This document shows, piece after piece, positions 1-46,142 of a stretch of 46,142 bases of DNA. How positions within the stretch are numbered: position 1 is the stretch's first letter; each line of letters starts with the position of its first letter. A program made the position numbers and the translations under genes. This DNA comes from a virus. Below the pieces are notes generated by a model that saw nothing but the letters and a program-made list of their open reading frames with translations, had not been told where the DNA came from and ran no database searches. The stretch is taken from positions 1 to 46,142 of the IMG/VR virus record IMGVR_UViG_3300002461_000164. One strand, given 5' to 3'.

Positions 1-94
1 CGTCCAGTCGTTCACAGCTTCTCGCAATGCCCGCAAGCCGGCCGCGCTGATCTTGCCGTAAAACGGCTTTCCCGTCGGCGAGAATAAGCCATCA
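1..94. repeat. Terminal direct repeat, left copy (exact copy of 46049..46142)
   Basis: Bases 1-94 (cgtccagtcgttcacagc...gagaataagccatca) recur base-for-base as the last 94 bases of the window. The repeat lies inside an open reading frame. Confidence 0.97.
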
Positions 95-234
95 TCGCGC
101 AACCGCTGAACGCAGCGGGCAAATGCGCCACCCATGCGGCGGACGTTTGCGCCTGGAGCATGCAAGAACGGTCCGCCGCGTTCATACCCGTTACGAAGCG
201 CGACGATCTGCGACGGTGTCAGTTTGCTTGTCAT
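1..234 (-). CDS. Hypothetical protein, N-terminal 78 codons of a junction-spanning gene. It continues at 46048..45914 once the repeat is collapsed (122 aa total).
   Basis: ATG at 234 sits 4 nt after a conserved leader carrying SD-like AGGGG. The frame (MTSKLTPSQIVALRNGYERGGPF...REAVNDWT) is open to base 1, and its codon phase is continuous with the open frame at the right end. Confidence 0.55.
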   Translation of the reverse strand, partial: MTSKLTPSQIVALRNGYERGGPFLHAPGANVRRMGGAFARCVQRLRDDGLFSPTGKPFYGKISAAGLRALREAVNDWT

Positions 235-238
235 GGCA

Positions 239-255
239 GCAACCCCTGTGTTGAT
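239..255 (-). promoter_or_regulatory. Conserved 17-nt leader ATCAACACAGGGGTTGC (copy 2), containing an SD-like AGGGG
   Basis: Identical 17-mer to 458..474. It ends 4 nt before ATG 234 and is preceded by TAAATT. Confidence 0.5.
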
Positions 256-260
256 TAAAT

Positions 261-452
261 TTAATACCCTGGATAATAAACGGCGTTGTTAAGGCCGATA
301 CAATCACGGTTCTTTTCTTCGCAGCGGCGTAAAGCTTCCGTGCGCGCCTCATCCCGCGAACCGTATTTGCGATCATCGCCGAGAATGCGGTTGTCATAGG
401 TAATCATCCAAAGGTTTTCTGCTACAGGCTTAAATGAGATCGTAACGGCCAT
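261..452 (-). CDS. Hypothetical small protein (63 aa)
   Basis: ATG 452 sits 5 nt after the conserved leader and just downstream of promoter module A (MAVTISFKPVAENLWMITYDN...). The longer track ORF start at 482 would lie inside the promoter. Confidence 0.55.
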   Translation of the reverse strand: MAVTISFKPVAENLWMITYDNRILGDDRKYGSRDEARTEALRRCEEKNRDCIGLNNAVYYPGY

Positions 453-457
453 TTTGC

Positions 458-474
458 GCAACCCCTGTGTTGAT
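458..474 (-). promoter_or_regulatory. Conserved 17-nt leader ATCAACACAGGGGTTGC (copy 1)
   Basis: Identical to 239..255. It lies between the -10 of promoter module A and ATG 452. Confidence 0.5.
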
Positions 475-479
475 CCGCT

Positions 480-512
480 CAATTTAGTCGTTTGTTCCGC
501 ATTGTCAAGCGC
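480..512 (-). promoter_or_regulatory. Sigma70-like promoter module, copy A (GCGCTTGACAATGCGGAACAAACGACTAAATTG)
   Basis: Perfect -35 TTGACA (508..503), a 16-nt spacer and -10 TAAATT (486..481). The 33 nt are identical to 13394..13426, and 29 nt are identical to 14458..14486. Confidence 0.65.
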
Positions 513-536
513 AAAAAAGCCCGGCTCGCGCCGGGC
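513..536 (-). terminator. Rho-independent terminator ending the packaging/portal/MuF transcription unit
   Basis: The minus-strand RNA reads GCCCGGC-GCGA-GCCGGGC followed by UUUUUU. It immediately precedes promoter module A. Confidence 0.8.
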
Positions 537-630
537 CGATCTGGTCAGTACGGCGCGGACAGATCGCTTTCGCGGACCTTGTCGGCGAGTTCACGAGCCT
601 GTCGGATTGCTTCCTGTGTCGTGCGGCGCA

Positions 631-1521
631 TCACTTCCGGATCGATACCGTACGGGTTCGGATCGACGTCCGGCGCGCTTGTCGCAGCGATCGAAGCGGC
701 GGACGTCGCCGAGAAAGCCGCAGCGGTTGCTCGCCGAACGTGATGATCCCTTGCGCCACGCATCGGCATTGGATCGGCTGACCGGGCGGCAAGCCATCTT
801 CGGCGTCCGTCGGTTGTCCCCATTTGTAGACCTTGCCGTTGCAATCCTGGTGGCGAGGCCGAACGCGTTCATCCCTGGACGTCAGCCACCCATATTCATC
901 GATCCCGGCTTGTTCCTGCCTGATGCGCGTAAGGTCCGACGTCAGCTTGCCGACCTGATCGCGGGCGATCAACTGCGCTCGACTGTCCGCCACGTTGAAC
1001 CGATCCATCAATTCGGCTTTGAGCGTGGCGACGGAATTGCCGGCAAGCTGATTCTTGATAACGATTTGCTCGACCTGTTTGACCACGTCGTCAGAAAGCG
1101 ATTTGATCAGCCCGGTATTTCGAGCGTTCGCAAGCCGCAGATATTCGCCCAAATCTTCCTGATTAACGACGGCCGAAATGTCGATCCCGAGAACGCGTTT
1201 CGCTTGCGCCATGAAGTCGTCAGTGTGCCGGGCGGACTCGAGCGCCAGAATGTTCCCGACCATGTCGCTCGCCGTCCTGGACAGTGCTGCGGCTAGCTGG
1301 CGCAACGTTTCCGTGTCGACGTCCTTCGTCACTCGCCGCTCGGCGGCATAAGCCGGAATGATCTGGTCACGGACGGCCGCGGCGATGGCGCGCAACATGC
1401 GGTTTAGCGCGATCTTGTAGTCGCGTTCCGTTCCCGATCGCGGAAACAAGCCGGGAAGCTTGACGCGACCCGGCCGGCGCCGCTTCCGTAAGACCAGATC
1501 GCCGATGCTGTAACGGATCAC
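631..1521 (-). CDS. Head morphogenesis protein, SPP1 gp7 / Mu F-like
   Basis: 296-aa ORF with RVRPRHQDCNGKVY...PPGQPIQCRCV, typical of the Phage_Mu_F domain. It has a 4-bp overlap with the portal gene. The Arg-rich last 32 codons look non-protein-like (see findings). Confidence 0.85.
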   Translation of the reverse strand: MIRYSIGDLVLRKRRRPGRVKLPGLFPRSGTERDYKIALNRMLRAIAAAVRDQIIPAYAAERRVTKDVDTETLRQLAAALSRTASDMVGNILALESARHTDDFMAQAKRVLGIDISAVVNQEDLGEYLRLANARNTGLIKSLSDDVVKQVEQIVIKNQLAGNSVATLKAELMDRFNVADSRAQLIARDQVGKLTSDLTRIRQEQAGIDEYGWLTSRDERVRPRHQDCNGKVYKWGQPTDAEDGLPPGQPIQCRCVAQGIITFGEQPLRLSRRRPPLRSLRQARRTSIRTRTVSIRK

Positions 1522-3296
1522 GGTTTAAGGTTCTCGAAAATTTCCGGCCCGAGCAAAATTTCGCCCTGGTACGGTCGGATATTCTCCAGGTCGTTGCGCG
1601 CCAGATCGTAAGCGAACGTGATATGTGGTGAATATTCGTCATGGTCCGACGACGCGCCGCGTTCCCGCATTGTCGAGTTGCGCCATTCGAGTTCCGACGA
1701 TGCGAAGTGGATCACGATGGCACCTTTGCCGAATTGCTCGACCAGCCGCGGACCGCCCGCGGGAACCTTCATTTCACTTTCCCACGCCGCGCCCATCTTG
1801 AACCAATCGACCGGTTGCCGGGAATAAATGACGGTAACGTGCAAATCTTCCACAGGCACCGTCACGGCAAAGCCGGCGTCTTTTGCCCATGCGATGATTG
1901 CCGCGCCGTTCAGCACCTTGCGCGACACGTAAAGCGGGCGCGGTTCCATGTCCTTGAACACGGCGCGATCTGTCACGGGCGGCGTCTCCGGCGTCTCCAG
2001 TTCGACCGGCTCGACCGGTCCCGCTTCCGCAATAGCCGCCTCCAGGCCCGGCATAAGACCCAATTCGATGAACTGATTCGGCACAGTCTTTTCGAGTGCT
2101 TCCGCGTTGATCAAATTGGCAGTGACCAGAATATTTGCGGTCTCGGCGTATGTCTTGCCGATATCGGCCTTTTCTTTCGCGCTGATCTGCCACAGCGGCG
2201 CCCATTGGTAAAACATATCTCCCGGCACGGTCCCGAATGTCGACGCCTTCAAAACTTCGTCCAGCGCGTAAATTGACGGCGTGGTTTCGAGCGTCTGACT
2301 AGCCGAAACGGAATCGTAATAGTTCCGCAGATCGCTTTCACCCGTGGAATTCATGCCGCCCGGCGATTGCCCGAGAAAGCGCGTTGCGGGAATATCACAG
2401 GCGCCGCAGACGATTTCCATGAACGCCCGGATCAGTTCCGGCGTCTGTGCGAACGAAACGCCCTTGCGTTCATAGGTTTCGGCGGCATCCTTCAAAATCG
2501 AGCGGTTGATTGCCTTATTGGCGCCGACCAGCGCAAACCGCGACATTAGCCGCCGTTCATATGCCGGATCGGTCAGTTGTGAGAGGAAATTCGGCACGCC
2601 GAACACGTCAACGTTTGCTTCGAACACCAGCGACGCCACGTTTGCCGGGACACTGTCCGCGTTCATGATTGCGGACATGGCGGCGAGCAAAACCGAATCC
2701 CCCCATCCCTGATCTTGCCCGAACGTCAAGCGCGGCTCGGGATTCATGGCGCCGTCAAACAGGGCGAAACGCGACGCGTGAACGCGGTTCCCGTTGACCT
2801 GATAAAATTCCGGCTTGCCGAAGAATTCCGAGACCGGATCGTTGTCGATCGTGTCCGCCTTGACGTCGACCCTGGAAAGCGGCGTGATGTAGCGCAACCC
2901 GCCCTTCCCGATCCTCTTGACGTCCAGCGGCTTTTCGAGCGCAAGCGGATCGTTGCCGGCAATGTCCGACGTCCCGAGAAAGATTGCCGCGCCGCCGAAT
3001 AGCCGCGCCTTAACCCTCGCCTGGAGCATCTTGGCGCGCAAGTTCAGGCGGTTTTCTTCATCGGTCAGCCTGGAAATGTCCGACTTGTCCGCGCTCCAGT
3101 CGCGCCATGCGCGTACGCTATCGTATGCCGGAATGTTGACGATCTTCCGCGCGATCCACGATCCTCGATAAGCGTTCATCAACTGATGATCCGTCATCAC
3201 CGGGAACGTGTAATAGACCGACGCCGCCTTGTCCCGTGCCGGATCGCCGAGCGCGCCTAGAACCGATGCGAGGCCGTCATTTACGCTTTTTTGCAT
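1518..3296 (-). CDS. Portal protein (DUF1073-type) with a C-terminal 2H phosphoesterase (Acb1/LigT-like) domain
   Basis: Large ORF between terL and MuF with a portal-like N-terminal ~440 aa and a Pro/Glu linker. The last ~138 aa carry two HxT motifs (LHVTVIYS and PHITFAY) about 75 aa apart. The alternative start at 3323 lacks an SD; ATG 3296 has AAGGG upstream. Confidence 0.85.
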   Translation of the reverse strand: MQKSVNDGLASVLGALGDPARDKAASVYYTFPVMTDHQLMNAYRGSWIARKIVNIPAYDSVRAWRDWSADKSDISRLTDEENRLNLRAKMLQARVKARLFGGAAIFLGTSDIAGNDPLALEKPLDVKRIGKGGLRYITPLSRVDVKADTIDNDPVSEFFGKPEFYQVNGNRVHASRFALFDGAMNPEPRLTFGQDQGWGDSVLLAAMSAIMNADSVPANVASLVFEANVDVFGVPNFLSQLTDPAYERRLMSRFALVGANKAINRSILKDAAETYERKGVSFAQTPELIRAFMEIVCGACDIPATRFLGQSPGGMNSTGESDLRNYYDSVSASQTLETTPSIYALDEVLKASTFGTVPGDMFYQWAPLWQISAKEKADIGKTYAETANILVTANLINAEALEKTVPNQFIELGLMPGLEAAIAEAGPVEPVELETPETPPVTDRAVFKDMEPRPLYVSRKVLNGAAIIAWAKDAGFAVTVPVEDLHVTVIYSRQPVDWFKMGAAWESEMKVPAGGPRLVEQFGKGAIVIHFASSELEWRNSTMRERGASSDHDEYSPHITFAYDLARNDLENIRPYQGEILLGPEIFENLKP

Positions 3297-3450
3297 TGTC
3301 TCGCGCCCTTTTGTCGGCTGCATCGTGGAGTTGTTCGGCTAGGTGTTTCGTCAATGGTGCGACCGATAGCACGACACCCTTGACCACGCCATGCCGTTGA
3401 ACACTGGCGCCGAGCATCTTCCGACGTTCCGCGCAACTCTTGCATGTCAT
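3277..3450 (-). CDS. Hypothetical small basic protein (57 aa)
   Basis: ATGA overlap with the terL stop (3447..3450). Sequence MTCKSCAERRKMLGASVQRHG... with a Lys/Arg-rich tail. Confidence 0.6.
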   Translation of the reverse strand: MTCKSCAERRKMLGASVQRHGVVKGVVLSVAPLTKHLAEQLHDAADKRARDNAKKRK

Positions 3451-5159
3451 CCGAGCGATTCCGCCGTGTACAGGTTGACGATGGTTATAGGCCAAAACGC
3501 CATAACAATCGAGTCTGCCAAGTTCGGCGACTGCGTACCGTCGGGATTTTTATCGACAATGGTTTTAAGCGTTTTGGTCGAAAGCACAAACACCGCTTGG
3601 GAGAGTTCCGTTAAGATTTGCTCCAGTCGGTGCAAAGTAGACGGCAAGGAAAGCAGTTCACCCGGATCATACGTAATGCCTTCATACATTGCTCGAAACG
3701 TCCGCTCGGCGCGTCTTGCCAGTTGCCACCACGCTTGGGCTTTGATGTTCGCAAAATAATCTTCGTTGAGCGGCGTATTGATATCGTTCGGAATCAAATG
3801 CTGATCCGGATATAGCGGCGGCAACCCGGCGTTCCATGGCACGAACTGCATATGCGCCGGCATTATCTTTTCTTCGATCAGCCGGTTTGATTCAGCCTTC
3901 ACACCCGCGCCGACGCCGACACTGTCATAATTGATTTCGATCGGACCGAACGGCCGGAAGATGCCGACGGCTCGACGTGTCGTCTGTCCGGTATCGCCTT
4001 CACCCCAATGATCGGCCGCTTTCAGAATCGGACCCTTGCGAGCCGCAGCCGCGTTCTTGTCGCCACCTTCGTCCGCGACGTCCAGTGAGCCGAATAGCTT
4101 GCCTTCATCCGTAAAGCCCGGCCAATACCGCTCGGGCAAAATCGTCCCGTCCTGCAGCGTGCGAGCGGGTAGCATCCGCGGCAAATGAGCATCGACACAT
4201 GCCCGCGCCCATTCCGGTTTTATGATGACGCCTTCGATCGACGCCGCATAATCCCGATCGATTTCTTGCGCGAATAGGTGCAGCAATCCGTCATCAACCG
4301 CCTTCTGTCGCTTGCGGTCATACCATTCCTGCGTTTTCTCCGGATGGTCTCGCCAATCCATGATGAAAACGGCCGTCTTGTGCGGATCGATCGGAATTAG
4401 CCGGTTCCACACCACGCCATTTTTACGCTTGCGATGGAAGATATTCCCTGGACCGTTCACGCTCGAAATATCGACCTGGACACGGGTTGTTTCCGACAAC
4501 GCCGCCTCGATTTTCTCCGGCCGTTCGTAGTGCGCGCTTTCGTCCTTGAAATAGATCAGCTTGCGCCCGCCGCGGCCGATATTGTCGCCGGCTTCACCGG
4601 TAATAGACGCTCCCGTCTCCGGGTTGACGATCCGCATAAACGGCATGTGTTCGTCGGTCTTAAAGCCGATCGGCAAGAACTCGGGCGGCAACAGCCGAAT
4701 GATGATCCGCATTTTCTCAAAAATGGAATCCGGATCGCCGAGTTTGTCGACTAGCTGTTCCTTGCGCGATCCCCATCCGACCGATGAACCGTCCAGGAAT
4801 AGCCACAGCCAGACCGAAAACGCGCAACAATCCCATGTTGCGCCCATGTCACGGCATTTCTCGATTAGCGCGCTGGTCTCGACCGCAATTGCCTGCTGCA
4901 GGCAAAGGATCAAATCCTTTTGCTTCTGAAAAAGGACAAACGGCATTGTCGTTAGCTTGTCGCTCTTGCCGGCGTTCCGCGGATCGTACGTGCTGCACCA
5001 ATGCTCAATAAAATCGACTGGTCGCGTCGAATAGTAAGCTTTGGCCCCGACGATCAATGCCGGATTGGCGCGCATCTGGAGAATTTGCCGCTGGCGCCAC
5101 TCGAAAACCTGACGATAATCCGGAGGCCATGCGGGAAAAGCGGGAAAAGGGTTCTTCAT
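3447..5159 (-). CDS. terL: Terminase large subunit
   Basis: 570-aa ORF with a terminase-like N-terminal ATPase and C-terminal nuclease architecture (…TTMPFVLFQKQKDLI…, …FVMDWRDHPEKT…). It sits upstream of the portal and downstream of terS. Confidence 0.88.
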   Translation of the reverse strand: MKNPFPAFPAWPPDYRQVFEWRQRQILQMRANPALIVGAKAYYSTRPVDFIEHWCSTYDPRNAGKSDKLTTMPFVLFQKQKDLILCLQQAIAVETSALIEKCRDMGATWDCCAFSVWLWLFLDGSSVGWGSRKEQLVDKLGDPDSIFEKMRIIIRLLPPEFLPIGFKTDEHMPFMRIVNPETGASITGEAGDNIGRGGRKLIYFKDESAHYERPEKIEAALSETTRVQVDISSVNGPGNIFHRKRKNGVVWNRLIPIDPHKTAVFIMDWRDHPEKTQEWYDRKRQKAVDDGLLHLFAQEIDRDYAASIEGVIIKPEWARACVDAHLPRMLPARTLQDGTILPERYWPGFTDEGKLFGSLDVADEGGDKNAAAARKGPILKAADHWGEGDTGQTTRRAVGIFRPFGPIEINYDSVGVGAGVKAESNRLIEEKIMPAHMQFVPWNAGLPPLYPDQHLIPNDINTPLNEDYFANIKAQAWWQLARRAERTFRAMYEGITYDPGELLSLPSTLHRLEQILTELSQAVFVLSTKTLKTIVDKNPDGTQSPNLADSIVMAFWPITIVNLYTAESLG

Positions 5160-5161
5160 AC

Positions 5162-5196
5162 AAAAAGCGCCCGGTTATTAGCCGAGCGCCCTTTTT
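5162..5196 (-). terminator. Terminator-like hairpin abutting the terL start codon
   Basis: The minus-strand RNA reads AAAAAGGGCGCUCGG-CUAAUAA-CCGGGCGCUUUUUGU, then AUG of terL. The stem is 9 bp including G-U pairs. No SD lies between the hairpin and the ATG. Confidence 0.55.
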
Positions 5197-5214
5197 GCCT
5201 AGATATCGGCGTGA

Positions 5215-5526
5215 TCAGCGCGCGGCCGATCGCCCCGGATCGATGTGCAGGCGATCGTGGCGAATCATCAGCGCAAAGACCAGAAGCGAGCAGGTCACCG
5301 AAAGCGTGAACAGTGCCGCCAGAACGTGAAGGATCGGCGTCCAGGGGATTGCGGCGACGATCGCGCCGAGCGTCGAGACGTGAAGGATCAGCGTCCAGGG
5401 GATTGCGGATGCGGCGAGCGTCCAGGGAACCGGTTCGGCGAGGGCGACGGCGAGTGCCGGAAGGATCGGGGAAAGAAAAGCGATTGCGACGGCCGCAGCC
5501 GCCAGCAAGAAACTTCGTCGGGACAT
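5215..5526 (-). CDS. Small membrane protein with a twin-arginine-like signal and an internal repeat
   Basis: MSRRSFLLAAAAVAIAF... matches the S-R-R-x-F-L Tat motif. There are three hydrophobic segments and a repeated AIPWT(L/P)ILHV motif. GGAG lies 9 nt upstream of the ATG. Competing frames are Arg-rich and junk-like. Confidence 0.6.
   Translation of the reverse strand: MSRRSFLLAAAAVAIAFLSPILPALAVALAEPVPWTLAASAIPWTLILHVSTLGAIVAAIPWTPILHVLAALFTLSVTCSLLVFALMIRHDRLHIDPGRSAAR
5324..5408. repeat. 31-nt near-identical repeat pair (5324..5354 and 5378..5408, period 54 bp) inside the membrane-protein gene
   Basis: acgtgaaggatcGgcgtccaggggattgcgg versus acgtgaaggatcAgcgtccaggggattgcgg. A third partial copy (agcgtccaggg) follows. 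Confidence 0.9.
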
Positions 5527-5571
5527 GACCAGACTCCATTGTTGACAACGGTTCAGCCCATCACGATCCGG

Positions 5572-5844
5572 TCATTCTGTCAACTCGAATAGATGCCACA
5601 CGAGACCATCCGGCGCGAAAACCGTCTGCAGGTATTTGGCGCCATTGGGGACAGCGTCGCCCGTCCAGACGAATTCAAATTGCCGCGCAACTGGTGGCGC
5701 CTGGACGTCGACCAGAACCCACATGGTCACTACGCCGCCCGGTATGCCGACATGCAGAATTTGGGCGCCGGCCGGCATAGACAGAACATTGATTCCGCCA
5801 TCTTCCGTGGTCAGCCTGTATTTCCAAACAACACCCATAGTCAT
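5572..5844 (-). CDS. Hypothetical beta-rich protein (90 aa) common next to phage terminase genes
   Basis: TGATG one-base overlap with the terS stop. Sequence MTMGVVWKYRLTTEDGG...LVWHLFELTE. Confidence 0.7.
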   Translation of the reverse strand: MTMGVVWKYRLTTEDGGINVLSMPAGAQILHVGIPGGVVTMWVLVDVQAPPVARQFEFVWTGDAVPNGAKYLQTVFAPDGLVWHLFELTE

Positions 5845-6392
5845 CAGCCTGTCAATGTGGCGGCGTAAGCTTCTGCAGCTTGGCGCGGCGTCATGTCCGT
5901 TGTGATCATCGTTAGCGGCCTTCCGCCTGGTCCGGATAGTTCGTGCTTATCAACGAACATCCCGAGATATTTGCCGATCGCCATCCGAGCCGCAACGGAA
6001 TCATGAAACTCGACTTGCGGTCCGTACTTGGTGAATTTGATAGCCTTGACCGCGGCGCGCATGTCTTCCGTCATCTTGTCGCGCGAAACGATACCGCAGA
6101 TTTTCCCGGTCTCCGAATCATACTCGAAAAAGTCGAGCGGCGAGGCATCGGCAATCGCGCGAAGGCCGTCTAGAACCTTGTCAACAGAGACGTCGACCAG
6201 TCCCGCCGAGCGGAACCGCGCCTCTTTTATCAACGCCTGAACGCGAATGTCGTCCAGGTACTTTGACGCCGTCTGATGGCAGATGCCAGCACGATCCGCA
6301 GCCGCGCCGACGCGGAAATCGACTAGATATTCCTCGGCGAATCGGCGTGCTTTGTCAGCTAACGGGATGATTTCGTTCATTTTGAAATTCAC
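5844..6392 (-). CDS. terS: Terminase small subunit
   Basis: LADKARRFAEEYLVDFRVGAAADRAGICHQTASKYLDDIRVQALI matches the N-terminal HTH region of Terminase_2-type small subunits. It lies upstream of terL. Confidence 0.8.
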   Translation of the reverse strand: MNFKMNEIIPLADKARRFAEEYLVDFRVGAAADRAGICHQTASKYLDDIRVQALIKEARFRSAGLVDVSVDKVLDGLRAIADASPLDFFEYDSETGKICGIVSRDKMTEDMRAAVKAIKFTKYGPQVEFHDSVAARMAIGKYLGMFVDKHELSGPGGRPLTMITTDMTPRQAAEAYAATLTG

Positions 6393-6543
6393 TCATAAGG
6401 ATAACAGCCGCAGCGATCTTTTTCGGATCATGCCCGGCGTTCAGTCTATCATGTAAGAACTCGATATCCCACACAACGTCACTCGATTTGACCGCGTTCC
6501 GAATCACTTCCGGCAACTGGTCGAATTTCTCGATATCGGTCAT
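6355..6543 (-). CDS. Hypothetical protein (62 aa)
   Basis: ATGA overlap with the upstream regulator gene at 6540..6543. Sequence MTDIEKFDQLPEVIRNAVKSSD... Confidence 0.55.
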   Translation of the reverse strand: MTDIEKFDQLPEVIRNAVKSSDVVWDIEFLHDRLNAGHDPKKIAAAVILMSEFQNERNHPVS

Positions 6544-6962
6544 GCGCTTTCCGCCTTGTAGCGCCGATCGACGCCGGCATTGAAATCCTTTGGTCGAAAG
6601 CCGCAATGAGCGATCCACACCAAGGCGCGTTCGGTCGTGGAATCGAGTTCCCGGCCTTCATTCTCCCAATAGCGGACGGCGCGCGACGTTTGGTTAAGCA
6701 CGCGCCCGAGACCAGCTTGTGACAACCCTAGCCGCTGGCGTACCGCGGCGACGTTGTCAATCGTCCTGGTGGCGGCATCTGCAGGCGGACGCCATCCGGC
6801 CTTAAGCCATTCCATCATCCGCAGCACTACCCGGCTCGGACCGTCGACAGTGGCAGGGTGGTCGCCTTCCCATCGCTTCAAACGGTAAAGCGACACGCCG
6901 AGAATGTCGGCGAGTTCGTCTTGTGTCATGCCTAACGCAAGGCGATCATCTTTGATGGTCAT
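6540..6962 (-). CDS. Transcriptional regulator with two XRE-type HTH modules
   Basis: LALGMTQDELADILGVSLYRLKRWE and RQRLGLSQAGLGRVLNQTSRAVRYWE are two HTH_XRE-like segments. ATGA overlap with the upstream gene at 6959..6962. Confidence 0.75.
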   Translation of the reverse strand: MTIKDDRLALGMTQDELADILGVSLYRLKRWEGDHPATVDGPSRVVLRMMEWLKAGWRPPADAATRTIDNVAAVRQRLGLSQAGLGRVLNQTSRAVRYWENEGRELDSTTERALVWIAHCGFRPKDFNAGVDRRYKAESA

Positions 6963-7498
6963 TTCACACCCATAGCGGAACGCTCGACCTTGCGCAAGTA
7001 GTGTGATCGGCGCCGACACTTGTCGCTGCAGAACTGCGCTGATCGGCGCCGACCTTTGAACGTCGAGCCGCAGCAATCGCAATACCCGTTATACGCCGTT
7101 TGCTTGACGGTTTTCGGAACAGTCCTGCGTTCGTTGGCATTTTTCGTTTGCTGACGAAATCGAAGCTGAAACCGGGAAACCAAATCAACCGGATCAATCG
7201 AAAACGTCCCGTTAGCGTCGAGCCATACCGGAACGCCGTTAGCCGTGAAGAACGGATATTGCCCGCGGATTTCCACAGTGCCGGCCGCGGATTTTTCGAG
7301 CCAATTAATTTTCCAAACATATTTTCCGCGCGGCACCAATGAGAGATTTATAAATCTTCCGTCGGGCAATCTCGAAAACCATTTGCCTGCGATGTAATAT
7401 CGACCGGCTCTTATGACCGATAATTCCGACAGTCCCGCATCGTCTCGGATCGCCACACCCAGGCTGATCGAAAACCGACTTCCGAGCGAAATTTCCAA
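6959..7498 (-). CDS. Hypothetical protein with a C-terminal zinc-ribbon (CDCCG...FCSDKCRRRSH)
   Basis: Open frame to 7534 with no ATG. TTG at 7498 is preceded by a strong SD (GGGAGG, 6-nt spacing). Alternative starts are GTG 7531 and TTG 7534. Confidence 0.65.
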   Translation of the reverse strand: MEISLGSRFSISLGVAIRDDAGLSELSVIRAGRYYIAGKWFSRLPDGRFINLSLVPRGKYVWKINWLEKSAAGTVEIRGQYPFFTANGVPVWLDANGTFSIDPVDLVSRFQLRFRQQTKNANERRTVPKTVKQTAYNGYCDCCGSTFKGRRRSAQFCSDKCRRRSHYLRKVERSAMGVK

Positions 7499-7520
7499 AA
7501 TCCGCCTCCCATTTTCGTAT

Positions 7521-7570
7521 ACAGATGCCACCAAGTCAACGGTTTAACCCTACAGATGCCACCAAGTCAA
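7521..7570. repeat. Two exact 19-bp direct repeats, acagatgccaccaagtcaa (7521..7539 and 7552..7570)
   Basis: Read directly; the period is 31 bp. On the minus strand each copy reads TTGACTTGGTGGCATCTGT, starting with a -35-like TTGACT. Confidence 0.9.
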
Positions 7571-7662
7571 GTCATGAAAAACCTATTGAAAACGCTCAAT
7601 AATTTTCAAAATTCGTACACCGATGCCGTGACTTTGCGTCTAATCCCATTCTGCTCTCTGAA

Positions 7663-7749
7663 AGTGATAGATACCGTACGAATAACAGAGTGACGTACTA
7701 AACTGATATATCAACCATTATCCGGTTAATTGGTACGTTATCTATCACT
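7663..7749. repeat. 17-bp inverted repeat (16/17 match) with a 53-bp spacer in the AT-rich intergenic region
   Basis: agtgatagataCcgtac (7663..7679) versus the reverse complement of gtacgTtatctatcact (7733..7749). Confidence 0.85.
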
Positions 7750-7881
7750 CTCAACCCCTACGATATACAATAAAGGTATATAACATAAAACAGCTAACCA
7801 AATGAAAAATAACGAAAAATTACAACCCGCGTCCTTCCGCCGCTTAAGACACAGCACCCGCAACCCTGCTAACCCATTGAA

Positions 7882-7921
7882 TTTGTTCCGCGTTGACAAT
7901 GACGCACCGCGCTGATACGTT
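7882..7921 (+). promoter_or_regulatory. Predicted early rightward promoter with an inverted GCGGAACAAA motif
   Basis: TTTGTTCCGC (7882..7891), -35 TTGACA (7893..7898), a 17-nt spacer and -10 TACGTT (7916..7921). GGAGG lies at 7930 and the ATG at 7942. Confidence 0.55.
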
Positions 7922-7941
7922 GATTTTCTGGAGGTGACACC

Positions 7942-8136
7942 ATGGCCCGTTACGCTGACGCAATTGAATGGATCGCCCGCAACGAAGATATTTCGGATAT
8001 TACCGACCGCGGCGATGATCCGATATTGTCGATAAATATGCAGATGGTCGCGGACATTTGGGGAAAGGAAACTGACCGTGTCCGCCTCGACATTATCAAC
8101 CGCGCAAAATTGATCGCCATACGGGAGACTCGCTAA
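7942..8136 (+). CDS. Hypothetical early protein (64 aa)
   Basis: GGAGG lies 8 nt upstream of the ATG. This is the first gene of the rightward operon. Confidence 0.75.
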   Translation: MARYADAIEWIARNEDISDITDRGDDPILSINMQMVADIWGKETDRVRLDIINRAKLIAIRETR

Positions 8137-8343
8137 ATGCTCGACACTCTGACCAGTTACCACGCACAGCGCGTAACGATAGACCGCCAGCGGATAAACG
8201 GCGAGATTTCGCAACGTGTCGCCGACGCATGGGTTGCCGAATTGAAGCACTCGCACCGCGAAGAACTGTTACGCGGCGTCGCTGAACGGCTCGGCGTCAC
8301 GGATTCCGCGCTGCAATCCGCATTCGTGGAGATTCTGTCATGA
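8137..8343 (+). CDS. Hypothetical protein (68 aa)
   Basis: The ATG directly follows the TAA of the upstream gene. Confidence 0.7.
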   Translation: MLDTLTSYHAQRVTIDRQRINGEISQRVADAWVAELKHSHREELLRGVAERLGVTDSALQSAFVEILS

Positions 8344-8543
8344 ACCGTACATTTCTGATCCGCCGACTGACCGATCTGCAGGCACAGCACCGCCAATGCT
8401 CATGGGTAATCGAGAATTTCCCGGCGCCTGGACCGGAACACGGCGAGGCGGTGCGTGCTTTATGGGCGGAACGCCGGACCCAATGGCAGGCACACCAGCG
8501 GCAAATTTTCCGCCGTATCGAGGGATATTTACCGTGGCTGTGA
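8340..8543 (+). CDS. Hypothetical protein (67 aa)
   Basis: ATGA stop-start overlap with the upstream gene. Confidence 0.7.
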   Translation: MNRTFLIRRLTDLQAQHRQCSWVIENFPAPGPEHGEAVRALWAERRTQWQAHQRQIFRRIEGYLPWL

Positions 8544-8809
8544 AACCCTGTCCGTTCTGCAGCGTGGATATGCGCATGACGTGCGGTCCGAACAACATCA
8601 CCATTCTGGAGCATCCGAAGGACAATTTTAACTGTCCGGCCGTCAATTCGAAATTGCCATACTCGCCGGGCAATACCGAACGCCTGGACGCATGGAACCG
8701 CCGCGCCCTGGTCGCACAGATCAGCGCCGCGCTCGCCACCTGTGATTATTCGGAATGGACCGCGACGGAATTGATGATGCGCCTTGCCGCGCTGGAAACC
8801 GACGCGTGA
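8540..8809 (+). CDS. Lar-like restriction alleviation family protein (89 aa, GTG start)
   Basis: VKPCPFCSVDMRM... and ...RLDAWNRRAL match the KPCPFCG and AWNRRA hallmarks of the Lar family. GTGA overlap with the upstream stop. The upstream part of the track ORF (8396) is junk-like. Confidence 0.6.
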   Translation: MKPCPFCSVDMRMTCGPNNITILEHPKDNFNCPAVNSKLPYSPGNTERLDAWNRRALVAQISAALATCDYSEWTATELMMRLAALETDA

Positions 8810-8979
8810 CGCCGGCCGAACTGATGGCGGCATATGCGAGCGCATTGGACCGCGCCGAGTTGGCCCGCTATATTGACGACTGGAAACGGTCCGACGCCGA
8901 GCGCCGCCGCGCCCTGGACGACGCCGAGCGGCATCGCGCCGCATTGCTCGCACTCTTGCCGCCCGTGGAGCCGATATGA
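8806..8979 (+). CDS. Hypothetical protein (57 aa, GTG start)
   Basis: GTGA overlap with the upstream stop. Sequence VTPAELMAAYASALDRAELARYIDDWKRSD... Confidence 0.55.
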   Translation: MTPAELMAAYASALDRAELARYIDDWKRSDAERRRALDDAERHRAALLALLPPVEPI

Positions 8980-9143
8980 CCATAAAAATATCTTTGACAA
9001 AAAAAGAACTATGGGAACTCATGAACGGATTTGACGCGTCATTTATGAGCGGCGAGGAAGGGAACGAACTAGCCGAAAAAGTTTCGGCTAAACTTCACCG
9101 CGCTTATAATCGCGAACTTGATAGGGAAAAGTTAGTCGAATGA
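8976..9143 (+). CDS. Hypothetical protein (55 aa), absent from the supplied ORF track (below its size cut-off)
   Basis: Hand translation gives MTIKISLTKKELWELMNGFDASFMSGEEGNELAEKVSAKLHRAYNRELDREKLVE. ATGA overlaps at both ends (8976..8979 and 9140..9143) fill an otherwise empty 160-nt gap. Confidence 0.55.
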   Translation: MTIKISLTKKELWELMNGFDASFMSGEEGNELAEKVSAKLHRAYNRELDREKLVE

Positions 9144-9370
9144 AACACGTTCCGTTGACCGACAAACACCGGGCATTTCGCGACCAGATCAACGCCGTGA
9201 TCGCACAGCATACCTTGTCACTGACCGCACAGGAAATTCTAGCGATCGTGTCGCAGATCGTCGGCGAAGTTATCGCGCTCCAGGATGAACAATTGCTGGC
9301 GCCTGACACTGCAATTGAAATCGTCATGGAAAACATGCGGCTCGGAAACGCACTGGCGCACGTGAAATGA
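9140..9370 (+). CDS. Hypothetical protein (76 aa)
   Basis: ATGA-coupled ORF in the early operon. Confidence 0.7.
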   Translation: MKHVPLTDKHRAFRDQINAVIAQHTLSLTAQEILAIVSQIVGEVIALQDEQLLAPDTAIEIVMENMRLGNALAHVK

Positions 9371-9735
9371 TAGCCCTGGACGATCGCGGATTTTACGCCA
9401 CGGAATTTCCCGCCGAGCGGTTTTCGACCGAACGGGAAGCGGGCGCGTGGTGGAAAATATGCGAGATCGGGCAAACCGCATATCTCGACTGGAGACGCAA
9501 GGACATGGATAACGCGTTCAGACTGGCGGCATATGCCGAAGCGTTGCGACTGGTGCGATTCAAGCCGAAAATGCGATCACTGGACGCCCGCCGCGAAGCA
9601 TTGGAACGACTAGTGCCGCAAGATTTATTCGGCCCGCTCTATTATGACACGATCAAGCGGCCGGCGAACCCGCACGCCGAGACGCGTTGGCTGATCGGCG
9701 GGATAATGAATATGATACCGGAACCGGACCGATGA
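9367..9735 (+). CDS. Hypothetical protein (122 aa)
   Basis: ATGA-coupled ORF. Confidence 0.7.
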   Translation: MIALDDRGFYATEFPAERFSTEREAGAWWKICEIGQTAYLDWRRKDMDNAFRLAAYAEALRLVRFKPKMRSLDARREALERLVPQDLFGPLYYDTIKRPANPHAETRWLIGGIMNMIPEPDR

Positions 9736-10274
9736 CCATTGAACCGCAACAAGTCGTCGCGATGATGGACGCGGCAAACGTGTCCGTCGAGCGCATGGCG
9801 CGGCACCTGGACCGTCCACCATCCGCAATCCAGTCGTGGCGCGATGGAACCGGCCGGGCGCCGCAATATCTCGCGCTAACCCTGGAGGCGATCAGACGCG
9901 GCCTACAGCCCGCCAGCGTGGCACGCATGATCCGGATCGACGTTGCGGCTGCAATCGGCGTCCCGGCATCGTCGGCGAGGTACTGGCGCCTTACACGACA
10001 ATACCCGATCGCGGCCCGGTTCGCCGTCGCCGCGGTTGACGATGCCAAAAAAGCGACGTCGCATGACGTAAAAGTATTGCGGAACATTCGAACGGGACGG
10101 TACTATCAGACCCATACCGGATGGCGCGCATTGCCGGTACTCGGGAAGGCAATGCCGACGATCAGCCGGGAAAAAGTCCGATCGTTGCTCGGCGCCGGCT
10201 TGGTCTCCACAACTGGACGATATCTGTCACTCACACCGAAGGGGTTAGATACTGCCTATGCACAAACTGATTGA
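9732..10274 (+). CDS. Hypothetical protein, possible HTH DNA-binding (180 aa)
   Basis: ATGA overlap at 9732. The segment VERMARHLDRPPSAIQSWRDG looks HTH-like. Confidence 0.65.
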   Translation: MTIEPQQVVAMMDAANVSVERMARHLDRPPSAIQSWRDGTGRAPQYLALTLEAIRRGLQPASVARMIRIDVAAAIGVPASSARYWRLTRQYPIAARFAVAAVDDAKKATSHDVKVLRNIRTGRYYQTHTGWRALPVLGKAMPTISREKVRSLLGAGLVSTTGRYLSLTPKGLDTAYAQTD

Positions 10275-10782
10275 CGCGATGATGCGGATTGCCGGTCCCG
10301 GCGTTCCGGCACTGACGATCAAAGACGAAGCGGAACGCTTGTGGAAGCAAACCCGCGGCCGCTCCAGGTTCGAAACGGAAATGACGATTAGGCCGTTCGT
10401 GGAAAAATACACGCTCGGCGCGGGCGATCGGATCGACGCCGTTAACCAGATTTGCGTTGCGCTCGGCGTGCCGCCCGCGTCCGACGTCGAGACCGACGCC
10501 GAGCGGATCGCGGCGTTACTGACTTCGTATTTCCAGACCGATCGGGCAATCATCGTCGCAAACAATCTGCTGATGACGCGTCCGTCACGCGAAATGCTGG
10601 TGGAAATTTTCAGTGCTTTCGATCTGGCATTTCTGGCACCGAAGATCGCCGACATTATCCACGACAGACCGATCACGTTCAAGAACCGTGCGGCGTTGGT
10701 GGAAGCTTGCCACCAGACAGGGATTCGCAATCCCCACCCCATAGCCGACGCGCTGATCGCGGCGAGTAAGCGCGATGTTTAA
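10258..10782 (+). CDS. Hypothetical protein (174 aa)
   Basis: Long ORF in the operon frame series; it overlaps its neighbours by 17 and 8 nt. Confidence 0.7.
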   Translation: MHKLIDAMMRIAGPGVPALTIKDEAERLWKQTRGRSRFETEMTIRPFVEKYTLGAGDRIDAVNQICVALGVPPASDVETDAERIAALLTSYFQTDRAIIVANNLLMTRPSREMLVEIFSAFDLAFLAPKIADIIHDRPITFKNRAALVEACHQTGIRNPHPIADALIAASKRDV

Positions 10783-10990
10783 CGCGCTCGCACGATGGAT
10801 AGAACGCCGGGCGCCTGCCAGGAACGCGGCGCCCGAGAACGTCGGCGACTTTGTCGATATGCTGATTATGCACTATGACCACAAGGCCGCAGAATACCGC
10901 CTCGCCGCCTGCCAACTCGAAGAACAAGCGATCGACGCGGAACACCGCGCCGCCGCGCTGCGGACGATAAGGGACGTGACCGATGACTGA
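10775..10990 (+). CDS. Hypothetical protein (71 aa)
   Basis: 8-nt overlaps on both sides; helical-looking sequence. Confidence 0.6.
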   Translation: MFNALARWIERRAPARNAAPENVGDFVDMLIMHYDHKAAEYRLAACQLEEQAIDAEHRAAALRTIRDVTDD

Positions 10991-11462
10991 TTTACGTGAC
11001 ACTCTGAAAGCCGTCCGCGATGCCATCGTGCGCGCCGATATCGATACGCTTTGGATGCCAGACGATAGCGGCTATATGGGCGGAACCGTCGTGGATTTCA
11101 TAGATACGGCGCTCGCCGAAGAACCGCTGCGGTTAAGCGCCGCGACCGCCTCGCAAAATGCGGCACTGATTCTTGCCCGTCGCCATTTGGTTTCCTTGAC
11201 TGGTGGCGACACGTCGATCGTCTCACAAGCGGACCAAAATTTCATAGACGCGGCGCTCGCCGAAGAACCGCAGCCGGACGCCGCGTTTCAGTTAGGTTTG
11301 TCCACGGCAATCCGTTTCGTGGAAAAACGCCGAGACGCCTATGTTGAAGAACACGGCAATTACGATCCGCATACGGGAGTAACGGAATTTCCCGGTAATG
11401 GTGACGACACTGTCGCCGAATGGGATGAAATTATTGAAGGATTGAAGGCGCTAAAGTCATGA
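10983..11462 (+). CDS. Hypothetical acidic protein with an internal FID(T/A)ALAEEP repeat (159 aa)
   Basis: ORF contains VVDFIDTALAEEPLRL and QNFIDAALAEEPQPD repeats. Confidence 0.7.
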   Translation: MTDLRDTLKAVRDAIVRADIDTLWMPDDSGYMGGTVVDFIDTALAEEPLRLSAATASQNAALILARRHLVSLTGGDTSIVSQADQNFIDAALAEEPQPDAAFQLGLSTAIRFVEKRRDAYVEEHGNYDPHTGVTEFPGNGDDTVAEWDEIIEGLKALKS

Positions 11463-11662
11463 GCATGTTTGATCCGACAATCAACACGCACACCATCAGC
11501 GAGACACGGGAGGAAGCACGCGCCCGCGTGTCAATGATCGCCGCGATGCAAAAAGCCGAAACCCTGCTCGGCGGACCCGTGAAGATCGATCACAACCGCA
11601 GCACGACGGAATACCGGGAAAACGGGCAAGTCGTCCTAACAGCCGTGTTTGTGCGCCAATGA
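11459..11662 (+). CDS. Hypothetical protein (67 aa)
   Basis: ATGA-coupled ORF. Confidence 0.65.
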   Translation: MSMFDPTINTHTISETREEARARVSMIAAMQKAETLLGGPVKIDHNRSTTEYRENGQVVLTAVFVRQ

Positions 11663-11892
11663 CGCCGACAGAACTAGCACGCATCGTCGCGGATGATCTG
11701 CAGGGAACGGCCAAAAGCTTAACCGCTTCCCTGGACGCGTTTGATGCGGAAGGCATGGAAAATAACACCGAGTTTTGCGCCGAACTGGACCAGCTTGTTT
11801 TTCTCTGCGAACAATGCGGGTGGTGGTTTGAACAGTCGGAAATGGCGGACGACTGCGGCGACGATTGGAAATGCGAGGAATGCGGACAATGA
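11659..11892 (+). CDS. Hypothetical zinc-ribbon protein (77 aa)
   Basis: CEQCGWW...CEECG forms a four-Cys motif. ATGA-coupled. Confidence 0.65.
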   Translation: MTPTELARIVADDLQGTAKSLTASLDAFDAEGMENNTEFCAELDQLVFLCEQCGWWFEQSEMADDCGDDWKCEECGQ

Positions 11893-12779
11893 GCGACCTA
11901 TTCAGCCCGCCCGTCGTCACGCTCGGCGACTGCACAATCCACAACGGCGATATGCTCCAGGTTATCGCTGGCATGCCGGAAAACTCGATTGACGGCGTCT
12001 TGACCGATCCGCCCTATCACCTATCGAGCGTGACCAAGCGGCTCGGCAAGCCCGGCTCGGCGCCGATCGTGCACGGAACAGATGGTGCGTACGCCCGAGC
12101 CGCCCGCGGCTTCATGGGCAAGGAATGGGATGGCGGCGACATAGCGTTCCGGCCGGACACCTGGAGAACCGTGTTGCGCGTCATGAAGCCGGGCGCGCAT
12201 ATGCTGGTGTTCGGCGGATCGCGCACCGCGCACCGAATGTTCACCGCGATCGAAGATGCCGGCTTCAACGTGCGGGATTCGATCGCCTGGATATACGGTT
12301 CAGGCCATCCGAAATTGCCAGTGATCGTTCAGCGATTTGACGGTTACGCAATAGCGGTCAAGCCGAGCCATGAGCCTATTGCACTGTTCCGGAAAGACCT
12401 GGACGGCTCGACAAACGAAAACGTGTGGAAATGGGCAACTGGCGCGCTTAATATTGACGGCTGCAGATTTGGCGCCGACAATCGATTTCCCGGGAACGTG
12501 ATCCATGATGGATCGATACTCGGCGACGCGGCGCGCTATTTCTATCACGTCAAGGCGGACCGCGCCGACCGCAACGGCTCCAATCATCCGACTGTCAAGC
12601 CGATCAACCTTTTGCGGTATCTGTTGCGGCTGATCATGCCACCGGGCGGAACGGTCCTGGATAGTTTCGCCGGCACAGGCACAACGCTCGCCGCGGCTCG
12701 CCTGGAGGGTTTCCGATCGATCGGCGTGGAACGTGACGTCGGCTATTTCCTCGATATCAAAAGGAGAATGCAGCAATGA
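11889..12779 (+). CDS. Orphan DNA methyltransferase, N6_N4_Mtase family (beta-class, DPPY)
   Basis: Catalytic LTDPPYH lies near the N-terminus and the SAM motif DSFAGTGTT near the C-terminus. ATGA overlap at 11889. No cognate nuclease is nearby. Confidence 0.85.
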   Translation: MSDLFSPPVVTLGDCTIHNGDMLQVIAGMPENSIDGVLTDPPYHLSSVTKRLGKPGSAPIVHGTDGAYARAARGFMGKEWDGGDIAFRPDTWRTVLRVMKPGAHMLVFGGSRTAHRMFTAIEDAGFNVRDSIAWIYGSGHPKLPVIVQRFDGYAIAVKPSHEPIALFRKDLDGSTNENVWKWATGALNIDGCRFGADNRFPGNVIHDGSILGDAARYFYHVKADRADRNGSNHPTVKPINLLRYLLRLIMPPGGTVLDSFAGTGTTLAAARLEGFRSIGVERDVGYFLDIKRRMQQ

Positions 12780-13039
12780 TAGTCGTACGCGTGGAACTAT
12801 GGTCCGCAGTGACCGGCGAGAAAACCGAACTGGCGCGGATGCACGTCAATAACACCGGAGAACGCTTGCCGGGCGGAAAATGCAACTACGAAGGCAAAAC
12901 GTTTATCGGTCGCGATAGTGCCGCCCTGGACCGTCAAACCGTCTCAAAACGGGCAATGGTGCAGAATTGGCCGCGCGACCGTTTCCACGTCTGGAATCTG
13001 GTGCGCCGGATGCTTGACCACATGGGTTATGACGCATGA
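12776..13039 (+). CDS. Hypothetical protein (87 aa)
   Basis: ATGA-coupled ORF. Confidence 0.7.
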   Translation: MIVVRVELWSAVTGEKTELARMHVNNTGERLPGGKCNYEGKTFIGRDSAALDRQTVSKRAMVQNWPRDRFHVWNLVRRMLDHMGYDA

Positions 13040-13239
13040 GACCGGGAGAGACGCTTTACATGCTGGACGCGTACGGCGCAAACCCGGTCAAGGGAAAGCT
13101 GCGGCGAGTGACGGAAACGGGCGGAATCATTATCGAGGACGCCCGCGGCATTGTGTATTTCTCGCCGAGCGCCGATCGGCTGATTTTCCGCGATCTGTTC
13201 ACCCGGATCGTTCCTGGTGCGTGGTTTACCGGCGATTAA
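13036..13239 (+). CDS. Hypothetical protein (67 aa)
   Basis: ATGA-coupled ORF. Confidence 0.65.
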   Translation: MRPGETLYMLDAYGANPVKGKLRRVTETGGIIIEDARGIVYFSPSADRLIFRDLFTRIVPGAWFTGD

Positions 13240-13282
13240 CGATTGTCCGCTATGGTGCGACTGTCAAATAGGAGACAATCGC

Positions 13283-13390
13283 ATGAAGCTGATCGTTATC
13301 ACCCTCGCACTTTGGTTTCTTGCCGGCGCCGTCGCGCTGCACAGCCTTGACGAATTTTACCGCCTGCAGGAAATTGACAGGCGGGTATAA
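13283..13390 (+). CDS. Possible small single-pass membrane peptide (35 aa), not in the ORF track
   Basis: AGGAGA lies 6 nt upstream of the ATG. Sequence MKLIVITLALWFLAGAVALHSLDEFYRLQEIDRRV. It competes with a junk-like minus ORF at 13250..13489. Confidence 0.4.
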   Translation: MKLIVITLALWFLAGAVALHSLDEFYRLQEIDRRV

Positions 13391-13393
13391 ACC

Positions 13394-13426
13394 GCGCTTG
13401 ACAATGCGGAACAAACGACTAAATTG
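13394..13426 (+). promoter_or_regulatory. Sigma70-like promoter module, copy B
   Basis: GCGCTTGACAATGCGGAACAAACGACTAAATTG has -35 at 13398..13403 and -10 TAAATT at 13420..13425. It is followed by the conserved CGGAGACGCCRCCATGACC leader. Confidence 0.65.
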
Positions 13427-13451
13427 AAGGAACACAAACGGAGACGCCACC

Positions 13452-13673
13452 ATGACCGCTCTTGACCGCATCGCCGCAGAACTCGCCAAGCCGGTGATTG
13501 CCCGCGTCGTGACTACGTACTCAGACGGTGCGACGAAGGCTCATGAAACGCGGTCACTTGGCGCCGCTGCAAATTGGGCAATTGGTGAACGTCGCAAAAT
13601 CGACCGCGATCTGATCGACCGCGAAACTGGAGAGATTGTCCGTGTCATAAGCGTCACAGTTGAGACGATCTGA
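13452..13673 (+). CDS. Hypothetical protein (73 aa)
   Basis: First ORF after promoter module B, with GGAGA 9 nt upstream. Confidence 0.7.
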   Translation: MTALDRIAAELAKPVIARVVTTYSDGATKAHETRSLGAAANWAIGERRKIDRDLIDRETGEIVRVISVTVETI

Positions 13674-13771
13674 TGCGCGTTTTTATCGGGATGGAAACCA
13701 GCGGCATGACCCGCCGCGCTTTCGAGGCGCGCGGGCATGACCCGCCGCGCTTTCGAGGCGCGCGGGCATGA
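13673..13771 (+). pseudogene. Truncated N-terminal fragment (32 aa) of the C5-methyltransferase-like gene, frameshifted by the 31-bp duplication
   Basis: TGATG overlap with the upstream stop. MRVFIGMETSGMTRRAFEARGHD then runs out of frame (PPRFRGARA) to TGA at 13769..13771. Confidence 0.6.
13705..13766. repeat. Perfect 31-bp tandem duplication (2 copies plus 6 nt of a third)
   Basis: catgacccgccgcgctttcgaggcgcgcggg occupies 13705..13735 and again 13736..13766, followed by catgac. Confidence 0.95.
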
Positions 13772-14357
13772 CGTTATCTCCTGCGATCTGTTGCCGGCCG
13801 ATGACGACGGAAGGCATATTATCGGCGACGTGTTCGAAACGCTCAAAAAGCTTCGTCACGCCGGTTGGTGGCCGCGTCTGGCGATCTTCCATCCAACATG
13901 CACCTATCTGACGTGTTCAGCAGAATGGGCCTACGGTGACGGTCCGTACCACCAGAAAGTGAAACCCGGAACGCTTGTCGGCGCCGCTCGGCGCCAAGCA
14001 CGAGAAAACGCAATCGCCGACGTGCTACGGATCGATTCGCTACCTATCGAATTCAAGGCCGTCGAAAATCCGATCGGCGTTCTATCAAGCCGCTGGCGCA
14101 AGCCTGACCAGATTATTCAGCCGTTTCAATTTGGCGATGATGCCAGCAAGCGAACCGGCCTGCATTTGACCAATCTTCCGCAATTGGAAATCGATCCTGC
14201 TTTGCGGTGTCCCGGCCGTATGGTCAACGGTGTTGAACGCTGGTCAAACCAGACGGATTCCGGTCAGTCAAATGTCGGACCTAGTGAAACCCGATGGAAG
14301 GACCGCAGCAAGACCTATCCGGGGATTTCCAATGCCTTTGCCCTTAATTGGGGTTGA
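13737..14357 (+). CDS. Short phage-type DNA cytosine-C5 methyltransferase-like protein, lacking its motif-I N-terminus (206 aa)
   Basis: IFHPTCTYL (PC-type motif IV) and AVENPIG (ENV-type motif VI). The frame restarts at the ATG inside duplication copy 2. Confidence 0.6.
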   Translation: MTRRAFEARGHDVISCDLLPADDDGRHIIGDVFETLKKLRHAGWWPRLAIFHPTCTYLTCSAEWAYGDGPYHQKVKPGTLVGAARRQARENAIADVLRIDSLPIEFKAVENPIGVLSSRWRKPDQIIQPFQFGDDASKRTGLHLTNLPQLEIDPALRCPGRMVNGVERWSNQTDSGQSNVGPSETRWKDRSKTYPGISNAFALNWG

Positions 14358-14427
14358 CCATATTCCGCCTCGCCGGCCGCAAACAGAAAGGACTAAGGCC
14401 CCAACACGGCGAGGCGGATAATTCGAA

Positions 14428-14456
14428 AGGCGGGAATCATTCCCGCCTCTTTTTTT
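14428..14456 (+). terminator. Rho-independent terminator
   Basis: AGGCGGGA-ATCAT-TCCCGCCT followed by CTTTTTTT. It lies immediately upstream of promoter module C. Confidence 0.85.
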
Positions 14457-14457
14457 G

Positions 14458-14486
14458 CTTGACAATGCGGAACAAACGACTAAATT
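14458..14486 (+). promoter_or_regulatory. Sigma70-like promoter module, copy C
   Basis: CTTGACAATGCGGAACAAACGACTAAATT is identical to copies A and B over 29 nt. -35 lies at 14459..14464 and -10 at 14481..14486. Confidence 0.65.
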
Positions 14487-14513
14487 CAGATCACACCAAC
14501 CGGAGACGCCGCC

Positions 14514-14765
14514 ATGACCTACGCCGAAGCAATCGCCGCTTATGAAGCCGCAAACGTCGAATGGGCGGAAGCTTGCCGCGTGTTCGACGTCGCAACCAAG
14601 GCTTTCCGCTCGGCGCCCGTCGCCGACTATGCAGCGTTCGGCGAGGCACAGAAGATTTTCGCAGCCGCAAAAGACAAGATCAACGCCGCACAGGACGCTA
14701 TTCCGGAGGAACCGGCCGCGGCGATCGAAGCTGAAACCGACGACCAGTCGGCATTTGATTTCTAA
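14514..14765 (+). CDS. Hypothetical Ala-rich helical protein (83 aa)
   Basis: First ORF after promoter module C, with the same CGGAGACGCCGCCATGACC leader as 13452. Confidence 0.7.
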   Translation: MTYAEAIAAYEAANVEWAEACRVFDVATKAFRSAPVADYAAFGEAQKIFAAAKDKINAAQDAIPEEPAAAIEAETDDQSAFDF

Positions 14766-14784
14766 TTTCACAGGAGCCGCCGCA

Positions 14785-15045
14785 ATGGTCCGCAGTCGCA
14801 AATACCAGTTTCACGCTTACCCCGGAGCGTATGACGGGACGCATGCCACGTTGGCGACCGTTACCGTGCACGTTCTCAATAGCGAAGCATCGGCGCGTGC
14901 TTATGCTGGTCGGATAGCGCGTCGCGTCAATGGTCCCGTCGACTTAGCTGTTGACGGAAAAGAGCCGTGGGAAGATCGTTATATAACGACCGCTCGCCCT
15001 AGTGAGTTTCACGTTTCAGGCTACGCATTCGAACGCCTCACCTAA
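14785..15045 (+). CDS. Hypothetical protein (86 aa)
   Basis: AGGAG lies 8 nt upstream of ATG 14785. The upstream part of track ORF 14542 overlaps the previous gene and is junk-like. Confidence 0.6.
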   Translation: MVRSRKYQFHAYPGAYDGTHATLATVTVHVLNSEASARAYAGRIARRVNGPVDLAVDGKEPWEDRYITTARPSEFHVSGYAFERLT

Positions 15046-15089
15046 CCGCGCCGGGACGGTCTCCCGGTCAACTCCAGGAAGGAACGACA

Positions 15090-15479
15090 ATGGACAATTT
15101 TAAGCTGGAAATGCGCAACCCTTTTGAGTTCGGCTTTTGCGCGTCATGGCAGAAAGACGGCAACGATTATCATACGTGGATCGACAACCGCGGCGACTAT
15201 GAGGGGAAGCTTTACCGTCGCGTCACGGGCGCCCCGTCGAGTTCCATCAAGACGCTCGACCTTTCCGCCAAGGTCCACACCGCGACCCGTTCAGCACTCG
15301 CCGAGCGCGTGACGCCGGAGACGATCGCCGCCGCTCGGGAAGCTTTCCAACGGCCGTTTATGCTTCCGCTCGACTGTCTGACCGCCCTGACGCCGGACGC
15401 ACGCGCCGCATTCGATCTGTTCATTGAAGCGGCGACGCCGGACGATATCAAGCTAGCCGCGCGCCTCTTGGCAAGTTGA
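15090..15479 (+). CDS. Hypothetical protein (129 aa)
   Basis: AGGAAGGA RBS. Its 3' end converges on, and overlaps by 32 nt, the 3' end of the primase gene. Confidence 0.7.
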   Translation: MDNFKLEMRNPFEFGFCASWQKDGNDYHTWIDNRGDYEGKLYRRVTGAPSSSIKTLDLSAKVHTATRSALAERVTPETIAAAREAFQRPFMLPLDCLTALTPDARAAFDLFIEAATPDDIKLAARLLAS

Positions 15480-17712
15480 CCAGCGATGGCGGCGTGAGGC
15501 TGCGATAGCCTTGCGCCAAAGCATATTCCTCGATTCCGATTGAACGGTTGTACAGCGTCCGATGCACGAACAGCACCGGACGTTTTCCGTCTTCCTCGCC
15601 GATCACCCGCGACACTCTCCCGACTTCCCGATACCCTAAAGACTCGAGCATCGGCGCGACTTTGTTGCGCGCGATCCGTAGTCCTTTTTCCTTCAACATC
15701 ACGTCCAGGGGATAGGACGATATCCAGCCGTTGCGGAATCCGGGTTCTTCCATCTTGATCATGTGCAGAATTTCTTGCTCGATACGGCCTAGACTCGCTT
15801 CAATTGCTTCGTCCGTCGTGCTGGTCTCGGGCGCCCTGTGACAGTCACCGGCCGGGTTCAGATCGGCGGGAATGGCATAATCCATCAGGTAATCCGTGAT
15901 CATTTCATAGCCGCCCGAGCGCGCCCAACGGTAAAGGTTCGGGAAATAGTCGCCGGTCATGCCGTAAAATGACAGATCGTCAAAAACTTGCTGTGCCGTG
16001 AAAAGCACCGCATATCGGCGATCGTTGCGCGTCTTCATGATGGCGTCACGATGGTTTGTGCAAAAAACCCAATTCGCAACGTTATCGATCATGCGCTTTT
16101 CACCGCCCTTGTTCTGGACTTCGATCCGCTCATTCGTGATCCACGGTTTCAGCGAGTCCAGGACTTCCCGGCGCTCCCGCATGTGGATTTCCTCGACGCC
16201 GATAAAAAGCTTGTTTTCCAAGAACGCGTTGAACTTGTTCGAAAGGTCTTCCGCGGCCGGCGAGTGCGAATAGCGGGCGCCGACGGCTGATGACAGATAC
16301 CGCGTGATAAACGATTTTCCGTTTCCTTCCACGCCCTGCAGCACCACCGCCCATTGAAATTTAACGCCAGGATTGCGGATCAGCGCCGCCATGTAAGCGA
16401 GCAAAATATCACGGTCCCGCTGATCGGGCAGAAGCTTTTTCAGGAACTCCACAAACGGCGAGATATCGCCGGGACGCCGCACCACCGGCTGCGGCTGATA
16501 GACATTGATCAGTCCGTTAATGATGACGCCGGGCGCCTCCAACGGACGAAAGCACATATCGAAAACCTTCGGGAAGTTCCATGCGCGGTTCTGCGTAAAC
16601 GCCTCGAATGCGTCGCGGCTCGGGCGCCCGTTGTCGCCTTGCATCTGGAATTCTTTCCCGCCGTACTGAACGCGGAACTGTTCTGGCTTTAGCAGATCGC
16701 CACCGGGCACCATGATTTTGTGCACGGCGCGGATATAGACACAGCCGGCGAACCACTCGACCATTTCGTTGATAGTCAGGAACTCGGCGGGATTGCGCGT
16801 CGCTTGTTCTTCGCGCGGGACATTGTAGACGCCTGTCTGTCCGGATATCGCGTTGCGGATCGTGTCAGCCGCATATTCCGGCCGCGATTCGTATTTCGGT
16901 CGCATCAGCATCGACCGACGGTAAAGCCTATCCATTCTGACCGGGTTTTTACCGGTCCAGAACGCCAGATGCGACATTAGGGCGGCATCGGCCCGGCTGC
17001 GGTCAAACACGTCGCCACCGACCGACGGGAACGCCTGGACAAGCGCCGCGGCGTCGCCGCTCCACAGTTCGGCGAATGTCGCCTTTGTGCCGAACGCGCC
17101 GCCGACGGATTTGGACCGCATAGCGAGCCGCAGCAATTCGTCATCATCGTTCGTGCCGGTCCACTCGGCGACGGCCTTATCTTCGAAAGCCGTCGTCACC
17201 AGTTCGGCCGGCGTTTTTGCCGGGACCATCTGCAACAGCGTCGCGGTGCAGTCCTTCCCGAAATCACCCGTGAAGCCGTGACCTAGCGCCATGAAGCGGC
17301 CGGCCGTGTAGAATTCGAGCCAGTTGCTAGGACGGTTCACGGTCCCGAATCTGTGCTTGCGATCCATCAGCCGGGATTTGTCGCATGTCCCGACGATGTG
17401 CAGTCCGGTTCCGCTTATCGAGATTTCCGCCGCGGCGCCTGCGAACTGTTGAAAAATCGCCGTCGCTTCGTCATTCCAGCCGTTGCCGGATCGGCAATCG
17501 TCCAGGTCCAGGAAAAAGAACGGATCGGCGTCAGTGAAGACGAATCCGACCGGATGGCCCGTCGCGGTTGCCTGATCGTGCGTCTTCCAATTTTCCGGTT
17601 TCAGATGGTCGATCGGAAAACCTGTGACCGCGTCAAACGGAACCTTTTTCGGCTTCTTGCCCGGTTCCGGCACGTAATGCCAGTTGATAAATTGTCGGTA
17701 TGTCCTGATCAT
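15448..17712 (-). CDS. Bifunctional primase-polymerase / SF3 (D5/P4-type) helicase
   Basis: N-terminal prim-pol-like region (FVFTDADPFFFLDLDD...SISGTGLHIV) and a P4-family C-terminal domain with Walker A GVEGNGKS. ATGA overlap with the upstream gene at 17709..17712. Confidence 0.85.
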   Translation of the reverse strand: MIRTYRQFINWHYVPEPGKKPKKVPFDAVTGFPIDHLKPENWKTHDQATATGHPVGFVFTDADPFFFLDLDDCRSGNGWNDEATAIFQQFAGAAAEISISGTGLHIVGTCDKSRLMDRKHRFGTVNRPSNWLEFYTAGRFMALGHGFTGDFGKDCTATLLQMVPAKTPAELVTTAFEDKAVAEWTGTNDDDELLRLAMRSKSVGGAFGTKATFAELWSGDAAALVQAFPSVGGDVFDRSRADAALMSHLAFWTGKNPVRMDRLYRRSMLMRPKYESRPEYAADTIRNAISGQTGVYNVPREEQATRNPAEFLTINEMVEWFAGCVYIRAVHKIMVPGGDLLKPEQFRVQYGGKEFQMQGDNGRPSRDAFEAFTQNRAWNFPKVFDMCFRPLEAPGVIINGLINVYQPQPVVRRPGDISPFVEFLKKLLPDQRDRDILLAYMAALIRNPGVKFQWAVVLQGVEGNGKSFITRYLSSAVGARYSHSPAAEDLSNKFNAFLENKLFIGVEEIHMRERREVLDSLKPWITNERIEVQNKGGEKRMIDNVANWVFCTNHRDAIMKTRNDRRYAVLFTAQQVFDDLSFYGMTGDYFPNLYRWARSGGYEMITDYLMDYAIPADLNPAGDCHRAPETSTTDEAIEASLGRIEQEILHMIKMEEPGFRNGWISSYPLDVMLKEKGLRIARNKVAPMLESLGYREVGRVSRVIGEEDGKRPVLFVHRTLYNRSIGIEEYALAQGYRSLTPPSLVNLPRGARLA

Positions 17713-17951
17713 GACTTGCCAAGCACCGACCATTGCCGCCGCACTTCGGCGCTCGCGCTCGGCGCCGAAACGATCGCCTGCCACAGTACCGGCTTGGTCG
17801 CAAAGTAGTGCCGGACCAATCGGACCGACATTGCGAACTCACACTCGGCGGCGATCCGCAGATGCGTGACCGATACCAACCCGTCACGATTGGCGAGTTC
17901 CACGCCCGTTGCAACGATCGCTCGCTGCCGCTGTTCCGCTGTTAAACGCAT
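17709..17951 (-). CDS. HTH-only TetR_N-like DNA-binding protein (80 aa)
   Basis: RQRAIVATGVELANRDGLVSVTHLRIAAECEFAMSVRLVRHYFATKPVLWQAIV follows the TetR N-terminal HTH pattern. No ligand-binding domain is present. Confidence 0.55.
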   Translation of the reverse strand: MRLTAEQRQRAIVATGVELANRDGLVSVTHLRIAAECEFAMSVRLVRHYFATKPVLWQAIVSAPSASAEVRRQWSVLGKS

Positions 17952-18412
17952 CGGCTTGTATAATCCTGACTGGACGTTGCGAACGTGGCGATCCCGCCCA
18001 TGCGTTCAACATCGGTTAAGAAATTGCGTTGCGCAATCTCCCGTTCCGTTCCGGTAAACTTCCATCCGGGTTTTTTTACTTCCACCGCAGTAAACACCCC
18101 AAAGATTCGACCGTGCCAGTTTATCGGCGTTATACCGATCAGATCAGACGACTTGAATACGGCATTGAATTTTGCACTGTCATTTGCCAGTCCGAACCTT
18201 ATCAAGCGGCTCGTTTCGTCAACCATTGCTCCAGAATTGTTGCGCCACAGGGAACCACCGAACCGCGGCGCCAACACGCGCAATTCAGCTTGTAACATAG
18301 CTTCCGATCCACCGGGTAGCGATTCGAAACCGGGCAAAAAAAGCGCCTGGAGTTCCGCCCATGCCTGCGGTGTTATGTTATTACGTATCGCCCAATCGTG
18401 AAGCCGGTTCAT
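17942..18412 (-). CDS. VRR-NUC domain nuclease
   Basis: SSDLIGI...FTAVEVKKPG...REIAQRNFLTDVERMGGIA matches the D...E-x-K and Q..F...G pattern of VRR-NUC. ATGA overlap at 18409..18412. Confidence 0.7.
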   Translation of the reverse strand: MNRLHDWAIRNNITPQAWAELQALFLPGFESLPGGSEAMLQAELRVLAPRFGGSLWRNNSGAMVDETSRLIRFGLANDSAKFNAVFKSSDLIGITPINWHGRIFGVFTAVEVKKPGWKFTGTEREIAQRNFLTDVERMGGIATFATSSQDYTSRCV

Positions 18413-18594
18413 TGCTCGGCGTCCTGGTGGAACCGCCAAACGTCGCCGTCTCGGCGCCACTCTCCCGAAACTGTCTCGATACGATCCGGCACGATATCGT
18501 CAGGATCGTAGTCGTATAAGAGCCGCAGTTCGCTTTCCGTCGCGTGCGGCTTCAACTGGTCAAGCAGGTGCATGACTTCCTGACTGTCGCTCAT
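18409..18594 (-). CDS. Hypothetical acidic protein (61 aa)
   Basis: ATGA overlap with the helicase stop (18591..18594). Sequence MSDSQEVMHLLDQLKPHATESEL... Confidence 0.55.
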   Translation of the reverse strand: MSDSQEVMHLLDQLKPHATESELRLLYDYDPDDIVPDRIETVSGEWRRDGDVWRFHQDAEQ

Positions 18595-20285
18595 GTGAAT
18601 TTTTCCCGTACCATTGCCGTTAATTTTAGCGCGTCCGGCGTCCCGAGCGTTTTTGCCGTCGCCACGTCGATCCCGAAAATATGATAAAATCGCCGATACA
18701 TTTCCGAATCTGATCGGCCGTACACGTCGCGGCCGATTCCCGCCCATAGCGCGATACACTCGCGCAATTGCGCCTGTGCTTCCTGACGCTCGCGCCAGCG
18801 CGCTTTGATAGCCAGGACGACATGCGGCGGCGCGTCGCGCGGTATCAGCGCCGGACCGTCTATCCGGTCCACTTCACCACGCATCGCCGCCAGCAACTCG
18901 GGCGAATATTCGGTTAGATCGCCGTCGACAAATGCCGGCGAGCCGCGGCCGATAACAGGCTGTGCCAATCCGCAGAACGGGCAAATCGACGTCACGCGCG
19001 GGAACGATCGGAAACAATGAACACAGGACGTCACCGGAATAACATCGTCATCTGTCGCACCGCGCCGGCCCGCCTCGATATCGTCCAATGACCACAGGCG
19101 CGGCCGATCTGGTGGCCCCTGGTGCCGCACCAGATTGCCGACGTGGTCGACGTAAATCCCGAACGGTTTCGGTCCCGCGGCGATCGAAGCGAGCCGGTCA
19201 GCATCCGTCACGCCGCGGCCGTTCGGATCGAACCCTTGACAATAGATCGGCCGCATCATCCGGCCGAACCGTTGCGCGTATGAGGCATAAGATTGCGTCG
19301 GCGCCCCGTCCTGGACGACTTCCACAACCGGGACGTCGGTTCCCTCGCCGAACAGTCCGACGTTGACCACGTTCAGCAACTCGCCGCGCGCCAGCTTTTC
19401 CAGGACACTAGTCCGAATGTGGTCCGGCGTCTCGGCACTTACCGCAGCGGACGGCACGCCGGCCGAGTTGAACGCCGCCGAAGTCTGAATTGCAATTTCG
19501 ACGTCGACCACAAATGATATCGCGCGTTTTCCAGGCACAAGCGCAATATAGTGCTTGATCATGTCTCCCGTGATGGTCGATTTATGCGCCGCCTTCCGCA
19601 ACGAATCTTGCTGGTAATCTCCCGTTGCGTCCGACGTGAGAACCTTGCTTAGATCGATCGATTGCGGCGGACCGAAACAAATATAATCGGATAGATATCC
19701 ACGGTTCACCAGTTCGCGCGGCGTCGGTCCAAGCACGATTTTATGAAAGACGCCCGATTTTTTGACGCCGAGCGCCTTCCGATCGGCGCGGACCGGAGTT
19801 GCGGTCAGTCCTAGACCATACGCGTTCCGGAAAAGAGCGACCGCCTTTCCCCATTTGTTATCACGCAAGACGTGGTGCGCTTCGTCAATATCCCACAATC
19901 GGATTTGATTAAAATATTGAACTAGCTGTTCAGTGCGGCGGATCAGCGTGTCAACACCCGCGACGGACGCATTTGCATTGTTATTGTGATACGATCGACC
20001 ATAATGCTTGACATGCTGCGTTATGCAGAACTGGATTACCGCTTTTGGTGCGATGATCCTATGATACACGCCATATTTCGCCATCGCTTTCGATATCTGC
20101 GATACAAGTTCTTGCCTATGCGCTATCGCAACGCTTGGCACGGGATTTTCTGAAAAGATCGACCCTTTGAGTTCCGTTTTTCCCGAGCCAGTCGGCGACA
20201 CGGCAAGTACATTCGGCGCACCTGACTGCCACGCTTCGTATATCCCGGCTTTAAGCTGTAACTGATAGTCGCGAAGAACTGGCAT
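18591..20285 (-). CDS. SF2 DEAD/DEAH-box DNA helicase with a C-terminal zinc ribbon
   Basis: LRDYQ..., Walker A SPTGSGKT, DEAH box (WDIDEAHH), and CVHCF...CPFCG. Confidence 0.85.
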   Translation of the reverse strand: MPVLRDYQLQLKAGIYEAWQSGAPNVLAVSPTGSGKTELKGSIFSENPVPSVAIAHRQELVSQISKAMAKYGVYHRIIAPKAVIQFCITQHVKHYGRSYHNNNANASVAGVDTLIRRTEQLVQYFNQIRLWDIDEAHHVLRDNKWGKAVALFRNAYGLGLTATPVRADRKALGVKKSGVFHKIVLGPTPRELVNRGYLSDYICFGPPQSIDLSKVLTSDATGDYQQDSLRKAAHKSTITGDMIKHYIALVPGKRAISFVVDVEIAIQTSAAFNSAGVPSAAVSAETPDHIRTSVLEKLARGELLNVVNVGLFGEGTDVPVVEVVQDGAPTQSYASYAQRFGRMMRPIYCQGFDPNGRGVTDADRLASIAAGPKPFGIYVDHVGNLVRHQGPPDRPRLWSLDDIEAGRRGATDDDVIPVTSCVHCFRSFPRVTSICPFCGLAQPVIGRGSPAFVDGDLTEYSPELLAAMRGEVDRIDGPALIPRDAPPHVVLAIKARWRERQEAQAQLRECIALWAGIGRDVYGRSDSEMYRRFYHIFGIDVATAKTLGTPDALKLTAMVREKFT

Positions 20286-20648
20286 TTATTCCCAACCGGC
20301 GAGCGTTACCGGAATTCCTGCAAATTTTGCTATGTTGATCATGTTGCGCGTTCCCTGGTGGCCCGGAAAAGCAATGACGCGATCCGGTTTCCAGTCCTCC
20401 ACCATCAGCGCATTGCGAATCGGTCCGGCCGCGCTATCATAACGATTCCACTGTGCCGGAACGCCGATAAACGGGATTTCCCGAGACAACGCCCATTCGA
20501 TCGCAAGCCAGTCCGCGCCGACATACCCGCCGCCGATTCGCTTCCGTTGCGCGCCGCAGATCAGTATCGAGACGTCGGCGGCGTCCAGCGTCTTACAGAC
20601 AAAGCCCGAGTCTCGATACGTCCGACCACCGCAAACCAAAACGCGCAT
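20286..20648 (-). CDS. SLOG-superfamily protein (DUF2493/YspA-like)
   Basis: MRVLVCGGRTYRD...GADWLAIEWA...AAGPIRNALM...VIAFPGHQGTRNMI follows the DUF2493 pattern. AGGGGA SD. Confidence 0.75.
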   Translation of the reverse strand: MRVLVCGGRTYRDSGFVCKTLDAADVSILICGAQRKRIGGGYVGADWLAIEWALSREIPFIGVPAQWNRYDSAAGPIRNALMVEDWKPDRVIAFPGHQGTRNMINIAKFAGIPVTLAGWE

Positions 20649-20721
20649 TTGGGATTCCCCTATTGACAGTTGTTAGCATTTATTGGCACTGTCGGTTTGT
20701 CAAGCAATGAAAGGAACCCGC
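20649..20721. promoter_or_regulatory. Divergent intergenic control region between the inverted replication module and the rightward replication genes
   Basis: TTGACA on the plus strand (20663..20668) and TTGACA on the minus strand (20703..20698, with TAAATG 15 nt downstream). The -10 elements are weak or uncertain. Confidence 0.35.
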
Positions 20722-21384
20722 ATGACAAAGAAACTCACCCTGACCATCGAAATTTCCGATGGGGAATATGAAGCACTGATCTCGCGCTTTTCGGGTACGG
20801 ATCGGCCTGTCTCGACCGGCGCGGATGCGTCTTCCTCGACCGAAACGGCGACGACGGCGACGACGGCAAGCGGATCGGGAACCGTCGACATGACCGCGCT
20901 GGACGTCAACGGCGTGCCGTGGCTCGAGTCGGTTCACGCCGGCACCAAGGCGAAGATTGGCGATGGAAGCTGGCGCGGCAAAGTCGGCGTGTCCAAGGAA
21001 CAGCGCGCCGCAGCAGAAGCGCCGTACCGCAACAAGCCGGCTGGTGGCGAGGCTTTCCAGGTTCCGGCGTCGATCGTCACACCCGGCGCCGCTCCCGGCT
21101 CGGCACCCGTGACCATCCCGGCCGGTCTCCCCGGTTTCCCGCCCGCAGGCGCCCCGGTCGGTCTCCCCGGTTTCCCGCCGGCCGCGCCGCCTCCGGTCAG
21201 CTATGACCAGATCGCCGCCCGCTATGGCGAACTCGCCGCGGCCGGCAAGGTGACTGCGGAAATGGTCCCGATCATCTATCAGCGCGCCGGCGTGTCCGAC
21301 GTCGCCGAACTGATGACGAACGAAAGTCTGCGGCGCAAGCTGATGGACGTTTTCGAGACTGTCGCGGCCGGAACGTTCGCGTAA
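20722..21384 (+). CDS. Hypothetical protein with a Thr/Ser-rich and Pro-rich repetitive centre (220 aa)
   Basis: AAAGGAA RBS before ATG 20722. It has a DVNGVPWLESVHAGTKAKIGDGSWRGKVG motif and a 36-bp DNA repeat (21124..21143 and 21160..21179) encoding GLPGFPPA. The antisense ORF 20680..21420 is Arg/Gly junk. Confidence 0.7.
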   Translation: MTKKLTLTIEISDGEYEALISRFSGTDRPVSTGADASSSTETATTATTASGSGTVDMTALDVNGVPWLESVHAGTKAKIGDGSWRGKVGVSKEQRAAAEAPYRNKPAGGEAFQVPASIVTPGAAPGSAPVTIPAGLPGFPPAGAPVGLPGFPPAAPPPVSYDQIAARYGELAAAGKVTAEMVPIIYQRAGVSDVAELMTNESLRRKLMDVFETVAAGTFA

Positions 21385-21396
21385 CGGTCCGACAAT

Positions 21397-21435
21397 CGCC
21401 GGCCGCACTACGGTTTCCACCGAATGCGGCCGGCG
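21397..21435 (+). terminator. Terminator-like 11-bp GC hairpin
   Basis: CGCCGGCCGCA-(17 nt)-TGCGGCCGGCG followed by TCATTCTTCA. The U-tract is weak. Confidence 0.45.
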
Positions 21436-21460
21436 TCATTCTTCATAGGGGTTTAGACAC

Positions 21461-21700
21461 ATGAGCGCCCGCGATCACTGGTCGACAGACGATTTGTGGA
21501 GGGATTGGCGGATTCATACCGTCAACGCCGCTCGATTGTCGCACCCATTCAAAAATTACGAAAAGATGCGCGCTAATTCTTCCATGCGGTCACTGATCGC
21601 TCGGCGCCCTGGTCTTTCCGCGCCTGACGAAAACGCCGCTGCGGCGATCGAAGGGCGGACGCCGTTCAGACGCGCCAACACGGCGAGGCCGCGCGCATGA
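21461..21700 (+). CDS. Hypothetical protein (79 aa)
   Basis: AGGGG RBS. ATGA overlap with the downstream nuclease gene. Confidence 0.6.
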   Translation: MSARDHWSTDDLWRDWRIHTVNAARLSHPFKNYEKMRANSSMRSLIARRPGLSAPDENAAAAIEGRTPFRRANTARPRA

Positions 21701-22785
21701 ATTCGCTGCAGCTTCGCCCGTCCGCTTCATATCGCTGGACCCGTTGCGCCGCGTCGGCGTCCTTTGAATCCACCGTGCCGCAAGAACCGGATAGCGACGA
21801 TGCGCGCGAAGGAACGTGCGCCGCATGGGTTGCCGACTGTGTCTTGCGTGGTGACGCGCACAGTGCCGGCGATCTGATCGACCGGAACCACGAAAACGGA
21901 TGGTTGGTAACGCCTGACATGGCGCAACACGTCCAGGGTTATGTTGATCTGGTCAAATCCCGCGGCGGGTTGACCACGTCGGAACAGTTCGTGCGGTTGA
22001 CGGAAAATATTGCCGGCACGCTCGATTCTTCCACCAGCGCAACGGGACCGTGTCTTTTCGTTGATGATCTGAAATACGGATTCAAGCTGGTCGAAGTTTG
22101 GGATTTGCCGCAACTGCTGATCTATGCCGGCGCCGAGTTGATGCGGCTCGGCTTTCCGCCGTCGATCACGCACGTTCAAATCGGCATTTACCAGCCGCGC
22201 GGTTTCCATCCCGACGGCATTTACCGCGTCCAAGTAATGACCGTCGCCGAGTTGTGGGAAAAAGTGCAATGGATCGTCGCGCGCTCGCACGAATGCCTTG
22301 CACCGCAGCCGATCGCGACACCCGGCCCGCAATGCACCGATTGCCGCGCCGCTTCGTCCTGTTACGCGCTTCTAGGCACGATCGCCGCGCAATGGTCCGT
22401 GCTGCAGGATCACCGTCAACGGCGCATGACTGCGGCGGAAGCGGCGCAACAATGGCTGTTCGTGGAAAACCTGGAAAAGATGGTCAAGGCGGCAAAATCC
22501 GCCTTGGACGCCGAGATTTCCGCGCGGATCAAGTCGGAACATTTTCCCGGTATTTACATGAAGCCGCGGACCGGGCATCGCAAATTCAAATATCCACCTG
22601 AAACCATCCGGTTCCTGACCGGCGTCGATCCGTTCGCCCGCGTGGCAATGACGCCGCCCGAACTGGAGCGCGCGGGCGCGGATGTTGGAATCGTCGCGGC
22701 TATTGCCGAGACGAATATAATCGGTCACAAACTCGACCGGTTAGGACCGAACCAAGTCAACAAAGCTTTCGCGAAAGGGAAGTGA
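21697..22785 (+). CDS. PD-(D/E)XK (Cas4/DUF2800-like) nuclease with Cys cluster
   Basis: N-terminal [15 protein letters not shown], a core FVDDLKYG...LVEV, and C-terminal [10 protein letters not shown]. This resembles the Cas4-like four-Cys arrangement. Confidence 0.65.
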
Positions 22786-22789
22786 CCAC

Positions 22790-23716
22790 ATGGCAAATTA
22801 TCTGAATTACGTTACGAACGTCGGACGGCTGATCGGCGGTTCATTGACCGATCTGGTCAAGACCGATCAGGACAATAAGCCGTTGCCGGAGGAAAAATGG
22901 CACTACAACATCGGAATCGCGTTCGAAAAGAACGACCCGCGGACGATCGCATTTCTCACGCCGATTTTCCCGTTCGTTTTCCAGGAGTACCAGTCCAAGC
23001 CGTACGTGGTCCAGGCCGCTAACAATTGTATGCAGACGGGATTTCCGGCTAAGGGCGGGTTTTCGTGGAAGATCAAGGACGGCGACAAGCCGAACGCGAA
23101 AGGCCAATTCAACGCCAACGCAAAAGGCTGTTGGGTTGTGTATATGTCGACGCAAATCCCGATCAAGGCCGTCAACACGATGAACGCCGAAATCGATCCG
23201 AAGTCCGTCAAGAATGGCTATTTTGTCGACGTCGCCGGCTCGATTTCGATCAACGGACTCGAAGGCGACCGCGCCGGCATTTACTGGAATCCCCGGTTTG
23301 TTCGCTTCGTCGCGTACGGCGAGGAAATCGTTTCCGGTCCGTCCGCCGAGCAGGCATTCGGCGCGGCGCCGGCTCCACAGGCCGGAGCGTTGCCCGCTGG
23401 TGCTTCAATGACGCCGATCGTGCCGCAAGGTGCTGGTGTGCCTGGAAACGGCTTGCCCGGTCAGATGCCCGGTCAGATGCCCGGTCAGATGCCGCAGGGC
23501 GGAATGCCCGGTCAGATGCCGCAGGGCGGAATGCCCGGTCAGATGCCGCAGGGCGGAATGCCCGGTCAGATGCCCGGTCAGATGCCGCAGGGCGGAATGC
23601 CGGGAGGCTTGCCGGCTGGTGCGCCCGCGGGTTTCCCAGGACAGATGCCGAACGCTGGCTCGCCGACTGGATTCCCTACTAACGCGCAACCCCATTACGG
23701 GTTTGTGCAGGGTTGA
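22790..23716 (+). CDS. T7 gp2.5-like (DUF2815-type) ssDNA-binding protein with a repetitive PGQM/PQGGM tail
   Basis: [16 protein letters not shown] resembles gp2.5 YKVDLTIPNKDPRC. It lies between the nuclease and polymerase genes and has a low-complexity Gly/Pro/Gln/Met C-terminus. Confidence 0.55.
23456..23603 (+). repeat. Coding microsatellite-like tandem repeats (12-nt cccggtcagatg and 27-nt cccggtcagatgccgcagggcggaatg units)
   Basis: Read directly. It encodes (PGQM)n and (PGQMPQGGM)n. Confidence 0.9.
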
Positions 23717-23725
23717 TCACTTCGC

Positions 23726-23753
23726 ACCGCGCCGGGAGAAATTCCGGCGCGGT
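23726..23753 (+). terminator. Terminator-like hairpin after the SSB gene
   Basis: ACCGCGCCGG-GAGAAATT-CCGGCGCGGT followed by CTCACTTTT. Confidence 0.5.
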
Positions 23754-23776
23754 CTCACTTTTGGAAGGATTCCCAC

Positions 23777-24073
23777 ATGGCGACCTTTTCGAGTTTGATA
23801 GTCGCGGCGGCGCTAAAAAATCCGACAATGACCTATAAGCAGATCGCCGAGTTGACCGGCGCAAAGCCGAACCTAGCCGCGCAAGTCCTTTACCAGATGC
23901 GATTGCGTGGCTATGAAGTCGGATACATGCGCAAGAGCCGGCATGTGATCGTCAAGGAACCGCCGCCGATCGACACAGCGGCCGCGCCCGAGCCGTTGCC
24001 GGCGCGAAAGCATGTGCAGACGGTTTTCGGTTCATCCTGTCCGCGCTCGCACGGCTATTTGCGGCTGCTATGA
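23777..24073 (+). CDS. Hypothetical protein, possible winged-helix (98 aa)
   Basis: GGAAGGA RBS. The segment MTYKQIAELTGAKPNLAAQVLYQMRLRGY looks wHTH-like. Confidence 0.65.
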   Translation: MATFSSLIVAAALKNPTMTYKQIAELTGAKPNLAAQVLYQMRLRGYEVGYMRKSRHVIVKEPPPIDTAAAPEPLPARKHVQTVFGSSCPRSHGYLRLL

Positions 24074-24249
24074 GTTTCGCGGTTTACAAGGACGGGACAA
24101 AACACGCCGAATTCTCCACCCTGGAGCAATGCGCCGCGGAAATCCTGGTCAAAAGATGGTGCATCGTGGAACAGTTCGGCACGCATTATGTCCGCGGAAT
24201 TGAGGTTCGGAAAGCTGATGGCACTGCGCTTCGTAATCCTGCACCCTGA
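24070..24249 (+). CDS. Hypothetical protein (59 aa), not in the ORF track
   Basis: ATGA overlap at 24070..24073. Hand translation gives MSFAVYKDGTKHAEFSTLEQCAAEILVKRWCIVEQFGTHYVRGIEVRKADGTALRNPAP. Confidence 0.5.
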   Translation: MSFAVYKDGTKHAEFSTLEQCAAEILVKRWCIVEQFGTHYVRGIEVRKADGTALRNPAP

Positions 24250-24538
24250 CGCTGGCGTGTTTCTCGGCGCGATGCCCGATGGTCAAATGATTTATTCGAA
24301 CACGCCGCACCCTGAAATCGGAACGATCAAAGCAATATCGTTCGGATCGATTGAACGCGCTCGGGACATTATGTCGACCTATCAGATGGACCCTGCCTTT
24401 CATTGTTGCGTCCCGATTCAGGCCGATCGCGACGCATATGTTAACGTCGGGCAATTGCGTCGCGCCGGCTTGGCGCATATGTTGGAACCGATGGAAATTC
24501 AATATTTGGCACTCGCGCAAGCTGTAGGCAGGGCATGA
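24218..24538 (+). CDS. Hypothetical protein (106 aa; alternative start 24188)
   Basis: ORF ends in an ATGA overlap with the polymerase gene. Sequence MALRFVILHPDAGVFLGAMPDGQ... Confidence 0.65.
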   Translation: MALRFVILHPDAGVFLGAMPDGQMIYSNTPHPEIGTIKAISFGSIERARDIMSTYQMDPAFHCCVPIQADRDAYVNVGQLRRAGLAHMLEPMEIQYLALAQAVGRA

Positions 24539-26436
24539 AACACGATTTCGGATATGATCTGGAAACCTACGTCAATTGCTTCGTCGCGACGTTCGTTCAT
24601 ATCCCGACCGGAACCCGCTGGATTTTTGAAATCTCGGCGCGGCGAAATCAGTCTTTCGAACTGTTCACGTTCTTGGATTGGATCGAAAGTCTCGGCGCCC
24701 GCGGCGTCGGCTTCAATAATGTCGGTTTCGACTATGTCGTTTTGCATTATTTTCGGCATCTGGTGAAATCGCAAGGCTACGCCACTGCAGAACAGCTTCA
24801 CGACAAAGGCGCGTCGATCATAGCCAGTGATCGGTTCGGTTCTATCATTTGGCCGAATGAGCGATTTTTTCCGCAGCTAGACCTTTACCTGATCAACCAT
24901 TTTGACAACGTCGCGAAAGCGACCAGTTTGAAAGTCCTGGAGTTCAACATGAACTCACCGACGATCAAAGATTTGCCGTTCCCTCCGGATCAGCATTTGA
25001 CGTCGCAAGAAATGGATATCGTGGTTTCCTATAACTGCCACGACGTCGCCGAGACAGTCCGTTTCTACCACTATTGCCGATCGCTGATCGAATTCCGCGA
25101 CGAAATGACCGCCAAGCTTGGCGAGGATTTCACGAACTTCAATGATACGAAAATCGGCAAGCAATATTTTATCAACGAACTGGAAAAGGAATCGCCGGGC
25201 ATCTGCTTTGACCGGTCCAGCGGCCGCAAGGAACCGCGCCAGACGCACCGCAGCCATATCCCGCTAGATACTGTGATATTCCCATATGTGACATTCAAGA
25301 CGCCGGAATTTAGCCGAGTGCTGAACTACCTGAAAACGGTCAGCATCACCGACACGAAAGGCGCCCCGGAACTAAAAGACCTGAACGCGACGATCCGCGG
25401 TTTTCGGTTCGACTTCGGCACAGGCGGCATTCACGGCTCATTGACCGGCGCCACGATCCGCGCCGACGCCGAGCATGAGATTCTAGACGTCGACGTTGCC
25501 AGCTATTATCCAAATCTTGCGATCAAGAATAAGCTGTTTCCGCAGCATCTGTCCGAAACCTTTTGCCGAATCTATGAGGATTTGTACAACCGTCGCAAAT
25601 CGTATCCTAAGAAATCATCGGAAAGCGCAATGCTCAAGCTGGCGCTAAACGGCGTTTACGGCGACTCCAATAATATTTACTCGCCGTTTTATGATCCGGC
25701 GTACACGATGGCGATCACTATCAACGGTCAATTGCTTCTGTGCATGCTCGCGGAATGGCTGATGGAATCGCCCCATATCGAAATGATCCAGGCGAACACC
25801 GACGGATTGACCGTGCGTTGCCACCGGGACGGCCGTGCATGGTTTGACCAGTGTTATCAGGCTTGGCAAATCTTCACCCAACTGGAGTTGGAAACCGTCA
25901 AATATTCGGCGATGTTCATCCGCGACGTCAATAATTACATGGCGGAATCCGTTGACGGCAAGGTCAAGCGGATCGGCGCCTATGCGTACGAAACGCAAGC
26001 GGAAAACCCGGCGACGCGGGAACTTTGGTGGAATAAGGATTGGAGTTCGCGAGTCGTGGCGAAGGCCGTTGAAGCCGTCTTGTTGCGCGGCGCGGACCTG
26101 GAGACGTTCATTCGAAACCATCCCGAGCCGGCCGATTTCATGATCCGCGTCAAGGTTCCGCGATCGTCGCGGCTGGTGGCGCAATGGTCGAACGGCGATC
26201 AACCGCTACAGAACACAACGCGATATCATATCGCCACGGCCGGCCCGCACCTGTTTAAGGTCATGCCGGCACTTGGCAAAAAGATCGCCGCTGGTGACGC
26301 CACGCCGCGCCGGATGGCAGTCGATAAGGGGTGGCCCGTCCGCGTCTGCAATGACGTCCAAGATTGGTCATGGGAACTACTGGACCGCAGCTATTATGTC
26401 GCGGAAGCACGCAAGCTTATGGAGTGGATAAAATGA
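24535..26436 (+). CDS. Family B-like DNA polymerase with N-terminal 3'-5' exonuclease
   Basis: Exo motifs YDLETY, FNNVGFDY and SYNCHDV. Polymerase motifs DVASYYPNL (DxxSLYPS-like), KLALNGVYG (KxxxNSxYG-like) and QANTDGL (DTD). Confidence 0.8.
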   Translation: MKHDFGYDLETYVNCFVATFVHIPTGTRWIFEISARRNQSFELFTFLDWIESLGARGVGFNNVGFDYVVLHYFRHLVKSQGYATAEQLHDKGASIIASDRFGSIIWPNERFFPQLDLYLINHFDNVAKATSLKVLEFNMNSPTIKDLPFPPDQHLTSQEMDIVVSYNCHDVAETVRFYHYCRSLIEFRDEMTAKLGEDFTNFNDTKIGKQYFINELEKESPGICFDRSSGRKEPRQTHRSHIPLDTVIFPYVTFKTPEFSRVLNYLKTVSITDTKGAPELKDLNATIRGFRFDFGTGGIHGSLTGATIRADAEHEILDVDVASYYPNLAIKNKLFPQHLSETFCRIYEDLYNRRKSYPKKSSESAMLKLALNGVYGDSNNIYSPFYDPAYTMAITINGQLLLCMLAEWLMESPHIEMIQANTDGLTVRCHRDGRAWFDQCYQAWQIFTQLELETVKYSAMFIRDVNNYMAESVDGKVKRIGAYAYETQAENPATRELWWNKDWSSRVVAKAVEAVLLRGADLETFIRNHPEPADFMIRVKVPRSSRLVAQWSNGDQPLQNTTRYHIATAGPHLFKVMPALGKKIAAGDATPRRMAVDKGWPVRVCNDVQDWSWELLDRSYYVAEARKLMEWIK

Positions 26437-26612
26437 AACGGACCGCGCCACCGGAACCGGCCGAGCCTGTCGGGAATTGCGCGCTGTGCGATAAGCCGAG
26501 CGACGCACTGTTCCGCAAAAACGACAAAGGCGAACCGGGAATTTTTGCCTGTTACCCGTGCGCCGACTTTCCGGATTTCGACAAGCGGCTGATGGAGAAA
26601 AAGCGCAAATGA
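26433..26612 (+). CDS. Hypothetical zinc-ribbon protein (59 aa)
   Basis: ATGA overlap. Contains CALCDK...CYPCAD. Confidence 0.6.
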   Translation: MKRTAPPEPAEPVGNCALCDKPSDALFRKNDKGEPGIFACYPCADFPDFDKRLMEKKRK

Positions 26613-26791
26613 AACCGTGGCACTATTCCCGAATTCGCTTTCTGACCCGCGTTCATAGCGGCACGATCGAAGGCGCGCCCGTCCAGGCGCCCAACGGCGA
26701 TTGGGTTTTCTTTTGGGTTGAAGTCCGGAACAGCGATCCGACATCGGCGTTTCGTTGCACTCAATACGCATGCGGGACGCTCGGGCAATGA
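26609..26791 (+). CDS. Hypothetical protein (60 aa)
   Basis: ATGA overlaps at both ends. Confidence 0.55.
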   Translation: MKPWHYSRIRFLTRVHSGTIEGAPVQAPNGDWVFFWVEVRNSDPTSAFRCTQYACGTLGQ

Positions 26792-27069
26792 CGACCAGCC
26801 GCAGCCCGCTTAACGCCCTGGTGCGACAAGCTGACAAGATCGCCGAGACGATAAAAGCTTTCGAGCGCGGCGAGTCCGTCGATCCGAAATTTGACGCCAG
26901 ATTAAGAGCCGCCCGAGCCGAAAAAACATCGGTAAAAATCGGCGTGGTAATGGACGACAAATTGATCACTCTTGACCTGGAATGGTCGAAGATCGCCGAG
27001 ACGTCCGAAACCGCGCTTGCGGCGTGGATTCTAAAGCTGATGCGAGACCGAAGGGAAACGATGCAATGA
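26788..27069 (+). CDS. Hypothetical protein (93 aa)
   Basis: ATGA overlaps at both ends. Confidence 0.6.
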
Positions 27070-27401
27070 CCATGACACCAGAACAGTTCCTCGCCGCCAT
27101 GCCCGGCGTTAACGCCCCGCTCCCGACGCCGGCCGCGCTCCCCGTTGCCGGCGTGACCGAAACAAGCCAGACGATCGCGGCCGGTCAGCTTCGCGCGTTT
27201 ATCGAGCGCGTCGAACACCTGGAGGAAGAAAAGCAGACGATCGCCGACGACATAAAGGACGTGTTTGCCGAGATGAAAGGGACCGGATTCGACACGAAAG
27301 CGGTACGCACGATCATCGCCATGCGCAAAAAGGACGCCGCCGAGCGCCAGGAAGATGAAGCGATCCTAGACCTGTACAAGGCCGCGATCGGGATGGAATG
27401 A
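27066..27401 (+). CDS. gapR: GapR-like nucleoid-associated protein (DUF2312/UPF0335)
   Basis: [70 protein letters not shown] closely follows the conserved DUF2312 core as I recall it from Caulobacter GapR. Confidence 0.8.
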
Positions 27402-27863
27402 CTATTGGTCGATCGTGCCCCGATCGGTGCCGGCAAGCTGCGGCGGTATCGATCCGAGCGCCGCGCGCTTGTCGGCGGACAATACGCCAACATCAACCTT
27501 GACCTGATTCACGACGGTTATCAGCGCGTCAAGCTTGTCGCCGAACGATGAAACGATCCGGTCAATTCGCTGATCCTGTGCGACGTCGCGCGCTTCGCTT
27601 TGCCCGAGCCGATATTCGAGCGTGACCAGCGGCGCGATTCGCTGTGTCAGTGCTTCAAGACGGGCATCGGTCGCCGCGGTGCGAATGCGACGCAAATCCG
27701 CCAATTCCGCCAGTTCTTGACGAACTTCGCGAATATCCCGCGTGGTATTCACCCAAATTGTAGTGCCACCGACAATATTCGTAGCTATTACGAAGAAAAA
27801 TCCGACGATGTTGAACACGTTAACCCGCCTCTTTTCTATCGTGACCATGTCATTTACTGCCAT
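27402..27863 (-). CDS. Membrane-anchored coiled-coil protein at the end of the lysis cassette
   Basis: One TM segment (VFNIVGFFFVIATNIVGGTTIWV) followed by a long helical region. The start is uncertain (TTG 27884, ATG 27863 or ATG 27848). Confidence 0.6.
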   Translation of the reverse strand: MAVNDMVTIEKRRVNVFNIVGFFFVIATNIVGGTTIWVNTTRDIREVRQELAELADLRRIRTAATDARLEALTQRIAPLVTLEYRLGQSEARDVAQDQRIDRIVSSFGDKLDALITVVNQVKVDVGVLSADKRAALGSIPPQLAGTDRGTIDQ

Positions 27864-28161
27864 TGGTTCGAAAGTCCGTTGCAAGTGCTTCGTAATGCTC
27901 GGCGCAACGTGTGATCCGATTATTTGCTCGATCAGTCGCGGCGCGTTCCCGCTTTAGCACGGATACCGCCTCCAACCCAACGGCCAATTCGGCATGTGGT
28001 TCCCTTTTTTTGCAGTCTACAGGCCAGGGCGGCAATTCCACACCGGCCGCGGCCGTTCCTATGTCGATTGCCGGCCGCTCGACCGGGTTAGCGGCGCAAG
28101 AACTCAAGATCGGCATCAGTGAGAGGATAAGAGCGGCCGGCGCCCCTGATCGTCTGTTCAT
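27850..28161 (-). CDS. o-spanin (outer-membrane lipoprotein)
   Basis: MNRRSGAPAALILSLMPILSSCAANP has a signal peptide plus LSSC lipobox. Its start is embedded in the 3' end of the i-spanin gene. Confidence 0.75.
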   Translation of the reverse strand: MNRRSGAPAALILSLMPILSSCAANPVERPAIDIGTAAAGVELPPWPVDCKKREPHAELAVGLEAVSVLKRERAATDRANNRITRCAEHYEALATDFRTNGSK

Positions 28162-28450
28162 GGCGTAAAATCTCGGACTCGAGTGCGTCGGATGCAAGCT
28201 GTTCACTACGCTGTGCGTTTGCCAGTGCTTCGGCGTATCCCGCCAGTGCCTTCCGGCCGGCCGCAAGCTGGCGTTGCGTCTCGGCTAGCTGTGCTTCGGC
28301 CGCAATGGCTCGCGTCTCCAGGACATAGCCGGACCGTGCGTCGCGCTCGACCTGTGCCACGCGACCGACGATCGGGAATTCATAGAGCGCGACAAGGGCG
28401 GCGAGCGCCAGCGCCGGCAAGCCGATCCGCGCGACGATCCACGCCAGCAC
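28088..28450 (-). CDS. i-spanin
   Basis: N-terminal TM (MLAWIVARIGLPALALAALVAL) followed by an Ala/Glu/Gln-rich coiled coil. It overlaps the o-spanin gene. Confidence 0.75.
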   Translation of the reverse strand: MLAWIVARIGLPALALAALVALYEFPIVGRVAQVERDARSGYVLETRAIAAEAQLAETQRQLAAGRKALAGYAEALANAQRSEQLASDALESEILRHEQTIRGAGRSYPLTDADLEFLRR

Positions 28451-28794
28451 TAGGTTTCGCTCCCGTCACCTGGACCCGGCGCGTTCACAACGTTCGTCAC
28501 CGTGACCGGTCCGGCCGCTGGTGGCGGTTCCGTGCTTTCCACGCGCTCGGCGTACGGCTTGGCGGATCGTGTCGTGTAGATCGCAAGCAAGTCCTGGACC
28601 GTGGCGAACCCGCCATAAAGCAGATAGACGGCGAACAGAAGCCAAAACGCGCTGTTGACCATTTCCCGCGCAATCGTGGTATCGCTCGCGATCGGGAGCC
28701 ATCCGCTAAAGGCAATGACACCGCCGCAAAAAGCGACGATGCCAAACGCCATGGAACGGCGATAGAACCAAGACGGCTCGCCGTTCTTGCTCAT
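28450..28794 (-). CDS. Holin (two predicted TM helices)
   Basis: AFGIVAFCGGVIAFSGWL and AFWLLFAVYLLYGGFA hydrophobic segments. It lies between the endolysin and spanin genes. Confidence 0.7.
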   Translation of the reverse strand: MSKNGEPSWFYRRSMAFGIVAFCGGVIAFSGWLPIASDTTIAREMVNSAFWLLFAVYLLYGGFATVQDLLAIYTTRSAKPYAERVESTEPPPAAGPVTVTNVVNAPGPGDGSET

Positions 28795-29408
28795 TCCAGC
28801 GCGTCCATTGTCGCCGGTCCGGCGATGCCGTCAACGGTCAGCCCGGAACGCGTCTGCAGCGCCTTGACGGCCGTTTCCGTGCGCGGTCCGAAATCACCGT
28901 CGGCGTCGATGCCAAGCAATGACTGCAGCCGCTTCACGTCCTCGCCGTTGTCACCGCGCCGCAGCACGCGCTTGACGGCCGGCGCGTCCTTGACAGGCGC
29001 CGAGACTGTGCCGATGCCCCACGGCGCCGGATCGTCGCCGAGCGCGCCGCCCATGACGGAAAGGTGCACATGATGCTTGTGCGGATTCGATCCGGAGTAA
29101 GGACGCCATTTCCAGCCGTGTTCGCGGCTCGCGATCTGACCGTTGCTGATCACGTATTTCAGCCGCTTGTCCGGCGTCGCCACCAGCTTGCGCGCCAGTT
29201 CGTGACTGTTGACGCCGTTCGCCGGATCGTGCGTGATATCGAGCGCGCGAACGATCCCCTGTGAATCAGGGTTGTGATCGGATTTGCGCGCGGAATGCGC
29301 CGTGTCGCCGATCGTCCCGTCGGACGCTTTCGAGCGATTCGGATGCGCTGCGTTGATTTCCTTCCGCAACGTGTCCAGGGATTTTGCCAGTCGCCATGCC
29401 ATGTTCAT
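28791..29408 (-). CDS. Endolysin: His/Asp-rich catalytic N-domain plus C-terminal PG_binding_1 domain
   Basis: C-terminal LRRGDNGEDVKRLQSLLGIDADGDFGPRTETAVKALQ...DGIAGPATMDAL is a classic peptidoglycan-binding repeat. The N-domain carries SDHNP...ALDITHD...HHVHLS. Confidence 0.8.
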   Translation of the reverse strand: MNMAWRLAKSLDTLRKEINAAHPNRSKASDGTIGDTAHSARKSDHNPDSQGIVRALDITHDPANGVNSHELARKLVATPDKRLKYVISNGQIASREHGWKWRPYSGSNPHKHHVHLSVMGGALGDDPAPWGIGTVSAPVKDAPAVKRVLRRGDNGEDVKRLQSLLGIDADGDFGPRTETAVKALQTRSGLTVDGIAGPATMDALE

Positions 29409-30130
29409 TCCTCCAGGGCGGCAAATGCCGCGTTAATTGCCGCGTCGACTTCCTCGCGCGTCTTGGCCGTCGCAATGCCCGCTTCCGCAGTCTTGCGGGC
29501 GCGGATGATCGCCGCGGATATCTCGGCGAACTGATCAGCCTTGCCGATGATCACAGCGGCAAGTGCCTGGACCGTGTCGGCGTCGCCGTCGGTCAAGAGC
29601 ATCAGGAACCGGGCATCGGCCGGAGCCAGATCACCAGCGATCACCGCCCGCGCTTCGTCTTCCTGCAGGCGCCACGTCTCGCGCTCGGCGTTGGCATACT
29701 TCCGGGTATGCGGTTCGGCGACGGCTTGCGCGCGGCGCACGGCGATCGTCAGCCCGAAATCCCTCAACGCCGCCAGTGCATCGGCGTCGGAAACTGTCGC
29801 GCTCGGCTTGGCGAATTTCTCGCCGTCATATGTCCAGCCGCGCGCCACAGACGCCGTGCATTTGACATAGTCCGCCACGACGTCAGGGTGCACGACGTCG
29901 GCGATCGTCAACGGCTGATCCGTAACCGCCTCGACCATGACCGGAACGGCGATCGTCTCGACTTTCGGTTCTTGCGTCTCCGGATCGATCACGGCTTTTC
30001 CGTCTTCGTCCAGGACCGGGCGCGTTTCGTCCTTTGTCCCGTCCTGGACCATTCCGGTTTTCGGACCCTTCGCCGGGAAAGTGATCCGTCCGACGACAAT
30101 GCCGTCTAAAATCTTCGCATAGTGCTGCAC
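29405..30130 (-). CDS. Hypothetical protein downstream of the tail fibre (possible fibre accessory or assembly protein)
   Basis: 241-aa ORF with an ATGA overlap with the endolysin gene. The call rests on position only. Confidence 0.6.
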   Translation of the reverse strand: MQHYAKILDGIVVGRITFPAKGPKTGMVQDGTKDETRPVLDEDGKAVIDPETQEPKVETIAVPVMVEAVTDQPLTIADVVHPDVVADYVKCTASVARGWTYDGEKFAKPSATVSDADALAALRDFGLTIAVRRAQAVAEPHTRKYANAERETWRLQEDEARAVIAGDLAPADARFLMLLTDGDADTVQALAAVIIGKADQFAEISAAIIRARKTAEAGIATAKTREEVDAAINAAFAALEE

Positions 30131-30148
30131 TGTGCTAATCCCTTCGAT

Positions 30149-32230
30149 TTAATAGAAGATCAGGCAATAGCCCGGATCGCCGTCGTATGCGACCGCGATA
30201 CTCGCCGAGCCGCCGCCCGCAAAGCTGTTGCTTGCGGACGCCGACAAACCGCGCGATCCGAACATAAACGCCGATCCGCCTTGCGCCCAATAGTTGTCAA
30301 CTCCCATGACGTCGCCGCCTGTGCCGCCGCGGATACCGACAAAGCCGCCGAACCCGTTGCCACCAGCGCCCGAGCCGCCCGCGGCGCCGAGTCCACCGGT
30401 TGCGTATAGCGACGCGCCGAAATAGCTGGAATCGCCGTTGCCGCCTGGATTGGAACCCGGCGTGTTCTGTCCGGCGCCGACCGCGCCGAGCGTGATGGTT
30501 TCGGCCGTCGCGTTGACGATGCCGATAGCGCAACCGCCAGCACCACCCGCGGCGCCTGGATTGGTCGAATTGATCCACACAGTACCGCCGCCGCCCGCGC
30601 CCCATATCATGACAAGGATTTTATCGGCGGACGTCAGGCCGTAGGTTGCAGGGTTGAACGAATGGGTATTGCCGGCCGGGATACCTGCGAAACCGACCGC
30701 GCCGCGGAACGCTACGCCGAGCAATCCCGCAAGATTTGCCGGCGTGATGCCGACCGTTGCCAGCACCCGTGCCCGTGCTTCCGCGTCGGTCGCGAAACGA
30801 TGGATACCGCGCTGCGAGGTTGACGTGACAAGCGCGGCAAGTCCGGCCGGCGTCGCGGCGCGATCCCCATCCGTCAACGCCAGCACTTCGGCATTTGTTG
30901 CCAATTCGATCAGGCCGCGGCGGGATTGTGTCGCGGTCAGCGTATTTTTGCCAAGAATGAACTGTGACCCGCCGTTGAACACCGTAACAGTGATCAACTC
31001 TCCGGCGACCAGATCACCGGAGACCATTCCAAGGCCGTTCGAGTCCAGGAGCGGCAACGCGCCGAGACCATTGGCGTTAATCGTGACCGCGCCCGTGTTC
31101 GTGGTCGCGATCCGGATGAAAAACTGCTGACCGTCGGTATAGGACGGCAACGCCGGAACTGGCGTGATCGTGATCGCGTTCGCCGTGCCGCCTGCACCGT
31201 AATAGCTGTTTGAGCGGATCGCGCGCCACAGTGACGCCGGAGTGACCGCACGAACGGCGTCCGTGCCGGCTATAGCTTCCGCGTCGGTTGCCAACTCGAC
31301 CAAGCCGCGGCGCGCGGCGGTAGCACTGTTGCGCTGCAGGACGGCATTGCTACCGCCGTTAAACTGAAACTCGACTATTTCCGTTGCGCGAAGATCGCCC
31401 GCCACAACCGCCGCGCCGTCCTGGTCGATCACGTTGACCACGCCGAGACCGTTCACGTTCAGTGTAACGGCGCCTGTGTTCGTCACCGCCTTTTTGATGC
31501 GAAGCACCAAGCCATCGGTGTAAGTGCCATTCATTTTGACGACACTTGACACGACCATTGCGTTTGCGGTGCCCGTGTCGACATAGTAATCGGCGGCGCG
31601 GATTGCGTTCCATAGCGAATCCGGCGTAATGGCACGAACGGAATCCTGCCCCGCCTGTGCTTCCGCGTCGGTTGCCAGTTCGACCAGCCCGCGCCGGGTA
31701 GTCGTGGCGCTATTCGCAAATTTTTGCAGCTTGAATGTGCCGCCCGTCATGGTGACGGAAAAGACGTCGCCGGACAGGAGTTCGTTTGCCGCCAACTGCT
31801 GTCCGGTAACGTCGACTAGCGGAACGGCGCCGAGTCCGCTGACGTTGATCGTCACGCTACCGGTATTGTTAGCGGCCATCTTGCGGATAGTGAACGAAAG
31901 CCCCTCGACGTAGGCAACCACCGTCGGCTGCGGCGCCAACACCACCGCATTTGCCGTTCCCGTGTCTGCAACAAAGGTGCCGGTTCGCATGCCGCGAAGG
32001 ATCGATTTGCGGACCTGTGTCAAGTCGGCTTCTGATGGCGTGTAACCGCCGAGCGTCGTGACTACGTCGATCAGTTCGGACTCGATACCGGAAAGACGAA
32101 AGATCAATTCGTTAAAAAGCGCCTGATCGGCCGGACCGCAAGGAAAACCAAGCTGCAATTCCGTATTCGTCGGTTCGCGCCGGGCGCCTGGAGTGACACC
32201 AGCCCAAGGATTCGCAACTTTTTGTTTCAT
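30149..32230 (-). CDS. Tail fibre protein with repeated modules and a Gly-rich C-terminal domain
   Basis: Four copies of an RRGL(V/I)ELATxAEA...TP..L motif, three followed by a ~90-aa TGTANAxV... module. The C-terminus contains GAGGGGT...GAAGGAGG... Confidence 0.8.
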   Translation of the reverse strand: MKQKVANPWAGVTPGARREPTNTELQLGFPCGPADQALFNELIFRLSGIESELIDVVTTLGGYTPSEADLTQVRKSILRGMRTGTFVADTGTANAVVLAPQPTVVAYVEGLSFTIRKMAANNTGSVTINVSGLGAVPLVDVTGQQLAANELLSGDVFSVTMTGGTFKLQKFANSATTTRRGLVELATDAEAQAGQDSVRAITPDSLWNAIRAADYYVDTGTANAMVVSSVVKMNGTYTDGLVLRIKKAVTNTGAVTLNVNGLGVVNVIDQDGAAVVAGDLRATEIVEFQFNGGSNAVLQRNSATAARRGLVELATDAEAIAGTDAVRAVTPASLWRAIRSNSYYGAGGTANAITITPVPALPSYTDGQQFFIRIATTNTGAVTINANGLGALPLLDSNGLGMVSGDLVAGELITVTVFNGGSQFILGKNTLTATQSRRGLIELATNAEVLALTDGDRAATPAGLAALVTSTSQRGIHRFATDAEARARVLATVGITPANLAGLLGVAFRGAVGFAGIPAGNTHSFNPATYGLTSADKILVMIWGAGGGGTVWINSTNPGAAGGAGGCAIGIVNATAETITLGAVGAGQNTPGSNPGGNGDSSYFGASLYATGGLGAAGGSGAGGNGFGGFVGIRGGTGGDVMGVDNYWAQGGSAFMFGSRGLSASASNSFAGGGSASIAVAYDGDPGYCLIFY

Positions 32231-32248
32231 CTGACTTTCTTCCTCGAA

Positions 32249-32962
32249 TTAGATGCAAGTATACGTGTAAGGTTCAGCCGGGCAAAGCCAGTTTGCATTT
32301 TCACAGAAGCCGAAAAACCCCGTGCCGAATCCGAAGATCGGTCCTACTTCCCGCGATATTAGCGCCTTAATGCCTGGAGCGATAGGCATCACGCGGAAAA
32401 CAAGCGGGATGAACTGGACCTCTGTTGCGGTCAGTGCCCGACCCGGCCCGATGACCACTTGACCGGGAGAAAGCGAGCGAAAGAACGCGTCCTCCCCCCA
32501 TACGAATTGGACCGCCTCCAGGAGCGACGCGGCATCATAGAAATTCATCATCTGGTAACGCCGGGCATATAGAAACCCGCGGTACATTTCATCGTCATCA
32601 ATGCAGACGATTTGATTTCCGACGTCGTCGCAGTCCGCCCATGTGCTTCCGTCGTCGCAGAAACCCGCGATCACATAGGGACCGACATACGTTGCCGCGC
32701 AAAAGCCGAAAACGGGCGGAATGGCGCATACGCAGTGACACCGCGGAAATCCGAGCCGCTTGCCGATCAATGTCAACTGGTCGCCGGTAGCATTTTCAAT
32801 GTCGAACGCTTCCGGCATGGCGCAAATCGACTGAATCGCGTCGTCAATCTCGCCGAGAAGATTCCGCATCAGCCCGAGCAAATGCGGGCTTTCCCTGTAC
32901 TGTGTTAATACGCGGTCAATCTCGATTTCGACTAGGGCGCCGGGAGTTGGGCAAGCGGTCAT
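32249..32962 (-). CDS. DUF2612-type baseplate/tail-fibre-proximal protein
   Basis: LTQYRESPHLLGLMRNLLGEIDDA...GDQLTLIGKRLGFPR pattern. It lies downstream of the Baseplate_J gene. Confidence 0.65.
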   Translation of the reverse strand: MTACPTPGALVEIEIDRVLTQYRESPHLLGLMRNLLGEIDDAIQSICAMPEAFDIENATGDQLTLIGKRLGFPRCHCVCAIPPVFGFCAATYVGPYVIAGFCDDGSTWADCDDVGNQIVCIDDDEMYRGFLYARRYQMMNFYDAASLLEAVQFVWGEDAFFRSLSPGQVVIGPGRALTATEVQFIPLVFRVMPIAPGIKALISREVGPIFGFGTGFFGFCENANWLCPAEPYTYTCI

Positions 32963-33858
32963 GCGGTAACCACCGTGAATTCTTCGGCCGTGAAATAAGC
33001 GATTTCATCAAACGCGATCACAGCCGGCAACGCCTGGACGTTGGTTGTGCGCCCGCCAGTAAGCGCGTTGACTTCCACGTTCGCATACTGGCATTCAATC
33101 GCGCGCCGCAGAAACGGGTTTGTGATGTCTTGCCCGTTAATCGGCCGGCCGGCGTCGCTGTTCAGATATTGGACCACGCCGAGAAGAACGGCGCCCGGAG
33201 ACTGCGGCGGACAACCATCGACCGCGACGGATAGCGTGATGACGGCGCGGACCTTAATCAGGACCGGCGTCGGACGAAGAATGTAAATCGTCCGGCAAGC
33301 GCCATCCTCCAGGGTATTAACCGGCGTGTTGCCGTGCGTGCCGATTCCAGGCACGACATGAACGCGGATCGCGTCCGCAATCTCGACGTCATTTCCGCCG
33401 ATCACAGCCACACAGATCGAATGTCCGGAAATGCCGTTAGCGTCCGCGGCATCCGTGTCGTTAACGAACACCTGGACATAGGTAACGCCCGTCACGTTGC
33501 GGACCGCTCGAATCAAGTCCTGCAGATCGATGCGAGCGCGGCCGGCATTGGTCAAGGCTTGCCGCAACGATTCGTCAGTCTCGCCGATGCCGCGACGCAA
33601 CAAGCGAAGGCGCCCGAGAATTTCCAGCCGGTTTCCTTCCGCCTGATCCGGATCGTACGACTGATAAACGTCCTCGGCGAATTCCCACATGCGCGCGATA
33701 ATGTCCGCCATCGTACCATTGATCTGCCCCATAGGGCTTTCACTGGTTTGGATCAGCCCGGCGCCGAAAACGTTTCGGTTTTGCGCCTCGATATCAGCCA
33801 AGATCGTATTGAGCGGCTTACGAACGAATCCCTGCGGCTTGATTCCGAAATCGCTCAT
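32959..33858 (-). CDS. Baseplate J-like protein
   Basis: N-terminal FGIKPQGFVRKPLNTILADIEAQNRNVFG... is typical of the Baseplate_J family. ATGA-coupled on both sides. Confidence 0.75.
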   Translation of the reverse strand: MSDFGIKPQGFVRKPLNTILADIEAQNRNVFGAGLIQTSESPMGQINGTMADIIARMWEFAEDVYQSYDPDQAEGNRLEILGRLRLLRRGIGETDESLRQALTNAGRARIDLQDLIRAVRNVTGVTYVQVFVNDTDAADANGISGHSICVAVIGGNDVEIADAIRVHVVPGIGTHGNTPVNTLEDGACRTIYILRPTPVLIKVRAVITLSVAVDGCPPQSPGAVLLGVVQYLNSDAGRPINGQDITNPFLRRAIECQYANVEVNALTGGRTTNVQALPAVIAFDEIAYFTAEEFTVVTA

Positions 33859-34217
33859 AGCTTCACCATCTGGTCATAATCGGTCAAAATCGTAATGTCG
33901 CGAATATCGAGTTGCCGCCGCGTCCCCTGAAACGACACTGAAAACGAAGTAATATCCGTGACGCCGTCCGTGCCGAAAATTGACGCTTTCGTCACCGCTT
34001 CCGCCATTGCGGCATCGTACGGGAGCGCGTCGATATCGGTCAGCCATGGCACGCCGGCCGTGGTATCCAGGAACCATTCACCCGTGAACGTCAAGAGCCG
34101 TTGCCGTACGTGCTGACCGACGGCAAGCGCCTGTGTGACGATCCGCAGATTTCCGGAAAGATCGGTCTCCAGATCATTTGTGATCGCGTCGACATATATC
34201 CCGAGCCGGTCAGTCAT
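33855..34217 (-). CDS. Small baseplate wedge protein (gp25/W-position)
   Basis: 120-aa ORF immediately upstream of Baseplate_J. Sequence GQHVRQRLLTFTGEWFLDTTAGVPW. Confidence 0.5.
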   Translation of the reverse strand: MTDRLGIYVDAITNDLETDLSGNLRIVTQALAVGQHVRQRLLTFTGEWFLDTTAGVPWLTDIDALPYDAAMAEAVTKASIFGTDGVTDITSFSVSFQGTRRQLDIRDITILTDYDQMVKL

Positions 34218-34876
34218 AGCGCCATCGCCCGAATTTTTGCGGCGAGTTCCATCAATTGCGCGCGGTTTTCGAGCGCGTGACCGCTCCCCGCCGACGATCC
34301 ATAATTGATCTGCAGTTGATCGGACGCGACCAGTTCCATAAACTCGGCGAGGATCGTATAGATATTGCCTTCCGACCCTTCGATTTTGATCTTTCCGGAC
34401 GCGTTGCCGCGAATGCCGTAATTCCCATCTTCATCAAAGCGAACGTGCACGTTCGCCGGATCGAAATTCTTGATTGGATCGGTCAGCGGCTCGCCGCCAG
34501 CAACGGACGCTTCCATGTCGGAAAGGCTCGCCGATCGCGTGTCGGACGCTTCGCCGTCGTCCTCCAAGAGATAGTTTTCCGAAGATCGCATGTTCGGCGC
34601 CAAGTCGACACGATCGCCCGCCTTGACTGGAAAAGTGATCGCGCCCGCGCCGGCCCGCTGGAATCTGATCGGAACTTCTAACAGTTCCGGCATGTCCACA
34701 GGCTTGCCGTTGTGCTTGGGCTTGTATAGCGGTTGAATAGTTGCCGTCTGTTTTGCAGGATCGAAAGAAACGACCTTGCCGGGAATGCGGCCCCACTGGT
34801 CTTCACGCTCTTGTTCGGCTTGTTTGCCGACCACTTCGCCGAGTTGATTGTTTGTTTTTCCCAAATAACCCGACAT
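34214..34876 (-). CDS. Baseplate central spike protein (Gp138_N/gpV-like)
   Basis: WGRIPGKVVSFDPAKQTATIQPLYK...VPIRFQRAG resembles an OB-fold spike N-domain. Its position follows the hub gene. Confidence 0.6.
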   Translation of the reverse strand: MSGYLGKTNNQLGEVVGKQAEQEREDQWGRIPGKVVSFDPAKQTATIQPLYKPKHNGKPVDMPELLEVPIRFQRAGAGAITFPVKAGDRVDLAPNMRSSENYLLEDDGEASDTRSASLSDMEASVAGGEPLTDPIKNFDPANVHVRFDEDGNYGIRGNASGKIKIEGSEGNIYTILAEFMELVASDQLQINYGSSAGSGHALENRAQLMELAAKIRAMAL

Positions 34877-35751
34877 TAGGGTTTCTTCCCTTCGTCCACT
34901 TTGCCGCCCTGTATTGCTTCGCCGTGGCCCGATACTCTGAATTTCCCTTGTCGGTTGTCGCCTTCATAGGTGACTTGGCTGACCCTGTATAACCCGCCTT
35001 CACCGTTCATTTCAAGCGTTTCGCTTTCGATCTGGACGCGGCGCCCTGGACGCACTTCCGGATTCAAAAGAGCCTGAAACTTGACGCCGTTATCCGTGAT
35101 CGTCGGCGTCTCGACCAAGCCGGTTTTGCTCGATAGGAACACCGTTCCGGACAGTGAATCGTCACCCGGAACGATTTCCATCACGCCGTTTTGAACTGAC
35201 CAGTAGAACCCTTTGCCGCGGCCGATCCTGTCCGCTTCCCGAGTGCATGCGCCGCAAAGCGCATACGGCCGCTTGAAATCTTTCATGTCGTCAGGGAATT
35301 TCCATTCGCCTTTTGAAACCCCTTCCTTGGCAAGCTGCGAATAGATTTCTTCCATCACGTCTTTGACTGGAGTACCAGCCGGGAAGGATTTCGACGTGGT
35401 AGCCTTGCGGAAAGCCTTGTCGCCGTCGCCGCAACTGATCTTCGATATAATATCCGGACCGTCCCGCCTGTGTTCGACGTCGCGCATTTGGCCCTTGAAT
35501 ATAACGCCGACGTTATCCCCGCCGAGCGGCGGCATATAGCCGGCTTCTAGCGTGACTTCGTCCAGTTCCTTCCCGAGCGCGTTCCTGTGTCCTTCGTTCA
35601 GATTCCAGATTTCGATTTCTGCGGTGTTTGCCGTTGACGAAATGGTTTTGGAAACGCTGAACCCAATTTTGAGTTCGTGCACGTTCATCCCGCCAGGATT
35701 GATCACCAGCCCGGAAACGGTCAGACGGACTTTTTTAAGAAATTGCTGCAT
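34876..35751 (-). CDS. Putative baseplate hub protein
   Basis: 291-aa ORF between the post-tape-measure genes and the spike. The call rests on position only. Confidence 0.5.
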   Translation of the reverse strand: MQQFLKKVRLTVSGLVINPGGMNVHELKIGFSVSKTISSTANTAEIEIWNLNEGHRNALGKELDEVTLEAGYMPPLGGDNVGVIFKGQMRDVEHRRDGPDIISKISCGDGDKAFRKATTSKSFPAGTPVKDVMEEIYSQLAKEGVSKGEWKFPDDMKDFKRPYALCGACTREADRIGRGKGFYWSVQNGVMEIVPGDDSLSGTVFLSSKTGLVETPTITDNGVKFQALLNPEVRPGRRVQIESETLEMNGEGGLYRVSQVTYEGDNRQGKFRVSGHGEAIQGGKVDEGKKP

Positions 35752-36055
35752 TCAATTCGTCCGGCGTGGCGTGGAAGATGCGAACGGCGCCGGACGGCAA
35801 CCCGCCGAGATTGGGAGCGGCGCCGGGCATCATTTCGAGCGCGAAGATAACGCCGATGCCGAAATCATACGGCGCCAGCAAGTCAATCCCTGTCACGACA
35901 CGACGGCCGCGCAAAACCGGCGCGTCGTCAATGGAAAGATCGAAGGACCAACGATCGGTTGTTACGTTATAACGAAACCGAAATGTCGTGCGACGATTGT
36001 TCAGCACCAGCGAAAATTTCTGATCGGGAAGCTCGGCGATTTCAAACCGGACCAT
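35735..36055 (-). CDS. Hypothetical tail/baseplate protein (106 aa)
   Basis: ORF in the structural operon, overlapping its neighbours. Confidence 0.6.
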   Translation of the reverse strand: MVRFEIAELPDQKFSLVLNNRRTTFRFRYNVTTDRWSFDLSIDDAPVLRGRRVVTGIDLLAPYDFGIGVIFALEMMPGAAPNLGGLPSGAVRIFHATPDELNAAIS

Positions 36056-36645
36056 CAGAACACCCGTCGCAAGAGGGATTCATTGTCACCGGACGGAACC
36101 GGCCGAACTGGCGCGTCACCACGCGTCACAGTGCCGCCAGCACGTAACCGCGTCTCGGCGTCCCGTGCGGTCTCCGGAGACGGCCGCGCCGCCCTGGTGG
36201 CAGTGTCGCCAGCCGATCCGCGCCGCCCATCGGACGCGCCGTCGTCAATGTCCGGTTGCTCGCCACCCGTGCCGCCGACATAGGACGTCCCCACAATGAT
36301 GACTTCCTGCAGAACCACCTTGCCACGTAAAACGCGGCTCGAGTCCTTGTCACGGTCCGCGTCGATCGAAAGCACCAGCATATTGCGATAAACGGATAGA
36401 CCTGTAACCAGCGTGAAGGGAATCCGGGTTTCCTGGAATCGCACAAGGGCGGCGAACGTCGCCGCGGCGTTCTTGTCGCCGACGTCGAACGTGACGCGTT
36501 TCGGCATGACGTACGCGTGATCATTGACCTCGGCGCCGGTCTCGATCGGGTTTTTCGTTATCTCAATCGACGTCGAATGAGATTCCCGCAACACCACGTT
36601 CAGCGGGACCGGTCCGATACGGCTGGAAAATGCAATGACGCTCAT
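36055..36645 (-). CDS. Hypothetical tail tip/baseplate protein following the tape measure
   Basis: 196-aa ORF with a one-base overlap with the tape-measure stop. Confidence 0.6.
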   Translation of the reverse strand: MSVIAFSSRIGPVPLNVVLRESHSTSIEITKNPIETGAEVNDHAYVMPKRVTFDVGDKNAAATFAALVRFQETRIPFTLVTGLSVYRNMLVLSIDADRDKDSSRVLRGKVVLQEVIIVGTSYVGGTGGEQPDIDDGASDGRRGSAGDTATRAARPSPETARDAETRLRAGGTVTRGDAPVRPVPSGDNESLLRRVF

Positions 36646-38771
36646 TAGAAAGCCGGCCCCGCTTCAATTCGGCTCGCCTGTGCGGTTGCCGCCTGTCCAA
36701 CGGCCGCGCCGGTAGCCTGTGCCGCGGCGCCGGGCGCGTCCGCCATCTGCGTAACCGTCTGATTGACAGTAACGCTTGTGCTGACCGGGAATTGCCGGTT
36801 GTCCTGCCTCGCATCCGTCACGGTCGCGTTGACCGCGTTTTCCGGCGTCATCCGTGCCAGATTGGCATTCATGTTTTCCAGCATCGCACGGATCGCACCG
36901 CCGCCAGCGTTCGCCGTTGCGGCGTCACTGGTGATGCTCGACTGCGGTTTCGGCGCGTCCATTCCGTCACGCATCGCATCAAACGAATTCCCGGCCGGCT
37001 TTGGTGCGTACTTTGCAGGATCGGGAAGAAATCCCATGTCCGGCGAGAACATGCCGTTAAAGACGCCCTTGATCTGTTCCGCCGCGTCCAGAAATTCACT
37101 GATGATCGGCCGCGCTACGCCGTCGGCTTTGACCGGTCCGGTTTCGGTAAAGGTTTCCTTTTTCCCGTCCGGAGTTACCGACGGATAAACCGACGGATCG
37201 GGCAATATGCCCGTGTTCGGTTCTTTCAAAGCGTCTCGCACTTGCTCGGCGATCTTCCCGCCAAGCCGTGACAACCCTGTGAAAATCGATTCGTTCGGAT
37301 CGATATCGGCGGGAAGCGGAAACGCCGCCTTAACTTCGGCGTTCTGCCATTCTTGATGAGCCTTTTCCCATTCGGTTTTCAGGAAGTCGCTTTGAGCGAA
37401 ATTCAGCGACGCCGCCGCAAGCGCCGCTGTTGCCGCAGCCGAGAAAGCCGCCAGCAACCCGGCGCCGGTTGCACCTGTCGCCGCACCGGCCGCTGTTGCC
37501 GTGCCAGTCGTGACCGCAGCACCCGCCGCACCAGCCGCACCGCCCGCCACAGCGCCACCGACGGCGCCGGCCGCGCCGACCGCCCATCCTGCAGCCGCCT
37601 TAAGCACTCCCAACGCCCGTAACGCCATCAATGCACCTATCGCCGCTGTAACGGCCGCGATCGACGCCGCCAGGGCATCAGACGCACCCGTTGTTTCCTT
37701 GATCCATCCGACAAGGGCGCCGAACTTGGACTCCCCGCCTTCTAAATAGGTTAGCAGATCGTCCAGCGCGGCGGCAATCGCAATGATCGCCGACGACAAC
37801 GGGAAAGAAACCAGCATCCAGGCGCCGAACGCGGCCGCAATCGCCCATAGCGTCGAACTGTCCAGGCTGGAAAGCCAATCGGCAATGAAAGCGCCGTGCG
37901 TCGCGACACGATCGGCGAAAGTGCCGATTGCTGACAGGACCGTAACAAAGCCGTCGGAAATCCGTTGCGCCCATCTGTCGAGCGAACCGTTTGCGTCCAA
38001 CTCGGCGATTTTGTCGAGCGCGCTTTGCATTCCGCGGCTGACAAAATCGAAAAGTCCGGCGTCCCCGATCCGACGCTTAAAATCGGTCCAGTTGTCGCCC
38101 ATGTTCGACGTCATGCCGAGCCATGTTTTCGACTGCTTATCCATGGCGCCATCAAAGCGCCCGAAAATTTCCTTCAACGTTTTGCCGATGATCACACCAT
38201 CTTTTTTGATGGTCTTCCGCATCGTCTTGCCGTTTTCGGTCCATGAATAAGTTACCTGATCGCCGGCAACTTCCGCCCTGATTCCGAATTCCTTAAGTCG
38301 TTCGTTTTCGCCGGTCACAGCGTCGGCGATTGCCTCGACGCCGGACATAAGCGACTTGCCCATTGCCGAGCCGGCATCACCGACCGCCTTAAGCGTCCCG
38401 TCCATCGGATCAAGGCCGTACGCCTTAAGCCGCACGAACGCTTGCGTCACTTCTGAAACTTCGTACGGCGTCGTTTTGCCGAACTGCGAAATCCAGTCGA
38501 GCGACGCTTTCGCCTTTTCTGACGATCCCTCCAGGGTTTCGAGCGTCGCTTGATAGGTTTGGAACTCGGCGGACGTGTCAATGACGCTCTTGCCAAGGAA
38601 CACCATCCCGGCGCCGAACGCAGCACCAGCGACCGCGCCGGCTTTGGCGAGACCAGCCGCAAACGCCGCAGCGCGCGACTGCGTGCGATCCATGCCGGCA
38701 TTGAATCGTGCTAGTGCCGCCTCGCCGCGAAGATCGTACCCGAGAACGGCAATTAGTTCGTCAACGATCAT
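36645..38771 (-). CDS. Tail tape measure protein
   Basis: 708 aa, Ala/Gly-rich with hydrophobic central segments. The N-terminal region (TPYEVSEVTQAFVRLKAYGLDP) is typical of tape-measure proteins. It follows the frameshifted chaperone pair. Confidence 0.85.
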   Translation of the reverse strand: MIVDELIAVLGYDLRGEAALARFNAGMDRTQSRAAAFAAGLAKAGAVAGAAFGAGMVFLGKSVIDTSAEFQTYQATLETLEGSSEKAKASLDWISQFGKTTPYEVSEVTQAFVRLKAYGLDPMDGTLKAVGDAGSAMGKSLMSGVEAIADAVTGENERLKEFGIRAEVAGDQVTYSWTENGKTMRKTIKKDGVIIGKTLKEIFGRFDGAMDKQSKTWLGMTSNMGDNWTDFKRRIGDAGLFDFVSRGMQSALDKIAELDANGSLDRWAQRISDGFVTVLSAIGTFADRVATHGAFIADWLSSLDSSTLWAIAAAFGAWMLVSFPLSSAIIAIAAALDDLLTYLEGGESKFGALVGWIKETTGASDALAASIAAVTAAIGALMALRALGVLKAAAGWAVGAAGAVGGAVAGGAAGAAGAAVTTGTATAAGAATGATGAGLLAAFSAAATAALAAASLNFAQSDFLKTEWEKAHQEWQNAEVKAAFPLPADIDPNESIFTGLSRLGGKIAEQVRDALKEPNTGILPDPSVYPSVTPDGKKETFTETGPVKADGVARPIISEFLDAAEQIKGVFNGMFSPDMGFLPDPAKYAPKPAGNSFDAMRDGMDAPKPQSSITSDAATANAGGGAIRAMLENMNANLARMTPENAVNATVTDARQDNRQFPVSTSVTVNQTVTQMADAPGAAAQATGAAVGQAATAQASRIEAGPAF

Positions 38772-39375
38772 GCTAGTTCCGCCTGTGCGCCCTTAAGGTC
38801 CAACGCTTCATGCGCGTCGAGAACGTCAGAGATTGTCACCCATGTTCGAAGATCGGCCATGGTGTAAAGCGGCGGACTAGCGATGATCGGGCGCCACAGG
38901 AACAGATTCAGGTTCGGCGCTATCTTGGCGATTCGTTGCACAGATAGCGTCTTCCCTTTCCCCGTTACTTTAGGTTTCCATTCGCCAGGACGCCGGTAAA
39001 AAAATCGCGGAACTGTTCCTGTAGCACGAAAGCCACAAGGGCGGGAATCGATTTCAGATCGCCCGTAAAGTCCGCGTCGAAATTGACATGCTCCCACGCC
39101 GAAGACGGCCGCTGGACCATCGCCGTTTCTGCGATTTCCTGGACAAGAGACACGTATTCATCCGGATCGGCCTTGTCGAAAATCGCGGTCAGTGCAGCGA
39201 TTGCGGCGGCGTTCGACTTGTCGGCGTTCCCCGCCGCGCGCTCGCCGAGAATTTCCGGAAGCTTGTCAACGGCGCCGCCAAGGAACCGCATAATCCGAGC
39301 CTGGAGTTTCAGCGCCCGAGTTGCTAGCAACGGCTCCACCTTATAGGTTTTGCCGTTGATTTTCTTTTCTGCCAT
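38768..39375 (-). CDS. Tail assembly chaperone, -1 frameshift fusion product (about 202 aa; shift at 39004..38998)
   Basis: The zero-frame reads GAT TTT TTT ACC. A -1 slip on T TTT TTT continues as Y R R P G E W K P K V..., which is track ORF 38768..39097, ending 4 nt into the tape-measure gene. Confidence 0.7.
38965..39375 (-). CDS. Tail assembly chaperone (short, non-frameshifted product, 136 aa)
   Basis: ORF between the tube and tape-measure genes. Sequence MAEKKINGKTYKVEPLLATRALKLQARIMRF... Confidence 0.75.
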   Translation of the reverse strand: MAEKKINGKTYKVEPLLATRALKLQARIMRFLGGAVDKLPEILGERAAGNADKSNAAAIAALTAIFDKADPDEYVSLVQEIAETAMVQRPSSAWEHVNFDADFTGDLKSIPALVAFVLQEQFRDFFTGVLANGNLK

Positions 39376-39406
39376 GGTCTAACCCCTTCGTTGTTTGCCG
39401 CTGGCG

Positions 39407-39835
39407 TTATGCCAGCGGAATATTCGGCTCCCAATCGGACGTTACAAGCGTCCATTCGCGTTCTGTCGCAACGTTGCCGTTGCTGTCGTCCGGCGCGACC
39501 TGGACGAACGCTTGATCCGTCGAGCCGCCGCCCTTGGTCCCGCCTTCGATGACAGAGAACGGAAAGCCGATGATCCGGCCGGCGCGCTGCTGTGCGAGTT
39601 TCTGGAGCAACTGACGATGCGTTGCGCTGGTGTGCATCAGCTTTAGGACGATCGTTGCCGATCGATCCGCCGACTGTGAAAAGAGACCGGCGCCGTCCGC
39701 GCCGATCAGCATTTCGCCGACGTCGGCGCCCTGCGACACCACGATTGCATCGTCACCGTCCCATAGGCCGATGACGCGCAAGCCGTCGACCATCGCCGTA
39801 ACGTTCAGCATCGAATAGACAGAAGATTTTGCCAT
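39407..39835 (-). CDS. Tail tube-like protein (DUF3277-type)
   Basis: 142-aa ORF directly after the sheath-like gene. Sequence MAKSSVYSMLNVTAMVDGLRVIGLWDGDDAIV... Confidence 0.65.
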   Translation of the reverse strand: MAKSSVYSMLNVTAMVDGLRVIGLWDGDDAIVVSQGADVGEMLIGADGAGLFSQSADRSATIVLKLMHTSATHRQLLQKLAQQRAGRIIGFPFSVIEGGTKGGGSTDQAFVQVAPDDSNGNVATEREWTLVTSDWEPNIPLA

Positions 39836-39867
39836 TTTCAGAATCCCTTATTGCGGCCGTTCGACGC

Positions 39868-41004
39868 TTAGAACGTCATTTTGTAGCGAATCGTGGTGTA
39901 GTGCACCGCGCCGCGATAGCGGAACTTCACCGAAATCTCGGGCGCGATACGCATCTTGCGCTGGCTCTCCGGCACGTCGAACACGCTCGGCACGTCGATT
40001 TCGTAGTTCGGCGCGTAAAGCCCGGTTGCCGGATCAAGGTCCAGGGCGATCAGGCCGGCGCGGTTCGCCTGACGCATCACGGTTCGCGCCGCGGCGGCGA
40101 GCATTTCCATGCCGCCATCGTCAAACGGGATGCGCTTGTTGTTCAGGAGAATTCCAAGTGCTTCTTCTTCGGTCCGCGCGATAATCCAGTCGGTCGCGTG
40201 GATTTCGTCAATGAACACATTCGGCGTCAGCGTCGAGCCTTCCACGACGAAGAATTGCCCGCCGATATCGATCTGCGTATTCATGCAATGCCCGGCCGCG
40301 ATCGACTGACCTAGCTGTTCCGTGAATCCGGTCAGCGCGGTCAGTTCCGCGCTCCCGACGGAAACGGGCGGAATCGTCTCCAGTTTCTTGTACTTGGCGG
40401 TATAGGCCGAGTCCGCTTCATCGAAATTGTAGCTGGAAAGCGTGGCGGCGAGCGCAACGCCGCCATATTGTGCCGGATCGCTGTGCCAGAACATCGCCGA
40501 GCGCGTCAGCGTGCCTTTCAGCGTCGGACCGATCAGCGTTGTATTCGCCGGATCAAGGTTGCCGACGTCACCACCGGAATCGATGATTGCCAGCTTATTG
40601 TGCGCCTCGCACCACACCATATAACCGCGCGTGAAGCCGCCCGAGCGAAGCGACGCCGTGACCGTGAGAAAATACCAGTCGGCGTCATACGCATAAAGCA
40701 AACCCATCTGTGCGATGCCGTCGGCCTGTGATGCGCCCTGCACCACATAGCCAATCTTGATCCGGACCGGACGCGGATTCTGCGAGAACGCGGCGAGCGC
40801 GGCGAGATACGCTTGATCCGTCGGCGCCCAATCAACCGCGACTTCTTCCATGGTGGAATATGCCTTGGTGCGCTTGGTGGCGTCGACCTTGCCCGCCTTG
40901 GCGACGCTGGACAGGATCAGCGTGGTTCCGAACCCGCGCCGAGCCGGAAATGAATCCGTGCGGTCCAGAGTGACAAGAACGGTCCGGCTGTAAGGAATGG
41001 TCAT
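39868..41004 (-). CDS. Tail sheath-like structural protein (DUF3383-type)
   Basis: 378-aa ORF in the position between the neck genes and the tube. Sequence MTIPYSRTVLVTLDRTDSFPARRGFG... Confidence 0.65.
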   Translation of the reverse strand: MTIPYSRTVLVTLDRTDSFPARRGFGTTLILSSVAKAGKVDATKRTKAYSTMEEVAVDWAPTDQAYLAALAAFSQNPRPVRIKIGYVVQGASQADGIAQMGLLYAYDADWYFLTVTASLRSGGFTRGYMVWCEAHNKLAIIDSGGDVGNLDPANTTLIGPTLKGTLTRSAMFWHSDPAQYGGVALAATLSSYNFDEADSAYTAKYKKLETIPPVSVGSAELTALTGFTEQLGQSIAAGHCMNTQIDIGGQFFVVEGSTLTPNVFIDEIHATDWIIARTEEEALGILLNNKRIPFDDGGMEMLAAAARTVMRQANRAGLIALDLDPATGLYAPNYEIDVPSVFDVPESQRKMRIAPEISVKFRYRGAVHYTTIRYKMTF

Positions 41005-41525
41005 GGCGTCAAGTCCCTTGTGATTGAGTAACTACTATCATCGATCGTGTCCACAATGAAGCCGTCAAGCGTCACTCCACGAACGAAAATATCCATCTGT
41101 GCCCGCGGCTCCCATTGAGTGTTAACCCATTCAGGAACATTGCGAATTTGCGAAATCTCATGCACCATCAGGTTGTCCACCTTGGCGTGAAGCTGTTCTA
41201 AGGTCTGCAGCATCTTCGCCGCCGATTCGATCGGACGAAGCAAATCAGCCGGCGCGTCACTGCCTAGCGCATGAACCGAATAGCGCCATTCCCGCTCGAT
41301 TGCCGGCGTCGCCTTGATCCGGGTTTTACCCTCGCCGTTGTCAATGCCCGTGTCAAAAAAGTCGATCGCCTGGACGTGCTGTCGGACCGGTTTCGAACCC
41401 GTGTAATTGACCATGATATAAGGCGCGGCCGGCAACGGTCCCGACTGATAGGCACGGATCACCGGCCGGCCGGTATGCAGCACCAGCCATTTCACAATCG
41501 ACCCGTGCAAGTCATCATCGGTCAT
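41001..41525 (-). CDS. Neck / tail terminator-like protein
   Basis: ATGA overlaps at both ends. The call rests on position. Confidence 0.55.
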   Translation of the reverse strand: MTDDDLHGSIVKWLVLHTGRPVIRAYQSGPLPAAPYIMVNYTGSKPVRQHVQAIDFFDTGIDNGEGKTRIKATPAIEREWRYSVHALGSDAPADLLRPIESAAKMLQTLEQLHAKVDNLMVHEISQIRNVPEWVNTQWEPRAQMDIFVRGVTLDGFIVDTIDDSSYSITRDLTP

Positions 41526-41854
41526 GTCGTCACCCGAGACAACGCCGCCCGATAGAAACCGCCATCGGCGCGCGGCCAAACATACATGATGCGATACACC
41601 ACGCCGGCATGTGTGATCTGACCGTCAACGTTAAGAACCGACCTGGACCAACACAGCCAACGCGCCTCTGTCCGCAGCCCTTCGGGCAAGTCCTGCAGTT
41701 GGTTCCCTGATGCCGGCTGAATCGCCGCGCGGATCGTGGTCGACGCCGGTCCGCCTGGAACCCATCGCCCGCCGACGTCATAGGCGCCACCCGTGACCGT
41801 CGTTAGCGTCACGTTCCGCGCTTCCGCGTCTATCGCAACGGCAACGTCGATCAT
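41522..41854 (-). CDS. Hypothetical head-tail joining protein (110 aa)
   Basis: ATGA-coupled ORF in the connector block. Confidence 0.6.
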   Translation of the reverse strand: MIDVAVAIDAEARNVTLTTVTGGAYDVGGRWVPGGPASTTIRAAIQPASGNQLQDLPEGLRTEARWLCWSRSVLNVDGQITHAGVVYRIMYVWPRADGGFYRAALSRVTT

Positions 41855-42315
41855 TCGTCCAGCTTATGCGTCACAGCGGCGCGCATTTCGCCCGTATCGA
41901 TAAGCGGATTCGAGGAACCCTTGATTGCGATCGTGACCGGCGAGTTCGGCGGCGAAGAAAGCGACGTGATTTCCGATTTCACGTCCTGCTCGGCGACGAT
42001 GCCGAGTTTCTTCAATGTGACCGTCATCGTCCGATCGCCGCGAAGGATCAACGGCGCTTCCGCGCGAAGCGCCGAGCGGTATTTTCCGGAATTGTTGCGC
42101 ATAGTGTTGCGCATGAAAGGCCGCTCGGGAATCGGACCGCCCCAACCGCCGCCAGAAGCGCCGCCGCGTGTGCCGAATTCCTGCCAAACCGCCTTGCTGA
42201 TGTTCATCCCGTCCGATGCGCCGGCCGGAAAACCGACCTTGACCTTTGACGGACCGCGCGAAAGCTTTGTCGGAAGCTTTTTGTGCGTGCGGCGGATGAT
42301 TTTTGCACCGATCAT
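41851..42315 (-). CDS. HK97 gp10-family head-tail adaptor protein
   Basis: WQEFGTRGG...IPERPFMRNTM matches the EFGT...PFl signature. The start is a one-base TGATG overlap at 42315. The upstream part of the track ORF is junk-like. Confidence 0.65.
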   Translation of the reverse strand: MIGAKIIRRTHKKLPTKLSRGPSKVKVGFPAGASDGMNISKAVWQEFGTRGGASGGGWGGPIPERPFMRNTMRNNSGKYRSALRAEAPLILRGDRTMTVTLKKLGIVAEQDVKSEITSLSSPPNSPVTIAIKGSSNPLIDTGEMRAAVTHKLDE

Positions 42316-42716
42316 CAGAACACCGCGAATGTCGAGAAATTGCGGCGCATGTAAACCAGATATTGCGTCCCGTATGACGTCAGCATGTATCCATCGGCGT
42401 CGACCGCCAGTCCGCCGAGCCGATCCGATGTGCTGGCGTACGTGGTCGACACGTCGCCGACCTTGCGCGAAATCATCGGTCCAGGCGCCAGCGGTGCGCC
42501 ATCCGTGATCCCCTTCGATCGCGCCGGTTCGCCTTCCATCGCAAGCATGTGTGCGGCGAGATAAAGCGCGGCCGGCTTGCGGTCCCGTTCTTCCCATGTC
42601 TCGCCGACTTGCGGAATTGCTTCCTCCAGGACCATTTGCACCAACGCGTCGCCGACCGGCGCGAATTCCGGAAACCGGACGCGAAAATCAGAAAGCGTTG
42701 GTGCAATGTAGGTCAT
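42315..42716 (-). CDS. DUF4054-type head-tail connector protein
   Basis: LSDFRVRFPEFAPVGDALVQMVLEEA...ALYLAAHML pattern. Confidence 0.65.
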   Translation of the reverse strand: MTYIAPTLSDFRVRFPEFAPVGDALVQMVLEEAIPQVGETWEERDRKPAALYLAAHMLAMEGEPARSKGITDGAPLAPGPMISRKVGDVSTTYASTSDRLGGLAVDADGYMLTSYGTQYLVYMRRNFSTFAVF

Positions 42717-42719
42717 GGA

Positions 42720-43100
42720 TTACTGCTGACCGGCGATCTTCGCCGCCTGTGCCGCCTCGACCTGCTTTTGCAGGGATTCCAGCGACGTCTTGCGCGTCTT
42801 TTCCTCGCCGGTCAGCGCCTTCAACTCGGCAATCAGCCGGTCTTTCTCGATATCCTCCGGCGACGGCATGCCGGGAAGGCTGACCGACGGAAGGCCGGGA
42901 AGGCCGTTCGGAATCGGAAGTGCCGGCGCGTCCTCCAGAACTTCGATTTCCAGGACGCCAGCGCGTTCCCACGCCTTGACCGACGGCGCAAGGCCGTGCA
43001 CGTCCCACTGTTCAATCCTCGCCGTCACGCCGGGCGCGATGGTCACGCCAGCGACGCCGAGCGCCGTACCGTAAACGTTCTTGACATTTGCTGCAGACAT
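42720..43100 (-). CDS. Hypothetical structural protein with a coiled-coil C-terminus (126 aa)
   Basis: GAAGGA RBS. It is the first gene after the capsid terminator. Confidence 0.65.
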   Translation of the reverse strand: MSAANVKNVYGTALGVAGVTIAPGVTARIEQWDVHGLAPSVKAWERAGVLEIEVLEDAPALPIPNGLPGLPSVSLPGMPSPEDIEKDRLIAELKALTGEEKTRKTSLESLQKQVEAAQAAKIAGQQ

Positions 43101-43125
43101 TTCCCGTGTTCCTTCACCTGTTAAG

Positions 43126-43162
43126 AAAAACGCCGCGACGGCCGGTTAAAGCAGTCGCGGCG
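43126..43162 (-). terminator. Rho-independent terminator downstream of the major capsid gene
   Basis: The minus-strand RNA reads CGCCGCGAC-(14 nt)-GUCGCGGCG followed by UUUUU. Confidence 0.75.
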
Positions 43163-43190
43163 CGTCGGATTGTGCCACGTCGTCGGCGGA

Positions 43191-44117
43191 TTAGATACCG
43201 TCGATGTAGCGGATTTCAGCCGGCAAGCGAGCGTCGGCGCCGCCGAGCCGGAACACGCCGGGAACTTCCGTCCGGAGCGGTCCAGCCGCGTACGGCTGCA
43301 GGAAGCGATGCGCCATCGGCATGTGCAGTTTCAGCACGTCATCCGAGCGGCGATATGCAACCATACGCTGAACGCTTCCGGCGCCGGCCGTCTCCAGGCC
43401 GCGGACGCCGCGGACGGTCAGTTGCTTGCCGGTCTCGTTCGTATAGGTGTTGTTCGCTTTCAGGAAACCCATGAGCGTCGTGGTCGTGCCGGGCAGAACG
43501 CGCGTGTTCAGGAAGTCGACCTTTTCGTTCGACATCAGCACAGTATCGGCAAGCGACGTGAACCGCGTCCCCGACCACGACGCGCGAATCCCCTGGTTGA
43601 AATCGGCGATGATCTGTGCATCGGTCGCCGACGCCCATCCGCCCGTCAGTGCCGCAACCGGCGTCACGCTCGGGAAGTTGATCAGGCCAAACATATTCTT
43701 GGTGGCATCGCCGCGAATGGCGACATTGTCCACGAATTCCATGTAGGCCCGGCGCGCGGCGATGGCGTCCGCTGCAGGCAGATTGTAGCCCATCTGCATT
43801 GCGGCGCCGATTTCTTCCCATCCGAACCCGTAGCCGACACCCGCGGTGTGGATCGAGGATTCGAACTTGGTCATTTCCGATCCGGCAAGCGGAACGTTGT
43901 CCGCGTTGCCGTTGATCCACTTCGCGGCGCCGTAAATGTCGCCGGAATAGAACGTCACGGTTTTCGCGAAAGGGTGTGCCGAACTGTCGACCGGCACAAG
44001 AAACGGGAACTGGATCGCAGGGTAAATCTGCTGATGCACTTGCGTTTCGATGTGCGACCGCTGCGAAACCACAAAGCCAAGTGCGGCCTGTGCGTCGAAA
44101 GTGTTGAGGTTGAACAT
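43191..44117 (-). CDS. Major capsid protein (DUF2184-type)
   Basis: 308 aa. Sequence MFNLNTFDAQAALGFVVSQRSHIETQV...GYGFGWEEIGAA. It is flanked by scaffold/decoration genes and a terminator. Confidence 0.8.
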   Translation of the reverse strand: MFNLNTFDAQAALGFVVSQRSHIETQVHQQIYPAIQFPFLVPVDSSAHPFAKTVTFYSGDIYGAAKWINGNADNVPLAGSEMTKFESSIHTAGVGYGFGWEEIGAAMQMGYNLPAADAIAARRAYMEFVDNVAIRGDATKNMFGLINFPSVTPVAALTGGWASATDAQIIADFNQGIRASWSGTRFTSLADTVLMSNEKVDFLNTRVLPGTTTTLMGFLKANNTYTNETGKQLTVRGVRGLETAGAGSVQRMVAYRRSDDVLKLHMPMAHRFLQPYAAGPLRTEVPGVFRLGGADARLPAEIRYIDGI

Positions 44118-44147
44118 TGTTCCTGATTCCCGCTTCGTTGTTTGCCG

Positions 44148-44606
44148 TTAGCCGTTCAGACGGACGACGGCGAGTTCGCCGATTCCAGCGGCCGTTTCGT
44201 ACGTGGCGCCCGCGATCTGGACGGCGCTCGACGCGTTCGTCTTGGCGAAAGCGCCGGTTGCGGGAATGACCCAAACCGGATCACCGACCAGCACGGCGAC
44301 GGATGCCGTCACCCAAACCTTACCCTTGCGCAAATAGGCCGCGCTTTCGTACTGCGCGTACCCGTTGCCACCGGCGAGACCTTCCGCCGAGCGGTCCTTG
44401 ACGGCGATGCCGAGAATGAACGTGTCGCCCGTGGTGAACGCCTTGCACGTATCGGCAAGCGTTCCGCGCGAGACAGCGGCGCCGAACGGGATGCCGCCCG
44501 CGTTCTGAACCGTTGCGGAATCGACGTCCTTTATCGTCATGTCGACAAGGGCACCCGGAACACCCTTGCGGATATTGTCCGTGTAAGTCGTCTGAACTGC
44601 GGGCAT
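44148..44606 (-). CDS. Capsid decoration/cement-like protein (DUF2190-type)
   Basis: 152-aa beta-rich ORF between the scaffold and capsid genes. Confidence 0.5.
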   Translation of the reverse strand: MPAVQTTYTDNIRKGVPGALVDMTIKDVDSATVQNAGGIPFGAAVSRGTLADTCKAFTTGDTFILGIAVKDRSAEGLAGGNGYAQYESAAYLRKGKVWVTASVAVLVGDPVWVIPATGAFAKTNASSAVQIAGATYETAAGIGELAVVRLNG

Positions 44607-44650
44607 ATTCGTGCTTCCTTGTTGCGTTTACCGGCCGTCGTCGGCTCGGC

Positions 44651-45754
44651 TTAATTCTTCCATGCGTTCTGGAGCGACTGTTCCCATGCGTCCTGGGTGG
44701 CGATCACACCGTCGGCGACGGGCGCCGGCCGCTGGAAAGACTGGCGGAACGGATCGGATACCGGCGCCGCGCTGGCGTCCTTGGTGGCGGCGAGAAACGC
44801 GCCGTCGATCGCGGCCGGCGCCATGTCCTTCGCGAATGCCTCGCCGTACTTGGCGACCACGACGGCGCGGCGAATATCGGCGTCAGCCATGGACTCGAAT
44901 TTGCCGTCCTTGACGACGGACGAAGCGAGCGCGACCAAATCGGCGCGGTCCTTGACCATCTTCGCCATGCCTTCCGGCGTCGGCAGCTTGTCGGTCAGTT
45001 CCTTGACCTGGACTTTCAGTCCGCCGATTTCGGTATCCTTGGCGGCGAGCGCGGCGGCATGATCGGCCGCGGTCTTGGTGACGGCCGCGGCACTGTCGGA
45101 AAGCTGACGCTGCAGGCGCAAAATGACCGCCTCCGCCATGTCGGTAACTTCGATCGGCATTCCGTCGTACTGGATCAGCTTGGTTGCCACGGTCTTGATT
45201 CCTTCATCCTGTTGAAACTCGCCGCCCCATCCGTCCCCGATCCGGCACGACTTGCCGGCTCGACCACGCGTCACGATGGCGACGTGATTTGCTCGAATAT
45301 TGCGCTGTTGCGCGTCGAAAGCCTCGCCGGATTCCGTGACGCCTGGAGTGAAGTCCAGATCACAGGTATAACCCGCCGACAGTTCCCGCTTTCCGGCAAT
45401 GACGTCGGCAATCGCCGCGGCGTCACTGACCATCAGCGGAACACGAATGAAACGATCCTTTGCCGCGACTTCGTCCGCAGTCTGACCGACCGCAACCGCT
45501 TTCCAGTTGTCCGCCGTCACCAGATCGGCCGGATGATCGTTCGTCACCGGCCGATGCGCAAAAGATGCAAGGGTGGCGTCGCTGTGAACTTCCGTGGCGG
45601 ACCGGAAAACGCGGACCGTCGGGATTTCCGGCTTGCCGACTTCGTATCCGGCGTAAATCTGAATTCCGGTCCGCGCCACATTGGCATCGACCAGCAAGGC
45701 GCCATCAGCGCGCCGCTTCGTTCCTGTGATCGTGACCGAATCCGTAAAATTCAT
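44651..45754 (-). CDS. Scaffold-like protein (DUF2213-type)
   Basis: VARTGIQIYAGYEVG...FRSATEVHSDATLASFAHRPVTNDHP...ELSAGYTCDL pattern, with an Ala-rich helical C-terminal half. Confidence 0.7.
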   Translation of the reverse strand: MNFTDSVTITGTKRRADGALLVDANVARTGIQIYAGYEVGKPEIPTVRVFRSATEVHSDATLASFAHRPVTNDHPADLVTADNWKAVAVGQTADEVAAKDRFIRVPLMVSDAAAIADVIAGKRELSAGYTCDLDFTPGVTESGEAFDAQQRNIRANHVAIVTRGRAGKSCRIGDGWGGEFQQDEGIKTVATKLIQYDGMPIEVTDMAEAVILRLQRQLSDSAAAVTKTAADHAAALAAKDTEIGGLKVQVKELTDKLPTPEGMAKMVKDRADLVALASSVVKDGKFESMADADIRRAVVVAKYGEAFAKDMAPAAIDGAFLAATKDASAAPVSDPFRQSFQRPAPVADGVIATQDAWEQSLQNAWKN

Positions 45755-45806
45755 GTCGCACGGGTAGCATTGTTATATCATAACGACAACGCGGAATAAT
45801 CGACCG

Positions 45807-45834
45807 TTGACAGGCCGTCCGTTTCGTGTATGGC
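45807..45834 (+). promoter_or_regulatory. Candidate plus-strand promoter in the intergenic gap
   Basis: TTGACA (45807..45812), a 16-nt spacer and TATGGC (45829..45834). Confidence 0.3.
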
Positions 45835-45839
45835 TCGGC

Positions 45840-45915
45840 GTCGCATTCTTCCCACGGATGCGACCACCAGCGCCGCCCGACGGTCTCCTAACCCCGGATC
45901 GTCGGGCGGTTTTTT
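45840..45915 (+). ncRNA. Candidate small RNA (about 75 nt): 7-bp hairpin plus intrinsic terminator
   Basis: GTCGCAT-(11 nt)-ATGCGAC at 45840..45864, then CCGCCCGACG-(17 nt)-CGTCGGGCGG at 45873..45909, followed by TTTTTT. No plus-strand ORF ends here. Confidence 0.35.
45873..45915 (+). terminator. Plus-strand rho-independent terminator
   Basis: A 10-bp GC-rich stem followed by six T. On the minus strand the stem has no U-tract. Confidence 0.6.
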
Positions 45916-46142
45916 AAGCCCTGGAGAAAACCATGAAATCCCTGATCATTCTTGCCGCTTCGTTCCTTGTCATTTCGCCCCGTTCCGGCGACACCCCGGC
46001 ACCGTCCGCGCCGAGCGCGCCGTCTGTGTCGAGCGCGGCAAGTTCCGGCGTCCAGTCGTTCACAGCTTCTCGCAATGCCCGCAAGCCGGCCGCGCTGATC
46101 TTGCCGTAAAACGGCTTTCCCGTCGGCGAGAATAAGCCATCA
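45914..46142 (-). CDS. 3' part of the junction-spanning gene (46049..46142 duplicates 1..94). Stop TAA at 45916..45914.
   Basis: Hand translation continues ...NDWT|PELAALDTDGALGADGAGVSPERGEMTRNEAARMIRDFMVFSRA* in phase with the frame leaving base 1. Confidence 0.5.
   Translation of the reverse strand, partial: DGLFSPTGKPFYGKISAAGLRALREAVNDWTPELAALDTDGALGADGAGVSPERGEMTRNEAARMIRDFMVFSRA
46049..46142. repeat. Terminal direct repeat, right copy (exact copy of 1..94)
   Basis: Identical to bases 1..94. Confidence 0.97.

Follow-up and report, generated by a model that had tools for sequence, protein, structure and literature searches.

Can a phage portal protein that ends in an enzyme of the anti-CBASS type deliver that enzyme into the next host? 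The question is raised by one open reading frame in the window, the whole stretch of 46,142 nucleotides that we analysed (IMG/VR virus record IMGVR_UViG_3300002461_000164). In the list of open reading frames this portal-Acb1 fusion is the minus-strand ORF 1518..3323, with a product of 601 amino acids (residues are numbered in this frame), and gene callers use M10 at nt 3296 as the start, giving 592 aa. M10 is likely the real start, and a 592-aa protein on ENA contig ERZ922814 (P0035) is identical to the portal-Acb1 product.

The portal and its neighbours

The N-terminal part of the protein is a phage portal of the PF06381/DUF1073/TIGR01555 type, with profile HMM matches, fold and terminase adjacency all in agreement. 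The portal core (clip, stem and wing; aa 47-397, 2133..3185, minus strand) matches Pfam family PF06381 Phage_portal_3, formerly DUF1073 (E = 9.5e-93, 311 bits), and the portal passes the cut-off of 196 for TIGR01555, the HI1409 family (E = 3.7e-73, 247 bits). PHROG 146 'portal protein' matches aa 9-591 of the fusion (E = 1.3e-132). Foldseek searches with the full-length AF2 model gave the Pam3 portal (8hds_A, E = 2.2e-32, 44% identity) and likewise the portals of E217, T1 and XM1. The core is followed by the C-terminal helices of the crown/barrel region (aa 398-434, 2022..2132, minus strand) with a conserved PGL motif at their end. AF2 places helices at aa 382-401, 407-421 and 427-434, and among the best 120 of more than 2,000 homologues P425 and G426 are invariant and L427 nearly so.

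Directly upstream of the portal lies the large terminase subunit gene (3447..5159, minus strand; PHROG 2, E = 3.6e-20), for which the Pfam search returned no match, and farther upstream the small terminase gene (5844-6380; PF03592). The gene that follows the portal encodes a MuF-like minor head protein (631..1521, minus strand; PF04233, E = 5.9e-15; PHROG 324 'head morphogenesis'), and its GTG start overlaps the portal-Acb1 stop codon in the junction sequence GTGA. A head protein of the DUF2213/Pa193_gp24 type is encoded at 44651..45754 on the minus strand (PF09979; PHROG 530, E = 2e-90); its PHROG label is 'head maturation protease'. Gene order in the window is TerS-TerL-portal-MuF-DUF2213-cement-MCP, and the source phage is a Pam3/E217/phiTE-like small myophage.

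The C-terminal domain and its active site

The C-terminus (aa 462-601, 1521..1940, minus strand) is almost certainly a complete Acb1-family 2H phosphodiesterase domain. PF23474 (Acb1) matches aa 462-600 over profile positions 2-138 of 144, with E = 5.5e-38 and a score of 130 bits (cut-off 27), and the domain searched alone scores 135 bits (E = 1.6e-39); the domain alone has no matching model in NCBIfam. [quoted passage not shown] An earlier note, made from the letters only, had proposed that the portal ORF ends in an Acb1-type 2H domain and that a predicted structure be compared with Acb1 and LigT. The AF2 model of the domain (pLDDT 94.5) does have a 2H fold, with 7T26 as its best PDB match in Foldseek (TM 0.80/0.82, E = 3e-9), the BCSR5 phosphodiesterase next and then LigT, so that the proposal holds on both the PF06381 plus PF23474 architecture and the structure. 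The top BFVD matches of the domain are UniProt entries named 'Anti-CBASS protein Acb1'. Agreement of this order greatly exceeds what chance would give.

The two strings quoted in that note are present as EDLHVTVIYS (aa 492-501) and YSPHITFAYD (aa 564-573), although H495 and H567 are 72 rather than about 75 residues apart. H-x-T occurs in the protein at these two sites only, the sole other H-x-[ST] being HAS at aa 182. The first catalytic motif, H495-V-T497 (1833..1841, minus strand), aligns with H44/T46 of FBB1 Acb1, and the second, H567-I-T569 (1617..1625, minus strand), with the second FBB1 HxT, which is H114/T116 by the FBB1 sequence and H113/T115 in the numbering of Hobbs et al. The HxT/HxT tetrad was defined for Acb1 by Hobbs et al. 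2022 (PMC9117128). Among the best 120 of more than 2,000 fused homologues, the first motif has His in all 120 and Thr in 119, the second has His in 119 and Thr in 115 with Ser in 5, and Y465, which aligns with FBB1 Y12, is conserved in 119. The domain is predicted, with good confidence, to be catalytically active.

The residues with which FBB1 Acb1 contacts its substrate are kept in part only. FBB1 E141 aligns with E597, the F107/Y108 equivalent is a His (F107 corresponds to H561), and the alignment of FBB1 W74 to this domain is ambiguous. The C-terminal lid Trp (W147/148 in FBB1) is absent here, because the protein ends five residues after GPEIF, and also in 33 of the 120 relatives, the other 87 having Trp.

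By analogy with T4/FBB1 Acb1, the substrate is probably a cyclic oligonucleotide. We think it unlikely that the same fold acts instead on RNA ends with a 2',3'-cyclic phosphate (in tRNA repair that counters anticodon nucleases), 2'-5' oligoadenylates, cA4/cA6 of type III CRISPR or ADPR-derived signals. Such a shift is suggested by the loss of the lid Trp, which stacks on the base in FBB1 Acb1, and by the His at the F107 position. The PHROG label of the domain family is 'RNA ligase', LigT is among the structural matches, and the generic 2H family PF13563 2_5_RNA_ligase2 gives a weak secondary match under threshold. LigT-like phosphodiesterase folds are also known to retarget between messengers (PMC11410667), and the targets that Iyer et al. 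consider possible include SMODS, cyclic mononucleotide and CRISPR signals (PMC9503650). Against this, the domain scores 135 bits for the Acb1 family and 17.7 bits for the generic 2H family, and the nearest structures are Acb1 7T26 and a phage phosphodiesterase whose chains were deposited as 'Anti-CBASS protein Acb1'. Moreover, nine of nine further Acb1 homologues in Hobbs et al. cleaved 3'3'-cGAMP and cAAA (PMC9117128), and among the genes of the window we saw no RNA ligase or kinase that might serve as a partner.

Linker and distribution of the fusion

The earlier note assigned the domain with its linker to 1518-2030, which corresponds to aa 432-601 and the stop codon, and described a flexible Pro/Glu-rich linker. 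The Pro/Glu-rich string EAGPVEPVELETPETPPVTD is found at aa 433-452, within and next to a disordered, acidic, proline-rich tether of about 27 residues (aa 435-461, GPVEPVELETPETPPVTDRAVFKDMEP; 1941..2021, minus strand), and flexibility is borne out by pLDDT values below 50 at aa 442-457 in the AF2 model. Linker length among homologues ranges from 24 to 105 residues with a median of 40, and the composition is rich in A/E/D/Q/P. Mean pairwise identity is 27% in the linker as against 63% in the Acb1 domain and 59% in the portal core, which indicates strong selection on the enzyme, with the linker a mere tether. No conserved protease cleavage site was recognised in the linker of this protein and its homologues. 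The conserved D-A-x-P-R before the first strand was considered as a cleavage motif and rejected, since standalone proteins have it too and it probably belongs to the domain fold. Two candidate internal starts, from which free enzyme might be made, lie in this region: ATG459 is preceded by AAGGA at a distance of just 1 nt, a poor spacing, and GTG450 has GGAG 9 nt upstream, but this GGAG simply results from the codons for ETPETP.

These patterns bear on whether the domain is an enzyme at all. It would lie where the portal channel opens inwards and is conserved as much as the portal core, and C-terminal portal extensions affect packaging in other phages, all of which could suit a plug, a headful packaging sensor or a nucleation surface whose Acb1 ancestry is incidental. 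Such a structural, non-enzymatic role is nevertheless very improbable. A purely structural part would not be expected to retain the two catalytic His and the two Thr/Ser residues, yet essentially all homologues have them. The tether has no ordered structure, and its length differs widely. Some related portals do without the domain, or have an unrelated enzyme where it would be, so the domain is dispensable for portal function.

The fusion is widespread. We found over 2,000 relatives; all 120 of those listed carry PF06381 together with PF23474, so that the link between Acb1 and DUF1073 portals, which the earlier note mentioned, is real. Searches with the domain hit 1,900 cluster representatives; of the top 150, most are proteins of about 600 aa with the domain at the C-terminus. 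Cultured phages with the fusion include Pam3, phiPSA1 and Rhizobium RHEph04-06, and their hosts are Pseudomonas syringae, Rhizobium and cyanobacteria. Fused relatives, mostly from Rhizobiales prophages, are named 'anti-CBASS protein Acb1 family protein' in NCBI/UniProt. These names are automatic and put an anti-defence label on whole portals: annotation calls entire portals 'anti-CBASS protein Acb1', and standalone Acb1-like proteins 'RNA ligase' or 'prohead protease'. The fusion architecture is not new, being abundant, auto-annotated and already in the literature; the novelty that the earlier note implied does not stand, the packaged-and-injected idea having been published in 2022 (PMC9503650). 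For this window the result is a confident annotation, not a discovery.

Relatives also show other architectures, among them Acb1-DUF2213 fusions (P0157, P0163), Acb1-NUDIX polyvalent proteins of 1,500-1,750 aa and a portal-X-Acb1-Zeta toxin arrangement. In two related loci (L005 and L007) the portal bears an Alt-like ADP-ribosyltransferase instead of Acb1, which has a gene of its own placed between portal and DUF2213; genuine standalone Acb1 genes thus exist. Several other short, seemingly standalone matches were discarded as partial gene calls of fused portals, with the PGL region still inside; one short entry (P0001) matches the C-terminus of a longer protein (P0053), which lies on a contig of equal length.

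Separate short proteins at this position in some database entries and phage records might suggest that a sequencing or assembly frameshift joined two genes. We reject an artefactual fusion, whose probability is negligible: the frame runs through without a break, those partial calls that retain the PGL-motif region account for several of the short entries, the Pam3 gp3 chain in the PDB has 621 aa, and the same single two-domain ORF is found in all 120 listed of more than 2,000 homologues, from many assemblies and including cultured phages.

Possible head cargo and delivery

Taken as a whole, we lean slightly towards the reading that portal-Acb1 is head cargo, an injected eraser of cyclic-nucleotide signals. 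The crown/barrel end of the portal is expected to face the capsid interior (in Pam3 gp3 the layout from inside to outside is barrel-crown-wing-stem-clip; PMC9942802), and therefore twelve enzyme copies per virion would sit inside the head, beside the DNA end. A head maturation protease, for which the DUF2213 protein is a candidate, would probably free the domain from the portal, and the freed domain would leave with the DNA, so that pre-made enzyme would be present ahead of any phage gene expression. Going by homology to T4/FBB1 Acb1, it would then cleave the 3'-5' bonds of cyclic di- and trinucleotide immune signals of the CBASS type, independently of metal and via a 2',3'-cyclic phosphate intermediate, which would blunt abortive-infection signalling. 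The same polypeptide would also be active in the cytoplasm late in infection, before assembly. The genomic context supports a head-cargo role, as the domain is always fused to or encoded among head-interior proteins: it is on the portal C-terminus here, and in relatives on DUF2213 or polyvalent proteins or in a gene of the head module.

For delivery of the domain into the next host itself, we put the chance a little below even. The portal stays with the empty capsid after ejection, so delivery needs proteolytic release. The 16-kDa domain would presumably cross the channel, about 24-40 Å in Pam3 (PMC9942802), in an unfolded state. The portal model from the Pam3 virion (8HDS) covers 442 of 621 residues, and the C-terminal domain is absent from the coordinates; it may be flexible, or cleaved and lost. 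The Pam3 paper makes no mention of a 2H domain and its mass spectrometry covers disulfides only (PMC9942802); we found no peptide-level virion proteomics for Pam3. Nor did we find in the literature any experiment on portal-fused Acb1 or 2H domains, the one statement being that of Iyer et al. 2022, and portal fusions are not mentioned in Hobbs et al. 2022 and its supplements.

The same facts can be read in terms of an enzyme that acts late in the cytoplasm and is never delivered. The fusion would then ensure its co-production with the late structural proteins as CBASS-type signalling builds, and the copies in the portal ring would be trapped in the capsid, functionally spent. The gene does belong to the late head operon, its translation is coupled to that of MuF, and standalone Acb1 in relatives likewise lies within the head module; the absence of a recognised cleavage site in the linker, the retention of the portal by the capsid and the lack of an ordered domain in the Pam3 map agree with this explanation as well. 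However, covalent fusion is unnecessary for co-expression, and repeated independent attachment to the C-terminus of the portal, the N-terminus of DUF2213 and polyvalent proteins points to packaging. In addition, the ADP-ribosyltransferase, Zeta toxin and NUDIX domains found at the same position are effector types proposed to be packaged and injected (PMC9503650). We therefore regard a purely late cytoplasmic function as rather doubtful. A narrower version of the head-cargo reading, in which the tethered domain is cut off during head maturation and ejected with the DNA and, in addition, the lidless subclade that includes this phage has an opened pocket taking substrates closed to canonical Acb1, such as cA4/cA6 or other larger rings, is a long shot worth stating.

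If the head-cargo reading is correct, each incoming particle would bring about 12 enzymes, by simple arithmetic roughly 20 nM in a 1-fL cell, and this would be the first demonstrated virion-delivered enzyme that erases immune second messengers. Delivery with the genome could neutralise CBASS-type signalling before gene expression, altering the view of abortive-infection timing, and would add a catalytic signal eraser to the injected anti-defence proteins. Since the architecture is very common and occurs in cultured phages, a result on one available phage would generalise widely.

Comparison with known systems

The domain shares PF23474, the compact 2H fold (TM 0.80), the tetrad and the Y12 equivalent with T4/FBB1 Acb1 (gene 57B; 7T26/7T27), whose mechanism and anti-CBASS effect were described by Hobbs et al. 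2022 (PMC9117128). That enzyme, however, stands alone at about 150 aa and its gene neighbours ipI, whereas here the domain is the portal C-terminus; identity between the two is about 26%, and the W147 lid is missing here and the F107 equivalent is His. The closest solved relative of the whole protein is the cyanophage Pam3 portal gp3 (8HDS; PMC9942802), with the same domain order and identities of 44% for the portal body and 43% for the C-terminal domain (E = 7e-36). The portal-Acb1 protein also shares its two-domain architecture with the database family 'anti-CBASS protein Acb1 family protein'/DUF1073/TIGR01555 HI1409. Iyer, Burroughs, Anantharaman and Aravind 2022 (Viruses 14:1977, PMC9503650) proposed that portal- and MuF-fused 2H domains are packaged and injected against immune nucleotides, which is exactly the architecture and hypothesis considered here, but theirs is a one-sentence comparative-genomics statement without structure, residue analysis, experiment or this phage.

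More distantly related are LigT/ThpR 2',3'-cyclic phosphodiesterase (5LDM) and the Burkholderia phage BCSR5 phosphodiesterase (9Q2Y/9Q2G), which also have the 2H fold (Foldseek E = 1e-4 and 2e-6, respectively; sequence identity 14-21%) but are larger than this domain; the BCSR5 lid has open and closed states.

Packaged and injected phage effectors include T4 Alt and internal proteins, MuF-fused polymorphic toxins and polyvalent proteins. There, too, a protein of the head interior physically carries the effector domain, and the gene belongs to the head module (PMC9503650), and sister phages carry an Alt-like ADP-ribosyltransferase on the portal at the position that Acb1 occupies here. T4, however, uses a cleavable capsid-targeting sequence, whereas here the carrier is the portal itself and release and ejection are putative. 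The ejectosome protein Gp15 of the ICP3/T7 type (bioRxiv 10.1101/2025.07.23.666291) offers a precedent, being part of the virion, entering together with the DNA and acting against CBASS, but it inhibits the CapV effector stoichiometrically, without signal degradation, and its fold is unrelated to that of the Acb1 domain.

Domain composition and predicted fold of the portal protein

The 601-aa ORF on the minus strand at 1518-3323 (592 aa if translated from M10, the start favoured by gene callers) almost certainly encodes a portal of the DUF1073 type that ends in a 2H phosphodiesterase of the Acb1 family. Pfam searches placed PF06381 (Phage_portal_3) at aa 47-397 (E = 9.5e-93) and essentially the full profile of PF23474 (Acb1) at aa 463-600 (E = 5.5e-38), while the generic 2H families gave sub-threshold scores against this ORF. 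A sequence search of the PDB recovered FBB1 Acb1, a characterised anti-CBASS enzyme (7T26, E = 1.8e-8), and, much more strongly, the C-terminal part of gp3, the portal of cyanophage Pam3 (8HDS, E = 7e-36). All of the strings quoted in the earlier note are present, namely the linker EAGPVEPVELETPETPPVTD (aa 433-452), EDLHVTVIYS (aa 492-501) and YSPHITFAYD (aa 564-573). Each of the latter two holds one H-x-T motif, and no other occurs in the protein; their histidines are 72 residues apart rather than the claimed ~75. A chance pair of motifs was ruled out by the PF06381 and PF23474 matches and those in the PDB.

We compared an AlphaFold2 model of aa 462-601 (built on 35 sequences; mean pLDDT 94.5) with known structures, as the earlier note had proposed for Acb1 and LigT. 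The best match in the PDB was FBB1 Acb1 (TM 0.80/0.82), with a Burkholderia phage phosphodiesterase second and E. coli LigT third, and the top structural matches in BFVD include UniProt entries titled 'Anti-CBASS protein Acb1'. Together with the PF23474 match, this likeness to FBB1 Acb1 establishes that the 2H/Acb1 assignment made from sequence inspection was correct. A full-length model built on 120 sequences has a confident portal body with C-terminal helices up to aa 434, a stretch of pLDDT <50 at aa 442-457 and then a confident 2H domain. Its portal body resembles that of Pam3 gp3 (E = 2e-32, 44% identity) and also matches the portals of other myophages and of siphophages.

Genome setting and prevalence of the fusion

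The exact 94-bp direct terminal repeat at 1-94 and 46049-46142 indicates that the 46,142 bp of the window make up an entire phage genome, either circular or terminally redundant. After rotation and reverse complementation, the sequence corresponds to ENA contig k127_100474 (ERZ922814) from an activated-carbon metagenome. A head module on the minus strand includes the small terminase (5844-6380), the large terminase (3447-5159), the portal and a MuF-like minor head protein (631-1521). It continues across the window ends with a DUF2213/Pa193_gp24-type protein (44651-45754, minus strand; PHROG label 'head maturation protease'), a cement protein and the major capsid protein, after which come tail genes of the Pam3/E217/phiTE-like myophage type. 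The large terminase is divergent, as it had no Pfam match at E<=1 and only a modest match to PHROG 2 (E = 3.6e-20). The GTG start of the MuF gene overlaps the portal stop codon (GTGA, 1518-1521), which suggests that translation of the two genes is coupled. Loss of this stop would yield portal-Acb1-extension fusions, as found in some relatives. Elsewhere, a replication and modification module (15448-17784 and 18591-20285, minus strand; 21697-22785 and 11865-12779, plus strand) contains an NrS-1-like primase-polymerase that includes a DUF5906/VapE helicase domain, followed by a ResIII/DEAD helicase, DUF2800 and, as a possible anti-restriction factor, an N6/N4 DNA methyltransferase.

The portal-Acb1 fusion is a known, abundant and already-annotated architecture, of which the protein in the window is one more example. 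A search with the full-length protein gave 2,115 significant matches, and both Pfam domains are present in all 120 of those listed, bearing out the association between Acb1 and DUF1073 portals that the earlier note had mentioned. The named proteins among the matches listed are mostly from Rhizobiales genomes, and the names include 'anti-CBASS protein Acb1 family protein', 'DUF1073 domain-containing protein' and 'phage portal protein'. An exhaustive domain search across 1.84 billion cluster representatives yielded 1,900 matches, the best 150 of which are mostly ~600 aa long with the domain at the C-terminus, and the 587-position profile of PHROG 146 ('portal protein') itself covers the Acb1 domain. 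Among cultured phages, the fusion is carried by Pam3 and others such as Pseudomonas phages phiPSA1, PSA-2T and MR15, Synechococcus phages, Rhizobium phages RHEph04-06 and the RHph series, Sinorhizobium phage HMSP1-Susan and Aminobacter phage Erebus.

Several existing labels for this family are misleading. In NCBI and UniProt, portals in their full length go under the name 'anti-CBASS protein Acb1 family protein', the label given to the Acb1 family in PHROG 755 is 'RNA ligase', and the standalone Acb1-like gp129 of Roseobacter phage DSS3P8 (L003:2992-3444) is labelled 'prohead protease, HK97 family'.

The idea of a packaged signal eraser, which the earlier note put forward, had been published by Iyer et al. 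as a comparative-genomics inference on portal- or MuF-fused 2H domains (PMC9503650). We found no experimental test of this idea in the literature, and portal fusions are not mentioned by Hobbs et al. (PMC9117128).

The Acb1 domain as probable head cargo

Several patterns favour a real, selected enzymatic cargo. First, the domain is conserved like the portal core (mean pairwise identity 63% and 59%, respectively) whereas the linker is variable (27%). In homologues the linker spans 24-105 residues rich in A, E, D, Q and P; its low identity, length range and composition fit a tether. Second, the domain moves among head-interior carriers. Other architectures (cluster representatives P0157, P0163, P0239, P0293, P0199 and P0186) are of three types: Acb1-DUF2213 fusions, polyvalent proteins of 1,500-1,750 aa with Acb1 and NUDIX domains, and a portal-(~350-aa insert)-Acb1-Zeta toxin arrangement. 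Third, in two related metagenomic phages (L005:2989-8062 and L007:3074-7697) the PF06381 portals of 963-988 aa instead carry a C-terminal Alt-like ADP-ribosyltransferase toxin domain (PF03496), and the Acb1-like protein is a separate gene of 188-196 aa located exactly between portal and DUF2213. The portal C-terminus therefore behaves as a docking site where one effector domain can take the place of another. The separate Acb1-like proteins have their own N-terminal extension of ~50 residues, which could be a capsid-targeting signal.

[quoted passage not shown] The most likely mechanism is a portal-tethered, active eraser of cyclic-oligonucleotide signals carried as head cargo. Delivery to the next cell would require release from the portal, for which the DUF2213 protein labelled 'head maturation protease' is a candidate protease, and passage through a channel of ~24-40 Å (PMC9942802). 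No conserved cleavage site was recognised in the protein and its homologues, and we give true delivery into the next host somewhat less than an even chance. The Pam3 virion model (8HDS) contains 442 of 621 gp3 residues, the Acb1 domain not among them, and the E217 portal gp19 model covers only residues 97-528 of 765; cryo-EM therefore cannot at present tell whether such appended domains are retained, flexible or cleaved.

Alternatively, in one of the two main rival readings, the domain might act as a late cytoplasmic enzyme that is never delivered, which we consider unlikely given the signs of selected cargo among head-interior carriers. The linker also has two in-frame codons, GTG450 (1974-1976; GGAG 9 nt upstream) and ATG459 (1947-1949; AAGGA 1 nt upstream), at which an internal start could produce a free enzyme of 143-152 aa, although the GGAG of GTG450 may be coincidental because it is created by ETPETP codons.

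Active site in comparison with FBB1 Acb1

We aligned FBB1 Acb1 with 120 C-terminal domains, one from the window protein and the others from the 119 fused homologues closest to it. The catalytic HxT/HxT tetrad, as given by Hobbs et al. (PMC9117128), falls on H495/T497 and H567/T569, residues kept in 115-120 of the 120 fused sequences, and the portal-borne domain is very probably catalytically active. Y12 of FBB1 Acb1 corresponds to Y465 (kept in 119/120) and E141 to E597, but F107 is replaced by His; at the position equivalent to residue 74 the alignment is ambiguous.

The C-terminal Trp that closes as a lid over the ligand in FBB1 Acb1 is missing from the window protein, which ends (...GPEIFENLKP, 1521-1535) five residues past the last strand. 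This Trp is present in 87 of the 120 sequences, within a conserved EDW tail, and absent from 33 'lidless' ones that include the nearest relatives of the window phage. Lid loss may alter substrate range. By homology, a CBASS-type substrate seems somewhat more likely than not, but it calls for caution because the lid is missing and there are documented cases of LigT-like phosphodiesterases switching from one messenger to another (PMC11410667). Action on a different nucleotide substrate, to which the same two points would lend themselves, appears improbable, slightly more so than an enzyme confined to the cytoplasm. With the tetrad and the Y12 equivalent kept, the lid Trp gone and F107 changed, the catalytic machinery is intact, but the substrate pocket is not identical to those of the characterised enzymes.

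Follow-up and report, generated by a model that had tools for sequence, protein, structure and literature searches.

The window analysed here, a 46,142 nt stretch of viral DNA, encodes a predicted C5-cytosine-methyltransferase-like protein, and the 5′ end of its gene is interrupted by a tandem duplication of 31 bp. The locus raises the question of whether this gene has been inactivated by a recent mutation, is switched on and off through gain or loss of a repeat unit, operates as a deliberately split gene, or was broken only during assembly, all of which were put forward as options in a preliminary description of the sequence. In our view, a phage of ~46 kb has likely lost the function of an accessory C5-cytosine-methyltransferase-like gene to a recent, spontaneous slippage duplication.

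The duplication is perfect, as first described, with positions 13705 to 13735 identical to positions 13736 to 13766. Identity of the units continues for another 2 nt on the left side and 6 nt on the right side, giving a perfect period-31 tract of 70 nt (TRF: 2.3 copies; 100% matches; score: 140) with the structure GGCATGAC-N23-GGCATGAC-N23-GGCATGAC, such that the same 8 nt microhomology is found at each of the three repeat junctions (Table 1). Perfect tandem duplications with a period of 15 to 100 were absent from all of 200 random sequences generated under a first-order Markov model with the size and composition of the window, and as such the repeat is no chance feature. The start codon at position 13673 overlaps the stop codon of the upstream 73 amino acid gene in a TGATG, in agreement with the coupling proposed earlier. 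Since 31 is not a multiple of three, translation from this native coupled start stops after 32 amino acids, at position 13771, while the long reading frame restarts at the duplicated ATG (13737) as a 206 amino acid product devoid of the FIGMETSG segment; the early stop and the restart are as previously reported. Deletion of one unit leaves an open reading frame of 654 nt, so that the 217 amino acid protein predicted for a one-copy gene was also recovered. With three units the reading frame is still broken and, by arithmetic, it would be restored only at four copies (+93 nt).

Table 1. Positions of the features of the disrupted gene and its flanking region in the window.
Feature	Position	Strand	Basis
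Sigma-70-like promoter element heading the two-gene unit	13398..13425	+	TTGACA, 16 nt, TAAATT; 10/12 consensus matches
73 amino acid gene upstream of the methyltransferase-like gene, no assigned function	13452..13673	+	ORF list
5′ remnant ORF, 32 amino acids: MRVFIGMETSGMTRRAFEARGHD and nine out-of-frame residues	13673..13771	+	ORF list
Tandem duplication tract, 2.26 copies	13703..13772	.	TRF and sequence comparison
GGCATGAC microhomology, copy 1	13703..13710	.	
GGCATGAC microhomology, copy 2 (novel junction); holds the ATG (13737) of the 206 amino acid ORF	13734..13741	.	
GGCATGAC microhomology, copy 3; holds the TGA (13769-13771) ending the 32 amino acid ORF	13765..13772	.	
206 amino acid body of the C5-methyltransferase-like gene, without residues 1-11 of the intact protein	13737..14357	+	ORF list
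Intrinsic terminator closing the two-gene unit (9 bp stem, T-run)	14428..14458	+	

Further tandem repeats can be observed in the window. The only other perfect long-period duplication detected by TRF is a coding 27 nt array (23454-23601), which is in frame (periods 12 and 27) within an ORF at 22790..23716 (+), downstream of a DUF2800 gene. The ORF encodes a 308 amino acid protein with a C-terminal tail rich in Pro, Gly and Gln, in which the array gives rise to a run of MPGQ and MPQGG repeats. Contigs assembled at k=31 break at this array, which may vary in size between genomes. An imperfect, GC-rich 36 nt tandem repeat (21117..21198; 2.3 copies; 82% matches) overlaps the ORFs at 20680..21420 (-) and 20683..21384 (+).

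The one-copy protein matches the PHROG profile phrog_757, annotated as ′DNA methyltransferase′ (e-value: 2.5e-45), with residues 1-217 aligning to positions 15-219 of the 247 in the profile. More than 7,900 homologues were found at an e-value of at most 1e-3, and for almost every one of the top 120 the alignment spans 100% of the one-copy reconstruction. Homologues are furthermore encoded in 157 cultured-phage records in GenBank, where they are annotated as DNA methyltransferase, cytosine methyltransferase or hypothetical protein; the hosts of these phages include Sinorhizobium, Rhizobium, Ruegeria, Pseudomonas, Burkholderia, Flavobacterium and Prochlorococcus. PHROG 757 members such as those of Sinorhizobium phage phiM6, Rhizobium phage Pasto and Ruegeria phage DSS3-P1, as well as P-SSP7 gp12 and Bcep1 gp12, share 40-52% amino acid identity with the one-copy protein over residues 1-217, although the family name is an annotation and the duplication is seen only in the copy in the window. 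In the literature, nothing specific was found on a characterised member of this family of short phage C5-methyltransferase-like proteins.

An AlphaFold2 model of the one-copy protein, built with 34 homologues, has a pLDDT of 91.2 and a pTM of 0.88. Foldseek comparison of this model against the PDB placed DNMT3A/3B, M.HaeIII, DNMT1, Dnmt2 and M.HhaI on top (probability: 1.00; TM: ~0.4-0.54), and its viral matches in BFVD are cytosine methyltransferases. The one-copy protein matched neither Pfam PF00145, even at an e-value of up to 1, nor any NCBIfam model. A sequence search of the PDB with the family profile likewise found nothing, and hhalign of this profile against an approximate M.HhaI sequence gave no signal (probability: 0.1), so that the link to the C5-methyltransferases is drawn from fold comparison only. 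The earlier designation of the product as C5-methyltransferase-like is therefore supported by the predicted structure at the level of the fold, while PF00145 membership at the level of the sequence is not.

Mapping of the invariant residues onto the model places G6-M7-E8-T9-S10-G11 directly after strand β1 (residues 2-6), D28 at the end of β2 and G41-D42-x-F44 after β3. The invariant H63-P64-x-C66 follows the predicted strand β4 (residues 59-62), with a PxC rather than a PC spacing, and E121-N122-P123 ends the predicted strand β5 (residues 117-123). By their location these two are candidates for the catalytic Pro-Cys (motif IV) and the Glu-Asn-Val (motif VI), respectively. The phage protein resembles the C5-cytosine DNA methyltransferases (PF00145; M.HhaI, M.HaeIII, DNMT3) in its fold, as judged by Foldseek, and its conserved acidic residues, Pro-x-Cys and Glu-Asn-Pro lie where motifs II, III, IV and VI would be expected. 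It differs from them in its length of 217 amino acids, without a large target-recognition domain, and in its motif I, which is GxE(T/Y)SG in the phage family and FxGxG in the C5-methyltransferases. No domain-sized insert that could represent a target-recognition domain was found in the 217 residues, the region from residue 157 to 196 being short; the 10-residue blocks modelled with the lowest confidence (pLDDT: 66-68) lie between these two residues. Among 80 viral relatives the motif G.E[ST]SG occurs in fourteen, while distant relatives carry CEYSG or GYSxCP. Across phrog_757, motif I reads GxE[TY]SG, or GYSxCP in a subgroup, and HPxC replaces PC.

The segment separated from the body of the protein by the duplication is conserved. 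In the 34 homologues, E8, S10 and G11 of FIGMETSG are invariant and G6, M7 and T9 are conserved in at least 90%, while Met12, which corresponds to the restart codon, may be M, V, E, A, R, T or Q. Given a conserved N-terminal segment followed by a variable Met12, the homologues do not begin naturally at the internal methionine, a possibility which had been raised in the preliminary description. According to the model, the 32 amino acid stub contains strand β1, the glycine loop equivalent to motif I and helix A (strand: residues 2-6; helix: residues 12-19), whereas the 206 amino acid product starts at helix A. The G-x-E-x-S-G loop is in frame with the body of the protein in all 80 viral relatives and in the one-copy reconstruction, but lies on a separate 32 amino acid ORF in the window, and the gene is therefore a disrupted member of the PHROG 757 family. 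The severing of an N-terminal motif reported earlier is thereby borne out, as the conserved β1 strand and glycine loop are now located on the stub. As for its identification as a SAM-binding motif, the conservation of the segment is clear, but the role in cofactor binding is deduced from its position in the fold, motif I is non-canonical and PF00145 is unmatched.

In Rossmann-type methyltransferases β1 is the central strand and the loop that follows it contacts the cofactor. Lacking both the central β1 strand and this loop, the 206 amino acid product is, on the basis of the model, most probably inactive. A GAGG located 9 nt upstream of the ATG at 13737 suggests that this fragment may well be translated. 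We infer a loss of function, while noting that the 32 amino acid stub could in principle complement the 206 amino acid fragment.

All 80 viral relatives from IMG/VR gave a single in-frame match to the gene, with none frameshifted, where the in-frame test consisted of a single HSP across the gene; the match starts within residues 1-3 in 78 of them. A comparable tandem repeat at the gene was likewise absent from the 80 relatives. Comparison by blastn against GenBank phages identified no close relative, the best match being 77% over 88 nt, and exact-pattern scans with the right flank in IMG/VR and the JGI metagenome contigs retrieved no further alleles of this phage. In five Burkholderia phage genomes the homologous gene is found in two pieces. 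In vB_FKKS2 (PV072744.1), the one which was aligned, one C has been lost from a run of five, changing GAGACCCCCGG to GAGA-CCCCGG, while the gene is intact in its relative vB_SBP9 (PQ789808.1). The split in vB_FKKS2 is either a second, independent disruption in the family or a homopolymer sequencing error.

These comparisons bear on whether the 206 amino acid product, alone or together with the 32 amino acid peptide, could still be active, with the duplication being neutral or adaptive. Both ORFs have plausible starts, one coupled through TGATG and the other preceded by GAGG at 9 nt, and the two-copy allele occurs in several samples. However, the missing segment includes the central β1 strand with three invariant residues, it is in one piece with the body in all of the viral relatives, and 155 of the 157 matches in cultured phages have a query coverage of at least 80%. 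Helix A would furthermore be present twice across the two fragments, and with two completely identical units the gene would have had no time to adapt to being split. A functional split is therefore very unlikely, and the absence of any split among the 80 relatives, together with the loss of invariant residues, argues against the deliberately split gene suggested earlier. Programmed frameshifting that would rejoin the two frames was also considered, but no slippery motif was found on reading the 13737..13771 overlap and no relative makes use of it.

The window corresponds to a MEGAHIT contig (k=127) of run SRR2905841 (ENA: ERZ922821), with the locus showing 100% identity. A second MEGAHIT k=127 contig of the same size, from SRR2905840 (ERZ922814), is rotated relative to the first and also contains two copies, differing at a single position over 5.4 kb. 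PRJNA301005, the project from which both runs derive, is a drinking-water system metagenome (Pinto et al.; PMC4863621), for which the ENA record names read activated-carbon metagenome. Positions 1..94 of the window are repeated exactly at 46049..46142 (64 shared 31-mers), and both source contigs are 46,175 nt in size, which would correspond to a genome of 46,048 bp if the overlap is the usual 127 nt circular overlap of MEGAHIT. The terminal repeat and the shared contig size suggest that the phage genome is complete and was assembled as a circle.

At k=127, 118 k-mers are private to the two-copy allele, and at k=27 there are 18. Since only 8 nt are common to the new junction, a de Bruijn assembler using k of 21 or more cannot make this junction from one-copy reads. 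Furthermore, a Logan contig (k=31) from the unrelated run SRR28154530, of which 3,023 nt were retrieved and show 100% identity, starts exactly at position 13743, with the 31-mer that directly follows the nine common to both units. The graph branches at this position only if the junction k-mers are present, and the break thus supports the two-copy allele. Two Logan contigs, one of them that of SRR28154530, have their start at position 13743 and carry the same edge-truncated product of 204 amino acids. The two-copy allele is real and is present in several samples.

The contrary proposition, that the genome has one copy and that the second unit was introduced in assembly or arose when the polymerase slipped as the library was made, could draw on the GC-rich hairpin formed by the tract, which makes for a difficult template, and on a second assembler giving one copy from the same run. 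The private k-mers of the two-copy allele are, however, impossible to obtain from one-copy reads, two independent MEGAHIT assemblies agree on two copies, and contigs of other runs at k=31 break exactly where junction k-mers would branch the graph. Slippage in a library would affect only a small share of the reads and would not yield the consensus of several libraries, while a one-copy Logan contig is the expected collapse when the period equals k. An artefact is as such barely credible, and the assembly option raised in the preliminary description is effectively ruled out by the private k-mers, the paired MEGAHIT assemblies and the Logan breaks.

The one-copy sequence in question came to light through protein clustering. 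At 90% identity the cluster of the 206 amino acid product has one other member, P0121, which is exactly the reconstructed 217 amino acid protein and is encoded on a 10,055 nt Logan contig (L003; SRR2905841_14317) from the same run as the window. L003 is 100% identical to positions 13398..23483 of the window except for one missing unit, and SRR2905841 thus yields two copies with MEGAHIT and one copy in Logan. Logan assemblies are built at k=31 in such a way that no 31-mer can occur twice within the contigs of an accession (PMC12424806). Nine 31-mers do occur twice in the two-copy tract, and a repeat of period 31 is therefore not representable in Logan, so that the one-copy contig does not prove that such an allele exists. 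For k up to 40, moreover, there are no k-mers private to the one-copy allele, and as such the one-copy path exists in the graph even if every read carries two copies. L003 was rejected as proof of a one-copy allele on the basis of this k-mer analysis and the statement in the Logan methods.

L003 ends at repeats on both sides, namely a 34 nt inverted repeat (13394-13427) and the coding array (from 23465), and Logan passes through the duplication site in SRR2905841 while breaking there in other runs. Under the pruning rules of Minia, passing through suggests a relatively low depth of the junction k-mers in SRR2905841, whereas MEGAHIT, in which bubble popping keeps the deeper branch, chose two copies in both runs. 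No single allele fraction accounts under these rules for both a two-copy majority in MEGAHIT and the pass-through in Logan. A mixed population of one- and two-copy genomes is possible.

Such a mixture would be expected if the site were a contingency locus, with genomes of one copy (ON) and of two copies (OFF) present side by side and each giving rise to the other when slippage occurs at the hairpin and microhomology, and we regard this as unlikely. With the switch, the phage could alter its expression of a DNA-modifying enzyme as it meets hosts whose restriction is methylation-dependent or methylation-sensitive, which is unlikely to the same degree. The Logan contig of SRR2905841 does run through the site with one copy where those of other runs break, and does so despite breaking at other repeats of equal coverage at both of its ends; coexisting alleles would be more in keeping with a polymorphism or switch than with a mutation that is fixed. 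By its structure the site lends itself to slippage in either direction, and a Burkholderia phage lineage of the same family carries an apparent homopolymer frameshift. Against this, the one-copy contig is no evidence of one-copy reads, given the lack of private k-mers at k up to 40, and MEGAHIT selected the two-copy form in both runs. There are also only two copies, rather than a multi-unit array as in known contingency loci, and the hairpin and 8 nt repeat are not conserved, with none of the 80 relatives showing the repeat or a frameshift. The lack of conservation, repeat or frameshift among the relatives gives no sign of selection for switching, and the on/off contingency switch of the preliminary description thus remains unsupported by comparative data. 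It is quite unlikely that the population holds both alleles and that the site truly switches back and forth, being ON with one unit and OFF with two.

The closest parallel to such a switch is found in the phasevarions, in which simple-sequence repeats occur in bacterial mod genes. As in the mod genes of Haemophilus, Neisseria and Helicobacter, a repeat that is not a multiple of three lies near the 5′ end of a methyltransferase gene, where the gain or loss of a unit toggles the frame. The bacterial loci, however, comprise many units of 1-5 nt, in contrast to two copies of 31 nt in the phage, are conserved across strains, unlike the phage repeat which is shared by none of the 80 relatives, and belong to Type III or Type I systems, while the phage enzyme is an orphan C5-like protein. 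Nothing specific was found in the literature on tandem-duplication switches in phage methyltransferases. If the switch were real, it would represent a phasevarion-like system in a virus, based on a long unit of 31 nt, and would provide bet-hedging between hosts with modification-sensitive and modification-dependent restriction.

The reading which we favour, a recent inactivating mutation as listed among the original options, is consistent with the 100% identity of the units, which marks the event as recent, and with the absence of frameshifts in the 80 relatives. The ends of the 39 nt one-copy tract form a direct repeat of the 8 nt GGCATGAC, and as single-stranded DNA this tract is predicted to fold into a hairpin of 14 pairs (-15.2 kcal/mol; z=-4.1), with none of 200 shuffled sequences being as stable. 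When folded with RNA parameters at the homologous position, the relatives average -11.1 kcal/mol as compared to -23.2 kcal/mol here, and three of 79 are as stable, while an 8 nt direct repeat near the homologous position occurs in two of the 80. As hairpin and repeat are largely absent from the relatives, the site is a local accident of codon choice and no conserved device.

We suggest the following course of events. In the ancestral one-copy gene, the SGMTRRAFEARGHD codons would have formed a 39 nt quasi-palindrome with GGCATGAC at both ends. Replication may have paused at the hairpin formed by this tract, whereupon the nascent 3′ end, having just copied the distal GGCATGAC, could have re-paired with the proximal GGCATGAC. 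The intervening 31 nt would then have been copied a second time, producing the tandem duplication, after which the rest of the methyltransferase-like protein would be made only from the duplicated ATG, without the β1 strand and the glycine-rich loop. As with any tandem duplication, the two-copy allele could revert precisely through reverse slippage. Quasi-palindromes and short direct repeats are reportedly associated with spontaneous frameshift and duplication mutations in the Streisinger model and in the work of Ripley, of Lovett, and of Bi and Liu. The locus resembles slipped-strand duplications in Escherichia coli and phage genes in its perfect head-to-tail copy, the microhomology at three junctions, the hairpin, the frameshift and the potential for precise reversion. 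It differs in nothing essential, although it comes from an uncultured phage population rather than a genetic screen and its mechanism is read from the sequence. The duplication is a real mutation that probably arose through ordinary replication slippage and reflects no new kind of system. That slippage was the mechanism, that activity was lost and that the gene is dispensable are all inferred.

The disrupted gene forms part of a compact two-gene unit delimited by a near-consensus promoter element and a strong intrinsic terminator (Table 1). Its partner, the 73 amino acid protein, had no match in PHROG, and a homologue of the gene was found in one of the 80 relatives, where it lies on the opposite strand, indicating that it does not travel with the methyltransferase-like family. 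The unit is flanked by a gene for an N6/N4 methyltransferase (11865..12779) and by a primase-polymerase/VapE-like gene which is encoded on the opposite strand. The loss of the C5-methyltransferase-like protein may be tolerated owing to the presence of this second methyltransferase and the self-contained nature of the promoter-to-terminator cassette, and an accessory role and the dispensability of the gene are plausible.

The 28 nt promoter element, TTGACA ATGCGGAACAAACGAC TAAATT, is present in three identical copies in the window (481..508 on the minus strand, 13398..13425 and 14459..14486 on the plus strand), where none would be expected by chance, and the third copy starts directly after the terminator. 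It probably represents an early or middle promoter of the phage which is reused for separate small cassettes. The second copy lies within the segment 13394-13427, which forms a 34 nt inverted repeat with 479-512 and at which L003 ends.

A methodological by-product concerns the use of k=31 assemblies. The same run gave different alleles at k=31 and k=127 since a tandem repeat of period k is not representable, and the ′repaired′ protein P0121 may exist only for this reason. Where gene integrity is called from Logan contigs or proteins, such duplications silently collapse or break the contigs, and the collapse at k=31 may place ′repaired′ proteins in catalogues. We regard this as the most useful by-product of the analysis.

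The phenomenon is well known, while the instance is new. Its importance is modest, in that an uncultured phage here provides a clean natural example of a duplication, driven by a hairpin and microhomology, that would have disabled an accessory gene for DNA modification. The affected family is large, with its more than 7,900 members and 157 cultured-phage records being covered by no Pfam or NCBIfam model, and its methyltransferase activity is predicted. The presence of the broken allele in several samples suggests that the gene is dispensable there or that the phage population is polymorphic.
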